NCBI GenBank assembly: GCA_964535715.1
Contig: CAZHUO010000002.1
Coordinates: 16,916-80,915 of the forward strand
DNA length: 64,000 nt
Direction of reading: 5' to 3'
Source: an uncultured Gammaproteobacteria bacterium
GTDB taxonomy: Bacteria > Patescibacteriota > Patescibacteriia > Buchananbacterales > UBA6539
Shown: piece after piece, positions 1-64,000 of the stretch
Layout of the letters: every line of letters starts with the position of its first letter
Numbering within the stretch: the stretch's first letter is position 1
Made by a program: the position numbers and the translations under genes
Notes under the pieces: model-generated
The model's database searches: none
What the model was told of the DNA's origin: nothing
The model's input: the letters and a program-made list of their open reading frames with translations, nothing else

Positions 1-63
1 GATGAAATTAAAGAAAAAGTGGAGCAGTTAATTAAAAGTCTTGAATTATCTAAATTAAATTGA
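1..63 (+). CDS. 3' end of an upstream CDS (partial, product unknown)
   Basis: Frame 1 is open from the window edge (DEIKEKVEQLIKSLELSKLN) and stops at TGA 61-63. It is too short to assign. Confidence 0.4.
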   Translation, partial: DEIKEKVEQLIKSLELSKLN

Positions 64-218
64 TAACAGGTTTTATGCCGCTGTAAGTTAACAGTTTTAC
101 AGCATCAGCTGGACGTTTTTTGAAGAACTTGGTAAGATAAATATAACAATTTAACTAATCAACATAGCGCCGTTTTTGGCGTGTTTTTTAAAACTGCATA
201 ATCACCTTTACGTCATCT

Positions 219-255
219 TTGACGTCTTGACATAAAAAACCCTATAATATAAGAT
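219..255 (+). promoter_or_regulatory. Candidate sigma70-type promoter with an abutting palindrome, upstream of the peptide/radical-SAM cassette
   Basis: TTGACG (219-224), 18 nt, TATAAT (243-248). An alternative is TTGACA (227-232), 17 nt, TAAGAT (250-255). The perfect palindrome ACGTCA-tctt-TGACGT (210-225) overlaps the -35. Pattern only. Confidence 0.4.
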
Positions 256-436
256 AAAGCGTTAAATTGGTGGCAAAGACGATTATTTTAGTGGTTAATT
301 TTTGTTGATTTTACCCCTTAAACCTATTATTTTGAGGGAAGTCTAAAAGTATAAACCAACAGAAACTAGCCACTTGCTAGATTGTCCTTTGTCATAAGCG
401 AACAGAATGTGAATGGTCGAAAGGAGGTGACAGGTC

Positions 437-520
437 ATGTTGAAAGAGTTCACGCTCGAGAAGCGGTCAAAGGTATCCAGCCGCACGTTGAAGGACGCGG
501 TGGACATGGACCAGGACTAG
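437..520 (+). CDS. 27-aa candidate RiPP precursor peptide (MLKEFTLEKRSKVSSRTLKDAVDMDQD)
   Basis: ATG 437 follows a consensus SD AAGGAGGTGA (421-430) with a 6-nt spacer. TAG 518-520 lies just upstream of the PqqD-like/rSAM/SPASM gene. The ORF is too short for the supplied track and has no homology support. Confidence 0.5.
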   Translation: MLKEFTLEKRSKVSSRTLKDAVDMDQD

Positions 521-530
521 GCCGAGAAGC

Positions 531-2018
531 GTGGGGAGGATGGTGGCTTTGCTAAAGGCAAGGTGCCATCCTCCCCCAACATTCATTCAGGAAAGGAAAA
601 AAGTGATGTATCCAATACTGGTTGATTGCCGAGTAAGGGGGGCTGAAGGTGACTATTACCTTCATCGTTACCGTACGGGTGATGAGTTTGTTCTTGACTC
701 GTTACAAGCACAAATTCTGCAAGCCTGCACAGGAGAGCATGATGTTGAATGGTTGTCCGGAGAGTTCAATCAGCCAGCCGCAGATATCATGATTTTCCTT
801 GACACGCTCCAAGAGGCTGGTCTGGTGATGAAAAGCGAGGGGGCAACAAAGATTGAGTTCGCAGCGCTCACCAAGCCGCCTTACCTCCGCGAAGTTCATA
901 TTGACGCCACAGGCTGGTGCAATCTCTTTGGAAAGTGTAAGCATTGTTACGGCCGACGAACATTCGAAGAAGCTACTAATGACCAGCTAACAACGGAAGA
1001 GATGATACAGCTCATCGAACAGCTTGGCCAGATGAATGTGGCAAACTGCGTAATGTCCGGTGGGGAAGTGTTCATGAGAAAAGATTTACCCCAACTGATC
1101 TCTTGTCTGGCCCAGCAGCACATCCATCTCACCGGTATCTTCACGAATGGAACGATTTATCGCGATGACGTTGTCGATGCGCTTCAAAAGGAAAAGATGA
1201 GGACTCGTTTTCTTGTCAGCCTTGATGGCCACACTCCCGAGATTCATGACTTTATGCGGGGTCACGGTAACTTTCAAAAGACGGTCGATTTCATCGGTCG
1301 GATTCACGCCGCAGGATTTCCGGTAACAATCAATACCGTGGTCATCAAGCAGAACGTTGCGCACCTAATGGCGATGGCTCGTTTCCTGGAAATCCTTGGA
1401 ACGGTTTACCTCTGGCGCATATCGGTACCTCGCGAACAGGGAGAGACGATTGTCAACAAGGAGCTTATTCTGCCAGACTGGAATGACGTTTTTGCAGCCT
1501 ATGAGCAATTGATCAGGTATGCAATCGCTTCCACTGGCGGGATGCAGTACCAGATCAGCTCAATCTTCAAGTCAGCGTTGCTTGAAGAGCCAATCTACTA
1601 CCTGTTCCGCCCGGAAAGTAGTTGCTGCGAATACAAGCGCAACTCCATTACGGTTAAGCCGAATGGCAAGGTTACTCCTTGTACCGCCTTTGACAATTTC
1701 GTCTTGGGTGATGTCAGGCAAAGCTCGTTGGCCGACATCTGGTACAGTGATCTGACGCAGTCATTCAAGGTTCTTCCAGTTCAAGCAACGGCCTGCAGAG
1801 GCTGCGAACTGTTGCCGTATTGTGGAGGTGGTTGTCGCAAAGTGGCATGGGAGATGCACGGCAGCGCTTTGGCTCTGGACGACAGCGCTTGCCCACTTTA
1901 CCGGTTTGCCCGGGATGTTGTCGGGCCCCTTCTGGAGGAACAGGGCGTAACGGCAGAACTGCTTGAGCGCCCCAGTACCTATCGGTTCGATCCACGCATC
2001 ATCGATCACGCGATATGA
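531..2018 (+). CDS. Radical SAM/SPASM peptide-modifying enzyme with a fused N-terminal PqqD-like RRE domain
   Basis: RRE-like segment FVLDSLQAQILQACTGEHDVEWLSGEF...IMIFLDTLQEAGLV. rSAM core GWCNLFGKCKHCYG, SGGEVF, SLDG. 7-Cys SPASM region CCEYKRNSITVKPNGKVTPC...CRGCELLPYCGGGC...ACPLY. The start is ambiguous: GTG 531, ATG 540, TTG 549, or ATG 606 (AGGA 8 nt upstream). Confidence 0.9.
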   Translation: MGRMVALLKARCHPPPTFIQERKKVMYPILVDCRVRGAEGDYYLHRYRTGDEFVLDSLQAQILQACTGEHDVEWLSGEFNQPAADIMIFLDTLQEAGLVMKSEGATKIEFAALTKPPYLREVHIDATGWCNLFGKCKHCYGRRTFEEATNDQLTTEEMIQLIEQLGQMNVANCVMSGGEVFMRKDLPQLISCLAQQHIHLTGIFTNGTIYRDDVVDALQKEKMRTRFLVSLDGHTPEIHDFMRGHGNFQKTVDFIGRIHAAGFPVTINTVVIKQNVAHLMAMARFLEILGTVYLWRISVPREQGETIVNKELILPDWNDVFAAYEQLIRYAIASTGGMQYQISSIFKSALLEEPIYYLFRPESSCCEYKRNSITVKPNGKVTPCTAFDNFVLGDVRQSSLADIWYSDLTQSFKVLPVQATACRGCELLPYCGGGCRKVAWEMHGSALALDDSACPLYRFARDVVGPLLEEQGVTAELLERPSTYRFDPRIIDHAI

Positions 2019-2032
2019 GCTAATTAAGTTAT

Positions 2033-2075
2033 GGAGGGGAGGAGTGAAAACCACGTCTTCCCTCCAATATTTTTA
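2033..2075 (+). terminator. Intrinsic terminator closing the GC-rich cassette
   Basis: GGAGGGGAGGA (2033-2043) pairs imperfectly with TCTTCCCTCC (2056-2065), followed by aatattttt. Confidence 0.55.
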
Positions 2076-2884
2076 TGAAAATGAAAAAAAATAAAACTAG
2101 GAAAGAGTGGTGGCAAAAAATTTTTGATCAGGATTATATTAAAACTTACATTGATATCACACCACAAGAGCTTACGGACAAGCAAGTCTCTTTTTTAATA
2201 AATAAATTAAAGCCGATTTCCAAAAAGAAAATTTTAGATTTGGGATGTGGTTATGGCCGTCATACTCTAAAGCTTGCTAAGCTCGGTTGTTCGATTATTG
2301 GTCTTGATTATTCCAAATTATTTTTGAATATTGCCAAAAGACAAGCCGCAAAAGAAGGCATTAAAGCAAATTTTGTTACAGGCGATATGAGGAAGCTTGG
2401 ATTTAAAAATAAGTTTGACGCGGTTATTTGTATGTTTACATCCTTTGGCTATTTTAATGAATACACAGATCATGAGGATACAATTAGGGGTGTTGCCAAA
2501 GCCCTTAAGTCAAAGGGAATATTTTTATTAGATTTGAATAACCCAGCTCGTCGGTTAGCAGGGATAATCAAGAATGGTAAGCTGGACAAAAAAAGGAAAA
2601 TTTTAATCACTAAAAAGATTTTTAAATTATCGAACGGTTTGAAAGTTACGATAACGCAAGAATTTGATTTGATTAAAATGCGTTGGAAATTAATTAGGCA
2701 GTGGAAGGAAGGTAAGAGGAATAAAAAGTATTCTTCAGATATTTATTTATTTACCTTGCCGGAAATTAAACACTTACTGGAACACAATGGATTTAAAGTT
2801 GAGAAAACATGGGGCGATTTTGACGGTTCACTGTTTAATCTTGAGAGTCGAAGGTTGATTATTTTAGCAAGAAAAAAATTGTAA
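2075..2884 (+). CDS. Class I SAM-dependent methyltransferase
   Basis: Motif I ILDLGCGYGRH, followed by FDAVICMFTSFGYF. Confidence 0.85.
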   Translation: MKMKKNKTRKEWWQKIFDQDYIKTYIDITPQELTDKQVSFLINKLKPISKKKILDLGCGYGRHTLKLAKLGCSIIGLDYSKLFLNIAKRQAAKEGIKANFVTGDMRKLGFKNKFDAVICMFTSFGYFNEYTDHEDTIRGVAKALKSKGIFLLDLNNPARRLAGIIKNGKLDKKRKILITKKIFKLSNGLKVTITQEFDLIKMRWKLIRQWKEGKRNKKYSSDIYLFTLPEIKHLLEHNGFKVEKTWGDFDGSLFNLESRRLIILARKKL

Positions 2885-2895
2885 TATTTTGCATT

Positions 2896-3312
2896 ATGAA
2901 AATTCGTTGGGCTAAAACCAATAAAGATTTTACCTATATTGCTTCTTTATTTAACCCAAAAAATAACCGATATGTTTGGCCGAAAACTCAAACCGCTAAG
3001 CAAGTTAAACAAAACTGCAGTGAAACCAGACGTTATTATATTTTATTAGTTAAGAATAAACCAGTTGGCTGGTTTAACACTCGTTTGTCCGACAGTAAAG
3101 AAGCAACCATTGGAATAATTATTGACTATCCCTACCAAGGTCAAGGTTTTGGCAAACAAGCTATGGCTTTAATTAAAAAGGAAGCAAAAAAATTAGGAAT
3201 GAGAAGATTGCGGCTGGAAGTTTTTTTGGATAATAAATCAGCTATCAATCTTTATAAGAAAACCGGCTTTCGAACAGCAGCTAAAGTGGTGGTAATGGAA
3301 AAGAAAATTTAG
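2896..3312 (+). CDS. GNAT family N-acetyltransferase
   Basis: Acetyl-CoA motif QGQGFGKQAM and C-terminal NKSAINLYKKTGF. Confidence 0.8.
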   Translation: MKIRWAKTNKDFTYIASLFNPKNNRYVWPKTQTAKQVKQNCSETRRYYILLVKNKPVGWFNTRLSDSKEATIGIIIDYPYQGQGFGKQAMALIKKEAKKLGMRRLRLEVFLDNKSAINLYKKTGFRTAAKVVVMEKKI

Positions 3313-3346
3313 ATATCTAAACTTATTTTGTTAAAAATTATTAACC

Positions 3347-3760
3347 ATGCGAGTACGAGCGATTATAATTAAGGACAATAAAATAATCCTGATTAAAAGA
3401 GTAAGACCTAATGAAACATATTGGGTTTTTCCCGGTGGCGGTGTTGATTCTGGCGAAACAAAAGAAAATGCCCTAGCTAGAGAAATTAAGGAAGAATTGG
3501 GTTTGGATATTGAAGTAAAAGAATTATTTCTAAAAAGGCAATCAGATAAACCGGGAATGGAAGGTATAATGGAATACTTTTTTTCGGCAGATATTATCGG
3601 TGGTGAGCTCGGCAGTGGCGATGGTCCGGAATACCAGAGTGGTACTAATTATGAAGGTAATTACAAAATTGATTTAATTGACATTGGTGATTTAGACCAA
3701 ATCAATTTAAAACCAAAAGAAGCTAAGGATTTGGTTCTAAAATTATCTAGTCAAAAATGA
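3347..3760 (+). CDS. NUDIX hydrolase
   Basis: Nudix box GGGVDSGETKENALAREIKEELGL. Confidence 0.85.
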   Translation: MRVRAIIIKDNKIILIKRVRPNETYWVFPGGGVDSGETKENALAREIKEELGLDIEVKELFLKRQSDKPGMEGIMEYFFSADIIGGELGSGDGPEYQSGTNYEGNYKIDLIDIGDLDQINLKPKEAKDLVLKLSSQK

Positions 3761-4386
3761 AAAGAATTATTTTAACATCCCACGGATTCGAAAAAAATAA
3801 GAAATTAAAGCAGCAACTTCTTGGATTACTGCCATCTTTGACTAAAAATTTATCCGTTGTTATTATAACAACCGCTTCAGCCGAATGGAAGGAAAAAAAT
3901 AAACATGCCGTTTCCGCTAAACAAGCGTTGGAAAATATGGGATTTAAAAAGGTAGCTTTTCTGGACGTAGAATTTGAAAGTCCAAATAAGCTAAAGGATT
4001 TTAATTTAATTTATATTTGTGGTGGAAATCCATTTTATCTTTTATATCACCTTAAGAAAAGCGGAGCTGACAAAGTAATTCAGAAGCTAGCAGACAAGGG
4101 AGTTATCTTAGTTGGTGTTAGCGCTGGTGCTGTAGTATTAGGCCCAAGTATCAAAGTCGCTCAATATTTTGATGATGAGAAAAATATTGTTAAGTTAAAA
4201 AATTTTTCTGCCTTGAAACTAACTGACATTATAATTTTACCTCATTATAAAATAGAATACGAAAATAAAGTAAAAGATTTTGAAAAAGAAAATCATTGTC
4301 AGGTTACTCGTCTAAAAGATAGCCAAGGCGTTACGGTAATTGAAGATAAAATTAAGCCCATTGATTTCGGCGGCCGCAAACCGTAA
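3757..4386 (+). CDS. Peptidase S51 (dipeptidase E-like)
   Basis: ICGGNPFYLLYHL and VGVSAGAVVLG, the S51 nucleophile context. ATGA start/stop overlap with the preceding gene. Confidence 0.75.
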   Translation: MKRIILTSHGFEKNKKLKQQLLGLLPSLTKNLSVVIITTASAEWKEKNKHAVSAKQALENMGFKKVAFLDVEFESPNKLKDFNLIYICGGNPFYLLYHLKKSGADKVIQKLADKGVILVGVSAGAVVLGPSIKVAQYFDDEKNIVKLKNFSALKLTDIIILPHYKIEYENKVKDFEKENHCQVTRLKDSQGVTVIEDKIKPIDFGGRKP

Positions 4387-4419
4387 TTTGCGGTACAAGT
4401 AGCCTACTTTCAGTATCAG

Positions 4420-4738
4420 AATAATGGAATTGGATCAAATACTAATTACTCAGACTTAAAAACAGGACACACCAGTGTCCGATTTTTGGGACAGCACAAT
4501 ATCCCTGTCCCGTGTCCGATTTGTCCAATTTTGTAGAATTAGGCCTGACCGAGATGCCTCAAACTCGCCTCTAGTAAATACTCTAAATAACCCTTATAAT
4601 GCTTGTAAAGTTTCGGTTCTAGACCGAGGTACACTGCCAGAAAATCGCCGAAGAGGCGTTTTTTTGCCTGTCCGCCTCTCTGGCTCGCCATTCGGTGGCT
4701 TGCGGGGTATAATGTAACTAATAATTAATTCCATTATT
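4420..4738. repeat. IR-bounded GC-rich non-coding island (candidate ncRNA, regulatory array or MITE-like insert)
   Basis: A perfect 12-bp inverted repeat, AATAATGGAATT (4420-4431) / AATTCCATTATT (4727-4738), encloses palindromes GGACAC-acca-GTGTCC (4465-4480) and GGGACAG-N10-CTGTCCC (4488-4511), direct repeats GTGTCCGATTT (4475-4485, 4512-4522) and a terminator. Confidence 0.45.
4641..4665 (+). terminator. Intrinsic terminator inside the non-coding island
   Basis: aaaatCGCC-gaaga-GGCG followed by seven T (4659-4665). The stem is short (4 GC pairs). Confidence 0.45.
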
Positions 4739-4754
4739 TTTAACCAATATCATT

Positions 4755-5090
4755 ATGCAATTTCTAATCAATTGGCTAATCTATACTTTAGCCATTATCA
4801 TTACCGCCTATTTGCTGCCGGGCGCAACGATTGAAAGCCTTTTTGCCGCATTTGTTTTGGCTTTGGTTTTGGGGTTGATTAACGCGGTTTTAAAGCCGAT
4901 AATAATTATTTTGACTTTGCCGATTAATATTTTAACCCTGGGACTTTTGACATTGGTGATTAACGCCTTACTGGTGATGCTGGCCGATTTTATTGTGCCG
5001 GGTTTTTCCGTTGGCAGTTTTTGGTGGGCGCTTTTATTCAGCATCATTTTGTCAATTATCAATCTGGTGTTAAGCCGGATTAAAGAGTAA
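4755..5090 (+). CDS. Phage holin family IV / DUF360 (YvlD-like) membrane protein
   Basis: 111 aa, about four TM segments, LGLINAVLKPIIIILTLPINILTLGLLTLVINAL pattern typical of this family. Confidence 0.7.
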   Translation: MQFLINWLIYTLAIIITAYLLPGATIESLFAAFVLALVLGLINAVLKPIIIILTLPINILTLGLLTLVINALLVMLADFIVPGFSVGSFWWALLFSIILSIINLVLSRIKE

Positions 5091-5185
5091 ATAATCGAAT
5101 ATAAGTTTTCGTCGTAAAATGTTGTGTGAATTTTTGTCGTAGTCTATCCGCCAAAAGATACCATTTAGTTGTTGATATTTTTTGT

Positions 5186-5214
5186 TTGACTGAGTTTTGA
5201 GGCGGGTATATAAT
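5186..5214 (+). promoter_or_regulatory. Near-consensus sigma70 promoter
   Basis: TTGACT (5186-5191), 17 nt, TATAAT (5209-5214), about 120 nt upstream of ATG 5337. Confidence 0.5.
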
Positions 5215-5267
5215 ACCAAAGCTAATTATTTAATCGAGATTGTTATGGTAAAAACCGTAAATAATCA

Positions 5268-5366
5268 ACCCCGCACTAATTTTATAATCAATTTTATAAA
5301 TATATCTTTTAATTATAATTATTTAATAATAAATGTATGACTCAAAACACTAAATTAGTGCGGGGT
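5268..5366. repeat. 15-bp perfect GC-rich inverted repeat bracketing the start codon of ORF 5337
   Basis: ACCCCGCACTAATTT (5268-5282) / AAATTAGTGCGGGGT (5352-5366), 69-nt AT-rich spacer. It shares the 12-mer CCCCGCACTAAT with 15634-15645. Confidence 0.8.
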
Positions 5367-5663
5367 CAACATAGCGCAACAATTGATGACGTTTTAGAGG
5401 CAGTCAATATTTTTGCCGACGAAACTCATCAGGAGTTTAGTCATGTCAAAGGCGAGATATCGGAGATTAATAGTAACATAACAAGAATGGTTACCAAAGA
5501 TTACCTGGATGACAAGATGTCGGATTTAAGAGGCGATTTAGTAGTGATGATGAGAAAAGAAGATAATAAGCTAAAAACTCTGGTCGGTGTATTAAAAGAA
5601 AAGTCAGTTTTAGATAGCAGTGATGTCAGCCGGATATATTCAATGGAGCCTTTTGCTCAATAA
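5337..5663 (+). CDS. Hypothetical protein (coiled-coil-like)
   Basis: 108-aa ORF with a promoter upstream and a terminator downstream. No family recognised. Confidence 0.55.
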   Translation: MTQNTKLVRGQHSATIDDVLEAVNIFADETHQEFSHVKGEISEINSNITRMVTKDYLDDKMSDLRGDLVVMMRKEDNKLKTLVGVLKEKSVLDSSDVSRIYSMEPFAQ

Positions 5664-5682
5664 TCTGAATTAATTAAATTAA

Positions 5683-5706
5683 AGCCCGCCATTGGCGGCT
5701 TTTTTG
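5683..5706 (+). terminator. Intrinsic terminator
   Basis: AGCCCGCC-att-GGCGGCT followed by a T-run (5700-5705). Confidence 0.7.
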
Positions 5707-5822
5707 ATTTTTTTAAGTCTCTTTTTTTATAGCTAAGAATTCTATTTCTGCTGTTTTCTCCCAAGCTTGTAAGTAATTATAACCTTATCTATAATGTAAG
5801 ACAGGGAAGTAATTTTATAATT

Positions 5823-6845
5823 ATGGATTTAGATAGAATAAATGAAATACTAAAATCATATCAGTTTTTTCGGCGCAAGCAGGTTGATGAAGCGATTTTT
5901 AATCGCTTGGCTTCTAATTGGTCTGAAGTTTCCAACTTGCCCAAAGATCTGATTGAAATTCTTCAAAATGAATGCCCTTTGGAAATCAAAGCGAAAACCT
6001 TTGAAACCAAAGACAAAAAAACCGTAAAAGCTGCAATTATATTGTCAGACAATAAGGAAATCGAAACTGTTTTAATGCGTCATAAAGACAATCGCAATAC
6101 GGTCTGCGTATCTTGCCAGGTCGGCTGCGCTTTAAACTGCGCTTTTTGCGCAACCGGCCAGCAGGGCTTTTGCCGAGATCTGACATCTTCGGAAATTATT
6201 TTGCAGGTTTTATATTTTGCCCGCTTTTTAAAAAAAGAAAACGCCAAAATTACCAATGTTGTTTTTATGGGCATGGGCGAGCCGTTTTTGAATTATGATA
6301 ATGTAATGAAGGCGATTTATTGGCTGAATGACAAAGATAAATTTAATTTAGGAAGCCGCCAAATTTCCATTTCAACTTCAGGAATTATTGAAGGCATAAA
6401 TAAGCTTGCCAAAGAGCCATTGCAGGTAAATTTGGCTTTTTCATTTCATGCTGTTGATAACGATTTACGAACCAAGCTTATGCCGATTAACCAAACTAAT
6501 TCCTTGAGTAAAGTATTGGAGGCAATCGGCAATTATATTGAGAAAACAAATCGGCGGGTAATGATTGAATATCTAATGCTTGAAAATATTAATGATTCAG
6601 AAAATTCGGCTCTTGACTTGGCCAAGCTTTTAAAGAAAAAACTGCATCGACTTTTTTTTGTCAATTTGATCAGTTACAATGCGACTGAAAAATTTCAGCC
6701 TTCAAACCCGGAAACAATAAAAAAATTCAAAAGCATTTTGGAAAAAGAGGGAATTGTTGTGGTTCAAAGATATCGCTTCGGAACAGATATTAAAGCCGCC
6801 TGCGGCCAGCTGGCTTTAAATAGAGTAAAATTAAAAGACAAATAA
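5823..6845 (+). CDS. rlmN: 23S rRNA/tRNA (adenine-C2)-methyltransferase RlmN (radical SAM)
   Basis: CQVGCALNCAFCATGQQGF, GMGEPFLNYDNV, C-terminal ACGQL. Confidence 0.9.
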   Translation: MDLDRINEILKSYQFFRRKQVDEAIFNRLASNWSEVSNLPKDLIEILQNECPLEIKAKTFETKDKKTVKAAIILSDNKEIETVLMRHKDNRNTVCVSCQVGCALNCAFCATGQQGFCRDLTSSEIILQVLYFARFLKKENAKITNVVFMGMGEPFLNYDNVMKAIYWLNDKDKFNLGSRQISISTSGIIEGINKLAKEPLQVNLAFSFHAVDNDLRTKLMPINQTNSLSKVLEAIGNYIEKTNRRVMIEYLMLENINDSENSALDLAKLLKKKLHRLFFVNLISYNATEKFQPSNPETIKKFKSILEKEGIVVVQRYRFGTDIKAACGQLALNRVKLKDK

Positions 6846-6846
6846 T

Positions 6847-7674
6847 GTGAAAAAACTTTTTTATTTATTTTTATTAATATTTTTTTTCTTTTCATTTTAT
6901 TTAGGCTTAAAATTTTTTTACATTCAGAAAGAAAATAAAAGCCAAATCAATAGAGAAAAATTAGAAGAAACCGAAATCAAAGAGCAAAAAATAATTCCAG
7001 AACACGCCAAGGTGCCGATTCTAGTTTATCATCATATCAGGGATTTTTTGCCAAAAGACAGCGCAAATAGCCGGACTTTTATTGTTCCCGCTTCTGATTT
7101 TGCCAATCAGCTTAAATATTTGAAAGATAATGGCTTTGAAGCAATTTCCTTTAAAAATTTACTTGATTATTTTACCGGTGATTTTTCTATGCCAAACAAG
7201 CCGATAATCATTTCATTTGACGACGGGTTGATTAATCAATACCAAAATGCATTTCCGCTGCTCAAAGAATACGGTTTTTCCGCAACATTTTTTATTTTTA
7301 CAAACCCCATAGGAAAAAGCGAAAATTATATGAGCTGGGAAAATGTCAAAGAATTGAATGATGCGGGAATGGAATTTGGCATTCACGGCCATTACCATCT
7401 TTATTTTGACAAAATCAGCCCTGATGAGCTTGATAAAGAAATTGTTTTCAGCAAACAAGTACTAGAGGAAAAGATTAATAGCATGATCGATGTTATTGCC
7501 TATCCTTTTGGCAGTTATAACGATGAAGCATTGAATAAAATAAAAAAAGCTGGCTTTTTTGCTGCGAGAGGGATTACTAATGGCGTAATACATTATAAAG
7601 ATGATTTTTATGATTTAAATAGTTATTTTATAACGGATGATTTTTCGCGTTTTAAAAATATTGTTGAACAATAA
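6847..7674 (+). CDS. Polysaccharide deacetylase (NodB-type), membrane-anchored
   Basis: N-terminal TM segment, PILVYHHI, IISFDDG, HGHYH. GTG start adjoining the rlmN stop. Confidence 0.8.
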   Translation: MKKLFYLFLLIFFFFSFYLGLKFFYIQKENKSQINREKLEETEIKEQKIIPEHAKVPILVYHHIRDFLPKDSANSRTFIVPASDFANQLKYLKDNGFEAISFKNLLDYFTGDFSMPNKPIIISFDDGLINQYQNAFPLLKEYGFSATFFIFTNPIGKSENYMSWENVKELNDAGMEFGIHGHYHLYFDKISPDELDKEIVFSKQVLEEKINSMIDVIAYPFGSYNDEALNKIKKAGFFAARGITNGVIHYKDDFYDLNSYFITDDFSRFKNIVEQ

Positions 7675-7772
7675 AATCCGCCTTAAATTGTAATAATATA
7701 TCGGCAAATTACGCCCTTGTCTAATATTTTATACTTAATGATTAAATCAGTCTTAAAAAACAAATGATTTTC

Positions 7773-7801
7773 TTGGCAAAAATATTGAAATACGCTATAA
7801 T
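7773..7801 (+). promoter_or_regulatory. Candidate promoter of the HU gene
   Basis: TTGGCA (7773-7778), 17 nt, TATAAT (7796-7801). Confidence 0.5.
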
Positions 7802-7832
7802 AAATATATAATTAATAATTTTCTTAAAAAAA

Positions 7833-8114
7833 ATGGCTAAAATGACCAAATCTCAAACGCTTGCAGCATTGTCTGAAAGCACTGAGTTAAGCAAAAAAGA
7901 CGTAGCTAATCTACTTGATAAGCTAGTCGAGTTAGCTTATTCAGAAGTCAAGAAAAGCGGCGAATTTGCCATCCCTGGTGTTGGTAAATTAGTAAAAATG
8001 AACAGAAAAGCCAGAATGGGAAGAAATCCTGCCACCGGCGAAGAAATCAAAATCCCGGCAAAAACTGTTGTTAAATTCAGAGTTGCCAAAGCCGCAAAAG
8101 AAGCTGTTTTATAA
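7833..8114 (+). CDS. hup: HU family DNA-binding protein
   Basis: 93 aa, GEFAIPGVGKLVKMNRKARMGRNPATGEEIKIPAKTVVKFR. Confidence 0.9.
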   Translation: MAKMTKSQTLAALSESTELSKKDVANLLDKLVELAYSEVKKSGEFAIPGVGKLVKMNRKARMGRNPATGEEIKIPAKTVVKFRVAKAAKEAVL

Positions 8115-8133
8115 AAGCTTTATAAAAATAAAG

Positions 8134-8158
8134 GAGCCTGAAATTTTAGGCTCTTTTA
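8134..8158 (+). terminator. Intrinsic terminator after the HU gene
   Basis: GAGCCT (8134-8139) / AGGCTC (8148-8153) followed by TTTT. Confidence 0.7.
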
Positions 8159-8230
8159 TTATTCTAAGCAAGTTAGCATTTTTTCATTAACCTTTTTTCA
8201 AAAATAATGTATAATTAAAATAATGATTTT

Positions 8231-9583
8231 ATGACAAAAAAATGCGATAAAAAAACAAAAGCCTGGATAGTTTCTGTTGATATGGGTTATGGCCATCAGC
8301 GGCCCGCTCATGCTTTAAGGCACTTGGCAAATAAAGGCAGAGTCATCACCGCAAATAATTATCCCGGCATTCCTTCTTTTGATCGAAAAATTTGGTATGA
8401 AAGCCGGAGATTTTATGAATTTATGTCGCGTTTTAAGAATGTGCCTATTATCGGGGATAAGGCTTGGAAGATATATGATAACATGCAGGAAATTCCGGAA
8501 TTTTATCCAAAACGCGATTTGTCGAAGCTTAGCCTTCAGATCAGGCAGATTTATTCAATTATTGAGTCTAAAAAATGGGGCAGCCATTTAATAAATAAAT
8601 TGTCAAAAAATCCTTTGCCTTTAGTCTCAACTTTTTTTATCTCGGCATTTATGGCCGAAACTTTTAAATATCCGGGAGAAATATATTGTTTGGCTACCGA
8701 TACCGATATTAATCGGGCCTGGGCGCCAAAACAGCCGGCTTCTTCCAAGATAAAATATTTTGCTCCAAGTTATCGAGTGGTGGAAAGGCTTAAGCTATAC
8801 GGCGTTCCGGCCGAAAAGATTTTTTTAACCGGTTTTCCTTTGCCTTTGGAAAACACCGGCAACCTGAATCTTAATATTTTAAAAAAAGATTTAAAAAACA
8901 GGTTGGCTAATTTGGATCCAAATGGCAATTATTGGAAAACGTACCATGATGTTGCCGAAAAACATGCAGGTATTAAAAAATTGCCGGCTAAATCTGATCA
9001 TATACTGACCTTAATGTTTGCCGTCGGCGGCGCCGGTGCTCAAAGAGAAATCGGAGTGCAAATAATTAAAAGTTTGAAAAATAAGATTATTAAAAAGAAA
9101 ATAAGGGTAATTCTGGTGGCTGGAATTCATAATAGCCTAAATCAATTTTTCCGCAAATCAGTTGTGGATAACGGCTTGAAAAAGGAATTGGAAAATGGAG
9201 TAAAGATTATTTTTTCTGCCGGAAAATATGATTATTTTAAAAAATTTAATAAAGCATTGCGTACAACTGATGTTTTATGGACTAAGCCGTCCGAGCTGAG
9301 TTTTTATTGCGCTTTGGGAATACCGATTATTATTGCACCGCCAATAGGTTCTCAGGAAGAATTCAACCGGCGCTGGCTTAGGACTATTGGATCAGCTTCA
9401 AGTCAATTTGATCCAAAATATTGTAACGAATGGTTTTTTGATTGGGTTAATTCCGGCTGGCTGGCTGAAGCGGCAATGCAGGGTTTTGTTGAAGCGCCGA
9501 AATTCGGGACTTATAATATTGAAAAGATAATTTGCCATGAGTTTGAAAAGGCTAAAAAGCCCAAGATGGTTTTGCAGTATTAA
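8231..9583 (+). CDS. GT-B glycosyltransferase-like protein (MGDG synthase / GT28-like)
   Basis: N-terminal MGYGHQRPAHAL and C-terminal TKPSELSFYCALGIPIIIAPPIGSQEEFN resemble the UgtP/MurG-type donor-binding region. Motif-level call only. Confidence 0.5.
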   Translation: MTKKCDKKTKAWIVSVDMGYGHQRPAHALRHLANKGRVITANNYPGIPSFDRKIWYESRRFYEFMSRFKNVPIIGDKAWKIYDNMQEIPEFYPKRDLSKLSLQIRQIYSIIESKKWGSHLINKLSKNPLPLVSTFFISAFMAETFKYPGEIYCLATDTDINRAWAPKQPASSKIKYFAPSYRVVERLKLYGVPAEKIFLTGFPLPLENTGNLNLNILKKDLKNRLANLDPNGNYWKTYHDVAEKHAGIKKLPAKSDHILTLMFAVGGAGAQREIGVQIIKSLKNKIIKKKIRVILVAGIHNSLNQFFRKSVVDNGLKKELENGVKIIFSAGKYDYFKKFNKALRTTDVLWTKPSELSFYCALGIPIIIAPPIGSQEEFNRRWLRTIGSASSQFDPKYCNEWFFDWVNSGWLAEAAMQGFVEAPKFGTYNIEKIICHEFEKAKKPKMVLQY

Positions 9584-9585
9584 GT

Positions 9586-9660
9586 CATGGAACAGAGAAC
9601 ATAAAACATGGAACAAAAGCTTAATATTGCATGTTCTGTGGTATGTGTTTTATGTTCCAT
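9586..9660. repeat. Long imperfect AT-rich word hairpin (ATGGAACA/GAACATAAAACA words)
   Basis: Left arm ATGGAACAGAGAACATAAAACATGGAACA and right arm TGTTCTGTGGTATGTGTTTTATGTTCCAT pair in blocks of 8, 7 and 5 bp. Confidence 0.6.
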
Positions 9661-9693
9661 AAATCATGAATTTGTGTTATATTAAAATTACAT

Positions 9694-11442
9694 ATGAAAA
9701 ACAGCCAAAATACTAAAAATAACATTTTCACCTGGAAAATCGGCGGAATTGCCGGCGGGGGACAGCAAGCAGCTGGCCTGATTTTTACTAAAGCTTGTGT
9801 TCGCGGTGGCCTGTATACTTTTGACAGCTCCGAATATCCCTCGCGAATTCGCGGCGGGTTGGTAACTTACCGAGTCAGCATTTCCGAAAAACCGGTAATG
9901 GCAATTTACCAAAAAACTCAGCTATTAATTGCTTTGAATCGTGAAGCTTTTGACTACTGTCTACTGGATATGACCAAAGATGGTGTAATTTTATATGATA
10001 GCGATAATTTTGAAATAAAACCCAGTGAAGCCAAAGGAATTAAAGTTTATCCAATGCCTTTGGAAAAATTAGCTAAAGAAGCCGGCATTAAGCCGATTGC
10101 CGTAAATATTATCATTACCGGCGCTTGTGCGGCTTTGCTTGATTATGACTTAGGCATTCTGGATGAGGTTATTAAAGATTCATTTGCCGACAAGGGTCAA
10201 GAAGTTGTAGACATGAATATTACGGCTTCTAAGTTTGGTTATGACTATGCGGTCAAAAATTTTGATACCAAAAATTTTCCTTATAAATTAAAGCCTTTAA
10301 AGAAAAATAATGATTCGATGATTGTCACTTCCAACGATACGCTTTCTTTGGGAGCGGTTGCCTGCGGCTGTAAATTTTTAGCAGCTTACCCGATGACTCC
10401 AGCTTCTTCGATTATGCACAATTTGGCCGCCTGGGCGGAAAAACATGGCATGGTAGTCAAACATGCCGAAGACGAGATTTCCGCCATGCATATGGCAATT
10501 GGTGCGGGTTATGCCGGAGTTAGGTCAATGACTTGCACATCCGGGGGTGGTTTTGCTTTGATGTCTGAAGCCTTGGCTTTAGCCGGAATTACTGAAACGC
10601 CTGTTGTAATTGCTGAGGCGCAAAGGCCCGGCCCGGCCACCGGCTTGCCGACTTGGACTGAGCAAGGAGATTTGGATTTTCTGCGCCATGCCGGCCACGG
10701 CGAATTTATTCGGGTAATCTTGGCGCCGGGTGATCCTAAAGAAGCTTTTAATTTAACTGTTTTGGCTTTTAACTTGGCTGAAGTCTGGCAAATTCCGGTT
10801 TTTGTTTTGGTTGATAAATATATTGCCGAGGGTCATCAATCAATTGAAGATTTAAGCATTAATAAGATAAAAATTGATCGTGGAGAGCTTCTAAGTGAAG
10901 AACAGCTGGCAAAAATTAAAGACTTTAAGCGATATGAATATTCTAAATCAGGAGTTTCGCCTCGTTCTATTCCAGGCCAAAAAGGCGGAGTCTATTTGGC
11001 AAACAGCGATGAGCATGAAGAACACGGCTATACAATCGAAGGGTACGATGCAAAAACTCGGAAGCTGATGGTTGAAAAAAGAGCTTCTAAATTATCTGGT
11101 ATATTAAAAGATTTGCCCAAGCCGGAGTTATTTGGATCTAAATCAGCCAAGTTAACTTTAATCGGCTGGGGTTCAGTCAAAGGTCCGGTTTTGGAAGCAT
11201 TGAAAGTTTTAGATCAAGTAAATTATGTTCATATAGCCGCTCCTTGGCCTCTTAATGCTGATGAAGTCAGAAAAGTTCTAAAAGGAACCAAGAAATTGGT
11301 TGCTATTGAAAATAATCATACCGGCCAACTGGCTAATATTTTGGAACAAAACGGAATTAAAATTGATGAAAGATTAAACAAGTTCGATGGCGCCCAGTTT
11401 TTTCCGGAAGAAGTCATTGAGTCAGTTAGTAAGTTAAAATAA
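9694..11442 (+). CDS. 2-oxoacid:ferredoxin oxidoreductase, fused gamma/alpha subunit
   Basis: 582 aa, YPMTPASSIMHNLA, AEDEISAMHMAIGAGYAG. Followed by the TPP-binding beta subunit gene. Confidence 0.85.
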   Translation: MKNSQNTKNNIFTWKIGGIAGGGQQAAGLIFTKACVRGGLYTFDSSEYPSRIRGGLVTYRVSISEKPVMAIYQKTQLLIALNREAFDYCLLDMTKDGVILYDSDNFEIKPSEAKGIKVYPMPLEKLAKEAGIKPIAVNIIITGACAALLDYDLGILDEVIKDSFADKGQEVVDMNITASKFGYDYAVKNFDTKNFPYKLKPLKKNNDSMIVTSNDTLSLGAVACGCKFLAAYPMTPASSIMHNLAAWAEKHGMVVKHAEDEISAMHMAIGAGYAGVRSMTCTSGGGFALMSEALALAGITETPVVIAEAQRPGPATGLPTWTEQGDLDFLRHAGHGEFIRVILAPGDPKEAFNLTVLAFNLAEVWQIPVFVLVDKYIAEGHQSIEDLSINKIKIDRGELLSEEQLAKIKDFKRYEYSKSGVSPRSIPGQKGGVYLANSDEHEEHGYTIEGYDAKTRKLMVEKRASKLSGILKDLPKPELFGSKSAKLTLIGWGSVKGPVLEALKVLDQVNYVHIAAPWPLNADEVRKVLKGTKKLVAIENNHTGQLANILEQNGIKIDERLNKFDGAQFFPEEVIESVSKLK

Positions 11443-11489
11443 GTCTAGATAAGTCCAGACAAGAATCTTATCTTGACTTATCTCGACTT
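11441..11489. repeat. 23-bp-stem hairpin between the oxidoreductase subunit genes
   Basis: AAGTCTAGATAAGTCCAGACAAG-aat-CTTATCTTGACTTATCTCGACTT, 20 of 23 positions paired. Confidence 0.75.
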
Positions 11490-11506
11490 AATCCTTATTT
11501 CTATTT

Positions 11507-12361
11507 ATGTCTACCGAAAAAGATTTTATAACTCCCATAAAGCCCACTTGGTGTGTCGGATGCGGCAATTTTGGCATTTGGACGGCTTTAAGGCAGGCCT
11601 TGGCTGAATTAGGGTTGGAGCCCCATCAGGTTGCAATGGTTTTTGATATAGGTTGCTGCGGCAATGGCGCCAATTGGCATAACCTGTACGGCTTTCACAG
11701 TCTTCACGGCCGGCCTTTGCCGGTTGCATATGCCGTTAAGCTGGCAAATCATGATTTGAAAGTGATTGCCATTTCCGGCGATGGCGGCGGCTATGGCGAG
11801 GGTGGAAATCATTTTATTCATACTTGCCGAGGAAATATTGATATAACTTATATCATTCATAATAACCACCGCTATAGCTTAACCACCGGCCAATCTTCGC
11901 CGACTTCCGAGCAGGGAGCAAAAACCAAGTCAACTCCGGCCGGACTGATTGAAAAGCCTTTCAACGGCCTTCAGGTGGCAATAACTTGTGGCGCCACCTT
12001 TGTCGCCCAAGGCTATTCTGACGAGGTTGTCCATCTAAAAGAAATATTTAAAAAAGCCATCAGTCACAAGGGATTTTCTTTAGTTGATGTTTTACAGCCA
12101 TGCGTGATATTCAATGACAAAGATATCCGCCAGCAATACCGCGAAAAGACATACAAGCTTGAAGAATCCGGTTACAAGCCAAGCGATAAGCTTGAGGCTT
12201 ATAAAAAAGCAGGGGAGACTGAAAAATTGCCGATCGGCATATTATATCAGGAAGTCCGCCCTAGTTATGAAAGCCAGCTTTCCCAGCTTTTCAAGCAGCC
12301 TTTAGTAAAGCAGAAGGTGGAAAAAGTTGAAATTGCCGAGTTATTAAAAGAATTTAAATAA
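11507..12361 (+). CDS. 2-oxoacid:ferredoxin oxidoreductase, beta (TPP-binding) subunit
   Basis: WCVGCGNFGI and GDGGGYGEGGNHFIH. Confidence 0.85.
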   Translation: MSTEKDFITPIKPTWCVGCGNFGIWTALRQALAELGLEPHQVAMVFDIGCCGNGANWHNLYGFHSLHGRPLPVAYAVKLANHDLKVIAISGDGGGYGEGGNHFIHTCRGNIDITYIIHNNHRYSLTTGQSSPTSEQGAKTKSTPAGLIEKPFNGLQVAITCGATFVAQGYSDEVVHLKEIFKKAISHKGFSLVDVLQPCVIFNDKDIRQQYREKTYKLEESGYKPSDKLEAYKKAGETEKLPIGILYQEVRPSYESQLSQLFKQPLVKQKVEKVEIAELLKEFK

Positions 12362-12378
12362 TTTTTGAATAAAAAAGT

Positions 12379-13962
12379 ATGAAAAAATTTTTTATTTTAG
12401 TTGTCCTTTCTTTTTTAGTTATTCCAATATTCTCAGCCAAAGCAGCAGAAACTCTTGCTCAGCGTCTGAAGGGCTATATCCTTCTTCAGGTTGAAGAGCG
12501 CGGGGAAGCCTGGTATGTAAACCCCGATGATTCAAAAAGATATTACATGAAAGACGGGGTAGTCGCCTATGAAATGCTAAGAGAGTTTGGATTGGGTATT
12601 GCTGATGCAGATTTGGCTAAAATTCCAGTAGGCATTGAAGAAAGGTTTGAAGATACTGATACCGACAAAGACGGCTTAGCCGACAGGCTTGAAGAAGGTT
12701 TGGAAACCAATTTAAATTTAGCAGATACTGACAAAGACGGAGTTTCAGACGGCCAAGAAGTAAAAAGCGGCAATAATCCCTTAGGCGCAGGCAAAATGGC
12801 AGTTGACACCAACTTGGTAGGCAGGCTGAAAGGAAAAATTCTCCTTCAGGTTCAAAAAGCCGGCCAGGCCTGGTATATCAACCCAAAAGACGGCAAGCGT
12901 TACTACATGAAAAACGGCGATGCCGCCTACCAAATCATGAGATTTTTAAGCCTGGGTATTACTAATTCCGATTTGGAGAAGATTACAAAGAGTGATTGGT
13001 CTGTTCCTAATATAAGCCAGTCGAAGTCAGATCATTTTTTTGTTAAAAAAATTACAGATAATTTTTTTTCGCCTAAAATTGATAGTAATAACGGCATATA
13101 CTATTTATCAAGAGGTTCGGAAAATAGTTCAGAACTTAGAAAATTTACATTATCAGCCGATTTAATTATTGCAGAAAAAGGATTATGGAACATATATGTT
13201 GATAATAAAAATAATATCTGGGGCTACAATTCTTATGATGATACTGATGACGGGCTTTATTTTTTGGATAATACAAAATTAACAAAGTTTACTGCTGGTG
13301 ATTATTATTTGAAGTGGGTAAAAGTTGCTTCTGAAAATGATTTTTTACCAAGCAGTTCAATATATGATATAGCTTCAAATTCGGAAGGCTTGTGGATTGC
13401 GACAGATAAAGGTTTGGTGTTTTATAATTATAATACCTGGAAAACATTTACTTATAACGATTGGAAACCGGATGATTATTTCAAAGATAATAGAATAGAC
13501 CAGGTTGAAGCAAATGATTCATATGTGGTATTCAGGTCAGTATTTGATACTTATGTTTATAAGGATGGAAAATTTATTGAAATCAGCGATATGGTTGATG
13601 GTATGTCTGATCTTTATTTGGATGGGAATTTTTTATGGCAATATACTAATAATAGTTATATAACTAAAGGCGTATATAGATATAACATCAATACAAAAGA
13701 ACAAAAATTATTTGGTAATGAAGAAGGATTGGATAATCTTAAAATCGACTCTGTTTCAAAAGATTCTCAAGGAAATCTTTGGTTTGCGGCTAATGCAGAT
13801 AAAGATGAATTTGGTGGATTATACAAATATGACGGCAGCAATTTTACTAAATATTTTAGAGACGAAGGCTCAACTAGTTTCAATTTTTATGATTTATTAA
13901 TTGATTCTAATGATAATATTTATGCATGTGGGTTAGGTGATTTATACAAATTGGAATTTTAA
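12379..13962 (+). CDS. Secreted repeat protein (duplicated RLKGxILLQV...AWY.NP.D.KRYYM domain, TSP3-like DTDKDG repeats, C-terminal propeller-like region)
   Basis: Signal peptide MKKFFILVVLSFLVIPIFSAKA. Two roughly 60-aa repeats. DTDTDKDGLAD and DTDKDGVSDGQE. Confidence 0.7.
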   Translation: MKKFFILVVLSFLVIPIFSAKAAETLAQRLKGYILLQVEERGEAWYVNPDDSKRYYMKDGVVAYEMLREFGLGIADADLAKIPVGIEERFEDTDTDKDGLADRLEEGLETNLNLADTDKDGVSDGQEVKSGNNPLGAGKMAVDTNLVGRLKGKILLQVQKAGQAWYINPKDGKRYYMKNGDAAYQIMRFLSLGITNSDLEKITKSDWSVPNISQSKSDHFFVKKITDNFFSPKIDSNNGIYYLSRGSENSSELRKFTLSADLIIAEKGLWNIYVDNKNNIWGYNSYDDTDDGLYFLDNTKLTKFTAGDYYLKWVKVASENDFLPSSSIYDIASNSEGLWIATDKGLVFYNYNTWKTFTYNDWKPDDYFKDNRIDQVEANDSYVVFRSVFDTYVYKDGKFIEISDMVDGMSDLYLDGNFLWQYTNNSYITKGVYRYNINTKEQKLFGNEEGLDNLKIDSVSKDSQGNLWFAANADKDEFGGLYKYDGSNFTKYFRDEGSTSFNFYDLLIDSNDNIYACGLGDLYKLEF

Positions 13963-13975
13963 TTTAAATTAATTT

Positions 13976-14008
13976 AAAAATAGCACCTTCATTACGGAGG
14001 TGCTTTTT
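13976..14008. terminator. Bidirectional intrinsic terminator
   Basis: aaaaa-GCACCTTC-attac-GGAGGTGC-ttttt, between convergent ORFs. Confidence 0.7.
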
Positions 14009-14210
14009 AATGGTTTTTTTTGCCACCTATGGGCAAAATTTCGCCACAGCGAGAGCATGGCTCGCAGCCTTTTATTTTGTGTCCGACCCATGAACACCAA
14101 AGAGCATACCAAATCCATTTTTTTAGAATAATTTTCCTTTCCTCTGAAATTGAACTCTTGCCGTTTTTTTTTGCGATTTCTTTTGCGCCGTTTCTGTGAT
14201 TTTTTTTCAT
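14007..14210 (-). CDS. Small Lys-rich hypothetical protein with C-terminal CX2CX2C
   Basis: 67-aa ORF with GGGTGAG upstream of the ATG. WCSWVGHKIKGCEPCSRCGE. The Cys-coding part coincides with a GC hairpin, so it may be non-coding. Confidence 0.3.
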   Translation of the reverse strand: MKKNHRNGAKEIAKKNGKSSISEERKIILKKWIWYALWCSWVGHKIKGCEPCSRCGEILPIGGKKNH

Positions 14211-14286
14211 TTTCTCACCCTTTTAAGTTAGTATGGATTAGTCCTAAACAGCAAAGGATGATACTTTTATATTACTTCAATTTAAT

Positions 14287-14308
14287 AAAAAAAGCCATCT
14301 ATGATGGC
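14287..14308 (-). terminator. Intrinsic terminator (minus strand), about 175 nt downstream of the L,D-transpeptidase stop
   Basis: On the minus strand: GCCATC-ata-GATGGC followed by TTTTTTT. Confidence 0.55.
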
Positions 14309-14484
14309 GTAGTATTAATATGTAAATTATTATTAAATCCTAAACTCTAAATCCTAAATCCTAAATTCCAATTCTCCAAACGTTTGGAATTTATAATTTG
14401 TTATTTAGAATTTATTCGCCGAAGGCGAATCGCCGCCATTGGCGGGCAAGCGCCTACGGCGGAGATATTAGGATTTAAAATTTC

Positions 14485-15216
14485 TTATCGGCCTTCTTTT
14501 TTATCAAACTCTTTATTTTGGATTTCAACCAGTGTCGCTTTCGGCACAGTATCAAATAATTCAATGACGTCTTTATTTATCATCCGAATACAGCCATGGG
14601 AAGCCGGCTCGCCGATAAGGCCTTCCTCGTTAGTTCCATGAATAAATATGCCCCTTTGAGCGGAATTATCATTTATTCCTTTTTCCAAACCCTCAAGCGC
14701 TAAAAGCCTGGTAGTCATTAAATCACTAGGTGCTTGGACGTGCTCGGTATATATTGTAGTTTTGCCTTTTTTGCTTTGTTTTTCAAAAACAGTCCCTAAC
14801 TCTGCATTGTCGCCGATTTTAGCAGATATGCGGTGAGTTCCAAAAGGCGTTTTATTGCTATTATTTTTATTGCTAATACCTTTGGCAGCGGTTGAAATAT
14901 TATATGATTTGACAATTTGGTTATCTTTTACAAGAAGCATTTCCTGACGTTCAGGGTTAATGACTATGGCGAATTCTTCGGGTTTTAAATTGAAGTTGCT
15001 GGTTAATTTTTCTACGCTTTCCTTGATTTCTTCCCAGATTTGCTCCGGCGTTCTTTCTTGCTCTTTTTGTTCTGCGTCAGCTGATTTTAAAGAAAGCAGT
15101 TCTTTGGCAGCTAAAGCGCCAAAAAAGGCCTGTTTTAAAAATTCACGACGAGTTGGCTTGTTATTTTTTTCAGTTTTAGATTCTTCCGTTTCCGGATTAA
15201 ATGTTTCTTTTTCCAT
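14485..15216 (-). CDS. L,D-transpeptidase (YkuD family) with a Tat-like signal
   Basis: [15 protein letters not shown]. Catalytic [23 protein letters not shown]. Confidence 0.85.
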
Positions 15217-15236
15217 AAGAAATAATGTAATTTATT

Positions 15237-15585
15237 GGCGACGTAGGGCGAGAGTCCCGCACCTATTTTACTCATCAATCATTTTCAAGATTAATTTTTT
15301 CTACAGTATAAAATAAATTATTTAACCTAAACAGTGATCAGTAAAATAGGTGCGGGATCTAGTTAAGCCGCTACGACGCAGGTTTAATTAATGAATCTTA
15401 TCGTGAAAAGGGAGCCATCAAAGGGTGAAATACCCGAAAGCGCTCCGTCGCCAAAGCGGTACTTATCCAGTTTTGACGCGTCAACGACTTGTCCCGATTA
15501 ATCCTTCGCCTTTGGCGGAGTGAAAAATCTTAGATCCCGTCTTATTCATATCTAATTATAAAGCGGGACTCCGTGGTTAATACCC
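15237..15585. mobile_element. 349-bp GC-rich structured non-coding insertion with a 6-bp TTTATT target duplication (MITE-like / mobile ncRNA candidate)
   Basis: The string ATAATGTAATTTATTAAATATATT-TGG is contiguous at 16122-16148. Here it is split after TTTATT (15231-15236) and resumes with TTTATT (15586-15591). Subterminal IR GAGTCCCGC / GCGGGACTC. An 18-bp stem at 15255-15272 / 15340-15357. Confidence 0.5.
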
Positions 15586-15600
15586 TTTATTAAATATATT

Positions 15601-15765
15601 TGGTCGGGCTGGGGAGATTCGAACTCCCGACCTCCCCGCACTAATGTCCGCGAATTGGCATTTTTGAAATTTAAAGTTAGATTAGCGCGAACACCGCCTG
15701 CGGCTGGTATTTCAAGAGATGAGACAAGATAATAGACATGGTGCGGGGCAGGCATCATCCCGAAC
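15601..15765 (-). pseudogene. Disrupted tRNA-Pro remnant (3' part only, interrupted by a 119-bp insert)
   Basis: 15601-15633 is identical to the CCA, acceptor, T arm and variable loop of the intact tRNA. 15753-15765 (catcatcccgaac) is a mutated anticodon stem/loop. No 5' half is present. Confidence 0.7.
15634..15752. repeat. 119-bp IR-flanked insert at the variable-loop/anticodon-stem junction of the tRNA remnant
   Basis: CCCCGCAC (15634-15641) and GTGCGGGG (15741-15748). The same CCCCGCACTAAT word occurs at 5270-5281. Confidence 0.55.
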
Positions 15766-15790
15766 TTAAGTAAAGCAATTTTTAATTCTC

Positions 15791-15847
15791 TCGGGCTGGG
15801 GAGATTCGAACTCCCGACCTCATCGTCCCGAACGATGCGCGCTAGCC
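15791..15847 (-). pseudogene. tRNA-Pro 3' fragment (D-loop to acceptor, no CCA)
   Basis: 57 of 57 identical to 16149-16205 of the intact tRNA. It diverges on both sides. Confidence 0.8.
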
Positions 15848-16123
15848 CCCGCCAGAGGCGGGTCGGCCTTTGGCGGAAGCTGCTCTAATAATTATATTAC
15901 GAACTTGTCTTCCAAATCCACTTTTGTAAAATTTTTCTCTCATAATAGCATCCTGTTCGCATAAGTATTTTTCAAAATATAATAATATTAGATGACCATT
16001 CTCACGTGTCCATTTGTTCGATTTCTGATTATGTTGTTTTAATCTGTCTTCTGGATTAATTTTTGAGTAACCGACGTATATCTTTCCATTTTTTATACTT
16101 TTTAAAAAATATACATAAAACAT
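15842..16123 (-). CDS. GIY-YIG nuclease family protein
   Basis: MFYVYFLKSIKNGKIYVGYS...RLKQHN...REKFYKS. The stop TAG (15842-15844) lies inside the tRNA fragment. The GC-hairpin-encoded tail is AASAKGRPASGGG. Confidence 0.75.
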   Translation of the reverse strand: MFYVYFLKSIKNGKIYVGYSKINPEDRLKQHNQKSNKWTRENGHLILLYFEKYLCEQDAIMREKFYKSGFGRQVRNIIIRAASAKGRPASGGG

Positions 16124-16145
16124 AATGTAATTTATTAAATATATT

Positions 16146-16222
16146 TGGTCGGGCTGGGGAGATTCGAACTCCCGACCTCATCGTCCCGAACGATGCGCGC
16201 TAGCCAGCTGCGCTACAGCCCG
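16146..16222 (-). tRNA. tRNA-Pro (anticodon CGG), CCA encoded
   Basis: CGGGCTG-TA-GCGC-AGCTGGCTA-GCGC-G-CATCG-TTCGGGA-CGATG-AGGTC-GGGAG-TTCGAAT-CTCCC-CAGCCCG-A-CCA folds as a canonical 77-nt cloverleaf. Confidence 0.9.
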
Positions 16223-16311
16223 ATAAATAGCGATTAACCAATAACGGTTAACAGTCAATTATTATAGTTTATATTCTTTTTAGTATAAAATCAAGTTTAA
16301 GCCAAAAAGAT

Positions 16312-16347
16312 AAGGCCGCGTCATTTTGCAATAACGCGGCCTTTTTT
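16312..16347. terminator. Bidirectional hairpin terminator
   Basis: AAGGCCGCG (16312-16320) / CGCGGCCTT (16335-16343), T-run on plus, ATCTTTTT on minus. It lies downstream of the minus-strand gene at 16364. Confidence 0.6.
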
Positions 16348-16363
16348 GCGGGTTTTGGGGGAA

Positions 16364-16786
16364 TTATTTTTTCATAGAATCCCTTACTCTTTTTCTAGCC
16401 ATTACAAGCCAGAACATCTCGCAGGCGCTTATGTTAAGCGCAATGCCGAGAATCATGAGTAATAATCCAAATATTCCCTTTTGGGATGTCAGTAATGGAA
16501 TCGCAACAAGTGCAATTCCTAAACTTATCTGACATGCCCACCAGTACGGGTATTTGCGTGCGATTCTGCGGTGCGTCTTATTGGTAGCATCGCAAAAAAC
16601 CAAGCTTGCATAGGATATGAAGACGCCTAACCAAATGATTAACGTCCATATCATGCAAAGCATAGCCATCTCGGAAATTTTGCTGTAACGATCCGGATAA
16701 AACCTGTAGACCCAGCCAAACAGCACCATTATGCCGAGCAGCGCACAACACAGCTTTCCCATTCCATTCTTGTAATACCTGGTCAC
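16364..16786 (-). CDS. Hypothetical four-TM membrane protein, compositionally atypical
   Basis: 140 aa. GTG start with AGGAG 7 nt upstream. Sampled 60-nt lines give 22-30 G+C per 60, against about 17-20 per 60 in neighbouring genes. Confidence 0.6.
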   Translation of the reverse strand: MTRYYKNGMGKLCCALLGIMVLFGWVYRFYPDRYSKISEMAMLCMIWTLIIWLGVFISYASLVFCDATNKTHRRIARKYPYWWACQISLGIALVAIPLLTSQKGIFGLLLMILGIALNISACEMFWLVMARKRVRDSMKK

Positions 16787-16973
16787 CTTTTTTCTCCTTT
16801 TTTTTCTGTACAGCCCTGTACAATTTCCTTATCCTGATGCCCAAGAATGGAACTTATAACTATATCATATTTTTAATATTTTGTCAATATTTGAGGTAAA
16901 AATTGGTATTTTGACCGATTTTTGATTTAGAGGTAGAATGAAATAGCTTTAATTTGTTAAAATTTAGCGTTTT

Positions 16974-17666
16974 ATGACCAAAAAACACAATTTAAGCCAT
17001 ATTGGTATTATTATGGACGGCAACAGGCGCTGGGCCAAAAATAAGGGCTTACCGACTTTGGAAGGCCACCAAAAAGGCTACCAAAAGATGAAAAAAGTCG
17101 CCAAATGGTGTATTGACCGAGGCGTTAAGATATTAACAGTTTATGCTTTTTCAACGGAAAACTGGCATCGCCAAAAAAACGAAGTTAATTATCTAATGAA
17201 TCTGTTACGTGATGTTTTTAAAAAAGATTTTGACGAGCTTTCCAAACAAGGAATTAAAATCAAAGTCATTGGCCAAAAAGAGCGCCTGGCTTCTGATATT
17301 CAGCAAATAGTTGAAGAAGTTGAATTGAAAACTAAAAATAATAAAAAATTGCTGTTTCAAATCGCTATTTCTTATGGCGGCAGACCCGATATTGTCCAGT
17401 CGGTTAAAAAAATTGTTTCTCAAAATATCCCCGTTGAAAGAATTACCGAAGATCTGATTTCCAAAAACCTTTGGACTGCGGGAGTTTATGATCCCGATTT
17501 GATTGTTCGGACTTCCGGCGAACATCGTCTGTCTAATTTTTTAACTTGGCAGTCTGCCTATTCGGAGCTGATTTTTATTAAAAAACACTGGCCGGAGTTT
17601 TCTGAAAAAGATTTAGACAAGATTATCGCAGAATATAACAAAAGAAGTCGAAGATTCGGCAAATAA
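16974..17666 (+). CDS. uppS: Undecaprenyl-diphosphate synthase (isoprenyl transferase)
   Basis: HIGIIMDGNRRWAK, YAFSTENWHR, IRTSGEHRLSNFLTWQSAYSEL. Confidence 0.9.
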   Translation: MTKKHNLSHIGIIMDGNRRWAKNKGLPTLEGHQKGYQKMKKVAKWCIDRGVKILTVYAFSTENWHRQKNEVNYLMNLLRDVFKKDFDELSKQGIKIKVIGQKERLASDIQQIVEEVELKTKNNKKLLFQIAISYGGRPDIVQSVKKIVSQNIPVERITEDLISKNLWTAGVYDPDLIVRTSGEHRLSNFLTWQSAYSELIFIKKHWPEFSEKDLDKIIAEYNKRSRRFGK

Positions 17667-17671
17667 TAAAT

Positions 17672-17762
17672 ATCTAATATCTTAAATCTAACATCTAATA
17701 TCTACAAATTAAAAGATAAAATTCTTCATATTTTTTAGATTTAAGATCTAAGATTTAAGATT
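17672..17762. repeat. Word hairpin (ATCTTAAATCT / AGATTTAAGAT)
   Basis: ATCTTAAATCTA (17679-17690) is complementary to TAGATTTAAGAT (17736-17747) and to AGATTTAAGAT (17751-17761). Confidence 0.65.
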
Positions 17763-17773
17763 GAGCGAAGCGA

Positions 17774-19021
17774 ATGGATTTATTCGACGAAAAACTTAAA
17801 AATGACCTAAAAGCCAATGCACCCCTGGCTGACCGAATGCGGCCGGAAACACTGGCTGATTTTGCCGGCCAAAAAGAAGTTGTCGGGGAAGGCAAGCTTT
17901 TGCGCCAGGCGATTGAAAGCGACCAGATACCTTCAATGATTTTTTGGGGCCCGCCGGGAACAGGCAAAAGCACTTTGGCAAGAATTATTGCAAAAATGAC
18001 CAAATCGGTTTTTGTCCAGCTTTCGGCAGTGAGTTCAGGAGTTAAAGAATTTCGGGAAATTATTAAAGTGGCTCAAGATCAGAGGAAATTCAATGGCCAA
18101 AGGACAATCCTTTTTATTGACGAAATCCATCGCTGGAATAAAGCCCAGCAGGATGGCCTTTTGCCGTATGTTGAACAGGGAATAATTACGTTAATTGGCG
18201 CGACAACGGAAAATCCGAGCTTTGAAGTGGTTTCAGCTTTGCTTTCGCGTTGCCGGGTTTTTGTTTTAAACCAGCTAAGCGACCATGATATAGAAAAAAT
18301 AATTGCCCGAGGTTTAAAAATCGGTTTTCCCGGCTTAAAAATCGGTCTGGATGACGAAACCAGCCGTTACTTAGCGGGCTTGTCAAACGGCGATGCTAGA
18401 GTCGCTTTAAATGCTTTGGAATTTGCCGTTAATTCAACCAGGCCTAATTCAGTCGGCAAAATTATTTTAAATAAAGATACAATTAAAGAATCGCTGCAAA
18501 AGTCAAGCTTTTTGTATGATAAAGGCGGGGATCAACATTATAATATCATTTCCGCCCTGCATAAATCAGTTCGCGGAGGCAATGCCGATGCCGCTTTATA
18601 TTGGCTTGGCCGTATGCTTGAAGCGGGCGAGGATCCGCTTTATATTGCCAGGCGCTTGGTTCGAATGTCTGTTGAAGATATTGGTTTGGCTAATTCCCAG
18701 GCTCTTGAACAAGCTGTCGCCTGTTACCAAGGCTGCCATTTTTTGGGAATGCCTGAATGTAATATAATTTTAGCGCAATGCGTGGTTTACTTGGCAAAAT
18801 CAAAAAAATCGGTTGAAATTTACCAAGCTTATGGTAAGGTTAAGGAAGATGTTAAAGCCACAATGGATGAACCGGTACCGCTTCATTTGCGCAATGCACC
18901 AACCAAGCTGATGAAAGACTTAAATTATGGCAAAGATTACAAGTATTCTCCGGATTATGATTGGCAGGAAGACCAGGAGTATTTACCCGCCAAAATTAAA
19001 GGTAATAGATATCTAAAATAG
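17774..19021 (+). CDS. rarA: Replication-associated recombination protein A (AAA+ ATPase)
   Basis: [77 protein letters not shown]. Confidence 0.9.
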
Positions 19022-19124
19022 CTTATATCTGGCATGAAATATTGTAAATTAATCCCTTATGACTTTATAATGACGGCGGGTTTGCCGGAAAAGTTGAAGG
19101 GGAGAAAGTATCTTAAGTAAGCAC

Positions 19125-19266
19125 CAAATTCCAAATTACAAATAATAAACAAATCTCAAATTATAAATTCAAAATTCCAACGGGTAAGCTTAAGGGTTTG
19201 TGATTTGTGATTTTAAACATTGTAATTTGTTTGAAATTTGAGATTTGGAATTTGTAATTTATTATT
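19125..19266. repeat. Composite AT-rich word hairpin (AAATTCCAAAT / AAATTACAAAT / AAATCTCAAAT words)
   Basis: AAATCTCAAATT (left) / AATTTGAGATTT (right) and AAATTACAAAT / ATTTGTAATTT are complementary. It overlaps the track's extended N-terminus of the Nudix ORF. Confidence 0.6.
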
Positions 19267-19268
19267 CT

Positions 19269-19715
19269 ATGCTTCGCCAAAAAACAATCGGCATAATCAC
19301 TTTTAAGTTCGAAGGGCGGGGAATCCGCTATCTGCTTTTGCATCACGGCGGAGAATATTGGAATTTTTCCAAAGGCAGGCAGGAAGGGCTTGAAACCGAG
19401 ATAGATTCGGCTTTGCGCGAGCTCAAAGAAGAAACCGGAATTGAAAAAATTAATATTATTGAAGGCTTTAAGGATGAATATGACTATGATTTTGATACTC
19501 AAATTAAGGATGGATTAAGAAAAAAGGTCTGCAAAAAAGCGATATTTTTTTTAGGAGAAGTAATGCAGGATAAAGTAAAAATTTCCGATGAACATATTGA
19601 TTTTGGCTGGTTTGATTTTGAAACTGCTTTAGAAAGGCTATTTTATCAGGAAGGCCGTGATTCTTTGAAAAAAGCTCATCAGTTTATTTTAAAACGGCAG
19701 GATTTTGTGCTATAA
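19269..19715 (+). CDS. NUDIX hydrolase (Ap4A-hydrolase-like)
   Basis: Nudix box KGRQEGLETEIDSALRELKEETGI. I prefer ATG 19269 because 19245-19268 lies in the hairpin. Confidence 0.8.
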   Translation: MLRQKTIGIITFKFEGRGIRYLLLHHGGEYWNFSKGRQEGLETEIDSALRELKEETGIEKINIIEGFKDEYDYDFDTQIKDGLRKKVCKKAIFFLGEVMQDKVKISDEHIDFGWFDFETALERLFYQEGRDSLKKAHQFILKRQDFVL

Positions 19716-19800
19716 TTACGAGCGAGGGACAAATGAAAATTTATTTTCATTTGGAACGAGTGAAGTAATTTCATGGCTGCCGAAGGCAGACATGTAATAA

Positions 19801-19879
19801 CTACGAATACGAATTCTTACGAATATACGAATCACCATTCTAAGCTATTTGTATATTCGTATTTATTCGTATTTCGTAG
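19801..19879. repeat. Word hairpin (ACGAAT / ATTCGT)
   Basis: CTACGAATACGAATTCTTACGAATATAC versus GTATATTCGTATTTATTCGTATTTCGTAG, directly before the pilT ATG. Confidence 0.7.
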
Positions 19880-19880
19880 A

Positions 19881-20927
19881 ATGATGGATATAAATAAATA
19901 TTTTGATTTAGCAATAAAGAAAGGCGCTTCCGATCTTCATTTGGTTGCCGGCTGTAAATCGACTTTGAGAGTTGAGGGGAATTTACAGGTTATTGATGAT
20001 GGAATTTTAGACCAAAAAGAATTAGAAACAGCGGTTTTTTCTTTAATGAAAGAAGAAGATATTGATTTTTTTAAAAAAAACAAAGAGCTTGATTTTGCCC
20101 TGGATATTTCCGGCGGTAATTTTAGAGTTAATCTGCATCAACAGGAAGGTAAAATCGGAATTGCAGCCAGAGTCATTCCTGACAGAATTCCCGAACCTCA
20201 GGATATTATGTTTAGCGAAACAATGTATAATTTAAGCCATTTAAATCACGGCTTAATCCTGATTACCGGACCGTCAGGTTGCGGCAAATCAACGACGCTT
20301 GCAGTTCTGATAAATTTAATAAATAAAGAGCGTCGGGCGCACATCATTACGATTGAAGATCCAGTAGAGTTTATTTTTAATGAAAATCAAAGCATTATTG
20401 AGCAAAGAGAAATCGGCCGTGATACCAAATCCTTTAGCGAAGCTTTAAAAAGAGCATTGCGCCAAGACCCCAATGTCATAATGGTTGGCGAAATGCGCGA
20501 TTTGGAAACAATCTCAGCGACTTTGACTGCCGCTGAAACCGGCCATTTGGTTCTTTCCACTTTGCATACAAGCACAGCTAATGAGACCATTGAAAGGATT
20601 GTCGATATTTTTCCGGCTCACCGGCAAAAGCAGATTTTGCTTCAGCTGGGATCAACTTTGCGGGCAGTAGTCTGCCAGCAGATTTTACCCAAGAAAGGCG
20701 GCGGTTTGATTGTTGCCAGAGAAATAATGATAAATACTCCGGCTATTTCCAGCTTGATTCGGGAAGGAAAAATTGCCCATATCAACTCGGCAATTCAGAC
20801 CGGAAAAAGCGAAGGCATGATTACAATGGATACATCATTGAAAAGTTTGTATAAAGAAGGGTTGATTGAAAAGCAGGTTTATTTAAACAGGACCAGTAAA
20901 AGTGATACTTTAAATACTTATTATTAA
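19881..20927 (+). CDS. pilT: Type IV pilus retraction ATPase PilT
   Basis: GASDLHL, Walker A GPSGCGKSTT, DPNVIMVGEMRD, TGHLVLSTLHT. Start moved to ATG 19881, downstream of the hairpins. Confidence 0.85.
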   Translation: MMDINKYFDLAIKKGASDLHLVAGCKSTLRVEGNLQVIDDGILDQKELETAVFSLMKEEDIDFFKKNKELDFALDISGGNFRVNLHQQEGKIGIAARVIPDRIPEPQDIMFSETMYNLSHLNHGLILITGPSGCGKSTTLAVLINLINKERRAHIITIEDPVEFIFNENQSIIEQREIGRDTKSFSEALKRALRQDPNVIMVGEMRDLETISATLTAAETGHLVLSTLHTSTANETIERIVDIFPAHRQKQILLQLGSTLRAVVCQQILPKKGGGLIVAREIMINTPAISSLIREGKIAHINSAIQTGKSEGMITMDTSLKSLYKEGLIEKQVYLNRTSKSDTLNTYY

Positions 20928-20937
20928 TTTAAAGGCT

Positions 20938-21276
20938 ATGACCGATGAAAAATGGAATGATATAATTTCTAAAATAAAAGACAATTTTGAGTTGATAAGC
21001 CATAAAAATGAAGATCTTGATGAGGAAATTGGTCCGGGAACGATAGAAATTGTTGAATTTATCGGCCCTTTGGGCAAAATGAAGCTTGAACGCACAACCA
21101 AACCTCTGATGATTGATAAAAAAACAATCGGTTCAAAGCGGATTGGAAGCAATACTACGGTTGAATATCTTTATTCAGACACTGAAAAGGTTCATAAATT
21201 TAAAGCATATCGGTACAATGATAAAGATGAAATCTGGAATGAAATGGAAATGCAGAAAAGCGGAATGTTTTTTTAA
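20938..21276 (+). CDS. Hypothetical protein
   Basis: 112-aa ORF with host-like composition. No motif recognised. Confidence 0.5.
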   Translation: MTDEKWNDIISKIKDNFELISHKNEDLDEEIGPGTIEIVEFIGPLGKMKLERTTKPLMIDKKTIGSKRIGSNTTVEYLYSDTEKVHKFKAYRYNDKDEIWNEMEMQKSGMFF

Positions 21277-21318
21277 TCGTTAAGAGTTAATTTTATTTTA
21301 TTTATTCTAATTTAATTT

Positions 21319-21699
21319 ATGAAAAAAAATATAAAAATCTTAGTTTTTCTTTCTTTAATAGTAATCTTATCTGCCTGTACATTGAAAAAAAATGAAGTTA
21401 ATGATCCGGCCGTGAAAAGCGATGCTGAAAAAAAAGAAAATATAATAAAAGTTGAAAAAGAATATAAGTCGGCGCTTGTTGAGATTCTAAAGCCTTACTG
21501 GGAAAGCCAGCAAATTGCCGGGATTAAAGATAAAATTTTGGAATTGCGGGCTCCGGCGGAGGATTTTAATTTGCATTTTAACCTGGTGGTCGCTTTTGAG
21601 CTTTTGGAACAGGGCCAGGCTGAATCCGATCAGTCTAAGATTGAAGAGGGAATGGAAAAAATCAAAAAACTTCAAGAAGAATATTCATGGATTAAATAA
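21319..21699 (+). CDS. Putative lipoprotein
   Basis: Signal peptide with lipobox LILSAC. Confidence 0.6.
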   Translation: MKKNIKILVFLSLIVILSACTLKKNEVNDPAVKSDAEKKENIIKVEKEYKSALVEILKPYWESQQIAGIKDKILELRAPAEDFNLHFNLVVAFELLEQGQAESDQSKIEEGMEKIKKLQEEYSWIK

Positions 21700-21704
21700 A
21701 GCAT

Positions 21705-22202
21705 ATGCATACAAAATTAAACAAATGCCAAAAAGGCGTCACTTTAATAGAGTTAATGGTAAGTGTCTTGATTATCATATTGCTTGCAACCATTGGTATG
21801 ATTGCCATAAAGAATTCCCGGGCAAAGGCCAGAGACGCCAAAAGAGTTTATGATTTGCAGCAATACGCAAAAGCAATAAGGCTTTATGCCCAGTCAAGCC
21901 CCTCCGGCACCTATCCGCCAACCGCCGGTTTTCTGGGTAAAAATCATTTATCAGAAGATATTAATGACCAGCTGAAGCTATATATTCCGGATTTGCCAAG
22001 CGATCCGCTGGATTTAGGAGGAGATGTTGGAAATTATTTTTATTATTACATACCTGATAACAGCTGCTATGGCGGTGTTTATCCAACAGTGCATGTTTTA
22101 AACATAGAAACTTCAAATCCTGAATATAAAAAAAATGATTGTACTGACGGAAGTTCTGACAGGGGAGCGAATGCTGCAGACTATCTAATTATTATTCGCT
22201 AA
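21705..22202 (+). CDS. Type IV pilin-like protein (prepilin N-terminal cleavage/methylation domain)
   Basis: KG|VTLIELMVSVLIIILLATIGMIAI with Glu at +5. Confidence 0.8.
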   Translation: MHTKLNKCQKGVTLIELMVSVLIIILLATIGMIAIKNSRAKARDAKRVYDLQQYAKAIRLYAQSSPSGTYPPTAGFLGKNHLSEDINDQLKLYIPDLPSDPLDLGGDVGNYFYYYIPDNSCYGGVYPTVHVLNIETSNPEYKKNDCTDGSSDRGANAADYLIIIR

Positions 22203-22204
22203 AT

Positions 22205-23008
22205 ATGGAAAAAATCAAAAGGCTTAAAGAAAAATTAAGTAATAAAATTGCAAGAAAAAAGAGCATTAAAACTGGCAAAAATGTGAAATCAAGCTGTTTG
22301 ATGTTTGCGATTATTTTTTTAATGGTTTTTATTTTTATTTTTGTCTTATTGGTTGTTAAAACCGGCGCCGCAAGAGTGCCTATTTTATCGAAGGCTTTTT
22401 ACCAAAAACCTCAGCCAACAAGAGTCATCAGCATAGAGCCGGGCTATAAGGAGGAAGGTGGCGTTTTTTCGGACAAGACCACATTTATTTTAAAAATACC
22501 CGAGAAGAGCTTAACATTTACTTTGAGAGAAGAATTTATTAATAAAAGTCCGAACGCTTTTTTCAGGCCCGATATACAGATAGTTATTACTCCGAATGAA
22601 TTGGAATTTTATTCTTCACTTGTTAAGCCTTCCGATATGGCAATTATTTTTGGCATTAAGCCGGAAATTTCCAATGAAAAAATAGATTTCAAAATTACAA
22701 AGTTAAGAATCGGAAGTTTAAATATCCATCCCAATATTGCGGATTTTGTTATCCGCAAAATTATTGGGCGCAAAGTTACGCCAAATCTTCAAAAAAATAT
22801 AATGGAAAAATTAAACATGCTGGCCGATATAAATAGTTTTGAAATGTCTGAAGGAATGATAAATTTTTCTTTGGTGATGAAAATCAAACCCAACACAGAT
22901 GGTTCTGACTTAACGGAAGAACAGCTAAAATCGCTGGAAAATATCGATCTGACCGAAGAAAAAATAAACATTTTGAAAGAACAGCTCAAATCTAAAAATT
23001 TGCAATGA
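22205..23008 (+). CDS. Hypothetical single-pass membrane protein
   Basis: One N-terminal TM segment. Start 3 nt after the pilin gene stop. Confidence 0.55.
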   Translation: MEKIKRLKEKLSNKIARKKSIKTGKNVKSSCLMFAIIFLMVFIFIFVLLVVKTGAARVPILSKAFYQKPQPTRVISIEPGYKEEGGVFSDKTTFILKIPEKSLTFTLREEFINKSPNAFFRPDIQIVITPNELEFYSSLVKPSDMAIIFGIKPEISNEKIDFKITKLRIGSLNIHPNIADFVIRKIIGRKVTPNLQKNIMEKLNMLADINSFEMSEGMINFSLVMKIKPNTDGSDLTEEQLKSLENIDLTEEKINILKEQLKSKNLQ

Positions 23009-23772
23009 AATTACTTAATAAAATAATCCCGTTTTTGACCTCTTTTTCAATTATCGTTTTGCTTGAAATTCTGATAAAATATCCAAAAAGCATTTATTTG
23101 GTTGTAATTATTTCCTCATTATTAATTGTTTTCAGCGTTTATCAGATTACCGGCAGGATTTTATTTAAAAACGGCAATTTTTTAAATTTAGTCACAACCC
23201 CGTTATTTTTATTTGCCGGCAGTTTTATATTCATGATTTTTTTGGAAAATGTAATAGCCAGGCAATTTGTCATTATTTTGCTTTCGGTATTGATATTTGC
23301 GGTTTTACAGTCAACTACATTGAAGTTTAATTTTAGGCCGAAATATCAGCCCCACTCACTGGAAAACATCATTGACCATGCCAATTTGCTTAGCCTGTTT
23401 TTGATTTCTTGCAGCCTTTTCAGCCTGTCGATTTTCTTGGCGGTTCCCTTGTATATTTTGATAATTTCTTTTGTCGTTTTTATTATTTTAATCGCTTCTC
23501 AGCTTTTGTGGTTTAGTGAAACTTCGATCAGATCCAGCTGGCCGTATTTATTTGTAATAATAATTTTGATGCTTGAAACTTTTATTGTTGTCAGTTTTCT
23601 GCCGACCAGTATTTATGTCAACGGTATGATTTTGACTTTGTCTTATTATCTGCTCGGCGGGATATTAAAAAATTGGCTTTTAGGGATACGAGAAAACAAG
23701 GTAATTAAGCGCTATTTATTTGCAAGCGCAATAAGCTTAATAATAATTTTAGCCACCGCCAAGTGGTTTTAA
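23005..23772 (+). CDS. Hypothetical polytopic membrane protein
   Basis: About 7 hydrophobic segments. ATGA overlap with the upstream gene. Confidence 0.55.
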   Translation: MKLLNKIIPFLTSFSIIVLLEILIKYPKSIYLVVIISSLLIVFSVYQITGRILFKNGNFLNLVTTPLFLFAGSFIFMIFLENVIARQFVIILLSVLIFAVLQSTTLKFNFRPKYQPHSLENIIDHANLLSLFLISCSLFSLSIFLAVPLYILIISFVVFIILIASQLLWFSETSIRSSWPYLFVIIILMLETFIVVSFLPTSIYVNGMILTLSYYLLGGILKNWLLGIRENKVIKRYLFASAISLIIILATAKWF

Positions 23773-23776
23773 AAAT

Positions 23777-24955
23777 ATGAATTTGTTTAAAATAAAAAAT
23801 GACCAGAAATTTATTTCTCAAGTTGTTGTCTTATCGATAATTTTCGGCTTTGCCGCCGGAGTGGTGGGGCAAATAGTATCAAACGTCTATTTTGATCCGT
23901 GGCAAAATAATTATATTTATCAAGACACATTGGCGTCTAATGCCAACCCGCTGAACAATGTCGAGCAGATCCCGGAGCTTAGGAGGATAGAGAGGTTTTT
24001 GGGCATTCAGCAGGATTTTGAAGTTAATAATTCAATCCAAAAAGCAAAACCGACAATGGTTGGAATTTATTTTAAAAAATCGCAGGCAACAAAGCCGATT
24101 GACCAGCTTTATTTGTCATCAGGCCTTAAAGCCAATGGCTTTATCTTAACAAATGACGGCTGGGTTATAACCTATGGCGATGTTTTCAAAAATGCAAAAA
24201 ATGAAGATTTTGTCGTAGCTTACGGTGAAAAAATATTTTCGGTTGAAAATATTGTCATTGATTCTGTTACCGGCGTTGTTTTCGTAAAAATTTCGGCCAC
24301 CAATCTGCCGGTGGTAATTTTAGGGGATTCAAAAGACATGACAAACGGCCAGCTTGGCATTGCTTTGAATTTTTTAGATGAAGTTTCTGTCACTAGTATT
24401 AAAAGCGTCAATTATTGGCCGGTATATTCCAAAGATGATTATATTTTATCATCGGAAGCATATAATAAATTATTTTTACTGGCAGATAATCTAGACGGCA
24501 ATTATGTCGGCGGTCCGTTAATTAATTTAGGCGGGGAATTAATAGGCATTATTAAGGAATTTGATTCTAAAAAAGGAGTTTCTACCGTTTTGCCGATAAA
24601 TCAATTTCGTTCGATAATTTTAGATGTGTTGAAAGATAATAAAATTACGAGACCTTATCTTGGGATTAAATATATTGATTTGTCACAATCTGTCGGCTTA
24701 AGCAACGAGTTAAGCCAAAATTTAAATAAGGGAGCGTTGGTTTATCAAAAGCCCGATTTAAATTCACCGGCAGCGGAAATTGGCATTGAACAGTATGACA
24801 TAATAGTTAGCGTTTATGGACAGCAGGTAAGCGAGGAAAATAATTTGGCTGAATTGCTTCAGCAGTATAAAGCTGGCGATAAAATCGAGCTGGAAATACT
24901 TCGCGGCAAAGAAACTATGGTTAAAAGTTTAGCTTTAAGCGCTTTGTCTGATTAG
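23777..24955 (+). CDS. HtrA/S1C-like protein with PDZ domain, catalytic triad apparently lost
   Basis: Positions aligning to TNxHV, DIAVLK and GNSGGPL read TYGDV, TGVVFVK and GNYVGGPL. The C-terminal PDZ-like region contains GDKIELEILRG. Confidence 0.65.
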   Translation: MNLFKIKNDQKFISQVVVLSIIFGFAAGVVGQIVSNVYFDPWQNNYIYQDTLASNANPLNNVEQIPELRRIERFLGIQQDFEVNNSIQKAKPTMVGIYFKKSQATKPIDQLYLSSGLKANGFILTNDGWVITYGDVFKNAKNEDFVVAYGEKIFSVENIVIDSVTGVVFVKISATNLPVVILGDSKDMTNGQLGIALNFLDEVSVTSIKSVNYWPVYSKDDYILSSEAYNKLFLLADNLDGNYVGGPLINLGGELIGIIKEFDSKKGVSTVLPINQFRSIILDVLKDNKITRPYLGIKYIDLSQSVGLSNELSQNLNKGALVYQKPDLNSPAAEIGIEQYDIIVSVYGQQVSEENNLAELLQQYKAGDKIELEILRGKETMVKSLALSALSD

Positions 24956-24968
24956 TTAAATAATTAAT

Positions 24969-24997
24969 TAAAAGACGCGGAAATTATTCCGCGCTTT
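24969..24997. terminator. Bidirectional intrinsic terminator
   Basis: aaaa-ga-CGCGGAA-atta-TTCCGCG-c-tttt, between convergent genes. Confidence 0.7.
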
Positions 24998-25025
24998 TGT
25001 TTATATAAGTTTTTTTTGTTGATAA

Positions 25026-25307
25026 TTAATTTTTGTTTTTTTCCGCAAGCAGCGGGTTAGGGGAATAAAGCTTATTTTTTATTTTCCACTTATCCACATA
25101 CTGGCCAATTCCGCTATTTGCCAATTTATTTTTTGCGGCGGTCTTTTTTTGTGACCACTCCAGAAGGCTAGAAAAATTGATTTTGTATCTCCCTTGAACT
25201 ACGATGTATTTTACTTCTTCGGATTTGATTATTCGTCTTATTGTTTTTTGATCAACTCCAAAAAGCCTTGAAGCTTCTGAAACCGATACTCTTATAACGT
25301 TTGGCAT
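25026..25307 (-). CDS. Excisionase-family helix-turn-helix DNA-binding protein
   Basis: VSVSEASRLFGVDQKTIRRIIKSEEVKYIVVQGRYKI. Confidence 0.65.
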   Translation of the reverse strand: MPNVIRVSVSEASRLFGVDQKTIRRIIKSEEVKYIVVQGRYKINFSSLLEWSQKKTAAKNKLANSGIGQYVDKWKIKNKLYSPNPLLAEKNKN

Positions 25308-25530
25308 AATTATATGTTAATTTTTTTAAATATGAAGGTGGTAGATATATAAATTTGGTATTTTGTCTAGAATAGTCTGGACAAAATTTATCATTTTAAT
25401 AATATAACATTATAAATAGATTGTCAACATTTAATTTGTTTAATATTTAACTTTATTACTTTATTTACAATATTACTATAATATTTATCGCTATAATGCC
25501 CATTATTCACATATTATTAACTTATTTCTC

Positions 25531-25559
25531 TTGACTTAAAAATGGAAAATCGTTATATT
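25531..25559 (+). promoter_or_regulatory. Candidate promoter of the ECF sigma operon
   Basis: TTGACT (25531-25536), 17 nt, TATATT (25554-25559). Confidence 0.45.
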
Positions 25560-25614
25560 AGAATCTATTGTTGTAACAATTATTAACTTTTTGCGTCATA
25601 ATTATTGTAACCTA

Positions 25615-26178
25615 ATGAAACCTTTGAAATTCAATGAAAAACTGATTTTACTGAAGCTGAAAAAAAAGGATCCGGAAGCATTTTCTCAAATATATGATCT
25701 GTATGTGACTCCGATATATAGGTTCATTTATTTTAAGGTTGCTACTCGTCAGGATGCGGAGGATTTGACATCGGAAGCTTTTTTAAAAGTTTGGCAATAT
25801 ATTGCTGAAACAGAAAATGAAGTTGAAAATTTAAGAGCTTTTCTTTACAAGACCGCACGCAATTTGGTGATAGATTTTTATCGCCGCAATGCCAAAAGAG
25901 ATATTACCCAGGACATTGAAGTATTGAGCTCCGTACAAGATGAAAGGCAGCAAGATCTTTTATCCAGGATTGAAACCAAGATTGATATGGAAAATATGGA
26001 AACGATTTTGCGCAAGATGAAAGATGAATATCGGGAAATTATAATTTTACGCTACATTGAAGAACTTTCAATCAATGAAATTGCAAAAGTTCTGGAACGT
26101 TCAAAAGGTTCAGCCAGAGTTTTGCTTCATCGGGCATTGAAAGTCGCCAGAGAATTGCTTAAAAAAAATGGAAAATAA
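25615..26178 (+). CDS. ECF-type RNA polymerase sigma-70 family factor
   Basis: Region 2 DAEDLTSEAFLKVW and region 4 ELSINEIAKVLERSKGSARVLLHRA. I prefer ATG 25615 over the track's TTG 25591. Confidence 0.85.
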   Translation: MKPLKFNEKLILLKLKKKDPEAFSQIYDLYVTPIYRFIYFKVATRQDAEDLTSEAFLKVWQYIAETENEVENLRAFLYKTARNLVIDFYRRNAKRDITQDIEVLSSVQDERQQDLLSRIETKIDMENMETILRKMKDEYREIIILRYIEELSINEIAKVLERSKGSARVLLHRALKVARELLKKNGK

Positions 26179-27052
26179 AATACTCATCAAAGAGATTAAA
26201 AAATTAAGAAAAGAAATTACCCCATCTGAAACATGGGTTAATTTTAGTAAGAGCAGTTTATTAAAGCAAATCAATCCGCAAAATCAATATCATGAAGAAA
26301 AAATCGGTTTGGGGGGATATCTTTATTTATTTACCAATACGTTCCGCCAAACGCTTTTGCAGCCGGCAATAATGATGCTTATGGTTTTAGTTACATTTTT
26401 AGGAAGCAGTCTGTCAATCAATGCCGCTTTTTACAGTCTGCCTGGCGAGTACTTATATAATGTTAAGCTGGCGCTTGAGAAAACTCATATGGCTTTGACT
26501 CCGCAAGAGCAAAAAGCTCAGCTTCAGGTTGAATTTGTCCAAAAGCGGGTTTTGGAGTTTGAAAAGATTGTTTCTCAGCCAGACATTGAGCCTCAGGAGA
26601 TGAAAAGAAGAATTCAAACCGTTGCCAAAGAATTTAAAAATAATATTTCCAATGTAAATAATCAGCTGGCGATAATCAGCCAGAATATGAATAGTACCGA
26701 AATCGGAGATGATGTTTTGGCTCAGGATAAGGAAAAAACTTTGCAAATGGCGGTATCGGTAAGCGAAAAAACGAAAGAATTAGTTAAAACATTCGGTGAT
26801 AAAGTAAATTCGCTTCCGCAAGAGGATTTGACTGAGCTTGAAAATATAGTTATTGATGTCGCTCAGACTGTCGAGGATGTAAATAATTCAGCCGAACAAT
26901 TATCCGGTGATAAAGATAATCCGGCAGATGAAAGCGCTGCCCAGCAGGGAGAAGTTAAAGGAGCTGAAAACACTGATGAAAATAAAATAGAAAATACCGC
27001 AAATACTGAAGCGGAAAAAACCAATGATCAGGATTTAGAAGCTAGTAATTAA
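26168..27052 (+). CDS. Putative anti-sigma / DUF5667-like membrane protein
   Basis: Overlaps the sigma gene stop. One TM segment (PAIMMLMVLVTFLGSSL) and an acidic coiled C-terminus. Confidence 0.5.
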   Translation: MENKILIKEIKKLRKEITPSETWVNFSKSSLLKQINPQNQYHEEKIGLGGYLYLFTNTFRQTLLQPAIMMLMVLVTFLGSSLSINAAFYSLPGEYLYNVKLALEKTHMALTPQEQKAQLQVEFVQKRVLEFEKIVSQPDIEPQEMKRRIQTVAKEFKNNISNVNNQLAIISQNMNSTEIGDDVLAQDKEKTLQMAVSVSEKTKELVKTFGDKVNSLPQEDLTELENIVIDVAQTVEDVNNSAEQLSGDKDNPADESAAQQGEVKGAENTDENKIENTANTEAEKTNDQDLEASN

Positions 27053-27311
27053 TTTATTTTAAACCCAACCAAGTTTTAATATAAAGTTGGGAGTTAATTA
27101 GTTCATTAATACTTTTTTGGAGAATTAGGGTCTGAGTTCCCTTGAATTTTTTAGGCAAAGGCCGACTCAATGAGTTGAGGTCTAAAAAACTAAAGGCGAT
27201 CAGGACTTAGGCAGCTTTAAAAAGCTCAGTGATATTGTTAGGTTCGCCTAGGCGTAGCAAGATCACTTGCCTAACCAGAAAAACTAATGAATTAAGAAAG
27301 GAAAATTAAAC

Positions 27312-30300
27312 ATGAAAAAATTATTAACCTACAGCCTGGTAATCACTACCATTGTATGGTCTGTCGGTTTAATCGCAATGCCTTTGGGAGTTGCGGCTGT
27401 TTCTTCTGGAAGCCTTATTAAAAAGGCTGACAGTCCAGCTGTCTACTACTTGGGTGCAGATGGAAAGAGATATGCTTTCCCGCGATCTGAAATCTACATG
27501 ACCTGGTATAGCAACTATTCCGGCGTAGAAGTTGTAAGCGATGAAGTTTTCAACTCTTATGCTTATGGTGGCAGTGTATTCCCGAAACCGGGCGTTAAAT
27601 TGGTTCAATTCGTCGATGGTGAAACACCATGGCACGTTTTGGATCCAAAAGTATATGCAGTTGCCGGTGATGGCGTCTTAAGACACATTACCACTGCTGA
27701 AGCTGCTGTAAGTATATTTGGTGCAAACTGGGAAACAATGATCATCCCGATTATTGAATTGCTTGCTTCTGAATACACTTTCGGCGCAGACATTGTTTCT
27801 GCTTCTGATTTCGACAAAGCTGCAGAAACTGCCGAATCTTCCACAATTAATGAAAATCAGAATTTAGGTGGAGTAGTTTCCGGCGGAACAAGCTTGACCG
27901 TTTCTTTAGCTGCTGACACCCCGGCTTCCGGGATTGTCGTTGCCAATGCCGGCCGAGTTCCATACACCAAAGTTAATCTAACCGCTTCAGCCGATGGTGA
28001 CATCACTATTGACAGTTGGGTAGTTTTAAGAGCCGGTTTAGCCCAGGATGCCGCTTTTTCAAGCGTTGACATCTTAGACGGCGCAACCATGCTTCCGATT
28101 AACGAAACCGGAAAAACCTTCAATTCAACCCACAAAGCTAACTTTACTGAAGATTTTGTTATTCCAGCCGGAACAACCAGATCGATTTATTTAGCCGGTA
28201 ATATGGGTGCCACAGGATCATATGCTGGTGAGACTCCGGCTTTAGCTTTGGAATCAGTTGTCTTAAAGAGCGGTGGTGCAGTTATTGGTTCATTGCCGAT
28301 TACCGGTAATTACCAGACTGTAAACGGTACCATTACTATTGGTACTGCCACTGTCAGCAGAGGTGCATACACCAATGCCACTGACACAACCTTGGAAGTT
28401 GGAAAAACCGCTTACACCTTTTTCTCTTTCAAGATTGAAAATGGTTCTGCTGAAAAAGTATCTTTCAGCAATATAAAAGTTTATCAAAAAGGCAGCGCTT
28501 CTTTGAGCACTGACTTGGATAACTTGGCTTTGTACCAGGATGGCACAAAGGTTGCTGACGGAACAGTTTCCGGCAATTATATCACATTTGTTTTCACCCC
28601 GATTGCTTTTGAAAAGGGTGCAACCAAACAGTATCAGGTAAAAGGCGATATAATTTCCGGCTCTGCCAGGGTTATTGAGCTTGGTATTTACCGCTCAACC
28701 GACCTTTTGGTAAAAGGTGAAACTTACGGTTATAACATTACTCCTACATATAGCGGAACCGGATCTTCTTCAAGCAACCCGGTTTTACAGGACAATGAAT
28801 TTACTGTTTCTCAAGGAACATTTAGAGTCGGTCGATCAAGCACTGTTGGTTCTGAAAACATCGCTGTTGGCGACAATCAGACTTTAGGAGCCTTTGAATT
28901 AGAAGCCAAAGGCGAACCGATTATCGTTTCTGCTTTAACTTTGACTATTGTGTCTTCAACTGTTGGTGCAACCATTCTTGAAGATGCTTTGCAGTCAGTT
29001 AAATTAGTTGATGCTTCCGGAGCTACTGTTGCCGGTCCAACTGATGTTACAAACAACGCTTTAACAGTTGCTTTCACTGATTCATTTACTGTTCCTGTTG
29101 GAGTAAATCATTATAAAGTAGTTGGTAATATTGCTACTAATGGCGGCTGGATCTCAAATAATACTATTTATGCAAAGATTTCCACCCCGGCCACAGCCAT
29201 TACTGCTAAAGGAGAAAATACCGGTTTAAGCATTACCCCAACACCGGCTGCAGACATTACTACTGCCACTCAAACAGTTAAAGCCGCAAATGTAACAGTC
29301 AGCAAGAATTCAACTCCAACCAATAAATCTGTTATTACTAACAGTACCGGAGTTTTAATCGGCAGCTGGTCATTTGATGCAAGTAATTCAGGTGAAGACA
29401 TCAGAATTACCTCAATTGCAATCAAGGCTTCAAGTACCGGCAAGTTGAATAATCTAACCTTAAAAGATGGCTCAACTGCTTTAGATCCGACAAACGATGC
29501 TGTCACTGCAACAACTATTGCTGCTCCGACAACTTCTACCTTTGCTTTATCAGAACCGATTATAATCACTAAAGGCACTTCAAAGACAATTAACCTTTAC
29601 GCTGATATTGGTTCAGATGCATTACAAGGTGAAGTGGATGCTTGGGGCATTACCTCAGGCGCCGCAGTAACTGCTTATGGCGTCACTACTGGTAATTCCG
29701 CCAATGTTTCTGTCACTGCAAGCGATGGTGCATTAGTTACAATTGCAACAGCCGGTACTATTGAATTTCTTGAACATGCAGACTCATTAACACAACGCTT
29801 AGTTGTTGATGGCTCTACTGCCCAGGCCTTGACTGATATGAAAGTTAAAGCTACCAATGAAGATGTAGATATTACTAGTTTAACTATCTATGTCCAAGAT
29901 GGTGGTTTAACCGGTACCGGAGCTGGCAGCTATACCCAGTTATCAAAGGTATATCTTAAATTGGATGGTACAATTGTCGGCAACGTTGATGGTTATAACA
30001 TGGCCGACGCTTCAAAATTAATCAATCTTGAAAGAGGCCAATTAACCATTCCAAAAGGCGATGCTGGTAAAAAATTAAGCATTTTAGGCGATATAGTTGA
30101 AATCGGAACCGGTGAGCCGGGAACTGAAGCTGTTGATATCAAAGTCGGCATTTCTGATCCTGCCACCACTGTTGGTGCAGGTTCTAATGCCAGTGCAGCA
30201 AGGACTTATACAGACGCTTCCGGTTCAGCCGTCATCATTCATGAAGCTGTACCGCAAGTTGCAATCGTTCCGGTAGCAACATTTGGTGGTAGTTTGGCTT

Positions 30301-30881
30301 CCGGGCATCTTCACAGAACCAATATCACAGCAGTCGGCGGTCCTATTGGCATCTGGAGAATGTCTTATGAAGTAACTACCAATACCGCAACTCTTGATGC
30401 TAATACTGCCTATTTGTATTGTGCTTCAGGTTGCAGCGGTATACCAAATGGTACTCAATTATCCGCTACTTCTGATGGTGCCGACGTTGAAGCCCAATCC
30501 CGTGAAAACTTTTTCCTAGAAGTCGATTCCTCTTTTGCTAACAGCAAATCATACGTTCAGATTGCTGAGAACGCAACTGCGGTAATTGACCTTTATGCAA
30601 CTATTTCCGGCCAAAGTACTACTCAAGTTGATAGTGCTGTTGTCAGATTGTTGGGCGACCAAGCTACAACTACAGCTGACAATTTAACCGGTAATGCCGC
30701 TACTACATCAGTCTGGGGTGAAACCGATCAAGTTCATAATAACTTCATCTGGTCATCTCTGTACTCAGACAGCAGTAATTCCGCAGCTGCTTTAGCTGCT
30801 GAACAATGGTTTAATGGTTATTTGGTGAGCGGTATGGGAACAGCAGTCAGTACTACACCTATTAGTATCCCGGAATCATAA
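27312..30881 (+). CDS. Large secreted surface (S-layer-like) protein, Thr/Ser/Ala/Gly-rich with repeated beta-rich modules
   Basis: 1189 aa. Signal peptide MKKLLTYSLVITTIVWSVGLIAMPLGVAA. N-terminal SPAVYYLGADGKRYAFP module. SD-like AAAGGA upstream. About 260-nt leader. Confidence 0.75.
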   Translation: MKKLLTYSLVITTIVWSVGLIAMPLGVAAVSSGSLIKKADSPAVYYLGADGKRYAFPRSEIYMTWYSNYSGVEVVSDEVFNSYAYGGSVFPKPGVKLVQFVDGETPWHVLDPKVYAVAGDGVLRHITTAEAAVSIFGANWETMIIPIIELLASEYTFGADIVSASDFDKAAETAESSTINENQNLGGVVSGGTSLTVSLAADTPASGIVVANAGRVPYTKVNLTASADGDITIDSWVVLRAGLAQDAAFSSVDILDGATMLPINETGKTFNSTHKANFTEDFVIPAGTTRSIYLAGNMGATGSYAGETPALALESVVLKSGGAVIGSLPITGNYQTVNGTITIGTATVSRGAYTNATDTTLEVGKTAYTFFSFKIENGSAEKVSFSNIKVYQKGSASLSTDLDNLALYQDGTKVADGTVSGNYITFVFTPIAFEKGATKQYQVKGDIISGSARVIELGIYRSTDLLVKGETYGYNITPTYSGTGSSSSNPVLQDNEFTVSQGTFRVGRSSTVGSENIAVGDNQTLGAFELEAKGEPIIVSALTLTIVSSTVGATILEDALQSVKLVDASGATVAGPTDVTNNALTVAFTDSFTVPVGVNHYKVVGNIATNGGWISNNTIYAKISTPATAITAKGENTGLSITPTPAADITTATQTVKAANVTVSKNSTPTNKSVITNSTGVLIGSWSFDASNSGEDIRITSIAIKASSTGKLNNLTLKDGSTALDPTNDAVTATTIAAPTTSTFALSEPIIITKGTSKTINLYADIGSDALQGEVDAWGITSGAAVTAYGVTTGNSANVSVTASDGALVTIATAGTIEFLEHADSLTQRLVVDGSTAQALTDMKVKATNEDVDITSLTIYVQDGGLTGTGAGSYTQLSKVYLKLDGTIVGNVDGYNMADASKLINLERGQLTIPKGDAGKKLSILGDIVEIGTGEPGTEAVDIKVGISDPATTVGAGSNASAARTYTDASGSAVIIHEAVPQVAIVPVATFGGSLASGHLHRTNITAVGGPIGIWRMSYEVTTNTATLDANTAYLYCASGCSGIPNGTQLSATSDGADVEAQSRENFFLEVDSSFANSKSYVQIAENATAVIDLYATISGQSTTQVDSAVVRLLGDQATTTADNLTGNAATTSVWGETDQVHNNFIWSSLYSDSSNSAAALAAEQWFNGYLVSGMGTAVSTTPISIPES

Positions 30882-30934
30882 TAAGATTTTCGCGATCCGA
30901 TATAGATTCTTATAGATAAAATTTCTATAGGATG

Positions 30935-30988
30935 AATAAAATCAAGAAGCCCTGCCAAAAGCGGGGCTCTTGATTTTATTGGGTTTTT
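30935..30988 (+). terminator. Strong intrinsic terminator after the surface-protein gene
   Basis: AATAAAATCAAGAAGCCCTGC-caaaa-GCGGGGCTCTTGATTTTATT, followed by gggttttt. Confidence 0.8.
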
Positions 30989-31007
30989 GGGTTAAAATGA
31001 GGACATA

Positions 31008-31210
31008 TTGTCATTCTGAATTTATTACTGCTTTGTCATCCTGAATTCATTTCAGGATCCAGTAAAGCCTAGAGTGACAAGTCTAGAAAAAAAGCACCCC
31101 CTTTGTCATCCTGAAATTGGTTCAGGATCTGGAAAAGTCTAGAAAGCACCTCCTTGTCATTTCGAGCGACTCACCGAAGCCTAAAAGGCGGAGGTGAGGA
31201 GTCGAGAAAT
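31008..31210 (+). repeat. Array of four TTGTCAT(C/T)(C/T)(C/T)GA(A/G) hairpin repeats upstream of the GIY-YIG gene
   Basis: Copies at 31008, 31033, 31103 and 31154. Hairpins ATCCTGAA-n5-TTCAGGAT occur twice. TTTCGAGCGACTCACC...GGTGAGGAGTCGAGAAA also forms a hairpin. Confidence 0.75.
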
Positions 31211-31224
31211 CCCACACGTAAATT

Positions 31225-31521
31225 ATGCAAGAAAAAGAATACTATACATATATCATGATGAACAGGTGGAACACGGTTTCTTATGTCGGAATAAGCGGCG
31301 ATCTTTCCTTTAGGGTTTGGCAGCACAAAGAAAAGGTAAATGAAGGTTTTACTAAAAAATACAACATCAATAAGTTAGTTTATTATGAAACCTATGATAA
31401 TCCCGATGACGCCATTGTCAGAGAAAAACAGTTGAAACGGTGGAACAGAAAGAAAAAGGTTGATTTAATAAAAAAAGAAAATCCTGAATTTAAGGACTTA
31501 TCGGATGGTTGGGAGGTGTGA
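31225..31521 (+). CDS. GIY-YIG nuclease family protein
   Basis: YYTYIMMNRWNTVSYVGISGDLSFRVWQHK...AIVREKQLKRWNRKKK. Confidence 0.8.
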   Translation: MQEKEYYTYIMMNRWNTVSYVGISGDLSFRVWQHKEKVNEGFTKKYNINKLVYYETYDNPDDAIVREKQLKRWNRKKKVDLIKKENPEFKDLSDGWEV

Positions 31522-31558
31522 GATCTCTCCACTCCTCTTTTAAATAAAACAAAGTCGT

Positions 31559-31632
31559 CGGTCGAGATGACTAAGCGAGAGATTTTTTTCAGCCCTAGCT
31601 AATGGGATTCTTAAACTAGTTCAGAGTGGCAA
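31559..31632 (-). repeat. Inverted copies of the TTGTCAT-type repeat downstream of the GIY-YIG gene
   Basis: The reverse complement of 31559-31573 (TAGTCATCTCGACCG) matches TTGTCATTTCGAGCG at 12 of 15. The reverse complement of 31620-31632 (TTGCCACTCTGAA) matches TTGTCATCCTGAA at 10 of 13. Confidence 0.55.
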
Positions 31633-31677
31633 TAAAGAAAATAAAGCCTCTAAATTTAATCCTTAATCCTTACAAAA

Positions 31678-32421
31678 ATGTCTGAGAAAAAAAGAAAAAT
31701 AATTATATCTTTAGCTGTTGCTTTTGGCATTATTTTAATTATCGCCGGTCTGCTTTTTTATTATCAGAAGCAGGGAATGATAAAAATATTTCCAACCAAA
31801 GAAGAAAAAGAAATTGCCAAAATTTTGGAAATTGACAGAGAAAAGCTTCGTCCGGCTCAGGATTTATCGCAAGAAGATTTTGAAAAGATAATTAAAGAGC
31901 TTGAAAAAGAGAAAGAAAATGTTTTGTCAGATCCAAAAAGCGCAACCGCCTGGCATGAATTTGCAATCCTTAAAAATTTTTTAAACGATCACCAAGGCGC
32001 TGTTGAAGCCTGGGAAATGTCTTTTGAGATTCAGCCAAATAATTTTAGAACGGCGTTGAATTTGGCAAATACTTGTCAGTATTTTGTAAAAGATTATCCA
32101 AAAGCCGAGTACTATTACAGAAAAGTTTTAGAATTACAGCCCCAATTAACCTCGGCATTTGACGGACTAATGGATCTTTATCGCTATAATTATAAAGAAA
32201 AGCAAAGTGAATACGAGCCATTGGTTTTGCAGGGAATTGAAAATGATCAGGCTAATGCCGCGGCTTATTATTCGAGCCTGATTGGGTTTTTTATGTCAGA
32301 AGAGACATCAAATGAAGAAAAGGCCGTCAAGTATTGGGAAAAGCTTAATAGTATTGATTCAGTCAAAGCTGAAGCGGCTTTTGATTCTTATCCAAAACTT
32401 AAAGAACTAGTAGAAAAATAG
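31678..32421 (+). CDS. Membrane-anchored TPR repeat protein
   Basis: N-terminal TM segment. TPR-like AWHEFAILKNFLNDHQGAVEAWEMSFEIQPNN and AEYYYRKVLELQP. Confidence 0.65.
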   Translation: MSEKKRKIIISLAVAFGIILIIAGLLFYYQKQGMIKIFPTKEEKEIAKILEIDREKLRPAQDLSQEDFEKIIKELEKEKENVLSDPKSATAWHEFAILKNFLNDHQGAVEAWEMSFEIQPNNFRTALNLANTCQYFVKDYPKAEYYYRKVLELQPQLTSAFDGLMDLYRYNYKEKQSEYEPLVLQGIENDQANAAAYYSSLIGFFMSEETSNEEKAVKYWEKLNSIDSVKAEAAFDSYPKLKELVEK

Positions 32422-32422
32422 T

Positions 32423-34759
32423 ATGGGTTATAAAAATATTTTAGAAAAAATCAGCATTGGCGCGATTTTTTTTGGAATCGGCGTCACTTTATTTGTTCCG
32501 TTAATTACCAATAGTAATTTTGTTTTTCCTTTTATATTTCCAAAAGTAATTATTTTTCGCGTTGCAGTTTCCTTGATCTTTTTATTTTATTTACTTTTGG
32601 TTTATCTTGATAAAAAATATCTGCCCAGATTGAATTTAATTTTTTGGTTGATCTTTGGTTTTATCTTTATTGCTTTTGTTTCATCATTTTTCGGCCTTGA
32701 TTTTTATTTAAGTTTTTGGGGTGATATTGAAAGAAGTGAAGGTCTAATTTTATGGCTTCATTTGATGGCTTATTTCATAGTCTTATCCGGGGTTTTAAAT
32801 AATGAGAAGATTTGGCTGATTTTTTTTGATGTGTCATTATTTTCCAGTCTCCTTCTTTGTCTTTTTGCTTTAGCCCAGATTTTTAAGGTTGAATCGGTAT
32901 TAAATACAACCGGTGAAAGAGTCTCATCAACTATCGGTAATCCGGCATTTTTAGCGGTATATTTGATGTTTCAGCTGGCATTTTGCGCTTATTTGTTTAT
33001 AAAAAGGCCGATTTATTTAAAGTTTTATTATGTCGCATTGTTTTTATTTTTTTCCTATATCATTATTGAAACCGAGACTAGGGGAGCAGCAGTTGGATTA
33101 GCTGTTGCCTTTTTAGTTTCCGGCGGCTTATTTTTGCTGACAACAAAAAATAAAATAGTCAGGGTAGTATCCTTAATTTTAATTTCTTTTGTTATTTTAA
33201 GCAGCACCTTGATATATATTGGCCGAGATACCGATTTTATTAAAAATGATCCGACTTTGCGCCGCCTAGCTTCCATATCATTAAACAGCCCGACGGTTAA
33301 AACCCGTTTAGTCGCCTGGCAAGCTGCATGGAATGGCTGGCAGGATAGTTTTATTTTGGGTTATGGATTGGAAAATTTTAATAAAATTTTTGACAAAAAT
33401 TTTCCGCCTTCAATTTATGAAGAAGAAGGCTCGCAAGTTTGGTTTGACCGGGCGCATAATTTTATTTTTGACCGAGGTTTAACAAGCGGTATTTTGGGGC
33501 TTTCTCTGTATTTGGCTTTTATTTTATTGCCATCAGTAATATTTTTAAAAAAGATCTTTTTGAAGCCTGATGAGGAGGATGAAAAAGATGAGGCAGATTA
33601 TTATTTGTACATAATCTTTATCAGCTTTACCGTCGGTTTTTTAATTCAAAATTTATTTGTCTTTGAAACAGTCACAACTTATATTATTTTATTTTTCTGC
33701 TGGGCTTTTATTTCTTCTAAAATTGATTTGTTCAGATTAAAATTGGAAATAAACAATAAGATATGGTTTTCAGCATTTGTTTTATTTTTGATTTTATTAA
33801 CCCCTTTAATTTGGTTTTCTGATATTAAGCCGGCTTTGGCAAATGCCGAAGTGGCCAAGGCTTTGCATTTAGAAAAAAATTTAAGCGACCCAAAAGCCAA
33901 GTATGATTTTTTTGATGTGGTTGATGAATTTAAAAAAGGGCTAAAGATTCAAACATATGGCCTGCCGGAATACAGAATTCAATTTATTGAGTTTTTATAT
34001 AATCAGCTGGCGAATGTTGGATCGGTATCAGAAAAAGTCAAGCCCGAACTTTTATATGGCCAGGAAATTATTAATGATCATCTATTGCAAAGGCCCAACG
34101 ATGCCAAAAGCTATCTTTTGGCCATGAGATTTTATAATTACACTTTTAATTCTTTACCAGGCCAAGAAATTGAACGTTTGGACACTTCACTTGTTTTTTT
34201 CCCAAAGCTTAAAGAATTAAGCCCGACTCGGCCGCATGTTTATCAGGAAGCCGGATTTTCTGAGCTTTATAAATTTAGAATATATCAACAAAATAATGAT
34301 TTAGATTTAGCTGAAAAGTCCAAAGAAAAGGCTGAAGAATATTTTAAGCAAGCAGTAAAATTAAATCCGAAGGTTGTTGAGTCGCATATTAATTTAATAA
34401 TGCTTTATTTAAATTCCGGACAAGATGAAAAAATTCAGGAGGTCATAAATAATATGGAAGAAAACGAGGCTGATTTTAGAGATGCTGATTATCTCAGTCG
34501 TTTAATCAGTCTTTCCGTTGGCAATAAAAATTATAAATGGTCAGTTTGGTTTGCCGAAGAATTCATTAAAATAGATCAGAAAAATCTCGGCGCATGGAAT
34601 AATTTGGCCATATCTTATGCATATCTTGGCCAAGATGAAAAAGCAATAGAAATTGCAGAAAAAATGAAAGAAATTTTTTCCGGAACTTATGGTTTGAATA
34701 ACGACATTAATTTGTTTATTCAATCGATTAAAGCCGGAAAATACAAGGAAAAAGATTGA
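32423..34759 (+). CDS. O-antigen ligase-like (Wzy_C) polytopic membrane protein with C-terminal TPR domain
   Basis: More than 10 TM segments. ETETRGAAVGLAV loop typical of O-antigen ligase family. C-terminal TPR-like repeats. Confidence 0.7.
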   Translation: MGYKNILEKISIGAIFFGIGVTLFVPLITNSNFVFPFIFPKVIIFRVAVSLIFLFYLLLVYLDKKYLPRLNLIFWLIFGFIFIAFVSSFFGLDFYLSFWGDIERSEGLILWLHLMAYFIVLSGVLNNEKIWLIFFDVSLFSSLLLCLFALAQIFKVESVLNTTGERVSSTIGNPAFLAVYLMFQLAFCAYLFIKRPIYLKFYYVALFLFFSYIIIETETRGAAVGLAVAFLVSGGLFLLTTKNKIVRVVSLILISFVILSSTLIYIGRDTDFIKNDPTLRRLASISLNSPTVKTRLVAWQAAWNGWQDSFILGYGLENFNKIFDKNFPPSIYEEEGSQVWFDRAHNFIFDRGLTSGILGLSLYLAFILLPSVIFLKKIFLKPDEEDEKDEADYYLYIIFISFTVGFLIQNLFVFETVTTYIILFFCWAFISSKIDLFRLKLEINNKIWFSAFVLFLILLTPLIWFSDIKPALANAEVAKALHLEKNLSDPKAKYDFFDVVDEFKKGLKIQTYGLPEYRIQFIEFLYNQLANVGSVSEKVKPELLYGQEIINDHLLQRPNDAKSYLLAMRFYNYTFNSLPGQEIERLDTSLVFFPKLKELSPTRPHVYQEAGFSELYKFRIYQQNNDLDLAEKSKEKAEEYFKQAVKLNPKVVESHINLIMLYLNSGQDEKIQEVINNMEENEADFRDADYLSRLISLSVGNKNYKWSVWFAEEFIKIDQKNLGAWNNLAISYAYLGQDEKAIEIAEKMKEIFSGTYGLNNDINLFIQSIKAGKYKEKD

Positions 34760-34761
34760 TT

Positions 34762-37617
34762 ATGTTTTTTAAATTATATTATCGCATAATAAAATCAAAA
34801 AGGATAAAAATTTTTTCAATTTTTTTGGCCATTTTGATTTTAGCTGGTTTGTTTTTTTTGTCTTTTGCAAAAACCAGCTTTGTATCAGTTGAAAGCCGAG
34901 CTGAATTTTTGCGCAGCCATCCGACTATACAGAAGCTTCTGCCGCTTTATTGGAAAATCAGGAAAATTGGTGATATTACATATTTTCCGTATGTTTTTAA
35001 AAAAAATGAATTGCCGACTTATCGACTTGTAATAAAGCCGGAAAACTTAAAGATTTTAAATGATAATCTGCCTGATGAATTCATGTCGGTAATCTATGGC
35101 GATAAAACCTATGTGCCGGCTAAATTTTATTATCAGGAAAAAGAATATGATGTAAAAGTCCGCTATCGCGGTGATACTGCTATTCATTGGAATGCCCCGA
35201 AAAAATCTTATCATGTTAAATTTGACAAAGACCAGCCGTTTAACGGTTTTAGGGAGCTTGCTTTTGTTATTGCGGATGATCGAAAATTTGTTTTAGAATA
35301 TTTTAACAATTATCGCGCAGATAAGTTTGGCTTATTTCACCCGCCAAGCTTTTTTGCTAATTTAAATTTAAATGGCAATAAACAAGGCTTGTATTTTGTG
35401 ATCGAGGGCTGGTCGCAGGAAATGCTGACTAAATGGGAAGTACCCGATGAAGCCAATCTTTATGGCGATGATAATTTTGGCGTCGTGTGGGACAGCCCTT
35501 TTGGCTGGCGCTTGGTGACAAAAGACAGCCAGGATCGGTTTGCCTTTGATAATTTTTCGGCCATGAACTATTTATTGGATCTATTCAGTAATTCAACCGA
35601 TGAGGAATTTTTTTCTCAAATATTCAATTTGCTGGATGAAGAAAATTTTTATAATTGGCAGATTCAAAATCAACTTATTAATTCGTCGCATCAAAACTTG
35701 GGGAATATCCAATTTTATTTTGATGATTCAAGAGGAAAATTTTATATTATTCCCTGGGATGTTATGGGTGATTCGGTCGATACCGATAATTTCACTAACT
35801 ACGGCCCGATTGCCAGGCGGATTTTTACCAATCCGGAATTTTTTCACAAAAAAAATCTAATGCTTTATCAGTATGTATCTGATGAAAAAAATCTTGAAGA
35901 TGATTTAAAGTTTTATGACCAATCCTATAATAGTATTAAGCCGGCTTTATATAAAGATCGGGAAAAAATTTATACAAACGCTTGGGCTGACAGTATTTAC
36001 AAAGAAAACCGGGAAAAAATTATTACGGTTTTTAATCGGCTAAAAGAACATTTAAAATCAGGTTCTATTTTTGCCGAAATTGCCGTTAATGACGATGATA
36101 ATATAAAAATTAATTCAGTAAATTTATTAGCTGAAATCAATCTGACCGCTAAAAGCGTGCCGGAATTTTATTTAATCTCGGTTAAGCCGGAGTTAATTGA
36201 TAATTTGGCAGAAGCTGACTATCAATTATATTATGATTCTAATTCTAATAATGAATTTGATTTAAAAGACCAGAAGCTAGAAGATCCAAAAAAGGTTATG
36301 ATTTATAGCAGGCAAGCAATCAATCCAGTAAACAGCAGGCTTGAGCCGCAATCGACAAAATATAAGTTTTTTCTAGTCAGCAATAATGTTTCGCCGCAGG
36401 AATTTGCAGGCAAGGTAAAGTCTTTTGAGCTTGAATTGGAAAATGCAATCACCGCCGAAATTCTTGAAAAAGAAAATATTGACCTGAAAATAGTCGGTCG
36501 AAATGTTTTTAAATATTTTTCAGCAATAAATGATATAAGCGGTTTTATAAAAAAATACCCGATTTTTAAAGTCGATGAATCAAGCAAGGAAATATTGCTT
36601 GATTCAGGCTTTTATCAAATCAATCAGACAGTTATTGTTCCAAAAGGCTTTACCTTAAAAATTATGGCGGGCGCTAATTTAATTTTCGGCCCAAAAACTT
36701 CATTAGTCAGCTATAGTCCGGTTTTGGCTTTGGGCACAAAAGAAAAGCCAATTATAATTTCCGGGCAATCTGGCAGCCAACCTTGGGGTGTTTTTGCAGT
36801 TTTAGACCAGGGTAAACAAGAAAGCAAATTTAGCTACGTCCAATTTTTAGGCGGAAAAGATGATTATATCAACGGCGCATATTTTTCCGGCCAGCTTTCG
36901 GTTTATTTTTCCGATGTGCTAATTGATAATTGCCAATTTTCCGATGCCAATGCGGATGATTCTTTAAACGTTAAAAAATCAAAAGTTATAATTTCCAACA
37001 GCCTGTTTTTCAACAACAGCGCTGATGCGATAGATTTTGATTTTATTAAAGACGGTGAAATAAACAATAGCCGATTTTTCAATAATGGCAACGATGGAAT
37101 TGATATAAGCGGTTCGGAGGTTTTGCTTAAAGGTAATTATATTGAGAAATCCGGAGATAAGTGCATCAGTATCGGTGAATATTCGCGAGGTTCAAAAATT
37201 TATAATAATGTTTTAAACGGCTGTAATATCGGCATTGAAGTAAAAGACGGTTCTAATCCTTTTATTATTAATAATGTGATAGTAAATAATAATATTGGTA
37301 TAAATGCCTACGTTAAAAAACCGGTCTTTTCCGGAGATCTGATTACGGTTTATAACAGCATCATATGGAATAATAAGGAGCCGATAAAAACCGCAGACAA
37401 CATGTCAATTGAAATTTATTCAAGTGATCTTCCCGTCTACTCTGATAAAAATAATAATTTTGATATTGAGCCAATTTTTAGCAATCCGGATGAAAAAGAC
37501 TTTACAATAAATAAGGATAATGTTAAAATGTCATTTATTGATAAAGGCAATTCAGCTATTTTAGAAAGTGTTTTGAATATTAAAATAAAAAAAGCTCCCA
37601 TTGGTTTAATCAGATAA
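34762..37617 (+). CDS. CotH kinase family protein fused to a right-handed beta-helix domain
   Basis: CotH pattern VKVRYRGDTAIHWNAPKKSYHVKF...LNLNGNKQGLYFVIEG. C-terminal NNSADAIDF / NNGNDGIDISGS beta-helix repeats. ATG 34762 preferred over TTG 34756. Confidence 0.75.
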   Translation: MFFKLYYRIIKSKRIKIFSIFLAILILAGLFFLSFAKTSFVSVESRAEFLRSHPTIQKLLPLYWKIRKIGDITYFPYVFKKNELPTYRLVIKPENLKILNDNLPDEFMSVIYGDKTYVPAKFYYQEKEYDVKVRYRGDTAIHWNAPKKSYHVKFDKDQPFNGFRELAFVIADDRKFVLEYFNNYRADKFGLFHPPSFFANLNLNGNKQGLYFVIEGWSQEMLTKWEVPDEANLYGDDNFGVVWDSPFGWRLVTKDSQDRFAFDNFSAMNYLLDLFSNSTDEEFFSQIFNLLDEENFYNWQIQNQLINSSHQNLGNIQFYFDDSRGKFYIIPWDVMGDSVDTDNFTNYGPIARRIFTNPEFFHKKNLMLYQYVSDEKNLEDDLKFYDQSYNSIKPALYKDREKIYTNAWADSIYKENREKIITVFNRLKEHLKSGSIFAEIAVNDDDNIKINSVNLLAEINLTAKSVPEFYLISVKPELIDNLAEADYQLYYDSNSNNEFDLKDQKLEDPKKVMIYSRQAINPVNSRLEPQSTKYKFFLVSNNVSPQEFAGKVKSFELELENAITAEILEKENIDLKIVGRNVFKYFSAINDISGFIKKYPIFKVDESSKEILLDSGFYQINQTVIVPKGFTLKIMAGANLIFGPKTSLVSYSPVLALGTKEKPIIISGQSGSQPWGVFAVLDQGKQESKFSYVQFLGGKDDYINGAYFSGQLSVYFSDVLIDNCQFSDANADDSLNVKKSKVIISNSLFFNNSADAIDFDFIKDGEINNSRFFNNGNDGIDISGSEVLLKGNYIEKSGDKCISIGEYSRGSKIYNNVLNGCNIGIEVKDGSNPFIINNVIVNNNIGINAYVKKPVFSGDLITVYNSIIWNNKEPIKTADNMSIEIYSSDLPVYSDKNNNFDIEPIFSNPDEKDFTINKDNVKMSFIDKGNSAILESVLNIKIKKAPIGLIR

Positions 37618-37620
37618 TTT

Positions 37621-38376
37621 ATGCCGAAATTGAATTTACATTTTCAGAGATTTGAATTTAAATATTATCTGCCGAAAAATAAAGCAGATAAAATAATTCC
37701 GGCTTTTTTGGCTCATATGGAATGGGATCCCTATATTCAGGGAACCGGCCGGGATTTTTATGAAGTAAACAGCCTTTATTTTGACAGTTCTAATTTTGGT
37801 TGTTTTTGGGACAAGGAAAGCGGAATTGCTGACCGAAAAAAATTGAGACTCAGGTTTTATGGTCAGGAAATTAATGATAAAACGCCTGTATTTGTCGAAA
37901 TAAAGAGAAAAAAAGATGCTTTGGTAATTAAGGATAGAATCAAACTGGAAGCGGCTGATTGTTTTAATAATGTTTTTGATGAAAAATTACTTGGATTGTT
38001 AAGTAAAGATCAGGAAAATAATTTTTTGCAGGAGTTAGTTTGGTTTAAAAAAAGAAATGTAATGAGGCCAAAGCTTTTTGTATCTTATAATCGCAAAGCA
38101 TTAATCAGCAAAATGGATAAAAGATTCAGGGTGACATTTGATTATAATATTAAAACCAAACTTCTTAATGATTTTAAGGATTACAGCTGCAACAATTTAA
38201 AAGAAGTATATCCTAACGGTTTGATTTTGGAGCTTAAATATAATAATATTTTGCCGGCTTGGTTTCAGCAAATCATCCAAAAATATCAGCTTCAGAGAAT
38301 AGCTTTTTCCAAATACTGCAATTCATTGAGAAAAGTTGTTCCGAACCTTGATGATAATAATTATTCAATAAATTAA
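37621..38376 (+). CDS. VTC (polyphosphate polymerase-type) domain protein
   Basis: RFEFKYYL, SLYFDS, KLRLRFY, VFVEIKRK. Confidence 0.7.
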   Translation: MPKLNLHFQRFEFKYYLPKNKADKIIPAFLAHMEWDPYIQGTGRDFYEVNSLYFDSSNFGCFWDKESGIADRKKLRLRFYGQEINDKTPVFVEIKRKKDALVIKDRIKLEAADCFNNVFDEKLLGLLSKDQENNFLQELVWFKKRNVMRPKLFVSYNRKALISKMDKRFRVTFDYNIKTKLLNDFKDYSCNNLKEVYPNGLILELKYNNILPAWFQQIIQKYQLQRIAFSKYCNSLRKVVPNLDDNNYSIN

Positions 38377-38389
38377 ATTAATAAAAATT

Positions 38390-39076
38390 ATGCCGCAAAA
38401 TTTGTTTAACATCACGCCGATTGGCGAGCCTTTAACTTTATTGACAATAATAATCACTATTTTGTTAGCATTTATATTGTCTTTGGCTGTTGCTTGGGTT
38501 TATAAAATTACCCACAAAGGCCTTTCGTATTCACAATCATTTACTTTTACTTTAATTTTAATCGGCTTATTGCTGTCGGTTATTATGATGGTAATCGGCA
38601 ACAGCTTAGCGATTGCATTCGGAGCATTCGGCGCATTTTCTTTGATTCGTTTTCGCACAGCAATAAAAGATACAAAAGACGTGGCCTTCATTTTACTTGC
38701 TGTGACAATTGGCTTGGCAATGGGGACAAGGAATTTCTTAATTGCCATTATAATTACTGTTTTTACCTTGTTGGTTATTTATATATTGACAAAGATCAAT
38801 TTTGGCTCGATAAAAAAGTATGATTATATTTTGAATTTTTCCGCCAATAGTAATATTTTTTCTAATGAAAAAATGCGCAAGCTTTTTAGCGAATTTTTTA
38901 AATATGATAATTTGTTAAATGTTGTTTCCAAAGAAAATGGCAGGATTCTAGATTATACTTTTAATATTAAATTCATTAAATCCGAAGAATTGGAAGCGTT
39001 TATCAAGAAATTCAGTCAGCTTGAGGGAGTTACCAATATTGACATTATCAGTGCAAAAAACGACATCGAATATTAA
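38390..39076 (+). CDS. DUF4956 domain membrane protein
   Basis: AFILSLAVAWVYKITHKGLSYSQSF...GAFSLIRFRTAIKDTKDVAFILLAVTIGLAMG. Confidence 0.65.
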   Translation: MPQNLFNITPIGEPLTLLTIIITILLAFILSLAVAWVYKITHKGLSYSQSFTFTLILIGLLLSVIMMVIGNSLAIAFGAFGAFSLIRFRTAIKDTKDVAFILLAVTIGLAMGTRNFLIAIIITVFTLLVIYILTKINFGSIKKYDYILNFSANSNIFSNEKMRKLFSEFFKYDNLLNVVSKENGRILDYTFNIKFIKSEELEAFIKKFSQLEGVTNIDIISAKNDIEY

Positions 39077-39083
39077 ATTCATT

Positions 39084-39116
39084 AAAAAAACACTTTGTGA
39101 AAGCAAAGTGTTTTTA
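39084..39116. terminator. Bidirectional intrinsic terminator
   Basis: aaaaaa-ACACTTTG-tgaaag-CAAAGTGT-tttt, between convergent genes. Confidence 0.75.
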
Positions 39117-39142
39117 TATTGGTTGTAATTATTTGTAAACTC

Positions 39143-40264
39143 TTATTCGCTATAAATTTTTTTTGTTCTTTCAACCATTTTTTCTAAGCTAAAATAATTT
39201 TCTACATCAATTTTTGCTTGCCTGCCAATTTTTACTGCTAAAACATTATCTTTTAGCAGGCGAGTGATTTTTGTTGCCAAATCAGACGGGCTGAATGGTT
39301 CAACCAGCAAGCCGTTGGTTTCGTTTTTTAACATTTCCGGAATTCCGCCTACTTTTGTGGCAACAATTGGCAAGCCGGCGCGCATCGCTTCCAAAATGGC
39401 ATATGGAAAGCCTTCTTTTATTGAAGGCAAAACGAAAATGTCAAAGGCGTTAAGGTATTTTTTTGCATCCAGTACTTTTGACAAAAAAAAGTTATTTTGC
39501 AAATTAAGACCTCTAATTTTCAATTTTAATTCCTTTTCCAGCTGGCCAAAGCCGATTAATCTGAAAATTATATCAGGAAATTGTTTTGTAATTTCTTTGG
39601 CTGCAGAAATTAAATATGTTAAGCCTTTAGTTTCATAAAAGTTTGCAATAGTTCCAATAACAATTTTATCTGGTGGTAAATCAAGTTTTTGCCTGGCAAT
39701 TACTTTATTTAGAAAATCTATCGGTTCAATGCCGTTATTTATCGTAATAAGCTTATTTTCAGGGGCAATTTTATTTTTTATTCCGGCTTGCCGGTCAAAT
39801 TCCGAAACGCAAATCAGCTTGTCTTTGTATCTGGCGGAAAATTTTTCGGCAAAAGTGTAAATATTTTTTTGCAAGTTGCTCATTGGTTCGTTGAAAACAA
39901 AGCCGTGGACCGTATAGATAATTTTTTTTACTTTAGCATGCTTTCCGGCTATTGCTCCAATTACTCCGGCTTTGCTGCTGTTGAGGTGTAAAACATCGGG
40001 TTTTAATTCATTAATCAATTTTTTTATTTCAAAATATGCCTTTATGTCTTCAAGCGGACTGATTTCTCGAATTAAATGTTTTAATTTATAATTTTTTATG
40101 CCATGTTTGTTCAGTTTACTATAGAGTTCCTCATTTCCGCCGGCCGCTACCATTACTTCATATTTTTCTTGTGGCAAATTTGTCGCTAAATCAAAAATAT
40201 AGTGCTGAGCTCCGCCCCATTCCGATTGAGTAACAATATATAAAATTTTGCTGATTTTAGCCAT
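39143..40264 (-). CDS. Glycosyltransferase family 4
   Basis: SIKEGFPYAILEAMRAGLPIVATKVGGIPEML. Confidence 0.85.
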   Translation of the reverse strand: MAKISKILYIVTQSEWGGAQHYIFDLATNLPQEKYEVMVAAGGNEELYSKLNKHGIKNYKLKHLIREISPLEDIKAYFEIKKLINELKPDVLHLNSSKAGVIGAIAGKHAKVKKIIYTVHGFVFNEPMSNLQKNIYTFAEKFSARYKDKLICVSEFDRQAGIKNKIAPENKLITINNGIEPIDFLNKVIARQKLDLPPDKIVIGTIANFYETKGLTYLISAAKEITKQFPDIIFRLIGFGQLEKELKLKIRGLNLQNNFFLSKVLDAKKYLNAFDIFVLPSIKEGFPYAILEAMRAGLPIVATKVGGIPEMLKNETNGLLVEPFSPSDLATKITRLLKDNVLAVKIGRQAKIDVENYFSLEKMVERTKKIYSE

Positions 40265-40278
40265 TTTTTTAGAGTAAA

Positions 40279-40310
40279 GTTAACTGTTAACTGTTAAATG
40301 TTAACTGTTG
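40279..40310. repeat. Tandem GTTAACT heptamers in a divergent promoter region
   Basis: GTTAACT GTTAACT GTTAAAT GTTAACT GTTG. Three GTTAAC palindromes. Confidence 0.7.
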
Positions 40311-40449
40311 AATTAGTGTTGACCAAAAGTTTAATTTATATAATAATGATAAGGTATAATTGTTTAATAATCAAGCTTAATTTTTACTAAATTTACTTAA
40401 TTTAGCAAAACCCTTTTTGGGGGTTTTATTAAATTTTATAATTCAAACT

Positions 40450-41700
40450 ATGGAAACAAAAATTTGTGTTGTAGGGCTTGGATATGTTGGCTTGCCTTTG
40501 GCCTGCCTTTTTTCAAAAGAATATAAAGTCTATGGTTTTGATGTTAATCAAAAAAAGATTGATGAATTAAAAAATGGCTTTGACCGAACCAATGAAGTTG
40601 AAAATCTGAAAAATTACAAGCTGGAATATTCAAGCGATCCGTCAATAATCAAGAAGGCTAACTTTATTATTGTTGCTGTGCCAACACCGATTTTGTACGA
40701 TAAGCGGCCGGATTTAAGCTTAGTTATCAGCGCCTCAGAGATTGTCGGCAAAAATTTGCAGCCTGGCTCAATCGTGGTTTATGAAAGTACGGTCTATCCT
40801 GGTTGTACTGAAGAAAAATGTTTGCCAATTTTGGAAATGGAGTCAGGGCTAGTCTTGGGTAACGGTTTTAAAATAGGTTATTCGCCGGAACGGGTTAATC
40901 CCGGCGATAAAATTCATACGATTGATAAGATTTTCAAAATTGTTTCTGGAAGCGACAAAGAAGCTTTGGAAAAAATCGCTGAAGTCTATGGATCAATTAC
41001 AAAAATTCATAAAGCTCAAAGCATCAAAGTCGCAGAAGCAGCTAAAGTGATTGAAAATGTCCAGCGCGATTTGAATATAGCTTTGATGAATGAGCTGGCT
41101 TTAATTTTTGATCGTTTGGGAATCAACACCCGCGAAGTAATAGAAGCGGCCGGTACGAAATGGAATTTTCATAAATACTATCCGGGATTAGTTGGCGGAC
41201 ATTGCATCGGTGTTGATCCGTATTATCTGACTTACAAGGCGATGCAAGTCGGTTATAATCCGCAGGTAATTTTGGCCGGTCGGGGTATTAATGAATTTAT
41301 GACAGAATTTGTTGCTTCAAAATTAGTAGATTGCCGAAAAATTTTGGTAATGGGCTTAACCTTTAAAGAAAATGTGACGGATGTCAGAAACAGCAAAGCC
41401 AATGATCTGATAAGTAAACTGCGGGGCCAGGGCTCGGAAGTTTACGGATATGATCCGTTGCTGGAAAATTTTAAAGATGCCTTGTCCCGATTTGGCTATA
41501 CTTTGATTGAAGATTTTCCTCCTGATAAAAAATTTGATGCAATTATATTGTTTAGCCCTCATGATATTTTCAAATCGAAAAAATATTCACTTGATAATCT
41601 AAAAAATATTTGTAATGAAAATCCAATTTTATTTGATATGAAAGGTTTTTATAATAAAATTGATGCGGAAAATTCCGGTTTTAAATATTTAACGCTCTAA
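40450..41700 (+). CDS. Nucleotide-sugar (UDP-N-acetyl-hexosamine type) dehydrogenase
   Basis: KICVVGLGYVGLPLA and GGHCIGVDPYYL. Start at ATG 40450 (METKICVVG). Confidence 0.8.
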   Translation: METKICVVGLGYVGLPLACLFSKEYKVYGFDVNQKKIDELKNGFDRTNEVENLKNYKLEYSSDPSIIKKANFIIVAVPTPILYDKRPDLSLVISASEIVGKNLQPGSIVVYESTVYPGCTEEKCLPILEMESGLVLGNGFKIGYSPERVNPGDKIHTIDKIFKIVSGSDKEALEKIAEVYGSITKIHKAQSIKVAEAAKVIENVQRDLNIALMNELALIFDRLGINTREVIEAAGTKWNFHKYYPGLVGGHCIGVDPYYLTYKAMQVGYNPQVILAGRGINEFMTEFVASKLVDCRKILVMGLTFKENVTDVRNSKANDLISKLRGQGSEVYGYDPLLENFKDALSRFGYTLIEDFPPDKKFDAIILFSPHDIFKSKKYSLDNLKNICNENPILFDMKGFYNKIDAENSGFKYLTL

Positions 41701-41704
41701 TTTG

Positions 41705-42823
41705 ATGAAAGTATTGATAATTTCATTAGCTTACCCGCCGTTTGTCGGCGGTGCTGAGCTGGCAGTAAAAGAAATCACCGATAGGATTTCCAGTTTAAGT
41801 TTTGACATGATTACAGCAAACCTAGATGGAAGACAAAAAGAGTCTGAAAAAATCGGCAACATAAATATATATCGAGTAGGCAAGGGTGTAGTTTCAAAAT
41901 ATTTGTTTCCATTTATCGGCTTTAAAAAAGCTGAAGAATTACATAAAAAAAATAAATACGATGTTGTTTGGGCAATTATGGCAAATCAGGCCGGTTTAGC
42001 GGCTTTAAAATTTAAAAAGAAATTTCCCAATGTCAAATACATTCTGACTTTGCAGGAAGGGGATTCACTTTTAAGAATTTGGTCTCGAACTTGGTTTATG
42101 CGCTCTCGTTATAAAAAAATTTATCTGAAAGCTGATTTAATCCAGGCAATAAGCAATTTTTTGGCCAATCGGGCGAAAAAATACGGCTATAAGGGAAAAA
42201 TGGAAATTGTGCCAAACGGCGTTGACCTTTCCAGTTTTAGCAGGGAATTTGATTTGCAGGAGTTGCTAGATTTTAAAAAAAGTTTGGGTTTGGCTAAAGA
42301 AGATAAAGTTGTAACCACTATATCTCGTTTAGTCCATAAAAACGGAATAGATACTTTGATAAAATCAGCCAGAAATTTATCGGTAAAAGTTTTGATTATC
42401 GGATCAGGCAAGCTTGAAAACAGGCTTAAGTCATTGGCCCAGGAAACAGGGGTTAGGGATAAAGTTTTGTTTTTGGGCTATATTTCTTCTGAAAAGCTCT
42501 CAAAATATTTAAAAATTTCAGATGTGTTTGTTCGGACTTCCCGTTCTGAAGGCCTGGGCTCGGCGTTTTTAGAGGCAATGGCCGCGGAAGTTCCGGTAAT
42601 TGGCACATGCGTCGGTGGTATTCCTGATTTTTTAAAGCCCGAAGAAACAGGCTTATTTTGCGAGGTCGGAAATCCGACTGACTTGGCAAGTAAAATTTCT
42701 GTTTTACTTTCAAACGAGGAATTAAAAAATAAGTTGGTAAAAAACAGCAAAAAGCTAGTTTTGGAAAATTATGACTGGCAGGCAATTTCCCAAAAAATGG
42801 AAAGCGTTTTTAAATCATTATGA
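41705..42823 (+). CDS. Glycosyltransferase family 4
   Basis: SRSEGLGSAFLEAMAAEVPVIGTCVGGIPDFL. Confidence 0.85.
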   Translation: MKVLIISLAYPPFVGGAELAVKEITDRISSLSFDMITANLDGRQKESEKIGNINIYRVGKGVVSKYLFPFIGFKKAEELHKKNKYDVVWAIMANQAGLAALKFKKKFPNVKYILTLQEGDSLLRIWSRTWFMRSRYKKIYLKADLIQAISNFLANRAKKYGYKGKMEIVPNGVDLSSFSREFDLQELLDFKKSLGLAKEDKVVTTISRLVHKNGIDTLIKSARNLSVKVLIIGSGKLENRLKSLAQETGVRDKVLFLGYISSEKLSKYLKISDVFVRTSRSEGLGSAFLEAMAAEVPVIGTCVGGIPDFLKPEETGLFCEVGNPTDLASKISVLLSNEELKNKLVKNSKKLVLENYDWQAISQKMESVFKSL

Positions 42824-42962
42824 ATCCCGTCAGAAGTCGCGGTTATGTTAATTACAAAAACTATCAAAATGTTTAATAAACTTATAAATAATTTAATTTG
42901 GCCAAGCGGTATTGATTTATTTTCTTTAGAGATAAGACAGGCCGCCACCTACTTTTAACGGG

Positions 42963-44135
42963 ATGAAATTATTAATTGCCACAGGCATCTACCCGCCTGA
43001 TATTGGCGGTCCGGCGACAATTTTAAAAGCTTTGGCTGACTCTTTAATCGGTTTGGGTATTAGCGTGAAAATAATTACTTACTCAGAGAAAACAGAAGTT
43101 GTTAAAGATAATGAGATTAAAATTTATAAAATAAACAAGAAAAGATTTTTTCTAAGGCGTTATTTTAGATATTTATATAGATTCTCAAAACTAGCCAAGT
43201 GGGCAGATCTAGTTTATGTAACGGATACTTATAGTGTTGGTTATTTTGCTTATTTGTTAAAAAAATTTTTAAATATAAAATATATTGTTCGCTTTGCCGG
43301 CGATAGCGCCTGGGAAATGTCTGTAGCAAACGGCTGGACTAACGATTATATCGTTGATTTTCAAAAGAAAATTTATAGCAAAAAAATTGAAAAATTAAAA
43401 AATCGTCGAAAGAAAATTTTGTTAAATGCCAACAAAGTAATTGCGGTTAGCAATTTTTTAGCCGATATTGCTGAAGCAATCGGTGTTGCCAAAGATAAAA
43501 TAGAAGTTATATATAATTCAATTGACTTTTTGGAAGATCCAATAAATTTAGTCCGAAAAACAGAAAATATTAAATTTAAGTATGGCAGAAATGCAAAAAT
43601 AATCGTTACTGCTTGCCGACTCACCCCTTGGAAGGGAGTGGCCGGAATTATAAAAATTTTGCCGGAATTAAAAAATAGAATTGGCAACGTAAATTTGCTT
43701 GTTTTAGGAGACGGACAAGAATTGGAAAATTTGAAAAGTTCGGCATTTAATTCTGGAGTTAAAGACGAAGTTATTTTTCTCGGTAAAATTAAACATCAAG
43801 ATATTATTAGTTATTTTAAAGCCGCCGATTTATTTATTCTCAATACAAACTATGAAGGTTTATCCCATACTATATTGGAAGCAATGAAATCCGAAGTGCC
43901 AATCATTACAACCAATATTGGCGGTAATCCGGAGGTAATTACCGACGGCAAAGAAGGTATGTTGATTAATTATGATGATCAGAAAGGCATGTTTGATTCA
44001 GCAGTAAAAATTTTATCCGATAAACAGTTTAGTGAAAGTTTAACTAATCAAGCGAAAGAAAAGTTGAAAGTTTTTAATTGGAAAGATGGCATGGAAAAAA
44101 CACTAGAATTATTAAAAAAAGTCAGCAATGAATAA
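42963..44135 (+). CDS. Glycosyltransferase family 4
   Basis: TNYEGLSHTILEAMKSEVPIITTNIGGNPEVI. Confidence 0.85.
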   Translation: MKLLIATGIYPPDIGGPATILKALADSLIGLGISVKIITYSEKTEVVKDNEIKIYKINKKRFFLRRYFRYLYRFSKLAKWADLVYVTDTYSVGYFAYLLKKFLNIKYIVRFAGDSAWEMSVANGWTNDYIVDFQKKIYSKKIEKLKNRRKKILLNANKVIAVSNFLADIAEAIGVAKDKIEVIYNSIDFLEDPINLVRKTENIKFKYGRNAKIIVTACRLTPWKGVAGIIKILPELKNRIGNVNLLVLGDGQELENLKSSAFNSGVKDEVIFLGKIKHQDIISYFKAADLFILNTNYEGLSHTILEAMKSEVPIITTNIGGNPEVITDGKEGMLINYDDQKGMFDSAVKILSDKQFSESLTNQAKEKLKVFNWKDGMEKTLELLKKVSNE

Positions 44136-45573
44136 GATATTATTAATAAATCCGGCTTTTAATATTGCCAAAGACAACTACGACAGTTCGATTTCAGTCG
44201 GATTATTAAGTATTGCCACATACTTAGATAGTCAAGGAGTAGGGGTGGAAATAGTTGATGGAGCAAGACAAAATAATTATTTGGATTTAATCAAAGCTAA
44301 AGCCTCAGGTTATAATTTTTTCGGCTTGTCGGTAATGACCACTCAAATCCCTGGTGCTTTAAAAATAAGCCAATTAATAAAAGATTTAAATCCAAACTGT
44401 AAAATTATTTGGGGTGGAACCCATCCAACCTTTTTTCCAAAAGAAACAATCGCACATCCTTTAGTTGATATTGTTTGTATTGGCGAAGGGGAATCTACCG
44501 TTTTGGATATAGCTAGCGGTAAAAGTTTAGAAGGAATTGACGGCATTGTCTATAAAAGGAATGATGAAATTATTACTAATCATCCGCGCAAATTGCACAA
44601 TCCCGCCGATATGCCTATTTTTAAATGGAGCCTGATACCGGAAGTGATTTTAAAAAAGTTGGAATTAGTTCCGTCTTTGACTTCGCGTGGTTGTCCGCAC
44701 CGTTGCACTTTTTGTATAAATGCTATTTTGAAAAATAAGTGGCGTGGTCGTACTGTTGATCAAGTTTTGAGTGATTTGGAAACTATAAAAAATAATATAT
44801 ATTTTAAGGGGAAAAATGTAAGATTTTGGGATGAAAATTTTTTTGTTGATATTAATAGATCTAAAGAAATTATCAACGGTATGATTGAAAGAAGTTTAGA
44901 AATACCGTGGGAAACAACAATCAGGGTTGATTATATTAAGGATGGGCAAGTTGATGATAATTTTTTGGCGAAAATTAAAAAGTCCGGCTGTTATCTTCTT
45001 TCTTTCGGAGCGGAATCGGGGTCATCGGAAATTTTAGCCAAGATAAAAAAGGATATTACTGCTGAAGAAATTTTGAATTCGGCAAGAATGTGTTTAAAAC
45101 ATAATATTATTCCTCAATATTCTTTTATGATCGGGTTGCCGGGTGAAAGCAAAAAGGATATGAAGATGACCCTGAAGGTTATTGATCGACTAGTTAAACT
45201 AAGCGATAAAGTTCAAATTCTTGGTCCTCAGGCTTTTAGGCCATATCCGGGATCCACTTTGTATGAAGAATGTATTACTGCTGGCTGGCAGGCTCCTAAA
45301 ACTTTGGAGGATTGGTCTCATTTGATAGAAAATGAATTAAGTTATCTAACTGTTCAAAATTTTCCCTGGGTTAAATATAAAAATTTTGTTGAATCAATGG
45401 AAGCCTATGTCCGTTTTGGCGCCCATAACATTAAAAGTGCAATGGGTTCAACTGTTAAGGCTAAAAAGCTGGTAAAATTAATTTTTGTTTTAATTTGTAA
45501 ATTAAGATGGAAGTTGAAATTTTTTGCCTGGCCAATAGAATTTAAATTAGCTAAAAGGTTTGTTACCAAGTAA
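44128..45573 (+). CDS. B12-binding domain radical SAM protein (class B-like)
   Basis: N-terminal B12-domain-like region (GLSVMTTQ, IIWGGTHPT) followed by TSRGCPHRCTFC (CX3CX2C). Confidence 0.8.
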   Translation: MNKILLINPAFNIAKDNYDSSISVGLLSIATYLDSQGVGVEIVDGARQNNYLDLIKAKASGYNFFGLSVMTTQIPGALKISQLIKDLNPNCKIIWGGTHPTFFPKETIAHPLVDIVCIGEGESTVLDIASGKSLEGIDGIVYKRNDEIITNHPRKLHNPADMPIFKWSLIPEVILKKLELVPSLTSRGCPHRCTFCINAILKNKWRGRTVDQVLSDLETIKNNIYFKGKNVRFWDENFFVDINRSKEIINGMIERSLEIPWETTIRVDYIKDGQVDDNFLAKIKKSGCYLLSFGAESGSSEILAKIKKDITAEEILNSARMCLKHNIIPQYSFMIGLPGESKKDMKMTLKVIDRLVKLSDKVQILGPQAFRPYPGSTLYEECITAGWQAPKTLEDWSHLIENELSYLTVQNFPWVKYKNFVESMEAYVRFGAHNIKSAMGSTVKAKKLVKLIFVLICKLRWKLKFFAWPIEFKLAKRFVTK

Positions 45574-45576
45574 AAT

Positions 45577-46686
45577 ATGAGAGTTTTAATGATCTCAATT
45601 GATAAAGGACTGCTTGGTCAAGGTCAACTTGGAGATGTAGTTGAGCGTCATATTGAATATGGAAAACAAGTTGAGAGGTTAGATATTATTGTTTTTTCTC
45701 ATAAAGGTTATAGAAATTATAAAATTTCTGAAAAAGTTACTTCTTATCCGACCAATTCAGCAAGTAAGTTTAGATATTTTTCTGATGCTTTAAAAATTGG
45801 AAAATGCTTATTTAAGGATAAACGGTATGACTTAATTGTCACTCAAGAGCCATTTTTAGCAGGTTTAGTTGGTGTTATTTTAAAAAAGAAATTTGGCAGT
45901 AAGTTATTGGTTCATTTTCACGGAGATTTTTGGAAAAATAAAAATTGGTTGAAAGAACATTGGGTTAACTATATATTTTTATTAATTTCAAAATTTGTCG
46001 TGCCAAAAGTCGATGGCATTAGAGTTATGAGTCAAGGACAAAAAGATAAATTAGTTAAAGTGGGAATTGATAAAAATAAAATCAGAGTAATTTCTACGCC
46101 GGTTGATTTGCAAAAATATTTAAATCAAGAATTAAGAATTAAGAGTCAAGAATCAAGAATAGTTTTACATGTTGGTAGGAACGATAAGGTTAAGGACTAT
46201 TCAACTTTAATTAAAGCATTTAAAATAGTCAGCCAAAAATTGCCAAATGCAAAATTTATTCAGGTCGGTGCGGACTCAGAAATTAAGAAAGCAATTGAAG
46301 ATTTTGGACCCATTGAAGTAGATATTTTAGGAAAAGTCAGTTCTGAAAATTTGATTAATATCTATAATCAATCTGACGTCGTTGTTTTAAGTTCAACTTC
46401 TGAAAGTTTTGGCAAGGTCCTAGTTGAAGCCAATGCCTGCGGCAAGCCGGTAGTTTCTACGGCTACGACAGGTGCTAAAGAAATAATCCAAGACGGTTAT
46501 AATGGCTATTTAGTATCGATCGGTGATGCTGAGGACTTGGCTGAGAAAATTTTATATCTTTTAAATAATCCAGAAGATGCCAAAGAGATGGGGAAAAAGG
46601 GCCGTAAACTGGTCAAAGAAAAATTTGGCAACAATATGGAAAGGATAATTAATTTTTGGCAAGAATTAACTTATGGCAAAAAGTAA
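45577..46686 (+). CDS. Glycosyltransferase family 4
   Basis: STSESFGKVLVEANACGKPVVSTATTGAKEII. Confidence 0.8.
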   Translation: MRVLMISIDKGLLGQGQLGDVVERHIEYGKQVERLDIIVFSHKGYRNYKISEKVTSYPTNSASKFRYFSDALKIGKCLFKDKRYDLIVTQEPFLAGLVGVILKKKFGSKLLVHFHGDFWKNKNWLKEHWVNYIFLLISKFVVPKVDGIRVMSQGQKDKLVKVGIDKNKIRVISTPVDLQKYLNQELRIKSQESRIVLHVGRNDKVKDYSTLIKAFKIVSQKLPNAKFIQVGADSEIKKAIEDFGPIEVDILGKVSSENLINIYNQSDVVVLSSTSESFGKVLVEANACGKPVVSTATTGAKEIIQDGYNGYLVSIGDAEDLAEKILYLLNNPEDAKEMGKKGRKLVKEKFGNNMERIINFWQELTYGKK

Positions 46687-47284
46687 ATTGTTTGAAGAAA
46701 AAATAATAAAAATTTTTACTGAAAAAAATAAAATTATTGATATTGGCGGGGGATTAAGAATTAATTCCGAAAAGAATAATCGTTTTGATGAAAATAACAA
46801 ATGGTTAAAGCCTTATTTGGAAAAGGTGAATTACTTGATTTTAGACAAAGTTTCAAGCTATAACCCCGATATTGTTGGCGATATTCACCAGCTCCCTTTG
46901 GCGGATAATTCCGTTGATGCGATTATTTGCATTGCGGTTTTGGAACATGTAGAAAATCCAATTAAGGCTTGTGAAGAAATTTATCGTGTTTTAAAACCCG
47001 GCGGCTATGTTTTTATTTATGTACCGTTTCTTTATTATTATCATCCAATGGAAGGGTATTATCAAGATTTTTATCGTTTTACAATCGATGGTGTAAAATA
47101 TCTGTTGCGCAATTTTAGAAATCTGGAAATAGAAAAAGTCAGAGGACCGCTAGAAACATTAAATAATTTATTGCCGGGAAAGATTTCTCGCCGAACTGCT
47201 TTTATCGCCAGATTTTTTGACCGGTTTATAAAGCGGCCAAGAAACAATGTTGTTAGCGGATTTTATATATTTTGTGTTAAATAG
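46673..47284 (+). CDS. Class I SAM-dependent methyltransferase
   Basis: VDAIICIAVLEHVENP...YRVLKPGGYVFI. Confidence 0.75.
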   Translation: MAKSKLFEEKIIKIFTEKNKIIDIGGGLRINSEKNNRFDENNKWLKPYLEKVNYLILDKVSSYNPDIVGDIHQLPLADNSVDAIICIAVLEHVENPIKACEEIYRVLKPGGYVFIYVPFLYYYHPMEGYYQDFYRFTIDGVKYLLRNFRNLEIEKVRGPLETLNNLLPGKISRRTAFIARFFDRFIKRPRNNVVSGFYIFCVK

Positions 47285-48322
47285 ATGAAATTATTAATGA
47301 TAACCAGAAAAGTTGACAGAAACGAGCATTTAGCCGGGTTCATTTATAATTGGGTTAAAAAAATTGGAGAGCAAGTTGAAGAGCTTAGAGTCATTAGCTG
47401 GCAGGAAGGGGACAGCTCTGGCTTGCTGGAAAATATCAAAGTTTGGCATTTGCCGACTAATGGCAATAAGCTTATAAAGATCATAAAATTTAAATTATTA
47501 GTTTGGAAAAATCTAAATGGTGTTGACGGAATTTTTTGTCATCAAATGCCAATTTATACTATCATCGCCGGATCTTTGGCCCGTTTACGTGGCAAAAAGG
47601 TGGTGAGCTGGTACATGCATCGTCAGATTGACCTTAAGGTAAGGCTGATGGAAAAAATCGCTAATGTAATTTTGTCTGCTTCAAAGGAAAGTTTTAGGCT
47701 CCCCTCTAAAAAATTGGTCACTACTGGCCACGGGATTGATACAAAGCTTTTTAAGCCGGCTGAAAAAATGCCAGAAAATATTTTTAAAATAATCAGTATT
47801 GGACGGATTTCGCCAACCAAAGATTATGAATCAATGATTAAGGCAGTTGATATTTTAGCCGAGCAGGGGATTGATAATATAAAATTAACTATCATCGGCG
47901 ATGCCGGATTGTCTGATCAAAAATCTTATTTTGAAAATTTAAAACAGATGACAGAAAAAATGAATTTGTCCGAAAAAGTTGAGTTTTTAGGGCCAAAACC
48001 CAATCATGAAATTCCCCTTTATTTACAACAGTCGGATTTGTTTATTAATATGAGCAAAACAGGAAGTATTGACAAGGCGGTTTTGGAAGCAATGAGCTGC
48101 GGTTGTTTGGTTTTAACTGCTAATGAATCTTTTCTTGAAATTTTACCACCCGAGATGCAGACTGAAAGGGATAATCCGCAGAAGTTGGCAGAAAAGACCA
48201 AGCGGCTGATAAATTTATCGCCGGAAAAAACCAGACAGTTTTATCAGCAGCTAAGGCAAGAAGTTGTCAATAATCATAATCTGGATAATTTAGTAAAAAA
48301 AATTATTAATCAGTTTTCCTAA
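47285..48322 (+). CDS. Glycosyltransferase family 4-like
   Basis: SKTGSIDKAVLEAMSCGCLVLTAN. GT-B layout. Confidence 0.7.
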   Translation: MKLLMITRKVDRNEHLAGFIYNWVKKIGEQVEELRVISWQEGDSSGLLENIKVWHLPTNGNKLIKIIKFKLLVWKNLNGVDGIFCHQMPIYTIIAGSLARLRGKKVVSWYMHRQIDLKVRLMEKIANVILSASKESFRLPSKKLVTTGHGIDTKLFKPAEKMPENIFKIISIGRISPTKDYESMIKAVDILAEQGIDNIKLTIIGDAGLSDQKSYFENLKQMTEKMNLSEKVEFLGPKPNHEIPLYLQQSDLFINMSKTGSIDKAVLEAMSCGCLVLTANESFLEILPPEMQTERDNPQKLAEKTKRLINLSPEKTRQFYQQLRQEVVNNHNLDNLVKKIINQFS

Positions 48323-48326
48323 AATA

Positions 48327-49238
48327 ATGAATTTAAAAAATATTAAATTGCAATTTTTTTATCTTCGCAAGTCTTTTTTTCAATATAAAAAAGGTTTTGA
48401 ATATGTTTATTATAAACATATTTTAGCTCCAAAAATTTTAAAAATTAATAAAGTTTTAGAAAAGCCAATTAACAATAATGATTTGTCAATTCATATTTTG
48501 ACTTGCCATAAGGATTTAGTAATAACGGTCTGGTCACTGGCAAGTTTTTACAACAATATTGAGTTATCTGGTCAACTATTCATTCATAATGATGGAAGCT
48601 TAAACTCAGCAGATCAAGATATATTGAAAAAATTTTTTCCAAACTCAAAAATAATCAACCCGAATTACTTATTTGAAAAGTATAGTGATAAATTGGATGC
48701 CTATCCGATGATAAAAAAATTTAGGTTGGAATTTAATGGCTATTTTTTGCTAAAAAAATTGATTGATCCCTATTTTATTTCTGACAAAAAAATTCGATTG
48801 GTTATTGATTCAGATTTGTTATGGTTTTTTCCGCCGACGGAAATTATCGACGCCATTAATGGAAATGGAATAGGAAGTCGGTCATTAATGATGAAAAACA
48901 ATAGAAGTTGTTATATCTATTTTAATGACGGCAAGTTAAACGATGATTTAGCTTCTTTTAATTCCGGAATTGTTCTATATAGCAAGGCTGATTTTAATTT
49001 AGATAAATTATCAGATTATTTAAGTAAGATTGATATTGAAAATAAGGAAAATGCCCATTTTATTGAACAGGCTGGTTATGCCTATTGTCTAAATAATCTA
49101 ATTTCGTTGCCTGAAAATTTATATACTATAAAAGATAAAGTTGAAGGTAATACAGTGGTTAAGCATTATACCAGTCCGCGTCGTCCGTTATTTTTTATTG
49201 AGGGTTTGAAAAATTTAAAAAATAAATTATTAAAGTAA
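48327..49238 (+). CDS. Hypothetical protein, possible GT-A-type sugar transferase
   Basis: LVIDSDLLWF (DxD-like), context within a glycan cluster. Weak. Confidence 0.35.
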   Translation: MNLKNIKLQFFYLRKSFFQYKKGFEYVYYKHILAPKILKINKVLEKPINNNDLSIHILTCHKDLVITVWSLASFYNNIELSGQLFIHNDGSLNSADQDILKKFFPNSKIINPNYLFEKYSDKLDAYPMIKKFRLEFNGYFLLKKLIDPYFISDKKIRLVIDSDLLWFFPPTEIIDAINGNGIGSRSLMMKNNRSCYIYFNDGKLNDDLASFNSGIVLYSKADFNLDKLSDYLSKIDIENKENAHFIEQAGYAYCLNNLISLPENLYTIKDKVEGNTVVKHYTSPRRPLFFIEGLKNLKNKLLK

Positions 49239-51083
49239 ATGTGTGGTATAAATGGTTTTAATTGGCAAGACGAAGGATTGATAAAAAAAATGAATCAGCG
49301 AATTAGTCATCGTGGTTTTGATGATAGTGGATTTTTTCTTACTCAAAATGTTTCTCTTGGCCACCAGCGACTATCAATTCTTGATTTGTCAGAAAAAGGC
49401 CACCAGCCGATGAGTTTCAAAAATTTGACCATTATTTATAATGGTGAACTTTATAATTATCAGGAGATTAGAGATGAATTAAAAAAAAGCGGTCATCAAT
49501 TTGAATCTGATACGGACACGGAGGTAATTTTAAAAAGTTACTATGCCTGGGGAACTAAATGTTTAGATAAATTTAATGGGATTTTTGTTTTAGCAATTTT
49601 GGATCAGAAAAAACAGGAGTTATTCTTAGCGCGCGATCAAATTGGAGTTAAGCCTTTATTTTATTATTTAAAGGATAAAACATTTATCTTTTCTTCAGAA
49701 ATTAAGGCAATCTTAGAACATAAGATTGATAAGACTATCTTACCGGAACGAATAAGTTTTGTTTACAAAATGTCTTGCCTGCCCGGGGAATTGACCATGT
49801 TTAAATACATTCATCAATTACCGGCTGCCCATTATGTTGTTTTTAAAAATAATTTTTTGGTTAAAAAATGTTATTGGCAATTGACCGATTTTACGGATAT
49901 AAATAATAAAGATGAAATAGCAACAAAAATAAGGGAAATTTTGAACGATTCAGTAAAAAAGCAAATGATTAGCGATGTGCCATTGGGAGTTTTTTTGTCT
50001 GGTGGTATTGATTCTAGCGTGATAACGATGTTGGCAAGTCGGCATTCCCATCAGCCGGTTAAAACTTTTTCCGTTGGTTTTGATGTCGAGCAAGAATCAG
50101 AGAAGTTCAATGCCGATTTTTATTTAGCGCGCCAGACTGCTCAATATTTTAAAACTGATCATCAAGAATTATTTTTAAAAAAAGGACAAGCTCTCCAATA
50201 TATGGATTTTTTGGCTGATAATTTGGAAATGCCTAACAACATGACGACTTCTATTCCGAGTTTTTGGTTATCAAAATGGGCTAAAAAACAGGTTAGTGTA
50301 GTTTTAGGCGGAGATGGCGGAGATGAACTTTTTGGCGGTTATCAGCGCTATCAGCTTAGCCTAATTATTTCCAATTGGTTAAGAATTCCTTCGTTATTAC
50401 GCAAGGTGGCACCTTACAAATTAATTGAGGTGATTGCAAAAAAGAGAGATTTGATCTCTCGGCTTAGAACTGAGGATGAACTTAAACGCTATCTTAGCTT
50501 TAAGTGCCACCGAGATGAAGATGCACCAGCTATTTTTAAAGAAATTTATAAGCCCGAATTGGTTGATGAATATTTAGCTGAAAATTTTTTTAGGAAGCCT
50601 TTGCCGACTAAAGATTTTGAAAAATATTTTATGCTTGTAGATTTACAAACTTGGCTTGTTGATCATTCATTAATTAGATCAGACAAGGTGACAATGAACT
50701 TTGCCTTAGAAGAACGTGTTCCAATGCTTGATCGTAGATTAGTTGAGCTTTCTGTAAAAATTCCAACAAAATATAAACTAGATTCAAGAAATACAAAAAA
50801 GATTTTCAAAGAAACTTTTAAAAATGATTTGCCAGAATTTTTGTTTAATCAGCCAAAGCGTGGCTGGCTTGCGCCGGCGGCAAAATGGTTAAGATTTGAA
50901 ATGAAAGAATTTGCTTATGATGTTTTATCTGATAATTTTGTTCCGGAATCAAAAAATTATTTTGATTTAAAATTAGCTAGAGATTTGCTAGATAAACACA
51001 TAAAAGGCGAACGGTATAATCTTCATTTGCTTTGGATATTAATAACTTGGCAGCTTTGGTATAAAAAAAATATTTTGAGATAA
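49239..51083 (+). CDS. asnB: Asparagine synthase (glutamine-hydrolysing) family amidotransferase
   Basis: N-terminal MCGI nucleophile. PP-loop FLSGGIDSS. Confidence 0.85.
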   Translation: MCGINGFNWQDEGLIKKMNQRISHRGFDDSGFFLTQNVSLGHQRLSILDLSEKGHQPMSFKNLTIIYNGELYNYQEIRDELKKSGHQFESDTDTEVILKSYYAWGTKCLDKFNGIFVLAILDQKKQELFLARDQIGVKPLFYYLKDKTFIFSSEIKAILEHKIDKTILPERISFVYKMSCLPGELTMFKYIHQLPAAHYVVFKNNFLVKKCYWQLTDFTDINNKDEIATKIREILNDSVKKQMISDVPLGVFLSGGIDSSVITMLASRHSHQPVKTFSVGFDVEQESEKFNADFYLARQTAQYFKTDHQELFLKKGQALQYMDFLADNLEMPNNMTTSIPSFWLSKWAKKQVSVVLGGDGGDELFGGYQRYQLSLIISNWLRIPSLLRKVAPYKLIEVIAKKRDLISRLRTEDELKRYLSFKCHRDEDAPAIFKEIYKPELVDEYLAENFFRKPLPTKDFEKYFMLVDLQTWLVDHSLIRSDKVTMNFALEERVPMLDRRLVELSVKIPTKYKLDSRNTKKIFKETFKNDLPEFLFNQPKRGWLAPAAKWLRFEMKEFAYDVLSDNFVPESKNYFDLKLARDLLDKHIKGERYNLHLLWILITWQLWYKKNILR

Positions 51084-51086
51084 TTT

Positions 51087-51710
51087 ATGTCCGATTCTAA
51101 CATTTTAAACCCGGATGAATATTTAGGAAGATCCTATCTTAATAAAGAAAGATGGGTTAGTTATTCATTGCAGATAAAACTTATCAGCGAGTTTGTTGCT
51201 AAAGGGGAGATTTTAGAAATAGGAGTCGGAAATAAAATTGTAGCTGATTTTTTAAGTAAAAAATATAAGCTAACTACAGTTGATATTAATCCCGACTTAA
51301 AGCCTGATATTATAGCCTCAGTAAATAATTTAATCAGCTTGGTTGATCGTAAATTTGATGCCTCGCTTTGTTTTGAAGTTTTGGAACACTTGCCTTATAG
51401 TGAATTTAAAAATTGCTTGTCAGAGTTAAGACGTGTCAGCCGAAGCTATGTTTTATTGTCTTTGCCGTACTGGGGATATACTTTCGGCTTTAAGATAAAA
51501 ATTCCTGTTTTGGGCGAATGGGTTTTTAAATTTAAAGTTACTTCTTTAAAAAAACATCAGTTCAACGGCCAGCATTACTGGGAGCTAGGAAAGAAAGGTT
51601 ACCAGCTTAGGAGAATAAAAAAAGATATCATTGATTCTGATTTTAAAATAGTTAAATCATTTTGGGATTTGGATGATCCTTATCATTATTATTTTGTATT
51701 AATGAAATAA
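51087..51710 (+). CDS. Class I SAM-dependent methyltransferase
   Basis: ILEIGVGNK and FDASLCFEVLEHL. Confidence 0.65.
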   Translation: MSDSNILNPDEYLGRSYLNKERWVSYSLQIKLISEFVAKGEILEIGVGNKIVADFLSKKYKLTTVDINPDLKPDIIASVNNLISLVDRKFDASLCFEVLEHLPYSEFKNCLSELRRVSRSYVLLSLPYWGYTFGFKIKIPVLGEWVFKFKVTSLKKHQFNGQHYWELGKKGYQLRRIKKDIIDSDFKIVKSFWDLDDPYHYYFVLMK

Positions 51711-51713
51711 AAT

Positions 51714-52889
51714 ATGAAAATTTTATATATTGCTAACGCCCGAATACCGACAGAAAAAGCGCATGGTTATCAGATTATGAAAATGTGTGAATCATTTTCT
51801 AAAATTGGTTTTAAGCTTGAACTGATATTGCCAACCAGAAGGAATAAAGAATTAAGCGGCATAATACTGTTTGATTATTATAGAGTGAAGAATATTTTTA
51901 AAATAACTAAAATTTTTTGTCCTGATCCGTATTTTTTACTTAAATTTCCAAAAGGTGTATTCATTAAATTTCAAACTTTATTTTTTGGCATTAGCTTATT
52001 TTTTTATTTACTTTTGAAAAAAAATAAAAAAGGATATATTTTTTACACCCGTGATGAGCATTTATTACCAATTTTATTTTTATTTTCAAAAAAGGTTGTG
52101 TGGGAGAGTCATAATTTGCCCAGTCATAAATTAAAATATTCAGCCATTTGGAAAAAATGTTTTAGAATTATTGCCATAACACAAGGTTTAAAGGATGATT
52201 TAATTAAATTAGGTATTGGTTCAAAAAAGATTTTAGTTGCGCCTGATGGCGTAGACTTGGCAGATTTTGATAATTTACCTGATAATCAAAATGAACTAAG
52301 ATTGGAATTAAAGCTTCCGTTGGATAAAAAAATAATTCTTTACTCAGGGCATTTGTATGATTGGAAAGGTGCCCTTATTTTTGCTGAATCTGCCAAATTT
52401 TTTTCGGAAAATAGTTTAGCTGTTTTTCTTGGAGGTACAGATGATGATATAAAAAGCTTCAAGACAAAGTATGGAAATTATGGCAATATTTTAATTTTAG
52501 GAAGAGTGGAAAAAAGTCAGGTTGCAAAATATTTAAAAGCAGCGGATATATTGGTTTTGCCTAACTCCGCAAAACTGGAAATCTCAGCCAGATATACCTC
52601 TCCGCTAAAACTTTTTGAATATATGGCATCAGGCAAGCCTATTGTGTCCAGTAATCTCCCGGCCATTAGAGAGATATTGAGTGAAAACAGCGCTTTATTG
52701 GTTGAGCCGGATAGCGCCAAAGACTTGGCTGATGGTATTTTTAAATTGCTTAGTGATGATATTATTTCTCATCATTTGTCAAAACAAGCTTTACTTGGCG
52801 TTCAAAAGTATTCTTGGGAAAAAAGAGCTGACAATATTTTAGACTTCATTAAAGATGGTAATTTGGCAAAAAATCAAGAAAAATTGTAA
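51714..52889 (+). CDS. Glycosyltransferase family 4
   Basis: RYTSPLKLFEYMASGKPIVSSNLPAIREIL. Confidence 0.8.
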   Translation: MKILYIANARIPTEKAHGYQIMKMCESFSKIGFKLELILPTRRNKELSGIILFDYYRVKNIFKITKIFCPDPYFLLKFPKGVFIKFQTLFFGISLFFYLLLKKNKKGYIFYTRDEHLLPILFLFSKKVVWESHNLPSHKLKYSAIWKKCFRIIAITQGLKDDLIKLGIGSKKILVAPDGVDLADFDNLPDNQNELRLELKLPLDKKIILYSGHLYDWKGALIFAESAKFFSENSLAVFLGGTDDDIKSFKTKYGNYGNILILGRVEKSQVAKYLKAADILVLPNSAKLEISARYTSPLKLFEYMASGKPIVSSNLPAIREILSENSALLVEPDSAKDLADGIFKLLSDDIISHHLSKQALLGVQKYSWEKRADNILDFIKDGNLAKNQEKL

Positions 52890-52982
52890 TTTAGCAAATT
52901 AGCCCAATGGCTAAATATTAATTTGTCAGCAGTGGTTTTTTTTGATATAATTAGTATAATTTATTTTTTATTTATTTGAAAA

Positions 52983-53720
52983 ATGCCAGAAAATATTACA
53001 GTCAATAAGTTTTCGATTTCAGTTTTTTTTCCCTGTTATAATGATAAGGGGACTATTGCCACTTTGGTAATAGAAGCAAAAGCGGTATTAGAAAAAATTA
53101 CTGATGATTATGAAATAATCGTTATTGATGACGGCTCAACCGATGGCAGCCGTGATTTGCTTTTGGAATTAAAGGCAAGTGTTCCTCAGCTGCGCATAGT
53201 TTTTCATCAACAAAACGAAGGATATGGTTGCGTATTACAGACCGGTTTTAAGACGGCAACCAAAGAATTAGTTTTTTATACCGATGGCGATGGCCAATAT
53301 GATGTTAAAGAATTGCCAAAATTATTGGAAAAAATGGCTGAAGGCATTGATATAGTTAACGGTTATAAAATTAAGCGTTCCGACCCATTACATAGGATTA
53401 TTATCGGATATACTTATCAGGAAGTGATGCGCTTGGCTTTTTGGCTGCCGATTAAAGATCCTGACTGCGATTTTCGGCTAATGCGGCGAAAAATTTTTGA
53501 TAAAGTAAGTTTGAAAAGCAAAACAGGAACTGTCTGCATCGAGCTTGTTAAAAGGATAGATCGGGCCGGGTTTAAATTTGCTGAAGTCGGAGTGAGCCAT
53601 TATTTCAGAACATATGGTAAATCTCAGTTCTTTAACTTCCCTAGGGTTTTCCGAAGCTTGGTTCAGCTTGGACTTTTATGGCTCGAATTAATGATTTTTA
53701 ATAGGAAAAATATAAAATAA
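52983..53720 (+). CDS. Glycosyltransferase family 2 (polyprenol-phosphate sugar transferase-like)
   Basis: YEIIVIDDGSTDGS and YTDGDGQY. Confidence 0.85.
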   Translation: MPENITVNKFSISVFFPCYNDKGTIATLVIEAKAVLEKITDDYEIIVIDDGSTDGSRDLLLELKASVPQLRIVFHQQNEGYGCVLQTGFKTATKELVFYTDGDGQYDVKELPKLLEKMAEGIDIVNGYKIKRSDPLHRIIIGYTYQEVMRLAFWLPIKDPDCDFRLMRRKIFDKVSLKSKTGTVCIELVKRIDRAGFKFAEVGVSHYFRTYGKSQFFNFPRVFRSLVQLGLLWLELMIFNRKNIK

Positions 53721-54307
53721 TGAAAAATATGCTTAAAAAATTTTTGACAGTTCCTTGGGTTTCAATTTTTTTAAGAAGAATTGTTGAAAATAATTTTAAA
53801 AAGGAAAAAGAGTTAATAAAAAAATATTTTTCAATTATTAATGATCAGATATTGGATTTAGGTTGCGGAACCGGAGAATTCTCAGTTTTTTTTCCCCCAG
53901 AAAAATATATCGGAATTGATATTGATTTGGAAAATATCAAATATGCTTCTTCCCATTATAAAGGAAATTTTTTAGTTGCTGATGCTAAAAATATGCTTTT
54001 TCCAGACAACAGTTTTTCTAATGTTCTGGTTATCGGAGTTTTTCATCATCTATCTGACCAGGATTGCCAACTAGTCTTGGCAGAAATTAAAAGAGTTTTG
54101 AAGCCGCAAGGCAGATTATTGATTATGGAAGATACTATCGATAAAAATATGCTTTCAAAAATTATTAATTATTTTGATCAAGGGAAATACATCAGAAAAA
54201 AGGAAGAATGGAAAAGAATTTTCAGCGAATTGTGGCATATTGAAAAAGAATCTGATTTCAGAGCCGGAATTTGCTTTTACTCCGCCTATTTATTAAAAAA
54301 TAAATAA
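53720..54307 (+). CDS. Class I SAM-dependent methyltransferase
   Basis: ILDLGCGTGEF, VIGVFHHL, LKPQGRLLIME. Confidence 0.8.
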   Translation: MKNMLKKFLTVPWVSIFLRRIVENNFKKEKELIKKYFSIINDQILDLGCGTGEFSVFFPPEKYIGIDIDLENIKYASSHYKGNFLVADAKNMLFPDNSFSNVLVIGVFHHLSDQDCQLVLAEIKRVLKPQGRLLIMEDTIDKNMLSKIINYFDQGKYIRKKEEWKRIFSELWHIEKESDFRAGICFYSAYLLKNK

Positions 54308-54323
54308 ATTTTAACTTAAAATT

Positions 54324-55586
54324 ATGAACGAATTTAATCATGATGTCTCATTGGGAAAATTAGACAGGTGTCAAATAACTGGTTCCAAAAATCTATTCGA
54401 AGCCATTGATTTGGGACATCAGCCGCCTTGTGATGCCTTGTTAAACGAAGAAGATTTAGATAAGCCGGAAACGACTTACCCGTTAAAGCTGATGATTTGT
54501 CCTGATTCCGGTCTTGGTCAGCTGGATTTTGTTGTTGACGGCTCCATTATTTATCCGCCTAATTATCCCTACCGTGCCGGCATATCAAAACCTTTGCGCG
54601 AATACCAGCAATCATTTGCCGATGGTGTAGTTGATAAATATAAAATTGAAAAAGATTCGTTGTGTGTTGATATTGGCAGTAATGACGGAACTTTGCTTAC
54701 CGGCTTTAAAAAACATGGAATGAAAACACTTGGAGTTGAACCGACAAACATGTCAAAATTTGCTGTTTTAGAAAATAATATCGAAACTATACAGGAATTT
54801 TTTACTGAAAAAGTTGCCGCCGAAATAGTTGAAACAAGGGGATACGCCAAGGTTATAACAATGACGAATGTTTTTGCCCATATGGCGCCTCTTGGCGAAG
54901 TTATGCGCGGTATAAACAAGCTAATGGATAAAGATGGTATTTTTATCACTGAAAGCCAATATTTATTGGATGTTTTAGAAAGCAACCAATTTGACGGGAT
55001 TTACCATGAGCATATAAGAACCTATAGTTTTAAATCGCTGGTAACGCTTTTCTCTTATTATGATATGGAAGTTTTTGATGTCCAGCGCGCAAGTCGGTAT
55101 GGTGGTAATATTCGGGCTTATATTGCTCGCAAAGGTGTAAAAAAAATCAGTCCGGAAGTTAAAAAATTACTTGATTTGGAAGAGAAAGTCGGACTGCATA
55201 GGCCTGAAGCTTGGGCCAAGTGGCACAAAAGAGTAATGGATAATCGGATTAAATTTATGGAACATGCCTATAGCGTTAAAAGTAAAGGTCAAAAATTAGT
55301 TGCTGATTCATGCCCTGGCCGTGGAGCGGTTTTAGTTAATTATTATGGTATTGACCACAACTTAATGCCATATATAGCCCAATTGCCCGGATCTGAAAAA
55401 ATTGGAAAATATTTGCCGGGAACCCATATTCCGATTGTTGATAATAAAATTATATTGGAAGAGCAGCCGGATTATATTGTGATTCTTGCCTGGCATTATA
55501 GCGATTATATTATAGATAATTGGCGCAAAAAAGGAGTAAAATCTAAATTTATCTTGCCTTTGCCGGAATTTAAAATTGTTGATTAA
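54324..55586 (+). CDS. NDP-hexose C-methyltransferase-like enzyme (TylCIII-like)
   Basis: N-terminal zinc-ribbon-like CQITGS...HQPPCDAL, a central methyltransferase fold and a C-terminal C-methyltransferase-type domain. Confidence 0.65.
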
Positions 55587-55588
55587 AT

Positions 55589-56686
55589 ATGATTCAATTT
55601 TTGAACTTAAAAAAAATAAATGCCATTCATCGGGAAGAATTAATTGATGTGGTCAAAGGTGTTATCGACTCTGGATCTTATATATTGGGAGAAAAAGTTA
55701 AAGATTTTGAAAAAAAGTTTTCTGAATATTGTGGTGTCAGCCATACCGTTGGTACGGGTAATGGTTTAGACGCATTAACTTTAATTTTTCGATCATATAA
55801 GGAAATGGGAGCATTAAAAGATAATGATGAAGTTTTGGTGCCGGCTAATACCTACATTGCGACTATTTTGGCTATCACAGAAAATAATTTAAAGCCGATT
55901 TTGATTGAACCAGATATTGCTTCCAGTCAGATTAATATTGATTTTTTAAAAAAAAGCATTAATAAAAAAACCAAAGCATTAATTGTTGTACATCTTTATG
56001 GTCAAATTGATTTTTCCGACGATATAATAAGGATTGCAAAAAAGCATAAGCTGATTATTATTGAGGACTGTGCTCAAGCTGCCGGCGCGATTTATCAAGG
56101 AAAAAAAGCTGGATCGCTGGGTGATGCAGCCGGATTTAGCTTTTATCCGTCAAAAAATTTGGGGGCGTTAGGTGACGCCGGTGCGATTACGACAAGCAAT
56201 AAAGAATTAGCTGAAATTGCCAGGGCATTAAGAAATTATGGAAGTCACAAAAAGTATCATAATATATTCAAAGGCGTTAATAGTCGCTTGGATGAAATTC
56301 AGGCGGCTGTTTTGTTGGTTAAGCTTAAATATCTTGATCAAGAAAATAGCAAGCGAAAAGAAATTGCCAAGCTTTATTTAAAAAAAATTAAAAACGATAA
56401 ATTAAAAATGCCGACTTTGAACTCAGAAGAATCGCATGTCTGGCATTTATTCGCTTTAAGGACTGCTAATCGGGATGAGTTTGGCAAATTTTTATTGAAA
56501 AATGGGATTGAATATTATATTCATTATCCCATTCCTCCTCATTTTCAGCCGGCTTTCTCCGAGTGGAAAAATGAAAAATTTCCAGCCAGTGAAGAAATTC
56601 ATAAAACAACTATTAGTTTGCCATTAGACATATCAATGACAGCTGATGAAATAGAAAAAGTTATAGAAGTATGTAATGCTTATTAG
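55589..56686 (+). CDS. DegT/DnrJ/EryC1/StrS family sugar aminotransferase
   Basis: [21 protein letters not shown] (PLP lysine context). Confidence 0.85.
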
Positions 56687-56713
56687 AGGTTTACTTTTAA
56701 CATAAATAAATTT

Positions 56714-57085
56714 ATGAATCCAATAATTTTTTTGCTTATAGCTGACGTTTTAATGGCGGTTTGCGGACAGTTGCTTTTAAAAAAAGGAATGACAATATTA
56801 GGGCCGATTGATTTTAACTTAAATAATATTTGGGTTTTAATAATCAGCGCCTTAAAAAATATTTATATTTGGATTGCAGTGATTTGCTATGTGCTGGGCT
56901 TGGTTTTTTGGCTTTTTATTCTGTCAAAAGTCAAACTTTCAGTGGCCTATCCGATAACAGCATTAGTATACGTTTTAGTCGTATTCAGCTCATGGCTTTT
57001 ATTAAAAGAAGAAATAGGTGTATATCAAATTGTTGGAACAGGCTTAATAGTTTTTGGCTTGTTGTTCATGTTTAAATTTTTATAG
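56714..57085 (+). CDS. EamA/SMR-like small membrane transporter (ArnE/ArnF-like flippase subunit)
   Basis: 123 aa, four TM segments, next to a sugar aminotransferase and a large membrane protein. Confidence 0.55.
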   Translation: MNPIIFLLIADVLMAVCGQLLLKKGMTILGPIDFNLNNIWVLIISALKNIYIWIAVICYVLGLVFWLFILSKVKLSVAYPITALVYVLVVFSSWLLLKEEIGVYQIVGTGLIVFGLLFMFKFL

Positions 57086-57086
57086 A

Positions 57087-58874
57087 ATGAACCAAAAAAT
57101 AAAAATTTTTTTTACACGCCATTATCTAGCAATTTTATTTTCTATTTTAGTCGGCTTGATTTATATTTGGCCGCATGTCTGGTTTATCGCATCAAATAGC
57201 GATATTTATCAAGGAATACCCTTAATGCAGATTGATAATGAGGATTTTTACTTAGCCCGAATGCAAGAAATTTTAGACGGTCATCCATCATTAGGGTCGC
57301 CGGCTTTTTTTGAATATAAAGATCAGCCGCCAATGTCTCCGCCAACAGTTGAGATTTTATATGCATTGCCGACTATCTTTTTAGGTATTCCGTTGATAAT
57401 TACGCTTACCGCAAGTAAATTTATTTTACCGTTAGTTCTTTTTTTACTTATTTATTCGTTTATTTTTTCATTGCTTGGCCGTGAAAATAATTTAGCAAAT
57501 AAAATCAGCTCTATTGCTGGCGCAGCCCTTATTTTATTGGGTTATGATTTAATTGATTATCGTTATATTTTTAATTTATTATCAGGGTCTATAGAGCCGA
57601 GCAGATGGCTGATTTGGACAAGACCAGTAAATCCTATAACCGGCGCTATTTTCCTATTTTCTTTTTTATTATTTCTTAAAGCTGCGGTTTGTAATACTAA
57701 AAAATCACTAATACCAGCTATTGGGGCGGGATTTTTTTTGGCCTTGATGTTTTCCAGTTATTTTTTTAGCTGGGGAATTGCACTTTCGATATTAGCTATG
57801 ATGGGATTCTTTTATATTTTACGGCGTAATTATTATGTTGTTAAACGCATTATATTAATATCAATCCTTGGAATATTTTTATCCCTTCCTTACTGGTATT
57901 CATCATGGCAGGCAAAACAAAATATTTGGTACGATGAGGCTTTATTAAAAAGCGGTTTGTTTTATACCCACTACCCATTATTTAATAAAGTATTGATTGT
58001 ATCCTTTCTAATCTACCTCTTATTTTTACTTTTTAAGTTTTTTAATAATTCTCGTCGTTTCAATTTTGAAGACAATGATTATTTTATTTTGGCTCTTTTG
58101 ACCGGTGGCTTATTTGCCTTTAACCAGCAGGTTATTACCGGAATGACTGTTTGGCCATTTCATTTTGTCCAATATACTATTCCTTTTTCGATTATTGCCG
58201 GAATTATAGTATTACATAATATCACATATAAACACTGCAGGGTTGTTTGGCTAATGGCTATAGGTATTATCATTTTGGCTTCATCGTCTTACGGAATATA
58301 TATTCAATTTGCTACATATTCTAATTATTTGGAATATAATAAGTCGGTTCAAGACTATGCGGCATTATTTAAATGGATTAATAGCCAGGAAAAAGACTGC
58401 GTTGTTTTAGTTGCCGGTGATCGCAGGCAATTTAAAGAGCTGAGTGGCTTGGTTCTTGCTTTTACTCATTGCAATCAATATAGTAATGAATGGGCATATA
58501 CCTTAATGCCTTCGGAAAGAGTTTATCATAACTATTTAGTTAATTTGAGAATGAAAGGAATATCAGCTGATGGGTTTGAAGAATATTTACAAAAAAATTT
58601 CTCAGAAGCAAGATCTTTTTTGTTTTCTAATTGGGCGGGATTATACGGAGTTTCTACATTTCCTGACTTTACAGATGAAAAATTACAAGAAAGAATCAAA
58701 GGGTTGCCTGGTGATTATCATGAGTTTCTAAAAAAAGATTTTAAAACAGAACTAAATAAATATCGTTTGGATTTTATTATATCTTTTGGGCCCTTGTCGG
58801 AGCAGGCTATGAGTCAATTAAGTGATATAAAATTTCTTGAAAAAATAAATAATTTGTTCATTTATGAATATTAA
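57087..58874 (+). CDS. Large polytopic membrane protein, possible GT-C-type glycosyltransferase
   Basis: More than 10 TM segments then a soluble C-terminal domain. The function call rests on context only. Start at ATG 57087. Confidence 0.4.
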   Translation: MNQKIKIFFTRHYLAILFSILVGLIYIWPHVWFIASNSDIYQGIPLMQIDNEDFYLARMQEILDGHPSLGSPAFFEYKDQPPMSPPTVEILYALPTIFLGIPLIITLTASKFILPLVLFLLIYSFIFSLLGRENNLANKISSIAGAALILLGYDLIDYRYIFNLLSGSIEPSRWLIWTRPVNPITGAIFLFSFLLFLKAAVCNTKKSLIPAIGAGFFLALMFSSYFFSWGIALSILAMMGFFYILRRNYYVVKRIILISILGIFLSLPYWYSSWQAKQNIWYDEALLKSGLFYTHYPLFNKVLIVSFLIYLLFLLFKFFNNSRRFNFEDNDYFILALLTGGLFAFNQQVITGMTVWPFHFVQYTIPFSIIAGIIVLHNITYKHCRVVWLMAIGIIILASSSYGIYIQFATYSNYLEYNKSVQDYAALFKWINSQEKDCVVLVAGDRRQFKELSGLVLAFTHCNQYSNEWAYTLMPSERVYHNYLVNLRMKGISADGFEEYLQKNFSEARSFLFSNWAGLYGVSTFPDFTDEKLQERIKGLPGDYHEFLKKDFKTELNKYRLDFIISFGPLSEQAMSQLSDIKFLEKINNLFIYEY

Positions 58875-58953
58875 TTAATTATTTCTCAGTTTCTTAATTT
58901 TTTGGCTTATCTTAGATAAAAAAAGTAATTTATATGATACTTGTTGACACCTA

Positions 58954-58982
58954 TTGACACCATCATAAATTGCAGTTATAAT
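58954..58982 (+). promoter_or_regulatory. Consensus sigma70 promoter with duplicated -35 box
   Basis: TTGACA (58954-58959), 17 nt, TATAAT (58977-58982). TTGACACC is directly repeated (58944-58951 and 58954-58961). Confidence 0.6.
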
Positions 58983-59007
58983 TTAGAGTATTAATCCTAA
59001 TCATTAT

Positions 59008-59256
59008 ATGAATCAAGAAATTAAGCCAAACGCAGTTTATACTACCGAGGAAACTCAAGAATTACTTAAAATCAGCAGGAGTACTATTAAACGAATGCTT
59101 AAGAAAGGCTTGATCCGAGCAAATAAAGTTGGCGCCCAATATCGAATTTTAGGTAAAGAGATTTTAAGATTAGTTTCGCCTGAAATTGAGAAAGAGGCGG
59201 CTAAGCGCTACATGAAGGTTAAGGGTAAGGTAGTTGAAACCATTAATAAATGGTAG
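59008..59256 (+). CDS. Excisionase-family helix-turn-helix DNA-binding protein
   Basis: YTTEETQELLKISRSTIKRMLKKGLIRANKVGAQYRI. Confidence 0.65.
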   Translation: MNQEIKPNAVYTTEETQELLKISRSTIKRMLKKGLIRANKVGAQYRILGKEILRLVSPEIEKEAAKRYMKVKGKVVETINKW

Positions 59257-59272
59257 TTTTTTTTATTTTATT

Positions 59273-61069
59273 ATGACAGCCAAAAATAATCGCGTCGTTA
59301 CAATAATTAAATTATCCAATAAAGCTTTTGGTAAGTATAAAAAGCAGATTTTAATTTTGATTCTTTTAGGATTTGCTGGGGCATTTTTGGAAGGCATTGG
59401 AGTAAATGCCATTATTCCGCTTTTTTCTTTTGTTATTGGCGATACTCAAAATAATAGCGATATGATTTCGCAAGTAATTGAACAGTTTTTTGGATTTATA
59501 AAAATTGATTTCAATGTAAACTATTTGCTGATTTTTATCATAATTATGTTTGTCTTAAGATCATTTATTAAAGTTTATCTTGATTATGTAAGAATAAAGA
59601 TTACTGCAGAGTATGAGAATGAAACCCGTAACTTCATTTTTCAGAAAATATTAAAATCTGATTGGCCACATTTAATAAAACAAAAATTAGGATACCTCGA
59701 AAATATTATGCTAATAGACGTTCCTTATAGTGCCCTTATCCTTCGGGAAATTAGTACTATTATAATGTTAGCTACGAGTTTGATTGTTTATCTTTTGGTG
59801 GCTTTTAATATTAATTTAATAATTACACTTTTAACCTTAGCTTTGGGGTTGATAATTTTTTTGGTTTTAAAGCCCCTAAATTATAAGACAAAAGTCTTAT
59901 CTACTGATTCTGCCAAGCAGAATAAAAACATTACTCACCATATTACGGAAAATATTTTAGGAATTAAAACCGTAAAAAGTATGTGGGTTTCTTCCGGTGT
60001 TGAAGAAAAAGGAAAATATTTTTTTGATAAACTCTATAATATTAAAATAAAAATTTTTGTTATCAAAAGTATTATTAGTTCGTTTATTCAGCCAATAGGT
60101 TTAATTTTTGTTTGTTTGGTTTTTGCTTTTACTTATAAATCCTCGAGTTTTAATCTAGCTTCTTTGGCGGCAATTATTTATTTAATTCAGAAAATTTTTA
60201 CTTATATTCAACAACTTCAGCAAAGTCTAAATATTATGAATGAAAAATTGCCTTATTTAAAAAGTTCTCTTGATTATCAAGAGCAAGCCATTAAAAATGA
60301 AGAAGAAAATTATGGAAATAAGAAGTTTGTCTTTAATGACGAATTAAGATTCAACAATGTTAATTTTAAATATAGTGAAAACGATAATGAAAGAAAAGTG
60401 CTGAATGATATTAGTTTTACTGTTAAAAAAGGAGAGATGGTCGGTATGATTGGTCCTTCTGGCGTGGGTAAAACTACTTTAGTCGATTTAATATTAAGAC
60501 TTTTGAAACCGGATAGCGGCAGTATTACCTTGGATGGTGAAGATATATCAAAAATTGATCTAAAATCTTGGCGTAAGAATATTGGATATATATCTCAAGA
60601 TATGTTTTTAATGAATGACACAATTGCCAATAATATTAAATTTTATGATAATTCTATTACTGATGATAATTTAATTAAAGCGGCTAAGATGGCAAATATT
60701 TACGAATTTATTGAAAATTTACCGGATAAATTTGAAACCAACATCGGCGAACGGGGAGTCAGGCTTTCCGCCGGTCAGCGCCAGAGAGTAGTGATTGCTC
60801 GTATTTTAGCTCATGGTCCGGAGATTTTAATTCTTGATGAAGCTACTAGTGCTCTTGATAATCAATCAGAAATTAAAATACAAAAAGTTTTAGATAATTT
60901 AAAGGGTAATATTACAGTTTTGGCAATTGCCCATCGGTTAACAACGGTCGAAGGATCGGATAAGCTTTTAATTGTAGAAAATGGATGTATCAGCGAACAA
61001 GGGCTTCCTCAGGAGTTATTAAAGAACAGGGAGTCTTATTTTTCTAAAACGTATAATCTAAAAAAATAA
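59273..61069 (+). CDS. ABC transporter, fused permease/ATPase (MsbA-like exporter)
   Basis: Six TM segments. Walker A GPSGVGKTT, signature LSAGQRQR, Walker B ILILDEATS. Start at ATG 59273. Confidence 0.85.
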   Translation: MTAKNNRVVTIIKLSNKAFGKYKKQILILILLGFAGAFLEGIGVNAIIPLFSFVIGDTQNNSDMISQVIEQFFGFIKIDFNVNYLLIFIIIMFVLRSFIKVYLDYVRIKITAEYENETRNFIFQKILKSDWPHLIKQKLGYLENIMLIDVPYSALILREISTIIMLATSLIVYLLVAFNINLIITLLTLALGLIIFLVLKPLNYKTKVLSTDSAKQNKNITHHITENILGIKTVKSMWVSSGVEEKGKYFFDKLYNIKIKIFVIKSIISSFIQPIGLIFVCLVFAFTYKSSSFNLASLAAIIYLIQKIFTYIQQLQQSLNIMNEKLPYLKSSLDYQEQAIKNEEENYGNKKFVFNDELRFNNVNFKYSENDNERKVLNDISFTVKKGEMVGMIGPSGVGKTTLVDLILRLLKPDSGSITLDGEDISKIDLKSWRKNIGYISQDMFLMNDTIANNIKFYDNSITDDNLIKAAKMANIYEFIENLPDKFETNIGERGVRLSAGQRQRVVIARILAHGPEILILDEATSALDNQSEIKIQKVLDNLKGNITVLAIAHRLTTVEGSDKLLIVENGCISEQGLPQELLKNRESYFSKTYNLKK

Positions 61070-61070
61070 T

Positions 61071-62567
61071 ATGAAGGTTTGTTTTTTACTACAAAGAGAA
61101 TTTGCTTATATAGGCCATGATTTAGCTGTTCATTTGAAAAACCGTCATGGAATTGAAGAATTTTGTGCTTATGTATTAAATCGTCCGAGTTACAGGTTTC
61201 TTAAATTTCAAAAAGAAATTAATTATTCCAGTTTACTTTTAGATGAAGATCTTCACCGCAAGGCCGAAAAAGAAAAATTGGATTTGAAGTATGTAAAATT
61301 TTTAGAAGAAGAATATGGTATTCCTAATCTTTGGCCGTATGTTGAAGTCGACAGAATTATCCGTCTTAACCAATTGGTCAGAGAATATCCCATGGAAGCC
61401 AGAAAGTATACTCACGAGCAAATGATGATTCAAATTCAAGTTCGAGCCAAAGCCATTATTGAGATGCTGGAAAAAGAAAAGCCTGATTATTTGTTTTGTA
61501 CTGTTGTCGGCGGCATAGGGGGGCTATTACTTTTTAATATTGCCAAAAAAATGGGAATAAATGTCCGCATGATAATGCCGGGAAAAGTTGGGACAAGATA
61601 TCTAATTTCCGAGGCTTATGACAGTTTTGTAGAAATTGACAAGGAACTTGATTCTCTCATTGCAGACGGCAAAAATGTAGATAACTATGAAGAGGCTAAA
61701 AAAATTCTGATTGATTTTAGAAATCATCCGACTTCATATGCAAAAATGACAAATTTTTATTTAGAACGTGCCAGACAAATCAAACAGTTTGATTTTATTC
61801 TACCATCAAAAGTGGTCAGATATTTAAATTGGCTTTTTGGCAGGGTGTATTATTATTTTTCCCAAGAAGATAAATATGATTATACTTATATAAAAATTTT
61901 ACCAAAAATAAAGGATCAAATAGTTCGTAAATTGCGGGCAGTAAGGGGAATGAATGATCTCTTCGATGATATTGATTTGGATAATGAAGACTTTGTTTTT
62001 TTTCCTCTCCATATGGAACCAGAGACTACCTTGCTTCTTTATGCTTATAGATATACAAATCAGATTGAAGTAATAAAGCAGGTTGCAAAATCTTTGCCAA
62101 TTCATTTTAAACTTTATGTTAAAGAACACCCCCGCATGGTTGGTTTTAGGACTCGTAAATATTATAAGGAATTAAAGAAGATTCCCAACGTTAAATTAGT
62201 AAGACATCAGGCTAGCAGTCTGGAATTAATAAAGAAAGCCAGGCTGGTTACTGTCATTAGCGGTTCGGCTGGCTGGGAAGCTATTCAGCTGAAAATTCCA
62301 GTCATTACTTTTGGCGGAGTATTTTTTAACAAGCTTTCAATGGTCAAAAGTTGTGATAGTTATAATAAATTATCTAACATTGTAAAGCAGCAATTGGAAA
62401 ATTTTGATTATAACGAAGAAGAGATTATTAATTATGTTGGATTAATACTAAAACATAGCGTACTTGTTGATTTAAGACATCTTTGGCATCATGAATCAGA
62501 TAAAAAGAAAAAAAGAGAAGATCTAACAATATTAGCTGATTTAATTGCTGAGTATATAAAAAAATGA
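61071..62567 (+). CDS. Capsule polysaccharide biosynthesis protein family (KpsS/LpsZ-like)
   Basis: FFPLHMEPETTL...LYVKEHPRM pattern and context. Motif-level call. Confidence 0.5.
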   Translation: MKVCFLLQREFAYIGHDLAVHLKNRHGIEEFCAYVLNRPSYRFLKFQKEINYSSLLLDEDLHRKAEKEKLDLKYVKFLEEEYGIPNLWPYVEVDRIIRLNQLVREYPMEARKYTHEQMMIQIQVRAKAIIEMLEKEKPDYLFCTVVGGIGGLLLFNIAKKMGINVRMIMPGKVGTRYLISEAYDSFVEIDKELDSLIADGKNVDNYEEAKKILIDFRNHPTSYAKMTNFYLERARQIKQFDFILPSKVVRYLNWLFGRVYYYFSQEDKYDYTYIKILPKIKDQIVRKLRAVRGMNDLFDDIDLDNEDFVFFPLHMEPETTLLLYAYRYTNQIEVIKQVAKSLPIHFKLYVKEHPRMVGFRTRKYYKELKKIPNVKLVRHQASSLELIKKARLVTVISGSAGWEAIQLKIPVITFGGVFFNKLSMVKSCDSYNKLSNIVKQQLENFDYNEEEIINYVGLILKHSVLVDLRHLWHHESDKKKKREDLTILADLIAEYIKK

Positions 62568-63496
62568 TTACCATAAGTTCAATTTGTTATCATTATATTG
62601 CTAGAGGGGATGAATTTAAAAGGATTTGGGGGCACAGCTTTGAGCTTTTCAAAGAGCATATAGATTTTTTTAAAAAGAATAAAAGAATTATTGACCCGCA
62701 AGATGTTTTGCATGAAAGATTTGAAGAAGGGAATAATTATATTCTTTTGACATTCGATGATGGTCTGAAAGAGCATATTAGGATAGCTGATTATTTAGAT
62801 AGTCTAAAGCTGAAAGGGATTTTTGCTATCCCAACTTGCATATTAAGAGAAGAACCTTCAAATCCCCAGATAATCCATTTTGGCTCGGCCTATTATGGAA
62901 TAAGAAAATTCTATAGCTTCGTTGCCAAAGAAATAGAAAGTAATTTTTCTCAAGATTATTTTTTGCTGGCAGAGAAGCCAAATAGATTAGACATCAATGA
63001 GTTGCACAGAACTACTAAAGATATTTTTAAACGCAGAGTGGCACCGGTAATAGGCAGGAGGATATTATTAAATATTTTTAATAACAAAATTAAAAAGGAT
63101 TTTCCAAATTTTATGGAATTGGTGCATTTAAATAAGAAAGACATTGTTAATTTGGTAAAAAAAGGGCATACTGTTGCGGTTCACTCCGATACCCACCCTG
63201 TTGTTAGGAATATTGAAACAGATAAAGGCTTAATTTCAAAAGAAATTATGAAATCAAAGGCAAGTCTTTCCGGTTTAATTGGCCGGGAAGTGGAAATTTT
63301 TGCTTATCCTTTTGGAGAAAAAAATGATATTATAAATGATACAACAATTTTGACTGAAGCTGGCTATAAACAAATTTTAACCACTTATCAAGCCGGATTA
63401 GATTTTAATCAGTTGAATCTGGGTAGATATTGTTCACAAAGCCAGGATCAAGCTGAAAATTTGGCTAACCAGCTTTGGAAATATAAAGTTAAATAA
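62564..63496 (+). CDS. Polysaccharide deacetylase family protein
   Basis: LLTFDDGLKEH and HSDTHP. Confidence 0.75.
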   Translation: MITISSICYHYIARGDEFKRIWGHSFELFKEHIDFFKKNKRIIDPQDVLHERFEEGNNYILLTFDDGLKEHIRIADYLDSLKLKGIFAIPTCILREEPSNPQIIHFGSAYYGIRKFYSFVAKEIESNFSQDYFLLAEKPNRLDINELHRTTKDIFKRRVAPVIGRRILLNIFNNKIKKDFPNFMELVHLNKKDIVNLVKKGHTVAVHSDTHPVVRNIETDKGLISKEIMKSKASLSGLIGREVEIFAYPFGEKNDIINDTTILTEAGYKQILTTYQAGLDFNQLNLGRYCSQSQDQAENLANQLWKYKVK

Positions 63497-63500
63497 TATT

Positions 63501-64000
63501 ATGAATATAAAAAAAGTAGTATTGCTTAATAAAGTCGGGGATATTATTGATGGAATCGAAAAACCTGTTGATTCCTATAATTCAGGCAATATTTATCCTC
63601 TAGTGATTGAAAATTATGTTTGGAACAAAGAGATGCAAAGAAACAGTGCTGAAATTTATAAGGATAAAATTAAAAGGGTTTATGATATAGATAATATTCC
63701 CGGAGAAACTAAAAAAATGGTTGAAGATGATATATGCAGAATAGATTTAATAAAGACTTTTGACTATGGACCCAAGGTGTTGGAAGTTGGTTGCAGTGAT
63801 GGAACTGTCAGTATCAAACTTGCTGAATTACCGACCACTGAATTAATTTTAGGAATTGATATACGCCAATCTGCTATTGATGATGGACATAATTTGATTG
63901 ACAAGCTAGTTAAGGAAAAAAAATTAACCAATGAAGCGGCAAAAAAAGTCAGGCTGGAAGAATTTAGAATAGAAGATTTACCGGTTAATTATGGTAAATA
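63501..64000 (+). CDS. SAM-dependent methyltransferase (5' partial, runs off the window)
   Basis: ATG 63501, open to the window end. Motif I VLEVGCSDG. Not in the ORF track because no stop is present. Confidence 0.6.
   Translation, partial: MNIKKVVLLNKVGDIIDGIEKPVDSYNSGNIYPLVIENYVWNKEMQRNSAEIYKDKIKRVYDIDNIPGETKKMVEDDICRIDLIKTFDYGPKVLEVGCSDGTVSIKLAELPTTELILGIDIRQSAIDDGHNLIDKLVKEKKLTNEAAKKVRLEEFRIEDLPVNYGK

Follow-up and report, generated by a model that had tools for sequence, protein, structure and literature searches.

Organization of the locus

The window, meaning the whole 64-kb stretch of DNA that was analysed, comes from a Patescibacteria genome of 32% G+C and contains an island of about 50% G+C at 400-2070. 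The island carries a gene for a 27-residue peptide, previously unannotated, followed by a gene for a radical-SAM (rSAM) enzyme. The features of the locus are as follows.

167-182: terminator-like hairpin of the preceding gene
219..248, + strand: promoter-like site, TTGACG, 18-nt spacer, TATAAT (consensus scan, 11 of 12 matches; presumed function)
355..400, + strand: conserved non-coding 5' element with the palindrome CTAGC-N5-GCTAG (366-380)
421..430, + strand: Shine-Dalgarno (SD) site AAGGAGGTGA, 6 nt ahead of the peptide ATG at 437
437..520, + strand: probable precursor peptide gene, 27 aa, MLKEFTLEKRSKVSSRTLKDAVDMDQD (ORF of 27 codons, homologous loci)
533-576, + strand: GC-rich hairpin in the gap that separates the peptide gene from the enzyme gene (-34.9 kcal/mol, z = -4.3)
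606..2018, + strand: probable RRE/radical-SAM/SPASM peptide maturase, 470 aa (Pfam, AlphaFold (AF2) model, Foldseek, PDB profile search, hhalign)
within the enzyme: RRE, about aa 1-80 (606-845); rSAM core, about aa 96-310, with cluster motif C105-x5-C111-x2-C114; SPASM domain, about aa 340-430
2032..2077, + strand: terminator-like hairpin (2032-2066), then T-run TATTTTTAT (-23.6 kcal/mol, z = -4.8)
2075..2884, + strand: class-I SAM-dependent methyltransferase, 269 aa (Pfam Methyltransf_25/11)
2896..3312, + strand: small GNAT N-acetyltransferase, 138 aa (Pfam Acetyltransf_1)

The original prediction had described a minimal two-gene unit of exactly four things: a consensus SD at 421-430 lying 6 nt before ATG 437, a 27-codon ORF, an enzyme of 470-495 aa downstream of it, and a closing hairpin with T-run at 2033-2075. 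All four are present, and the true start of the enzyme is ATG 606, where MYPxL opens all homologues. A further strong hairpin, at 533-576, was absent from that description. The unit is not minimal, however: the methyltransferase and GNAT genes are recurrent partners, and the valyl-tRNA synthetase gene (valS) lies beside the cassette in half of the loci compared.

The promoter-like site precedes the island, in AT-rich sequence. About 40 nt of the 5' element are almost identical in locus L043, the remainder of which is only 71% identical; the element was not found in L045, its RNA fold is not significant (z = 0.0), and an Rfam search gave no match. It is possibly an operator or a 5'-UTR element. 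The peptide ORFs of other loci are likewise preceded by an SD resembling GGAGGTGA, and the peptide and enzyme genes each have an SD of their own. Only four of the 50 large ORFs in the window have an SD core of even 4 nt within 20 nt upstream, which bears out the earlier remark that the host genes mostly lack such sites. A hairpin comparable to that at 533-576 but of different sequence occupies the same place in 12 other loci; across the 13 it begins 6-29 nt past the peptide stop codon and is often followed by a T-run. It may be read as an attenuator or a transcript stabiliser, and a structure-conserved intergenic hairpin together with separate SDs is operon logic typical of precursor/maturase pairs. 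The terminator-like hairpin at 2032-2066 is conserved in L043 and L045, and with its T-run abuts the start codon of the methyltransferase gene.

The enzyme

The predicted rSAM core and full seven-cysteine SPASM domain are both found. Pfam recognizes Radical_SAM (E 1e-24) and SPASM (E 4e-12), and the cysteines (C341-x12-G354-x4-C359, C397-x2-C400-x5-C406-x3-C410, C429) are invariant in 49 homologues, as is the rSAM triad C105, C111 and C114; the full-length homologues number about 50. The CX5CX2C spacing of the triad is unusual; it is shared by the window protein and 22 of the 49 relatives. The third domain expected from HMM scans, PqqD, did not reach the threshold in Pfam (E 0.06), and none of the 49 members reaches E ≤ 0.01. 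The N-terminal segment is nevertheless assigned as a PqqD-type RRE because profile comparison, predicted topology and Foldseek agree. The N-terminal profile matches the N-termini of PqqD-annotated homologues in hhalign with a probability of 95.9% (E 5e-9, 65 columns); the AF2 model (pLDDT 95) places three or four strands and then three helices in residues 2-70, a beta-beta-beta-alpha-alpha-alpha (wHTH) topology; and Foldseek aligns the enzyme over its full length to SuiB and CteB. The Foldseek matches include SkfB, SuiB, PqqE, CteB and anSME, and by structure and sequence the enzyme comes closest to the peptide maturases SkfB, SuiB, CteB and PqqE. The enzyme reaches no NCBIfam cut-off (for example, WgkB 117 vs 650 bits, DynA 67 vs 450). 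Neither peptide nor enzyme has a Pfam or NCBIfam model, and none of the papers searched describes them.

The peptide family

In every homologous locus that includes upstream DNA, the enzyme gene is immediately preceded on its own strand by a cognate short ORF with an SD. The expectation that a conserved short ORF would precede homologues of the enzyme thus holds in about 24 distinct loci (enzyme identity 29-77%), which together encode 22 distinct cognate peptides, one for each locus. The consensus is MLKxFxLxxR...(R/H)T(L/M)K(A/D)(S/A)VD followed by an acidic tail. Among 16 aligned peptides R10, T17, K19, V22 and D23 are invariant and F5 is nearly so, while the C-terminus is variable and acidic; the only substitution seen at V22 is the change of V-D to I-N in L058. 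Position 12 may be C, H, Y, K or N, so cysteine is not required. Codon changes among the ORFs are mainly synonymous and in the third position (13 synonymous vs 4 non-synonymous between L007 and L016), a pattern indicative of purifying selection on the peptide. Residues 1-15 are proposed as an approximate leader and residues 16-27, with T17, K19, V22 and D23, as the core.

The peptide motif occurs once only in a six-frame translation of the entire window. The suggestion that the substrate is encoded elsewhere is now unlikely, and the proposal that the ORF is the RiPP precursor of an RRE-rSAM-SPASM maturase is strongly supported. When seven of the peptides were looked up by exact sequence, one was in the protein collection, labelled 'hypothetical protein'.

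Composition and history of the island

A composition scan in 200-nt windows agrees with the GC-rich island first claimed at about 395-2070: G+C is 0.46-0.60 across 401-2000, 0.28-0.35 in both flanks, and 0.30-0.43 in the remainder of the 64 kb. GC3 falls from 0.89 in the peptide ORF to 0.56 in the enzyme gene and 0.25-0.37 in the next six genes. Steps in G+C this sharp, near 400 and 2070, are what would be expected if a GC-rich piece of another organism had been joined into an AT-rich contig during assembly. That explanation is effectively refuted, since three independent SRA assemblies reproduce both AT/GC junctions and the identical gene (99.97-100% identity across 2.1-3.0 kb). The order of island and methyltransferase gene also recurs in L043 and L045, and both keep the terminator hairpin across the 3' junction.

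Horizontal acquisition, as first proposed, stands in part. The G+C of the cassette departs from that of its flanks in both directions depending on the lineage, which fits a mobile cassette. Recent acquisition does not stand. Relatives with 69-77% enzyme identity share the order peptide-rSAM-methyltransferase, and their four-fold sites are saturated (identity 0.27-0.35); the rSAM gene still has the higher G+C in all three. The G+C excess has therefore outlasted saturating synonymous divergence: it is either old or being maintained, and does not stem from a recent transfer.

Neighboring genes

A GNAT or class-I methyltransferase gene follows the enzyme gene in 11 loci, with GNAT in six and methyltransferase in six; the window has both (2075-3312) and is counted in each tally. 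Orthologues of the methyltransferase stand right after the rSAM gene in L043, L045, L055 and L031, with a weaker relative in L058, while GNAT homologues (36-44% identity) hold that position in L006, L021, L026, L029 and L022. The best NCBIfam match of the methyltransferase is a daptide RiPP methyltransferase (73 vs 175 bits, below the cut-off), and those of the GNAT are RimI and ArsN1, both below cut-off. In the window the two genes have host-like G+C, and the terminator-like hairpin parts the methyltransferase from the enzyme gene. It is their recurrence that suggests membership of the system, probably as tailoring or protective accessory genes.

The most frequent neighbor is valS, which is at most one gene from the cassette in 12 of the approximately 24 distinct loci, in four arrangements and with two ValRS types. 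In the sister loci L027 and L054 the adjacency survives a rearrangement; valS is at times translationally coupled to the rSAM gene, and the operon often continues into an aminoacyl-tRNA synthetase gene, with a stop/start codon overlap in L007 and L016. In one locus thrS adjoins the cassette. The adjacent valS and thrS score above equivalog cut-offs as ordinary ValRS or ThrS, and an immunity reading is therefore weakened. The linkage could be partly inherited synteny within Patescibacteria, and the window has no valS over its full 64 kb. Besides valS, the only families recurring near the cassette in at least three loci are GNAT, methyltransferase and a HisKA_7TM kinase. The neighborhoods compared share no protease or exporter gene, and L051 alone has an MFS gene.

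Comparison with characterized systems

The enzymes of streptide (SuiB) and thermocellin (CteB), with SkfB and AlbA, have an N-terminal RRE, an rSAM barrel and a seven-cysteine SPASM domain as in the window enzyme, and systems of the SuiB/CteB type also encode the precursor directly upstream. SuiB aligns with the window enzyme over 469-476 columns in Foldseek (TM 0.62-0.64), and CteB matches residues 27-428 in the PDB profile search; however, identity is only 16-18%. The window locus further differs in having no protease or ABC exporter, in the CX5CX2C motif of its enzyme, and in a core without the Lys-Trp pair of streptide or the cysteines of sacti- and ranthipeptides. The thioether of the latter two classes is excluded because the window peptide has no cysteine and the only one in its relatives is at variable position 12. 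Streptide/KxxxW, darobactin, triceptide and ryptide chemistry are rejected since the core has no conserved aromatic residue, the only near-invariant one being F5 in the presumed leader. The earlier statement that known Cys, Trp and Tyr chemistries do not apply thus extends to the whole family, none of these residues being conserved in the core.

Pyrroloquinoline-type systems (PqqE/PqqD/PqqA) and mycofactocin systems (MftC/MftB/MftA), which make redox cofactors from a peptide, likewise combine an rSAM-SPASM enzyme and a recognition domain of the PqqD type with a precursor of very few residues, and PqqE is the top PDB sequence match (E 1.6e-24). Neither needs an exporter, because the product stays inside the cell, and the absence of an exporter here would fit. 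Membership of either is rejected. For PQQ, the score with TIGR02109 (PqqE) is 105 bits where 381 are required, and the window peptide contains neither a tyrosine nor a Glu-x3-Tyr motif; for mycofactocin, TIGR03962 gives 94 bits against 265, and the variable, acidic C-terminus lacks Val-Tyr (Gly-Val-Tyr). PqqB, PqqC, PqqF, MftD, MftE and MftF were not found near the cassette. The best NCBIfam match is ScmE of the SynChlorMet cassette (TIGR04250; E 1e-39, residues 120-459), itself uncharacterized, and distant homologues in the database (27-29% identity) bear the ScmE label and have a Pfam PqqD domain. With 136 bits against a cut-off of 400, a different precursor and no companion ScmF, the enzyme is not assigned to that system.

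Two further likenesses concern the core. Microviridin-type graspetides have the core TxKYPSDWEE, in which Thr, Lys and Asp form lactone and lactam rings, and the window core T-L-K-x-x-x-D with its acidic residues presumably has the same Thr/Lys/Asp spacing, a lead only. A graspetide is rejected, as the loci compared have no ATP-grasp ligase among Pfam-annotated neighbors and the partner enzyme here is a radical-SAM protein. The rSAM enzyme YydG/EpeE acts at Val and Ile of a cysteine-free peptide, which would explain a core without a cross-link partner. The similarity is weak, however, and confined to the N-terminal part of the rSAM region in the PDB profile search (E 8e-6); EpeE has no N-terminal RRE of this kind, and protease and ABC transporter genes accompany it in the yyd operon.

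Proposed activity and alternatives

The reading that best accounts for the locus, with a probability of roughly 80%, is a genuine precursor and maturase pair belonging to a previously undescribed family of ribosomal radical-SAM-modified peptides centered on Patescibacteria. The strong SD would give high translation of the precursor in a host that barely uses such sites, and the intergenic hairpin would keep the enzyme message below the precursor message or stabilise the latter. The PqqD-like RRE would bind the conserved leader MLKxFxLxxR while the core T17-x-K19-x-x-V22-D23 and the acidic tail thread into the rSAM active site. There the 5'-deoxyadenosyl radical would take a hydrogen atom, preferably from beta-branched V22 (Ile in one branch) or its neighbor D23. 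The two SPASM auxiliary clusters would accept a second electron, and the outcome would thus be oxidative: most likely a cross-link within the peptide that joins the side chain of Thr or Lys to the carbon that lost the hydrogen, otherwise a dehydrogenation. The methyltransferase and/or the GNAT could then cap the product amine or detoxify the product. The action of the product may involve valyl-tRNA synthetase, encoded by the commonest neighbor of the cassette. This chemistry is deduced solely from conserved residues and cluster content.

Oxidative modification of the core is favored over a redox-neutral epimerization by the same pair, in which V22 or another core residue would be turned into its D-form, as by YydG/EpeE or PoyD. 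Such a reaction would yield a linear peptide with a D-amino acid and no cross-link. The core does lack a cysteine or aromatic partner, EpeE epimerizes exactly Val and Ile, the very pair seen where Ile is the sole replacement of the invariant Val, and EpeE is among the structural matches (Foldseek E about 7e-8). That match is far weaker than those to SkfB, SuiB, CteB, PqqE and anSME, however. Auxiliary clusters serve two-electron oxidations in SuiB, CteB, PqqE and anSME, while neither of the epimerases PoyD and EpeE requires the full pair; here both auxiliary-cluster cysteine sets are invariant in the 49 homologues. Nor is any cysteine beyond the cluster motifs invariant in all 49 as a hydrogen-atom donor, C148 being so only among a closer subset. 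Epimerization is therefore considered unlikely.

The two alternatives that deny the ORF its role as substrate carry much less weight. One would make it a regulatory leader peptide whose translation gates the terminator-like intergenic hairpin just downstream and thereby the expression of the rSAM gene and, in many loci, of valS, the enzyme having some other substrate. The position of the hairpin in the 13 loci, often with a T-run, and a synthetase gene often downstream in the operon, with the stop/start overlap of L007 and L016, are as such a leader would have them. What is conserved is amino-acid sequence, not codon content, with five invariant residues and mostly synonymous changes; the peptide has merely one or two Val codons and no run of them, the ORF is kept where no synthetase gene is nearby (the window included), and the enzyme has a peptide-recognition RRE. 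Regulation of this kind is highly improbable. The same RRE speaks against the idea that the enzyme matures a non-peptide or distant substrate (a cofactor, say, or a different protein), as anSME, AhbD and NirJ do, with the ORF encoding a small partner protein or nothing functional. In NCBIfam and Foldseek those enzymes reach scores similar to those of the peptide maturases, and protease and exporter were not found near the cassette. Strict co-occurrence of ORF and enzyme across 29-77% enzyme identity, and the conserved SD and hairpin around the ORF, leave little room for this idea.

If the gene pair is a precursor and maturase, then the neighboring genes suggest one possible target. Microcin C, with the MccE GNAT, and mupirocin, agrocin 84 and albomycin, whose clusters have resistant aminoacyl-tRNA synthetase copies, are synthetase-directed products with linked immunity. 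By analogy, the cassette product may bind or regulate ValRS (ThrRS in one branch), although this is doubtful. The neighboring valS looks like an ordinary housekeeping copy, and an adenylating MccB-like enzyme is not in the conserved set. Under such a scheme the rSAM enzyme would form, within the T-x-K-x-x-V-D core, an uncommon residue or ring derived from Val/Thr, the active form would be the product or a fragment freed by ordinary peptidases, and GNAT or methyltransferase would cap the amine as self-protection. In a variant of the idea, the product would be a signal sensed by the recurrent HisKA_7TM kinase.

Significance

With such a precursor, none of the well-studied peptide chemistries of rSAM-SPASM enzymes that depend on Cys, Trp or Tyr is possible. 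Working out the chemistry of one member is therefore likely to uncover a new reaction or, failing that, a new class of substrate. At 27 aa and 470 aa, the two partners are small and lend themselves to heterologous co-expression. Linkage to valS, recurrent and rearrangement-proof, is unusual for a RiPP and is a concrete functional lead, as is linkage to amine-capping enzymes. If the product is directed at the synthetase, then it would be a RiPP of a new chemical class, and no peptide effector of ValRS would have been known before it; the ultra-small episymbionts that make it may use it as a weapon on their hosts or as a signal to control them. To our knowledge, the tiny genomes of Patescibacteria are usually reported with almost no biosynthetic gene clusters; the family described here would mean that these bacteria carry a widespread peptide-modification system that gene callers have overlooked.

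Precursor peptide and translation signals

The window encodes a conserved pair of a precursor peptide and an RRE-radical-SAM-SPASM enzyme (RRE, PqqD-like RiPP recognition element), with strong translation signals on the precursor. As originally predicted, the Shine-Dalgarno (SD) sequence AAGGAGGTGA lies at 421-430, 6 nt ahead of ATG 437. The features around it are:

219-248, + strand: promoter-like TTGACG-18-TATAAT, by motif likeness
437-520, + strand: short ORF encoding MLKEFTLEKRSKVSSRTLKDAVDMDQD
533-576, + strand: intergenic hairpin between the peptide and enzyme genes (-34.9 kcal/mol, z = -4.3)
2075-2884, + strand: class-I methyltransferase gene, directly 3' of the enzyme gene
2896-3312, + strand: small GNAT gene, a recurrent neighbour family

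The host had been described as SD-poor, and a 4-nt SD core precedes only 4 of the 50 large ORFs (>=100 aa) of the window; with a host that is essentially SD-less, the two SD sites of the cassette are conspicuous exceptions. Nearly all window genes are on the + strand. The hairpin and T-run expected 3' of the enzyme gene were found at 2032-2077 (-23.6 kcal/mol, z = -4.8), and the hairpin between the genes is stronger still. At 13 loci, a GC-rich hairpin of unrelated sequence lies in the gap from the peptide gene to the enzyme gene, often with a T-run after it; hairpins in this position are known from many precursor/maturase operons, where they set a high precursor-to-enzyme ratio. The non-coding stretch at 355-400, upstream of the peptide SD, holds the palindrome CTAGC-N5-GCTAG (CTAGCCACTTGCTAG) and could be a candidate operator site. 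About 40 nt of it, at ~361-400, are nearly identical in the homologous locus L043 (~5760-5800), which is otherwise 71% identical, and are absent from L045. Rfam gave no meaningful match over 150-700, and over the whole 64-kb window it gave two tRNAs only, at 15791-15861 (barely over the gathering score, 30.6 versus 29 bits) and 16149-16222, on the minus strand.

Surrounding DNA was compared for about 24 distinct homologous loci (handles beginning with L), and every locus with upstream sequence has the anticipated single SD-led ORF just 5' of the enzyme gene, always on the same strand and with an SD that is GGAGGTGA-like. In six-frame translation, the motif [TS][LMIV]K[ADSG][SAT]VD is present a single time in each locus and a single time in the entire 64-kb window; cognate peptides include MLKGFQLKKRQKASSRTLKDAVDMDAD, MLKVFRLVPRKCMRAHTLKASVDSFGPDD, MLKGFKLIRRKHAYARTMKASVDADSYSW, and MLKDFCLEPREYKHARTLKASVDSGGPED. 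Among 16 aligned peptides, five residues never vary (R10, T17, K19, V22, and D23) and F5 hardly does, while position 12 may be C, H, Y, K, or N. Related peptides can be recognised beside the most distant enzymes (29-36% identity), as ...KRTYSAVDMDWD..., ...KRTYASVDRDDEY, and ...KRTFSSVDRDDD..., and one distant branch has ...RTKTAINMAD. The latter is found at L058 (~990-1100), from the 36%-identity branch, as the end of a Lys/Arg-rich precursor followed by a methyltransferase-like gene; here I-N replaces the V-D of all other members. Differences between orthologous peptide genes are mostly third-position and synonymous (L007 versus L016: 13 codons differ synonymously and 4 non-synonymously). 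Judged by this sequence conservation, the short ORF is a genuine conserved gene.

Gene callers almost always miss these short ORFs, and just one of seven exact peptide sequences is present in a 15-billion-protein collection, labelled 'hypothetical protein'. The peptides have no match among Pfam or NCBIfam models, and the peptide motif was not found in the literature searched. A likeness to ribosomal protein uS12 (RYHTVRGALD) was dropped, the matching positions not being the invariant ones of the family.

The radical-SAM enzyme

The enzyme gene runs from ATG 606 to 2018; GTG 531, further upstream, is not its start, because all homologues begin MYPxL at the ATG. Approximately 50 full-length homologues are known at 29-77% identity, mostly from Patescibacteria MAGs, and a search without a word index gave about 50 cluster representatives (50% identity), each above 280 bits. 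One member (L053:1230-2653) is split into ORFs of 92 and 344 aa, an apparent frameshift/pseudogene or sequencing error. The Radical_SAM and SPASM domains ascribed to the enzyme were recovered with Pfam, but the PqqD-like segment was not, the Pfam PqqD model being sub-threshold in all 49 family members. Comparison by hhalign of the family N-termini with those of PqqD-annotated distant homologues gave a probability of 95.9% (E 5e-9), and in an AlphaFold model derived from the family alignment (pLDDT 95.3, pTM 0.93) the N-terminal domain is predicted to consist of strands and then three helices. The assignment of the N-terminus as an RRE is therefore supported by hhalign homology and predicted fold, not by the Pfam model. 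With Foldseek the whole chain aligns to SkfB, SuiB, CteB, PqqE, and anSME, and a profile search of PDB sequences returns the same set. Although 78 NCBIfam models match the enzyme, none is near its cut-off; the top model, ScmE, scores 136 bits versus a cut-off of 400.

The complete SPASM cysteine pattern is invariant among 49 homologues. The radical-SAM triad of the window enzyme is CX5CX2C (CNLFGKCKHC, residues 105-114, window 918-947); this form, with a two-residue [FY]G insertion, is found in 22 of 49 relatives, and the canonical CX3CX2C in the remaining 27.

Neighbouring genes

The cassette had been described as a minimal unit, a description that does not hold: recurrent partner genes lie outside the GC island, and the unit extends beyond it. 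When neighbouring ORFs were compared all against all, only four families other than the enzyme recurred. The GNAT is directly 3' of the enzyme gene in L006, L021, L026, L029, and L022, and the methyltransferase has that position in L043, L045, L055, and L031 as well as in the window, and L058 has a weaker relative there. Upstream of the cassette, a HisKA_7TM sensor kinase, often with GAF, recurs at five loci from three enzyme clades: L001:1-2458 (the window's contig, immediately upstream of window position 1), L043, L045, L006, and L049. On the window's contig it is accompanied by a stand-alone receiver protein and a low-molecular-weight phosphatase, and the kinase might be a sensor or regulator of the peptide system. 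No conserved transporter or protease was found near the cassette in the neighbourhoods compared.

In L055, the 58%-identity relative, the genes divergent from the cassette (L055:795-5546, minus strand) encode a Glu/Leu/Phe/Val dehydrogenase, a 504-aa protein without known function, and ThiF-like and nitroreductase-like proteins (Rv1355c-type halves), a set found at this locus alone. The window encodes alpha and beta subunits of 2-oxoacid:ferredoxin oxidoreductase (9694-12361) and RlmN (5823-6845), genes that point to an anaerobic, Fe-S-dependent lifestyle compatible with an active radical-SAM maturase. The RarA of the host is 80-86% identical to proteins from MAGs labelled Candidatus Buchananbacteria, which places the host as a Patescibacteria organism near that group.

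Composition and history of the GC island

The GC-rich island is real: in 200-nt windows, G+C is 0.46-0.60 at 400-2070, 0.28-0.35 in both flanks, and 0.30-0.43 in the remainder of the 64 kb. The difference resides in codon usage, with GC3 of 0.89 in the short ORF and 0.56 in the enzyme gene, and 0.25-0.37 in the next six genes. An assembly chimera is excluded, since the identical gene and both junctions are present in three independent SRA assemblies (99.97-100% identity).

The idea that this composition is foreign fared less uniformly. Cassette G+C is higher than that of the flanks in the window, L043, L021, and L006 and lower in L016, L027, L049, and L008, a two-way contrast that fits movement between lineages. 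However, the window, L043, and L045 have the peptide, rSAM, and methyltransferase genes in the same order, and although change at four-fold degenerate sites has reached saturation in the three rSAM genes (identity 0.27-0.35), GC4 in all three lineages is still 0.47-0.53 in this gene versus 0.27-0.39 in the adjacent, co-diverging methyltransferase gene (window 606-2884, L043:6001-8290, L045:6001-8272). The GC excess is therefore either ancient or under active maintenance; gene-specific selection, biased conversion, and repeated replacement are possible causes. No relative was found in viral contigs, and INPHARED phages and PLSDB plasmids gave matches of 23-29% identity only, none of them counted as a relative. 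In L018 (Portnoybacteria) an IS30-like transposase (HTH_38 and rve) and two more radical-SAM genes are just upstream of the cassette (L018:2445-3464 and L018:1-2197), and a Y1 transposase fragment is at the end of L043.

Proposed chemistry and known systems

In the proposed mechanism, the RRE would bind the N-terminal MLKxFxLxxR leader, the T-x-K-x-x-V-D core would enter the active site, and the 5'-deoxyadenosyl radical would take hydrogen at, or beside, the beta-branched V22, for which the sole replacement seen is Ile. Auxiliary clusters serve two-electron oxidations in SuiB, CteB, PqqE, and anSME; because both are invariant in this family, an oxidative outcome is favoured, which may be a ring, with a Thr or Lys side chain joined onto that carbon, or dehydrogenation. 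Redox-neutral epimerisation, the main rival on the chemistry, seems unlikely beside such an oxidation. GNATs and methyltransferases both typically act on amines, so these two may cap Lys or a new N-terminus, as tailoring or self-protection.

In its manner of working the system resembles the SuiB/CteB/PqqE class. It falls outside the sacti- and ranthipeptides, streptide-type and other aromatic cross-links, and PQQ, mycofactocin, and ScmE. The T-L-K-x-x-x-D-plus-acidic pattern of the core is reminiscent of microviridin cores, but no ATP-grasp ligase was found in the neighbourhoods compared.

Association with valS

A class-I aminoacyl-tRNA synthetase also recurs near the cassette. Pfam domain names had pointed to LeuRS, which was ruled out by NCBIfam models identifying ValRS, in some loci of the bacterial type (PRK05729) and in others of an archaeal-like type (PRK13208 / alt_ValS). 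At 12 of about 24 distinct loci, valS and the cassette are no more than one gene apart. Four arrangements occur: valS may follow on the same strand, with stop and start codons sometimes overlapping; follow in convergent orientation (L055, L031); precede in divergent orientation (L054, L047); or precede on the same strand (L057). The linked loci are spread over all major branches of the enzyme tree, and in the sister loci L027 and L054 valS has stayed adjacent despite rearrangement; valS was not found within the window's 64 kb. Among distant members, L051 has a bona fide thrS downstream of the enzyme gene and another has an asparagine-synthase-like gene next. A simple match between the core Val and the cognate synthetase fails, since the peptide of thrS-linked L051 retains V-D. 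Adjacent bacterial-type ValRS are short (713-753 aa; L049:7429-9570, L007:1797-3938, L054:1270-3531) and match only ~2-696 of the 860-position ValRS profile, and thus are without the C-terminal region.

No description of this peptide/enzyme family was found in the literature searched on peptide motifs, radical-SAM RiPPs, synthetase linkage, and Patescibacteria; the cassette is rated as a new RiPP family with an unusual genomic association, and its chemistry is probably new. The recurrent linkage suggests that the peptide product may work with or on ValRS. Because the neighbouring valS genes resemble ordinary housekeeping copies and some are co-transcribed with the cassette, a physiological link is no less probable than a classical pairing of toxin and resistance.

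Follow-up and report, generated by a model that had tools for sequence, protein, structure and literature searches.

Several radical SAM enzymes that modify peptides or proteins are close in domain type to the enzyme described here. SuiB/StrB, which makes the Lys-Trp cross-link of streptide, the sactipeptide synthases CteB and SkfB, and PqqE all combine a radical SAM core with a SPASM/twitch C-terminus and have their precursor encoded nearby. They carry the canonical CX3CX2C triad, and the cross-links on their substrates are formed via Cys, Trp or Tyr.

The spacing of the triad is known to vary in radical SAM enzymes. HcgA (HmdB), an enzyme of FeGP-cofactor biosynthesis, has a CX5CX2C motif, binds a [4Fe-4S] cluster and cleaves SAM to 5'-deoxyadenosine (PMC10100467, PMC4389238); its affinities are with the HydE/HydG/BioB type, and it does not act as a peptide maturase (PMC10100467). 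In the 7-carboxy-7-deazaguanine synthase QueE with CX14CX2C, the loop is extended and cluster binding is still canonical (PMC4389238). The E. coli QueE was set aside as a precedent, its variable region E45-W67 being different from inserts in the first spacer (PMC11142719). A first-pass annotation of the DNA studied here had named CX5CX2C in HmdB and CX2CX4C in ThiC, and the literature bears out both (PMC4389238, PMC10100467). It had also called variant spacings rare, which holds in a relative sense only, since RadicalSAM.org records variants from CX4 to CX11 for several other megaclusters of the superfamily, where a different first spacing is thus accepted (PMC9477430).

In this study we focus on a radical SAM gene in a stretch of 64,000 nucleotides from an uncultured Gammaproteobacteria bacterium (GCA_964535715.1, CAZHUO010000002.1:16916-80915), called the window throughout. 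Variation of motif spacing as such is already known; what is new is the CX5CX2C motif in SPASM peptide maturases, its toggling with the canonical spacing within one enzyme-substrate family, and the enzyme-peptide family itself, which is undescribed among the NCBIfam models and in the literature that we searched.

Results

The maturase and its cluster motif

The features of the locus are collected in Table 1. All homologues of the maturase start with MYPxLxxCxVRG, and the ATG at 606 is thus the true start of a protein of 470 residues. The protein comprises an RRE-like winged helix (residues ~1-77), a radical SAM core (~96-310) and a SPASM domain (~330-445). The Pfam model Radical_SAM (PF04055) matches residues 102-261 with 88.1 bits, above its cut-off of 29.5, and SPASM (PF13186) matches residues 341-401 with 46.6 bits for a cut-off of 21.5.

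Cysteine codons read in frame at 918-920 (TGC), 936-938 (TGT) and 945-947 (TGT) give the local peptide GW-C-NLFGK-C-KH-C-YG, that is, the CX5CX2C triad which the first-pass annotation had placed at the SAM-cluster site. The three residues, numbered C105, C111 and C114, are invariant in a family alignment of 49 sequences, and a family profile alignment matches them column by column to the CX3CX2C triads of PqqE, SkfB and SuiB. The triad that defines the superfamily after β-strand 1 is therefore present, invariant and correctly placed, with a different spacing. A different set of ligating cysteines was looked for in the 49-sequence alignment and none was found; the only invariant Cys residues of the N-terminal half are these three, and as they match the canonical triads, a different Cys set at the SAM cluster is rejected.

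The remaining functional motifs are preserved as well. The SAM-binding motifs GGE (G152, G153, E154), T180-N181 and S205 show no variation among the 49 sequences, and D207 shows hardly any. Also invariant are the seven cysteines of the SPASM motif (C341, C359, C397, C400, C406, C410 and C429), whose arrangement, C341-X12-G-X4-C359, C397-X2-C400-X5-C406-X3-C410 and C429, follows the pattern CX9-15GX4C ... CX2CX5CX3C ... C that denotes two auxiliary clusters.

An AF2 model built from the family alignment (pLDDT 95.3, pTM 0.93) locates the motif between a strand (96-100) and a helix (117-123), with block pLDDT values of 92 and 86, which is the place where radical SAM enzymes hold their cluster. 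The β/α elements alternate over residues 96-273 of the model as in a partial TIM barrel, in line with its matches to radical SAM folds. In the same model residues 2-77 form four strands, three helices and one further strand; an RRE of the PqqD type is a winged helix-turn-helix made of a three-stranded sheet and three helices. This N-terminal domain reaches E 0.037 and 14.8 bits against the PqqD profile, below the cut-off of 23.4; PF05402 is present in more distant homologues, and the Foldseek alignments with SuiB extend over ~470 columns, which is the full length with the N-terminal domain included. Because the PqqD match is sub-threshold, a leader-recognition (RRE) function of the modelled domain is graded as likely, not as proven.

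Table 1. Features of the peptide-maturase locus and its surroundings; positions are counted from the first nucleotide of the window.
Feature	Position	Strand	Basis or remark
Terminator of the preceding gene	167-182		Upstream of the promoter
Sigma-70-like promoter, TTGACG-18-TATAAT	219..248	+	11/12 matches; consensus match only
Conserved 5' cassette leader, left edge of the GC-rich block	357..436	+	DNA alignment of window, L001 and L008; GC profile
Precursor peptide gene, 27 aa, MLKEFTLEKRSKVSSRTLKDAVDMDQD	437..520	+	Homologous ORFs upstream of maturase genes
Stem-loop between peptide and enzyme genes	533..576	+	-36 kcal/mol, z = -3.3
Peptide maturase gene, 470 aa	606..2018	+	Pfam, AF2, Foldseek; stop codon 2016-2018
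CX5CX2C radical SAM cluster motif, C105-NLFGK-C111-KH-C114	918..947	+	Predicted in the β1-α1 loop
Terminator-like hairpin and T-run, right edge of the GC-rich block	2032..2074	+	Hairpin 2032-2066, -24 kcal/mol, z = -5.1
Class I SAM-dependent methyltransferase, possible tailoring enzyme	2075..2884	+	Pfam
GNAT acetyltransferase, possible tailoring enzyme	2896..3312	+	Pfam Acetyltransf_1

Reality and conservation of the two-residue insert

The first-pass annotation had read the motif as CNLxCxHC with two extra residues, and the MAFFT alignment places the gap accordingly, CNLW--C against CNLFGKC. Among 120 database matches a core family (P0001-P0041) is sharply bounded, with E < 1e-117 and 41-100% identity. 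When its full-length sequences are clustered at 90% identity, 21 of the 42 clusters carry CNL[FY]G[KQIRHV]CKHC, reaching down to ~50% identity, and the other 21 have the canonical spacing, nearly always as CNLWCKHC. The inserted Phe/Tyr and Gly never vary in the 21 CX5 sequences of the core family.

An identical maturase protein is encoded on contigs of two independent samples (SRR29243440 and SRR11845634). Moreover, across nine loci the inserted Gly is encoded by GGA, GGC, GGG or GGT and the cysteines by TGC or TGT. Together, the synonymous codon variation and the independent samples show that the insert is neither an artefact, nor a frameshift, nor a chance Cys pattern, and with 21 clusters carrying it a singleton is ruled out too; read from the sequences, the codon pattern is what purifying selection on a genuine insertion leaves behind. 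Outside the core family the longer spacing is scarce. An exhaustive profile search gave 145 representatives, of which 131 are CX3 and three CX5, the remainder being mostly fragments that lack the N-terminal motif; beyond the core family and one sister clade, essentially all relatives with an identifiable motif are CX3CX2C.

Evolutionary history of the spacing

A tree was built by neighbour-joining only, with the motif columns left out and 300 bootstrap replicates. The core family is monophyletic in all of them (1.00). The CX5 sequences form a paraphyletic grade, their monophyly being recovered at 0.01. The canonical clade with Trp in the spacer is found at 0.72 when P0015 is excluded, and the canonical sequences group with the CX5 lineages P0009, P0012, P0014, P0026 and P0027 at 0.78. 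P0015 itself, a canonical sequence lying among CX5 sequences, is poorly placed: it joins P0014, P0026 and P0027 at 0.33, and monophyly of the CX3 sequences with P0015 included stands at 0.41. P0122 is a long-branch canonical member.

The outgroups (P0045, P0046, P0121, P0124-P0126 and P0128) are all CX3 and have Arg, Lys, Ser or Asn at the third spacer position. Since the outgroups are CX3 and the canonical clade is nested in the CX5 grade, a basal gain followed by a later loss, [FY]Gx to W, is the most economical history; on this tree the core family probably acquired the insert at its base, and the nested canonical clade lost it again. The direction fits the spacer of the CX3 revertants, which hold an aromatic residue (Trp) and show no return to Arg or Lys.

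A search seeded with P0047 revealed a second CX5 clade of 14 sequences, all named members of which belong to Patescibacteria lineages (Curtissbacteria, Uhrbacteria and Paceibacterota). It carries another insert, CN[LQ]A-x-[HYFWMQ]-C, and the sequences closest to it have the canonical spacing, with CNLRC.HCFWG. A different insert next to canonical sisters indicates that lengthening by two residues at this one site arose at least twice.

The precursor peptide

The peptide gene has a strong ribosome-binding site, AAGGAGGTGA, at 421-430. In more than 20 loci of both clades a homologous small ORF precedes the enzyme gene by 9-97 nt, and indeed in every locus for which enough upstream sequence is available. 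The locus thus has what is expected of a RiPP system, a conserved short precursor gene adjacent to the enzyme gene and co-oriented with it.

Sixteen distinct peptides align without gaps, with L2, R10, T17, K19, V22 and D23 invariant. They are composed of an LKxFxL leader, an invariant [AS]-V-D core and then an acidic tail, and the peptide alignment contains no conserved Cys or aromatic residue in the core. Over the RTLKDAVDMD core six of the ten codons differ among the window, L001 and L008, and every change is synonymous. In the second clade and its canonical sister an LKxFxL-type leader is followed by KR[TM]x[AS][AS]VD[MR][DE].

The core motif and its register are identical for enzymes of either spacing. 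Within the core family the tails are distributed unevenly, as most CX5 enzymes have VD[MA]D peptides and most canonical ones VDSFGPDD; L026 is an exception, a CX5 enzyme beside a peptide with the SFGP tail that is usual for the canonical clade. In the second clade the CX5 enzymes and the canonical sister P0050 all have RT[HY]ASVD peptides. The same precursor family being found beside both spacings, the spacing marks lineages and not a new class of substrate.

Operon anatomy and neighbouring genes

The 5' leader contains a palindrome, CTAGCCACTTGCTAG, at 366-380. Eleven of the 13 loci compared have a similar hairpin between the two genes, unrelated in sequence, and between the window and L001 the stem-loop shows three compensatory double substitutions. 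It is probably a partial terminator or an mRNA stabiliser that sets the peptide:enzyme ratio; peptide gene, hairpin and enzyme gene follow one another as in the classic attenuator arrangement of precursor and enzyme in RiPP operons. A second hairpin lies directly 3' of the enzyme stop codon. With promoter, inter-gene hairpin and terminator, the two genes constitute a self-contained transcription unit.

The limits of the operon coincide with those of a block of ~50% GC in a genome of ~33% GC. By the taxonomy of the closest homologues and the low GC content, and not by a marker gene, the host would probably belong to the Patescibacteria. A simple recent horizontal transfer of a GC-rich cassette was considered and rejected, for synonymous sites are saturated between the window and L001 and GC3 is high in both.

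Beyond the operon terminator follow a methyltransferase gene and a GNAT gene, both of host-like GC. In L001 and L008 the maturase gene is likewise followed by a homologue of the methyltransferase gene (60-73% identity), and in L050 a methyltransferase also comes after the outgroup enzyme P0046. The GC3 of the window's methyltransferase gene, 0.33 where the maturase gene has 0.56, is host-like and makes its membership of the system uncertain. The GNAT gene has homologues immediately downstream of the maturase in L009, L024 and L029, and also in L051; the membership of the GNAT protein in the peptide/maturase system is likewise uncertain. A GT1 glycosyltransferase is the possible counterpart in the second clade, where the first has the methyltransferase or GNAT gene, and 7TM histidine kinases (HisKA_7TM) recur in the neighbourhood of the system. 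Elsewhere in the window, an Rfam search of the structured region 4400-4745 gave no match.

Discussion

The maturase reported here has a radical SAM motif of unusual spacing whose three cysteines align with the canonical ones. We consider it likely that the triad ligates the SAM cluster and that the insert is a loop-length polymorphism in one enzyme-substrate family, a marker of lineage and not of a new reaction. Indeed, the insert would seem to be a loop variant that the enzyme tolerates, and not a sign of new chemistry. C105, C111 and C114 would be the three ligands of the SAM-binding [4Fe-4S] cluster, and the insert would lengthen only the segment between the first and second Cys of a surface loop; as the CX2C half, with His113 within it, and the SAM-binding motifs are untouched, cluster binding and SAM cleavage should be the usual ones. 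The SPASM domain is expected to hold two auxiliary clusters. The maturase would be co-transcribed with its own 27-residue substrate, its N-terminal domain should bind the LKxFxL leader, and the 5'-deoxyadenosyl radical should then remove a hydrogen from within the invariant [AS]-V-D core. This could result in a cross-link, through an ether or a carbon-carbon bond, or in an epimerisation, the type not being readable from the sequence.

A rather unlikely alternative holds that the longer loop is adaptive and tunes the redox potential of the cluster, its exposure to solvent or oxygen, or the docking of the electron donor, while substrate and reaction stay unchanged. The strict [FY]-G and the fact that both independent inserts, at the same site, are exactly two residues long count against pure neutrality. 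Furthermore, both inserts put an aromatic residue or His in the spacer where the canonical outgroups have Arg or Lys, and the clade that reverted to CX3 keeps its Trp instead of Arg or Lys. This pattern hints, in sequence terms, at a selected role such as cluster shielding, redox tuning or reductant docking. The tuning would take place in reduced-genome bacteria, through an aromatic side chain next to the cluster. However, the canonical clade has the same kinds of hosts and the same precursor, and the other radical SAM enzymes of the same genome, RlmN (6126-6149) and another at 44692-44715, have canonical CX3CX2C motifs, so that nothing about the host requires a longer loop.

The first-pass annotation had proposed that the spacing could mark a distinct subfamily of peptide-modifying enzymes; that such a subfamily is functionally distinct, with a substrate or chemistry of its own, we now regard as very improbable. 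This functional reading draws on the uneven distribution of VD[MA]D and VDSFGPDD tails between the two kinds of core-family enzymes, and no curated family covers these enzymes. But the core motif and register of the peptides are the same in both groups, L026 breaks the association by pairing a CX5 enzyme with an SFGP tail, the CX5 and canonical enzymes of the second clade have RT[HY]ASVD peptides alike, and the CX5 set is paraphyletic, with the canonical clade nested inside. That the insert instead disables SAM-cluster binding and turns the protein into a pseudo-radical-SAM scaffold, as the non-canonical spacing and a weak match to an NCBIfam 'pseudo-SAM/SPASM' family (71.5 bits, cut-off 525) might suggest, is hardly credible when purifying selection keeps the three Cys, the GGE motif and the ribose motif unchanged and an active CX5CX2C enzyme is known (PMC10100467).

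The family offers radical SAM enzymology a natural experiment: the insert was gained once, lost once and gained a second time independently, and close homologues acting on the same substrate differ only in having CX5 or CX3. How loop length acts on the potential of the cluster, on SAM cleavage and on the docking of the reductant could be tested directly by a two-residue swap. The result also bears on annotation, as filters that demand CX3CX2C would miss half of the core family. Enzyme and peptide together make up a system that has as yet no name; it behaves like a mobile module and is frequent in the ultra-small Patescibacteria, about whose secondary metabolism and signalling very little is known. 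Its substrate has none of the residues through which the well-known radical SAM cross-links of peptides are all made.

More tentatively, the pair may represent an undescribed RiPP-like class, widespread among Patescibacteria and extending to some Alphaproteobacteria, a reading that we take to be less likely than not. Its chemistry, on [AS]-V-D, would lie outside the known thioether and arene cross-links, because the core has no conserved Cys or aromatic residue. Tailoring would then be lineage-specific, by the methyltransferase or GNAT enzyme in one clade and by the GT1 glycosyltransferase in the other; the product might be a signal, given the repeated 7TM histidine kinase neighbourhood, and the recurrent lengthening of the loop would amount to adaptive cluster tuning in these organisms.

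Comparison with known families and systems

No NCBIfam family reaches its cut-off for the window maturase, for five further enzymes, canonical relatives included, or for six peptide variants, and the database names of family members are generic only. In the literature that we searched, nothing relevant was found on CX5CX2C in SPASM enzymes or on radical SAM peptides of Patescibacteria. The best NCBIfam match of the window protein is ScmE of the SynChlorMet cassette (TIGR04250), which has the domain type in common; its score of 136.8 bits stays below the cut-off of 400, so the window protein does not belong to that family. The equivalog models of PqqE (105 bits, cut-off 381) and MftC (94.5 bits, cut-off 265) also score below threshold. 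The same holds for the sactipeptide/ranthipeptide models StsB (123 bits, cut-off 625) and AlbA (66 bits, cut-off 850), which excludes membership there, and PapB is not among the best 25 NCBIfam matches. The peptide, moreover, lacks the conserved Cys donors of sactipeptide and ranthipeptide substrates.

At the structural level, the nearest folds found by Foldseek are SkfB, SuiB, PqqE, CteB, anSME and ChlB, every one of them a SPASM/twitch enzyme that modifies peptides or proteins. The best matches are SuiB/StrB, CteB, SkfB and PqqE, with E values of 1e-16 to 1e-13 in Foldseek and of 1e-24 to 1e-21 with PDB profiles. The window maturase has the radical SAM core, the SPASM/twitch C-terminus and the nearby precursor in common with them and would work as they do; its N-terminal domain is likely of the RRE type, which SuiB, CteB and SkfB have. 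It differs from these enzymes in its low identity to them (16-19%) and in the spacing of its triad, and none of the Cys, Trp or Tyr residues through which their substrates are cross-linked is found in the conserved core of the window peptide. SCIFF is Cys-rich and its enzyme forms thioethers, whereas the peptides of the window family have no conserved Cys; SCIFF and its maturase resemble the pair in the window as a stand-alone two-gene cassette of one short conserved peptide and one radical SAM/SPASM enzyme, with no conserved transporter or protease known to adjoin it.

With HcgA/HmdB the likeness is confined to the spacing. HcgA/HmdB is not known to have a SPASM or an RRE domain, whereas the window protein has a SPASM domain, and the 25 best NCBIfam matches of the window protein do not include HcgA/HmdB; homology beyond the spacing is not apparent, and the shared CX5CX2C is convergent. 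QueE differs in its fold variant, its substrate and the length of its insert. It resembles the window maturase in that nothing but the segment from the first to the second Cys is lengthened. Other orthologues of QueE, such as that of Bacillus subtilis, have CX3CX2C, so that a single isofunctional family contains more than one spacing, as is the case here.

Genes adjoining the cassette

Two kinds of gene recur directly 3' of the maturase gene, one encoding a class I methyltransferase and the other a GNAT acetyltransferase, in several loci and beside maturases of both spacing types (Table). These may be tailoring enzymes, or the position may merely be a favoured insertion neighbourhood. In the second CX5 clade, three of the four loci carry a GT1-type glycosyltransferase (UDPGT / EryCIII-like) directly 3' of the maturase gene. 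L053, the sole locus of the four without the GT1 gene, also encodes a peptide without the otherwise conserved Thr, which suggests a putative, lineage-specific glycosylation of the Thr/Ser preceding the VD core.

A HisKA_7TM (GAF) histidine kinase adjoins the cassette in three loci representing both CX5 clades, accompanied in L001 by two receiver-only response regulators, and this neighbourhood may tie the peptide to signalling. No HisKA_7TM kinase was seen upstream of the cassette in the window; in L046, an extended copy, the upstream gene encodes a low-molecular-weight phosphatase. In one locus, the Portnoybacteria-type L021, an IS-type transposase (HTH_38 and rve integrase core; 945-1964) lies directly upstream of the cassette, which fits a mobile cassette.

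Features of the window and of homologous loci (L-handles)
Feature	Locus	Position	Strand	Remark
Class I methyltransferase	window	2075-2884	+	again 3' of maturase in L001, L008, L050
GNAT acetyltransferase	window	2896-3312	+	again 3' of maturase in L009, L024, L029, L051
GT1-type glycosyltransferase	L048	1895-3091		
GT1-type glycosyltransferase	L052	3895-5070		
GT1-type glycosyltransferase	L054	3929-5113		
HisKA_7TM (GAF) histidine kinase	L001	464-3553		accompanied by two receiver-only response regulators
HisKA_7TM (GAF) histidine kinase	L008	918-2582		
HisKA_7TM (GAF) histidine kinase	L054	6133-6392		
RlmN-like radical SAM motif CALNCAFC	window	6126-6149		inside ORF 5823-6845
Second canonical radical SAM motif CPHRCTFC	window	44692-44715		
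tRNA-Pro(CGG)	window	16146-16222	-	Rfam and ARAGORN
Second tRNA match, weak	window	15791-15861	-	30.6 bits, barely over gathering score

Base composition of the cassette

In seven AT-rich loci (the window, L001, L008, L009, L024, L029 and L051), GC3 of the peptide and maturase genes is 10-26 points higher than that of the adjacent conserved methyltransferase/GNAT genes; in the window, it is 0.56 for the cassette (437-2018) versus 0.33 and 0.30 for the downstream genes (2075-4386). Simple un-ameliorated horizontal transfer does not account for this pattern: synonymous sites have reached saturation between the window and L001 (at identical codons, third-position identity is 0.46), and gene order is retained. 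Alphaproteobacterial-type loci show the opposite trend, the cassette being AT-richer than its flanks.

Non-coding elements and other genes

The operon's 5' leader contains a perfect palindrome, CTAGCCACTTGCTAG (366-380), which L001 shares with the window and L008 retains in part; it is a possible operator or small RNA hairpin. Further downstream, the intergenic stretch at 4400-4745 (about 340 nt) is richer in GC, holds no convincing ORF and matches nothing in Rfam, even with the threshold relaxed to E <= 1. Its minus strand folds significantly better than shuffles (z = -3.45), and within it GGACACACCAGTGTCC (about 4466-4481) is a palindrome resembling a bidirectional terminator. This stretch may be an undescribed small RNA.

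ARAGORN makes no call for the weaker of the two tRNA matches. Finally, the canonical CX3CX2C spacing is present in other radical SAM enzymes of the same genome, one of them RlmN-like.

Follow-up and report, generated by a model that had tools for sequence, protein, structure and literature searches.

We read positions 4471-4665 on the + strand of the island between an S51 peptidase gene and a PF04020 membrane-protein gene as a stand-alone gene for a structured small RNA (sRNA) of about 195 nt in a Patescibacteria-like genome, and give this reading a probability of roughly 0.55. Positions are those of the window, by which we mean the whole 64-kb stretch of DNA that was analysed. A structured sRNA was among the interpretations offered in a preliminary description of the island, and it draws support from several sides: 1) the sharp edges of the conserved segment; 2) its unrelated gene context in a second genome; 3) base pairing specific to the + strand; and 4) an intrinsic terminator at each homologue. 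The real unit could be defined only through comparison with that second genome, and the features that first catch the eye are misleading, in that the inverted repeat bounding the island occurs at chance level and RNA stems account for the half-site array better than protein-binding sites do. Most probably the island is composite: the candidate sRNA gene and its terminator come first, and the remainder (4666-4738) holds the promoter of the PF04020 gene and its 5' untranslated region (Table 1).

Table 1. Features of the island and its two neighbouring genes, in window coordinates
Feature	Position	Strand	Remarks
S51 peptidase gene	3757-4386	+	upstream neighbour of the island
12-bp inverted repeat, left arm, AATAATGGAATT	4420-4431	.	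judged incidental
Hairpin P1, GGACAC-ACCA-GUGUCC	4465-4480	+	competes with the closing helix for 4475-4478
Closing helix, 6 bp, CAGUGU with ACACUG	4473-4478 with 4631-4636	+	independent folds and consensus fold
Conserved core of candidate sRNA	4474-4644	+	blastn against L012 5873-6043
Repeat R1, GTGTCCGATTT	4475-4485	+	initial bases supply the closing helix's 5' strand; identical in L012
Hairpin P2, GGGACAG-N10-CUGUCCC, 7 bp	4488-4511	+	kept in L012, closing G-C to G·U
Repeat R2, GTGTCCGATTT	4512-4522	+	between P2 and P3; identical in L012
Hairpin P3, variable sequence	4523-4544	+	hairpin kept in L012, two double changes
Hairpin P4, CGAG...CUCG	4550-4567	+	3' strand overlaps CGCCUCU (4566-4572)
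Most conserved block, AACCCUUAUAAUGCUUGUAAAGUUUCGGUUCUAGACCGAGG	4590-4629	+	34 nt identical to L012; contains P5
Hairpin P5, UCGGU-UCUAG-ACCGA	4613-4627	+	within block 4590-4629
Intrinsic terminator, AAAAUCGCC-GAAGA-GGCG-U7	4641-4665	+	sequence reading and RNAfold
Promoter-like site for PF04020 gene, TCGCCA-17-TATAAT	4685-4713	+	promoter scan, 10/12 matches; outside the RNA
12-bp inverted repeat, right arm, perfect reverse complement of AATAATGGAATT	4727-4738	.	in PF04020 5' untranslated region; judged incidental
PF04020 four-helix membrane-protein gene	4755-5090	+	downstream neighbour of the island

Setting of the island and its inverted repeat

The window is a chromosomal stretch of a low-GC organism with ordinary gene content. 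It encodes radical-SAM enzymes, a GNAT acetyltransferase, a NUDIX hydrolase, the S51 peptidase, HU and pyruvate:ferredoxin oxidoreductase, together with UppS, MgsA, type IV pilus genes, an ECF sigma factor and many glycosyltransferases. The domain scan extended over 35 window ORFs (531-46686, hereafter the scanned ORFs) and found no transposase, Rep or partition, reverse transcriptase, Cas or Nop-domain gene among these 35. The island and both neighbouring genes all lie on the + strand, with the conserved element 90 nt upstream of the PF04020 start. The island sequence recurs without a single difference in two Logan assemblies (L001, L143).

The description of the island as GC-rich holds relative to its intergenic surroundings, its GC fraction of 0.44-0.49 comparing with 0.22-0.36 in the adjacent spacers and 0.35 in the window as a whole; it does not hold overall, as the conserved 174 nt (GC 0.437) are no outlier and fall at the 89th percentile among all 174-nt windows. 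Direct reading and a repeat search recovered every sequence feature that the preliminary description had listed, at the same coordinates. These include the palindromes GGACAC-acca-GTGTCC (4465-4480) and GGGACAG-N10-CTGTCCC (4488-4511), the direct repeats of the 11-mer GTGTCCGATTT (4475-4485 and 4512-4522), which can be extended to the 14-nt form CC[A/C]GTGTCCGATTT, and the word CGCCTCT (4566-4572 and 4672-4678).

The 12-bp inverted repeat that had been taken to bound the island is also present and perfect, but its role as a boundary did not stand: it is at chance level for this AT-rich window and lies outside the conserved unit. Perfect 12-mer inverted-repeat pairs at 50-500 nt spacing number 32 in the window versus ~11 in first-order Markov simulations, the pair at the island being a minimal, single 12-mer, and with at most one mismatch this 12-mer occurs 5 times where 3.2 occurrences are expected. 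Neither arm has a counterpart in the homologous locus L012 described below, and the right arm falls in a stretch that looks, by eye, alignable with the region upstream of the orthologous gene in another genome (L168). The repeat, which straddles both parts of the composite island, is a coincidence.

A conserved unit shared with a second genome

A scan for the pattern GTGTCCGATTT-N20-45-GTGTCCGATTT through viral genomes, species-representative genomes and JGI metagenomes returned 4, 41 and 92 loci, respectively. Among them were arrays of GTGTCCGATTT in phages, lying inside genes for replication initiators at L006 and L007 and next to a primase gene at L009. Others were a multi-copy element encoding an IstA-like transposase with the motif in its 23-bp terminal repeats (L118), and short elements, present in several copies, in Acidobacteriota and Akkermansia. 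As a control, two 11-mers of shuffled sequence and the same composition returned 6 and 7 viral loci, where the real motif had returned 4; since shuffled 11-mers are as frequent, the matches at phage origins and IS21 ends amount to background local repeats.

These loci bear on the possibility that the half-sites form a protein-binding DNA array, in which they would act as operators, iterons or binding sites for a transposase, perhaps governing the TATAAT hexamer at 4595-4600 and a short transcript downstream. The dense palindromic arrangement of the half-sites would fit such an array, as would the repeats of the 11-mer in phage initiators, near the primase and at IS21-family ends, and the TATAAT is strictly conserved in L012. 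We nevertheless hold an array to be very doubtful. The motif is at background frequency, it is present as just two direct repeats, genes such as Rep, Par or IstA were not seen among the scanned ORFs, and the TATAAT has a -35 region with 3/6 matches and is not called as a site by the promoter scan. Furthermore, L012 has GGGCAT for GGACAC and CTGTCCT for CTGTCCC, changes that break DNA palindromy and keep RNA pairing. An iteron origin or centromere, as the preliminary description had suggested, was accordingly rejected: only two direct repeats are present, the neighbours are housekeeping or metabolic genes with no Rep/Par gene among the scanned ORFs, and the phage-origin matches stay at control level.

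The sole true homologue among the motif loci is L012, whose similarity to the window reaches far beyond the two repeats. It lies on contig CAZINP010000006.1, of which 15.8 kb were compared. With blastn, window 4474-4644 aligns to L012 over 172 nt (83.7% identity, pairwise E 7e-48); the alignment is sharply delimited and contains one 34-nt block of full identity. Covariance model R1 scores 210.7 bits on the window and 214.6 bits on L012/L154. The flanking genes differ on both sides, the S51 peptidase and PF04020 genes of the window being replaced in L012 by YceG/MltG before the element and a convergent AP-endonuclease-type gene after it, and in a tblastx comparison of the 15.8 kb with the 64-kb window the element was the sole shared sequence. 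In both genomes a stop codon precedes the conserved unit and an unrelated terminator follows it. The L012 contig belongs to a MAG labelled Gammaproteobacteria; the only named relatives of its YceG are from Patescibacteria/Parcubacteria, so that it is probably mis-binned. Judging from such sequence relationships, the hosts of the window and L012 are probably both Patescibacteria.

A third, partial homologue joins these two full-length ones. L144, whose coding DNA is ~84% identical to that of L012, carries in the syntenic spacer after YceG a collinear but strongly diverged 3' half only (nhmmer E 2.7e-4 within the spacer). It keeps the blocks CCTGAC, CTCAAAGTC, TGGTAAATCG, CAAAAGACCCC and GGTTCCAGACCG, and lacks the 5' half at the same locus. 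The element is far more diverged between L012 and L144, which are close relatives, than between L012 and the window. Other relatives of the flanking genes are without it: YceG relatives at 73%, 67% and 63% identity lack the element, as do the closest PF04020 orthologues (90%, 84%, 81% and 73% identity) where sequence is visible. In place of it, the orthologues at 81% have a 57-nt AT-rich spacer, and the 79-101 nt visible upstream of those at 84% and 90% are unrelated in sequence.

Further copies are scarce. Within the 64-kb window no second copy was detected by blastn-short, nhmmer or covariance model R1, and the same model found a single copy in the 15.8-kb L012 stretch and no additional member in the loci on which it was run. 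A scan of the genomes of 185,579 species yielded only one window-type locus, and the JGI metagenomes yielded none. Searched for exactly, a 22-nt probe from the most conserved block had 0 matches in both the JGI metagenomes and IMG/VR, probes taken from the conserved 3' domain had 0 there as well, and blastn against phage and plasmid collections gave nothing significant. The lack of matches to the 22-nt probe indicates that the family is very rare, which would be unusual for a housekeeping RNA.

Another reading is a small, non-autonomous, horizontally moved DNA module of the MITE- or PATE-like kind, with CAGTGT/ACACTG ends, that lands between a stop codon and a terminator. Its hairpins would be recognition structures of DNA or single-stranded DNA, and RNA a read-through by-product; we consider the module, and this view of its hairpins, unlikely. 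MITE-like elements of the Correia or ERIC type are small intergenic repeat elements, and the unit resembles them in its size of ~170 nt, its high degree of structure, its position from stop codon to terminator in both genomes and its sharp edges. The identity of 84% between two genomes otherwise sharing nothing in the available sequence, the short terminal inverted repeat CAGTGT...ACACTG and the absence of the 5' half from L144 at the locus of L012 would all suit a module, and the greater divergence of L012 from L144 than from the window fits horizontal movement as well as it fits a constrained RNA. It is this proximity of L012 to the window, together with the position of the terminators outside the unit, that keeps the module alive as the main rival.

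Several observations speak against it. Unlike Correia- or ERIC-type repeats, the element is single-copy where checked, namely in the 64-kb window and in the 15.8-kb L012 stretch, with one window-type locus among 185,579 species and none in the JGI metagenomes. Target-site duplications were seen at neither candidate boundary in the window sequence, and no transposase gene is present among the scanned ORFs. The MITE-like insert of the preliminary description was not borne out in its terminal repeats: the 12-bp inverted repeat does not exceed chance and has no counterpart in L012, and the unit itself has a terminal complement of 6 bp. In addition, changes in its stems obey the pairing rules of RNA, one-sided changes giving G·U on one strand only.

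Predicted fold, strand and termination

Under the favoured sRNA reading, the RNA would start a few bases before the first GUGUCCGAUUU (~4471) and end at the terminator (4646-4665). A 6-bp helix (4473-4478 with 4631-4636) would close a multi-branch core made up of hairpins P2 (4488-4511), P3 (4523-4544), P4 (4550-4567) and P5 (4613-4627) and the unpaired segment 4590-4612. The GGACA/TGTCC half-site array would be the DNA image of the P1 and P2 stems and of the two 11-nt strands flanking P2. At hairpin P1, sequence conservation starts only at ~4472, and transcription may begin downstream of the hairpin's 5' arm.

When each homologue is folded alone, the minimum-energy structures have the closing helix, P2 and P5 in common, and the consensus fold of the trimmed alignment agrees with these independent folds; P3 is predicted solely in the L012 fold and not in that of the window RNA. 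The fold z-scores of the homologues are -2.2 and -2.9. The + strand consensus of window and L012 comprises 47 pairs, with 94/94 cells standard, and accommodates 8 changes on one side of a pair, each producing G·U, and 4 on both sides; when mirrored onto the - strand, the structure keeps 87.2% of its cells paired, with 12/94 broken. RNAalifold energies are -41.05 kcal/mol (+) versus -33.25 kcal/mol (-). This comparison of strands is biased, because the structure tested was derived from the same + strand sequences, and shuffle controls on the two sequences match the observed pairing values in 26/500 cases. One-sided changes that yield G·U on just one of the strands point towards selection acting on RNA rather than on duplex DNA.

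The individual helices illustrate these changes. The first pair of the closing helix passes from C-G in the window to U·G in L012, and P1 is represented there by GGGCAU/GUGUCC, which pairs through two G·U on the + strand only. The clearest case is P3, where GUCCAAUU...AAUUAGGC of the window is matched at the same place in L012 by GUCUUUUUU-CUCC-AAAAAAGAC. In P4 a G-C pair is replaced by U·G, with changes on both sides, and L144 keeps GGUUCCAGACCG of the most conserved block, with a C to U change giving U·G. With only two full-length homologues and one partial one, this covariation is anecdotal, and structure and mechanism alike are provisional.

We suppose, with low confidence in the mechanism, that such an RNA would act in trans as a folded RNA and not as a leader. 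Segment 4590-4612 is strictly conserved and largely unpaired, and this invariant block could, along with the two identical GUGUCCGAUUU strands that flank P2 symmetrically, form a recognition surface, whose partner might be a protein, perhaps a dimer, or another RNA.

As regards the ends expected of a stand-alone sRNA gene, a terminator is predicted in all three homologues and a promoter weakly. The terminator proposed in the preliminary description, a CGCC-GAAGA-GGCG hairpin followed by T7 (4646-4665), was confirmed: RNAfold predicts the hairpin, extended by A-U pairs, and a simple terminator scan missed it because its G+C stem has only 4 pairs. Intrinsic terminators follow just after the unit in the window, L012 and L144, and are three unrelated sequences; they lie outside the conserved unit, which counts against the sRNA reading. 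The same is true of the lack of a convincing sigma-70-type promoter upstream of the element in the window. Upstream of the element in L012, TTGAAA-17-TATACG can be read by eye.

The preliminary description had further pointed out that AGAGGCG of the terminator (4652-4658) can pair with CGCCUCU (4566-4572), and this proved correct. The L012 equivalent, noted by inspection, is GACUCU (5967-5972) with AGAGUC of its terminator (6090-6095), a double change from C-G to A-U; in L144 there is no clear equivalent. By a rough estimate made by hand, a matched pairing of this kind would arise by chance in L012 with a probability of ~1-2%. The matched double change indicates that a pairing in competition with the terminator may be real, and the sequences suggest some competition of CGCCUCU with the terminator stem, which could tune termination or the formation of the 3' end.

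A cis-acting RNA, namely an attenuator or riboswitch for PF04020 or a structured 3' untranslated region belonging to the gene before it, could exert control through the same competition between CGCCUCU (4566-4572) and the terminator stem. Both the element's orientation with its two neighbours, 90 nt upstream of the PF04020 start, and the anti-terminator-like pairing matched in L012, where the terminator is otherwise unrelated, would agree with this. We assign the cis-acting role, and control by this route, little probability. The window has PF04020 as the next gene, L012 has a convergent AP-endonuclease-type gene there, and L144 has a CIRCE-controlled unit with its own operator and promoter, differences that led us to reject a riboswitch or attenuator position; the upstream genes also differ, S51 peptidase in the window versus YceG in L012. 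PF04020 orthologues have the AT-rich 57-nt spacer (81% identity) or unrelated upstream sequence (84%, 90%), and no Rfam riboswitch matched. The promoter-like site with 10/12 matches lies between the terminator and the PF04020 gene, and from ~4680 the window resembles, by eye, the region upstream of the 84%-identical orthologue in L168. Given that the downstream gene is not conserved, that this promoter-like site is present and that orthologues have the 57-nt spacer, the element is not a conserved PF04020 leader. The attenuator of the preliminary description thus finds little support, its downstream gene being different or convergent in the homologues and its PF04020 orthologues lacking the element where the sequence upstream is visible.

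Known families, comparable systems and significance

The preliminary description could not match the island to a known RNA, and our searches had the same outcome. At gathering thresholds, Rfam annotates only two tRNAs in the whole window; with E <=10, the best matches in 4250-4900 reach 14.9-16.7 bits, where thresholds of 41-50 apply. No match was obtained with any of the 4227 Rfam 15 models, including those for 6S, SRP, RNase P, tmRNA, riboswitches, HEARO and IS605-associated RNAs; L012 and L144 had no Rfam match either, and ARAGORN detected no tmRNA. The description was to be abandoned upon an Rfam match, or if both conservation and extra copies were lacking; what emerged is no Rfam match, and conservation in L012.

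A protein-coding reading was likewise rejected. Stops interrupt most frames, and the ORF at 4475-4717, although it exists, looks non-coding as had been proposed: this 80-aa ORF has no Pfam match, and substitutions relative to L012 show no synonymous bias in any frame. No called ORF matched a chimeric six-frame peptide query among 5.8 billion proteins. A literature search for the motif string retrieved only primer sequences.

Comparison with described systems places the element near several of them and within none. The CsrB/RsmZ type comprises protein-sequestering sRNAs with GGA as a repeated recognition motif. The candidate RNA might be likened to these, by architectural analogy only, in having two identical motifs around a stable hairpin and a terminator at its end; it differs in that its motif is the 11-mer GUGUCCGAUUU rather than GGA, in two copies only. 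With IS21-family arrays it has GTGTCCGATTT in common, which occurs also in the ~23-bp units of L052-L134 and of L118, the latter beside an IstA-like gene. In contrast to those tandem 23-bp terminal units, the two copies in the window are 37 nt apart and flank a hairpin, and the window shares the 11-mer alone, at background frequency. An IS21 end was rejected because the IstA-like gene (rve plus Mu-transposase C-terminal domain) that L118 possesses is missing from the scanned window ORFs, as is IstB, and because the conservation with L012 runs 120 nt past the expected terminus.

Three further assignments fail for want of the diagnostic gene among the scanned ORFs: 1) a retron msr-msd, for which no reverse transcriptase domain was found and the flanking inverted repeats are at chance level; 2) an IS110 bridge RNA, for which there is no recombinase gene; and 3) a TIGR-Tas system, for which there is no Nop-domain match and only two repeats. 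TIGR-Tas systems consist of a long, regular dual-repeat array adjoining a Nop-domain Tas gene, with a 36-nt tigRNA unit, and occur in CPR bacteria and their phages (PMC12045711). The host group is the same and the repeat spacing of ~37 nt in the window recalls the 36-nt unit; however, with two repeats and no Tas gene among the scanned ORFs the likeness ends, and the conserved 3' domain of the element has no counterpart in TIGR systems.

A close parallel is with orphan structured non-coding RNA motifs detected as GC-rich intergenic regions in AT-rich bacterial genomes by the GC-IGR/DIMPL approach (PMC6429828, PMC8632094, PMC8723152). The element shares with them a GC content above that of its surroundings, several conserved hairpins, invariant unpaired stretches and an intrinsic terminator. 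Those motifs rest on many representatives, whereas the element is known from 2-3 loci and matches none of the 4227 Rfam 15 models. The best reading is of a new, very rare, stand-alone candidate for an orphan structured sRNA, of a familiar kind in that it occupies a GC-rich spacer of an AT-rich genome.

A bolder view, which we regard as improbable, is that the 172-nt unit represents an undescribed class of complex-folded RNA confined to a narrow lineage of Patescibacteria, with a ligand- or protein-binding core formed by the invariant junction nucleotides and the pseudo-symmetric GUGUCCGAUUU pair. If this were true, it would imply a trans-acting riboswitch-like sensor, a ribozyme or a horizontally mobile RNA gene cassette, and such a cassette would insert between stop codons and terminators.

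For the stand-alone sRNA candidate, which belongs to a very rare family and has no assigned function, we expect a modest impact unless further members or expression data come to light. Covariance model R1 offers a usable tool with which to search for further members. Patescibacteria (CPR) have tiny genomes, and we found in the literature no systematic description of their non-housekeeping small RNAs. If the proposed identity is true, the element would be among the few lineage-specific regulatory RNAs proposed for Patescibacteria.

Repeated elements and tRNA calls within the window

In addition to the candidate structured RNA element, the window contains two long-range inverted repeats in intergenic regions (table), in both of which arms of 15-18 bp surround ~65-70 nt of AT-rich sequence, and which are underlain by one common motif. 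The sequence CCGCACNWATTT, with at most one mismatch allowed, occurs 9 times in the window against 3.3 expected, a count reached in none of 100 shuffles. The two loci may constitute a further family, either of small repeated elements or of operators. The start codon of the ORF at 5337-5663 falls inside the first of these inverted repeats.

The weak tRNA match to Rfam was not reported by ARAGORN, whose sole tRNA call in the window is a tRNA-Pro at 16146-16222; the weak match may mark a tRNA that has diverged or degenerated.

Inverted repeats and weak tRNA call in the window
Feature	Position	Strand	Details
Long-range inverted repeat, intergenic	5268-5366		arms ACCCCGCACTAATTT...AAATTAGTGCGGGGT
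Long-range inverted repeat, intergenic	15255-15357		arms TCCCGCACCTATTTTACT...AGTAAAATAGGTGCGGGA
Weak tRNA	15791-15861	-	Rfam 30.6 bits, threshold 29

Multi-copy elements among the loci recovered with the 11-mer

One set of loci matching the paired 11-mer represents the end of an IS21-family element that is very abundant in freshwater-sediment metagenomes (L052, L053, L056, L063, L070, L078, L085, L089, L092, L094, L095, L110-L113, L119, L126, L130 and L134, with a variant form in L064, L086 and L118). This end comprises 3-5 tandem units of ~23 bp, (G/C)TGTCCGATTTGAATCGGAAT.., terminating in ...GCCCCGGAATACGCA where the variable flanks begin, and almost always lies ~55 nt from a contig end. 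In L118 it is adjoined by an IstA-like gene, encoding an HTH, an rve and a Mu-transposase C-terminal domain.

Genomes of Acidobacteriota (L010, L032, L035, L046, L084) and of Akkermansia/Verrucomicrobiales (L016, L031, L034, L036, L037, L045, L047) contain short multi-copy intergenic elements of ~75 nt (aligned) and ~130 nt (by eye). Each combines a hairpin with two copies of GTGTCCGATTT, the hairpin being situated between the copies in the Acidobacteriota elements and upstream of the first copy in the Akkermansia type. Gene context varies from copy to copy, many of the copies lying at contig ends, and the elements may be a MITE, an sRNA family or an operator. Beyond the 11-mer they share no homology with the window element.

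Spacers and YceG neighbourhoods in related genomes

The stretch at 1-101 of L002, upstream of a 90%-identical orthologue of the PF04020 gene, carries an unrelated GC-rich palindrome with 13-bp arms (CCACGTCGTTCGC...GCGAACGACGTGG). In this lineage, the spacer preceding the PF04020 gene appears to be variable.

The contig with the full-length homologue of the window element downstream of YceG (L012/L154; CAZINP010000006.1) has 37% GC and belongs to a MAG whose deposit is labelled 'uncultured Gammaproteobacteria'. Its YceG has only Patescibacteria/Parcubacteria proteins as named relatives, and the contig is probably mis-binned.

In L144, where a diverged 3'-half copy of the RNA occupies the spacer after YceG, a near-perfect CIRCE element (the HrcA operator; TTAGCACTT-N9-GAGTGCTAA) lies ~290-320 nt beyond the YceG stop (3604), directly 3' of the terminator of the RNA copy and upstream of the next gene. 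A further YceG/MltG homologue, 63% identical to the YceG of L012, is enclosed in a phage-like block (L152/L153; CAZQUN010000006.1, 1-21128) that encodes a terminase of the GpA type, a major capsid protein and adaptor of the SU10 type and an amidase, and that also contains ParB-methyltransferase genes. A phage or prophage of Patescibacteria may carry a lytic transglycosylase.

Follow-up and report, generated by a model that had tools for sequence, protein, structure and literature searches.

Proteins of the Ssn family, about 94 aa long, consist of a single GIY-YIG domain (CDD cd10448, GIY-YIG_unchar_3) (Chenal et al., Nat Commun 2025, PMC11893778). They are hairpin-directed ssDNA nucleases that cut beside the NTS/SRM repeat, and their genes are flanked by those repeats. 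Cleavage is strand-specific and falls just 5' of the hairpin (PMC11893778). The authors of that work noted the IS-like layout and an analogy to REP/RAYT, and raised mobility as a hypothesis only. The NTS repeat of Neisseria (dRS3) is rarely found inside genes, at 2% in N. meningitidis 8013 (PMC11893778).

We analyzed a hairpin, site A (5268-5366), in a 64-kb stretch of DNA, referred to here as the window. It belongs to a family with the arm motif (C/T)CCCGCAC/GTGCGGG(G/A), whose closest known counterpart is the Ssn system. Like the Ssn system, the CCCGCAC family includes a small (80-100 aa) single-domain GIY-YIG gene bracketed by hairpin-forming inverted repeats, alongside numerous dispersed hairpins that lack an ORF. 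The stem core of the NTS, ...CATTCCCGCG/GCGGGAAT..., resembles that of the family, and some family copies (L103, L093) are preceded by (GT)CAT as the NTS is. The association with a small GIY-YIG protein (~80-100 aa) that marks the Ssn system is found in the family and not at site A, which is ORF-less. The two systems differ in several respects. In the family the gene lies inside one split hairpin, whereas an Ssn gene lies between two complete hairpins of 20-50 nt. The family loops are 50-270 nt long rather than 0-5 nt. Target duplications and a demonstrable empty site are found for the family. Its copies also occur within RNA genes (rRNA, RNase P RNA, T-box, tRNA) and in first codons, the latter with putative translational coupling. 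The published SRM pattern, HGTCWY-N0-2-YYVSBRH-N0-5-WNVSBRG-N0-2-RNCYNB, had no matches in the window. We regard the family as a variant on the Ssn/SRM system and on palindromic mobile elements, with a split hairpin, large loops and target duplications.

Other described systems share some of these features. The Rickettsia palindromic elements (RPE, PMC2229807) are also palindromes of ~100 bp that occur in protein-coding and RNA genes without being lethal, and like site A they are partly translated within the host protein. RPE copies, however, are in frame and translated throughout, whereas the frame at site A is broken and would be rescued by stop-start re-initiation. RPE copies are also alike along their whole length, while copies of the CCCGCAC family are alike in their arms only. 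Extended hairpins at the tips of 16S and 23S rRNA helices are common to the family, to IVS and to the rRNA insertions of CPR bacteria. Some insertions in CPR rRNA genes carry GIY-YIG ORFs without being group I or group II introns (Tsurumaki et al. 2024, PMC11270868). Many other insertions there are short, ORF-less and unclassified (PMC11270868). That study defines no shared arms, no non-rRNA targets and no link between ORF-less and GIY-YIG insertions, in which it differs from what we describe. The insertions it reports may be the same elements as our family.

The REP/BIME repeats with their RAYT, and IS200/IS605, resemble the family in having dispersed hairpin repeats, a presumed mobilizing gene flanked by inverted repeats and proposed recognition of ssDNA hairpins. 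They use a Y1 HUH transposase that forms covalent intermediates and rejoins the DNA, with no target duplication. The putative enzyme of the family is instead a GIY-YIG hydrolase, and 4 bp are duplicated at site A. We rejected identity with either system on both the kind of enzyme and the target duplication. Integron attC sites (R''/R' boxes RYYYAAC ... GTTRRRY) were rejected as well: the GTTRRRY consensus is absent from the flanks, the copies are single and no integrase was seen. A group I or II intron was rejected for lack of an Rfam match at gathering score.

A 101-bp insertion in a conserved Patescibacteria gene

The two arms of site A, ACCCCGCACTAATTT (5268-5282) and AAATTAGTGCGGGGT (5352-5366), are perfectly complementary over 15 bp and are separated by a 69-nt AT-rich spacer. 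The spacer contains ATG 5337, a start codon 15 nt before the right arm. Read as AAA TTA GTG CGG GGT (KLVRG), the right arm supplies codons 6-10 of ORF 5337-5663. The initial annotation had described this GC-rich repeat around a start codon, and its sequence, coordinates, spacer length and KLVRG reading were all correct. The G+C content of the window is 35.0%. In the 64 kb, only site A and site C (below) have a perfect inverted repeat of 15 bp or longer within 150 bp; a first-order Markov simulation gave a mean of 0.13 such repeats. Similarly, CCCCGCAC has four matches in the window against 0.55 expected, and four were reached in 0 of 100 shuffles. The RNA fold of 5222-5400 has a z-score of -4.1 and contains the stem in both the minimum-energy and centroid structures, with the antisense fold of site A slightly stronger than the sense-strand fold.

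As now read, the host gene (5337-5663, + strand) codes for a conserved Patescibacteria protein of 108 aa with 258 homologues; an exact-protein look-up of the site A ORF product gave no record. Upstream is a promoter-like site (5186-5214, + strand) with TTGACT, a 17-nt spacer and TATAAT, matching 11 of 12 consensus positions, and a terminator-like stem follows the gene at 5686-5698. Through the homologue search we reached four orthologous loci (L001-L004). All read uninterrupted through ...AACAATCAACATAGC... with a single TCAA, and they have the leader, the ATG and the promoter-like site, with both hexamers unchanged across the four, in common with the window. At the orthologous position the window reads AATAATCAA-(97 bp)-TCAACATAGC. 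Because the four loci share the promoter, leader and ATG and continue without interruption, the window carries a 101-bp insertion. It is placed after codon 8 and is made up of a 97-bp ORF-less palindromic element (5269-5365; arms CCCCGCACTAATTT / AAATTAGTGCGGGG around the AT-rich 69-nt interior) and a second TCAA.

Alignment with the empty site places the two copies of TCAA at 5264-5267 and 5366-5369 (both + strand). The protein comparison gives the same junctions. Close homologues start MVKTVNNQHSAT or MAKTVNNQH, and MVKTVNNQHSAT is exactly what flanks both arms in the window: immediately left of the left arm is ATG GTA AAA ACC GTA AAT AAT CAA (MVKTVNNQ, from ATG 5245), and immediately right of the right arm is CAT AGC GCA ACA (HSAT). 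At the level of sequence comparison, then, site A is an insertion with a 4-bp TCAA target duplication in a conserved Patescibacteria gene. By the initial annotation, a lack of further copies and orthologues that keep the arms as conserved coding or promoter sequence would have refuted a hairpin element; the opposite was found, a precise empty site.

The arms of the family and the nucleases between them

To place site A in a wider context, one genome per species was scanned for the arm pair CCCGCACYWATT-N50-80-AATWRGTGCGGG. At least 117 contigs matched, where about one chance match is expected by hand arithmetic with equal base frequencies assumed and no tool used. Among the matches listed, the hosts are mostly Planctomycetota (Pirellulales, Phycisphaerae, Sedimentisphaerales) and Patescibacteria (Moranbacteria, Buchananbacteria, Saccharibacteria), with a few contigs labeled as other phyla. 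The copies fall into classes of ~75-82 and 98-104 nt within a length range, 74-104, that the scan pattern itself set and that perhaps clips the upper class. The scan also forced perfect 12-nt arms, so that the conservation of the arms is partly due to the search. Two arm positions were left degenerate, and they are complementary in 111 of the 119 copies listed against 52 expected; in 104 of the 119, pairing extends past the forced 12 nt. The interiors fall into 104 unrelated clusters among 122 elements, and six copies in one Planctomycetaceae genome have their arms alone in common. Since the interiors are unrelated even within one genome, the sequence comparison shows the arms to be the conserved part of the family and the interiors to be hypervariable. 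A literature search with the arm sequences matched unrelated PCR primers only.

Exact 4-bp flanking repeats were found in 6 of the 117 copies listed (TTGA three times, TCAA, CTAA and CGAG), about 9 times the mean of 0.70 in permutations. About 90% of family copies have no exact 4-bp duplication. We therefore rejected a universal target duplication, as the exact repeats are in the minority and some AT/GC dinucleotides could equally be arm extensions.

The small hairpin-element family suggested in the initial annotation is borne out and is much larger than proposed, with a third copy in the window, at least 117 contigs elsewhere and orthologous loci without the element. The third copy is site C (15255-15357), a 103-bp hairpin with a perfect outer 18 bp (TCCCGCACCTATTTTACT / AGTAAAATAGGTGCGGGA) that lies 38 nt upstream of the ATG of ORF 14485-15216 (- strand) and had been overlooked. 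The second, site B (15634-15748), is a 115-bp hairpin with divergent inner arms. The interiors of site B and a copy elsewhere (L033) have a weak, partly palindromic likeness (CCGCCTGCGGCT, GAGATGA).

Site B had been noticed through the recurrence of CCCCGCACTAAT (15634-15645) and was described as a 119-bp insert in a tRNA locus closed by GTGCGGGG (15741-15748). These positions are accurate, and relative to the intact tRNA-Pro the extra DNA (15634-15752) is exactly 119 nt, hairpin B plus CCTG. The insert is real, but its host is a partial duplicated tRNA-Pro copy rather than a functional tRNA. This copy (15601-15765, - strand) runs from the anticodon loop to the CCA and is split between the anticodon stem and the variable loop by CCTG and hairpin B. 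Read along the minus strand, the locus consists of the intact tRNA-Pro(CGG) (16146-16222), then a single-domain GIY-YIG nuclease ORF of 93 aa (15842-16123), another partial tRNA-Pro copy (15791-15861) and the copy split by hairpin B. The partial copy at 15791-15861 runs from the D-loop to the 3' strand of the acceptor without a CCA and overlaps the GIY-YIG ORF at its 3' end. Both the intact tRNA-Pro and the copy at 15601-15765 are followed by an identical stretch of 15 nt (AATATATTTAATAAA). A tRNA intron or permuted tmRNA at site B was considered and rejected, as ARAGORN finds the intact tRNA-Pro only. A tmRNA-like match at 15601-15762 scored 16.7 bits against a gathering score of 47 and is merely a tRNA-like 3' end. 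Rfam covariance models gave no match at gathering score and none that was meaningful at E up to 5 for 14000-16400; the sub-threshold matches included meaningless ones of miRNA precursors to the long hairpin C.

The GIY-YIG ORF beside site B matches Pfam PF01541 only. It lies 94 bp from hairpin B, has no enclosing CCCGCAC arms and is 41% identical to one of the arm-enclosed nucleases described below. We considered it as the cognate nuclease of the CCCGCAC hairpins and judged this assignment improbable. Each of its relatives begins 1-2 nt downstream of a tRNA-Pro or tRNA-Val and finishes in a duplicate of the 3' part of the tRNA. They carry a different palindromic motif, TTCCGCCAAAGGCGG, and are never flanked by CCCGCAC arms. 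Because its relatives carry this other motif at tRNA 3' ends, the ORF is probably not the enzyme of the CCCGCAC hairpins and is probably paired with a different hairpin motif. Another GIY-YIG ORF in the window (31225-31521) is preceded by three GTCAT-led hairpins in a layout loosely like the published Ssn/SRM arrangement, and the three have no match to the published SRM pattern. Three types of hairpin are thus present in the window, and a GIY-YIG gene adjoins two of them; for the CCCGCAC type, no arm-enclosed nuclease was found in the 64 kb.

Such nucleases are found elsewhere. When metagenomes were scanned for these arms at a spacing of 245-275 nt, 24 loci were obtained. An ORF for a GIY-YIG protein of 80-91 aa fills the space between the arms in about 17 of 25 elements (279-296 bp). 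The arrangement is also seen in L120, where an 84-aa GIY-YIG ORF lies exactly within an 18-bp perfect family repeat, TCCCGCACTAATTTTTGC ... GCAAAAATTAGTGCGGGA. The arm-enclosed ORFs match Pfam PF01541 only, and their closest solved relative is the UPF0213 protein BH0048 (1zg2, E = 7e-7). This single-domain nuclease is the sole kind of gene found between family arms. ORF-less and ORF-bearing copies adjoin each other at two loci (L120 and L129). A nuclease-bearing element lies in P12 of an RNase P RNA gene (L145), and others, with a TAAA repeat, lie at codon 3 of pstB-like and trpF-like genes. In these two protein genes (L128, pstB-like; L125, trpF-like) translation from the host ATG gives MVNPRTNC and continues in frame into the nuclease, whose TGA overlaps a further ATG from which MTIGAG leads into the host protein. 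Both the PRTN frame of the left arm and the ATGA overlap recur at site A, but without a nuclease. We found no significant tblastn match to a nuclease remnant in ORF-less interiors (best E-value 0.046). An origin of the ORF-less hairpins from the nuclease gene by internal deletion is thus unsupported, with the arms alone shown to be shared, and the nuclease gene may have lodged in the hairpin loop secondarily.

Our preferred explanation, to which we assign a probability of roughly 70%, is that site A is a non-autonomous copy of a mobile hairpin family whose movement is driven by an Ssn-like nuclease and whose host gene is rescued by re-initiation. By analogy with Ssn, the nuclease would recognize the ssDNA hairpin formed by the two arms (CCCGCACC-loop-GGTGCGGG) and cut beside it. 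Host repair or ligation would then complete the movement, and ORF-less copies, sites A, B and C among them, would depend on movement in trans. Several points weigh against this reading: a GIY-YIG hydrolase alone cannot join DNA at the integration step, the window has no nuclease enclosed by CCCGCAC arms, ORF-less interiors show no nuclease remnant, and most family copies lack an exact 4-bp duplication.

The hairpins might instead be ordinary MITEs, deletion derivatives of a DDE-transposase IS with the arms as terminal inverted repeats and the GIY-YIG ORFs as passengers. The 15-bp inverted repeats and clean TCAA duplication at site A would fit, as would the enrichment of 4-bp duplications in the family, and the arms co-vary as transposase-bound ends would, but no transposase-sized ORF lies between family arms in ~140 loci (arm spacings scanned up to 600 bp). 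The single long-range arm pair that was inspected (L092) encloses no recognizable transposase ORF either, and the ~85-aa GIY-YIG gene is the only ORF that is repeatedly and exactly enclosed. The unrelated interiors within one genome are also unlike those of burst-amplified MITEs. We consider a MITE origin improbable.

Copies in RNA genes and in first codons

We identified the RNA genes around family copies with Rfam. Two copies lie in 16S rRNA genes, in the apical loop of one 5'-domain helix at model positions ~140-160 (L038 and L103), and two in the 3' domain of 23S rRNA genes (L068 and L101). All four form an extended stem-loop at the tip of an rRNA helix, a feature that does not apply to site A, and are near-perfect helices of ~45 bp. 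A T-box leader holds another copy (L065), and one begins 3 nt after a tRNA gene (L081). Four copies are present in a single RNase P RNA gene (L064), which is 714 nt long against a model of 367 positions. They stand in place of the peripheral helices P3 and P12 and at two more positions in the 3' half. Elsewhere, copies adjoin or lie ahead of a start codon (L118, L102 and L052) or fall within N-terminal codons (L033).

The hairpins in or beside oriented RNA genes (16S, 23S, T-box and post-tRNA) fold better on the sense strand in 6 of 6 cases, by 4-23 kcal/mol. With two RNase P hairpins added, the sense strand is better in 7 of 8. This points to G-U pairs and selection for a self-contained RNA helix.

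Copies in essential structured RNAs, four of them in one RNase P RNA, might also be intervening sequences that are excised at the RNA level, with RNase III cutting or a cut-and-ligate splicing reaction restoring the host RNA or mRNA. The ~45-bp rRNA helices are typical RNase III substrates. Better folding of the sense strand is in keeping with excision as well, but is equally expected from selection for a self-contained, harmless helix. At site A, taking out 101 nt would restore the native frame; yet there and in the pstB-like and trpF-like genes the frames are set for translation through the arms and for an ATGA overlap, which would be pointless if the hairpin were spliced out. Rfam gave no group I or group II intron signature, and we know of no bacterial ligating splicing system for such hairpins. 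We consider excision unlikely.

The start codons of the host gene bear on how it tolerates the element. Judged by the homologue N-termini and the DNA alignment with L001-L004, the native ancestral start is ATG 5245 (5245-5247), which the insertion has cut off, and ATG 5337 is an element-borne replacement. The native ATG and the first eight codons, MVKTVNNQ (5245-5268, + strand), are severed from the gene. The frame from ATG 5245 crosses the left arm (QPRTN...) and the AT-rich interior (MVKTVNNQPRTNFIINFINISFNYNYLIINV) and stops at TGA 5338-5340, which overlaps the new start ATG 5337-5339 as ATGA (5337-5340, + strand). The first 10 residues of ORF 5337-5663, MTQNTKLVRG, are derived from the element and are followed by QHSAT... 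When interiors were shuffled at constant composition, 5.2% gained an in-frame rescue ATG and 0.95% a stop and a start within 4 nt.

This arrangement suggests how the gene could still be expressed. Ribosomes would load at ATG 5245, the native start that follows the conserved promoter and leader, and translation through the left arm (QPRTN...) would melt the 15-bp stem. Termination at TGA 5338-5340 would then be followed by re-initiation at the overlapping ATG 5337. The product would be a normal protein with MTQNTKLVRG in place of MVKTVNN, a change confined to poorly conserved first residues. All 21 invariant residues lie at or beyond residue 52, downstream of the insertion, in a homologue set that shares them with the window protein by construction. 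We infer that termination and re-initiation is the most likely route by which the host gene survives.

A host cis-regulatory hairpin, evolved to hide or expose the start of ORF 5337, could account for the stable fold (with the stem in both predicted structures) and for the start codon in the loop, but it is very improbable. None of the four orthologous loci, all with the promoter and native start, has the hairpin; the arms are those of a mobile family spread over unrelated genes and phyla; and ATG 5337 is not the ancestral start. Control of ORF 5337 translation had been offered in the initial annotation as an alternative to a hairpin element. As evolved control this does not stand; the attention drawn to the spacer ATG was well placed, as that codon serves as the replacement start. 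The hairpin-element reading is right and broader than proposed, with translation control replaced by an element-borne start codon, and the hairpin may influence translation as a side effect.

Implications for the family

If this explanation is true, the family would provide a testable case of Ssn-type GIY-YIG nucleases and hairpins acting as mobile elements, with an empty site and a 4-bp duplication. Tentatively, we suggest an undescribed class of ultra-small mobile elements that spans several bacterial phyla. Its autonomous unit of ~290 bp would carry the gene for an ~85-aa Ssn-like nuclease in the loop of its own hairpin. Together with ORF-less derivatives, it would colonize the helix tips of essential structured RNAs (RNase P RNA, 16S and 23S rRNA, T-box leaders, tRNAs) and the first codons of essential genes, where it would borrow the host start for expression of the nuclease and return translation to the host through ATGA.

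The family may explain many of the unclassified short insertions in CPR rRNA genes. It may likewise account for unusually long RNase P RNA genes, among them the 714-nt gene with four copies (L064). Gene callers will mis-assign start codons at such insertion sites, and RNA-family models will break on such insertions. New sequence-specific ssDNA cutters might be found among the arm-enclosed nucleases. For the host, in-frame entry with stop-start re-initiation would be a means by which a parasitic insert is tolerated in the first codons of essential genes.

Family hairpins in RNA genes, at gene starts and in clusters

The family hairpin, the palindromic mobile element with arms of the CCCGCAC...GTGCGGG type, is found in several genes for structured RNAs. 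In one locus (L064, 1933-2646) an RNase P RNA gene contains four family hairpins and is 714 nt long, against a model of 367 positions. The four lie at, or replace, peripheral helices: P3, P12 and, in the 3' half, two more positions. In L145 a different RNase P RNA gene has, at its P12, an element that bears a GIY-YIG gene. A T-box leader on the minus strand of L065 (6857-7160) has an internal family hairpin of 100 nt. In L115 (408-509, 676-968) a family hairpin stands about 19 nt past the 3' end of a 16S rRNA gene, and a group II intron comes after it.

Family hairpins are also found at the starts of protein-coding genes. They immediately abut the start codon in L118 and L102 (GTGCGGG|ATG), and in L052 one lies 24 nt upstream of the start of a secY-like gene. 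In L033 the hairpin falls within the N-terminal codons of an epimerase-like gene, alongside a diverged second copy of some 30 nt from the beginning of that gene.

Multiple family hairpins can occur together, as in L063 where they are arranged in tandem or nested within 200 bp (4850-5050). About 2.7 kb from this cluster, a GIY-YIG fragment adjoins two tRNA genes. The 3725-bp contig L036 has the same hairpin at both ends (13-89 and 3590-3666) with identical flanks, and may be either a tandem duplication or a small circle of about 3.58 kb.

Other inverted repeats of the window

Imperfect AT-rich inverted repeats at 14341-14414, 17672-17761, 19119-19274, and 19806-19873 consist of short motifs, CAAATT and TAAATC among them, and are unrelated to the CCCGCAC family. 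Two non-coding stretches, 15358-15600 and 4470-4720, are GC-rich within an AT-rich genome and have strong internal inverted repeats. Neither stretch has a match in Rfam; additional hairpin elements or as yet unrecognised structured RNAs are both possible identities.

The GIY-YIG ORFs of the window

A single-domain GIY-YIG ORF of 98 aa, the second in the window (31225-31521, plus strand), is directly preceded by three GTCAT-led hairpins (31035-31056, 31105-31126, and about 31146-31205) of sequence GTCATCCTGAA...TTCAGGATC. This layout is loosely like that published for the Ssn GIY-YIG ssDNA nucleases and their SRM hairpin repeats (PMC11893778), but the SRM search pattern given there does not fit these hairpins.

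The other ORF (15842-16123, minus strand) adjoins tRNA-Pro, with associated sites at 15791-15861, a partial tRNA-Pro copy, and 15508-15518. Every member of its clade (loci L146-L153) begins 1-2 nt past a tRNA-Pro or tRNA-Val gene, and all terminate within a duplicated tRNA 3' part. Common to the clade is a 3' palindromic motif, TTCCGCCAAAGGCGG..GCCTYTGGC, which has nine near-matches in the window where 0.67 would be expected. The motif is also present without an ORF in L149, within a tRNA D-loop-like sequence. Together, the clade and its motif look like a second hairpin/nuclease pairing, one that targets tRNA genes.
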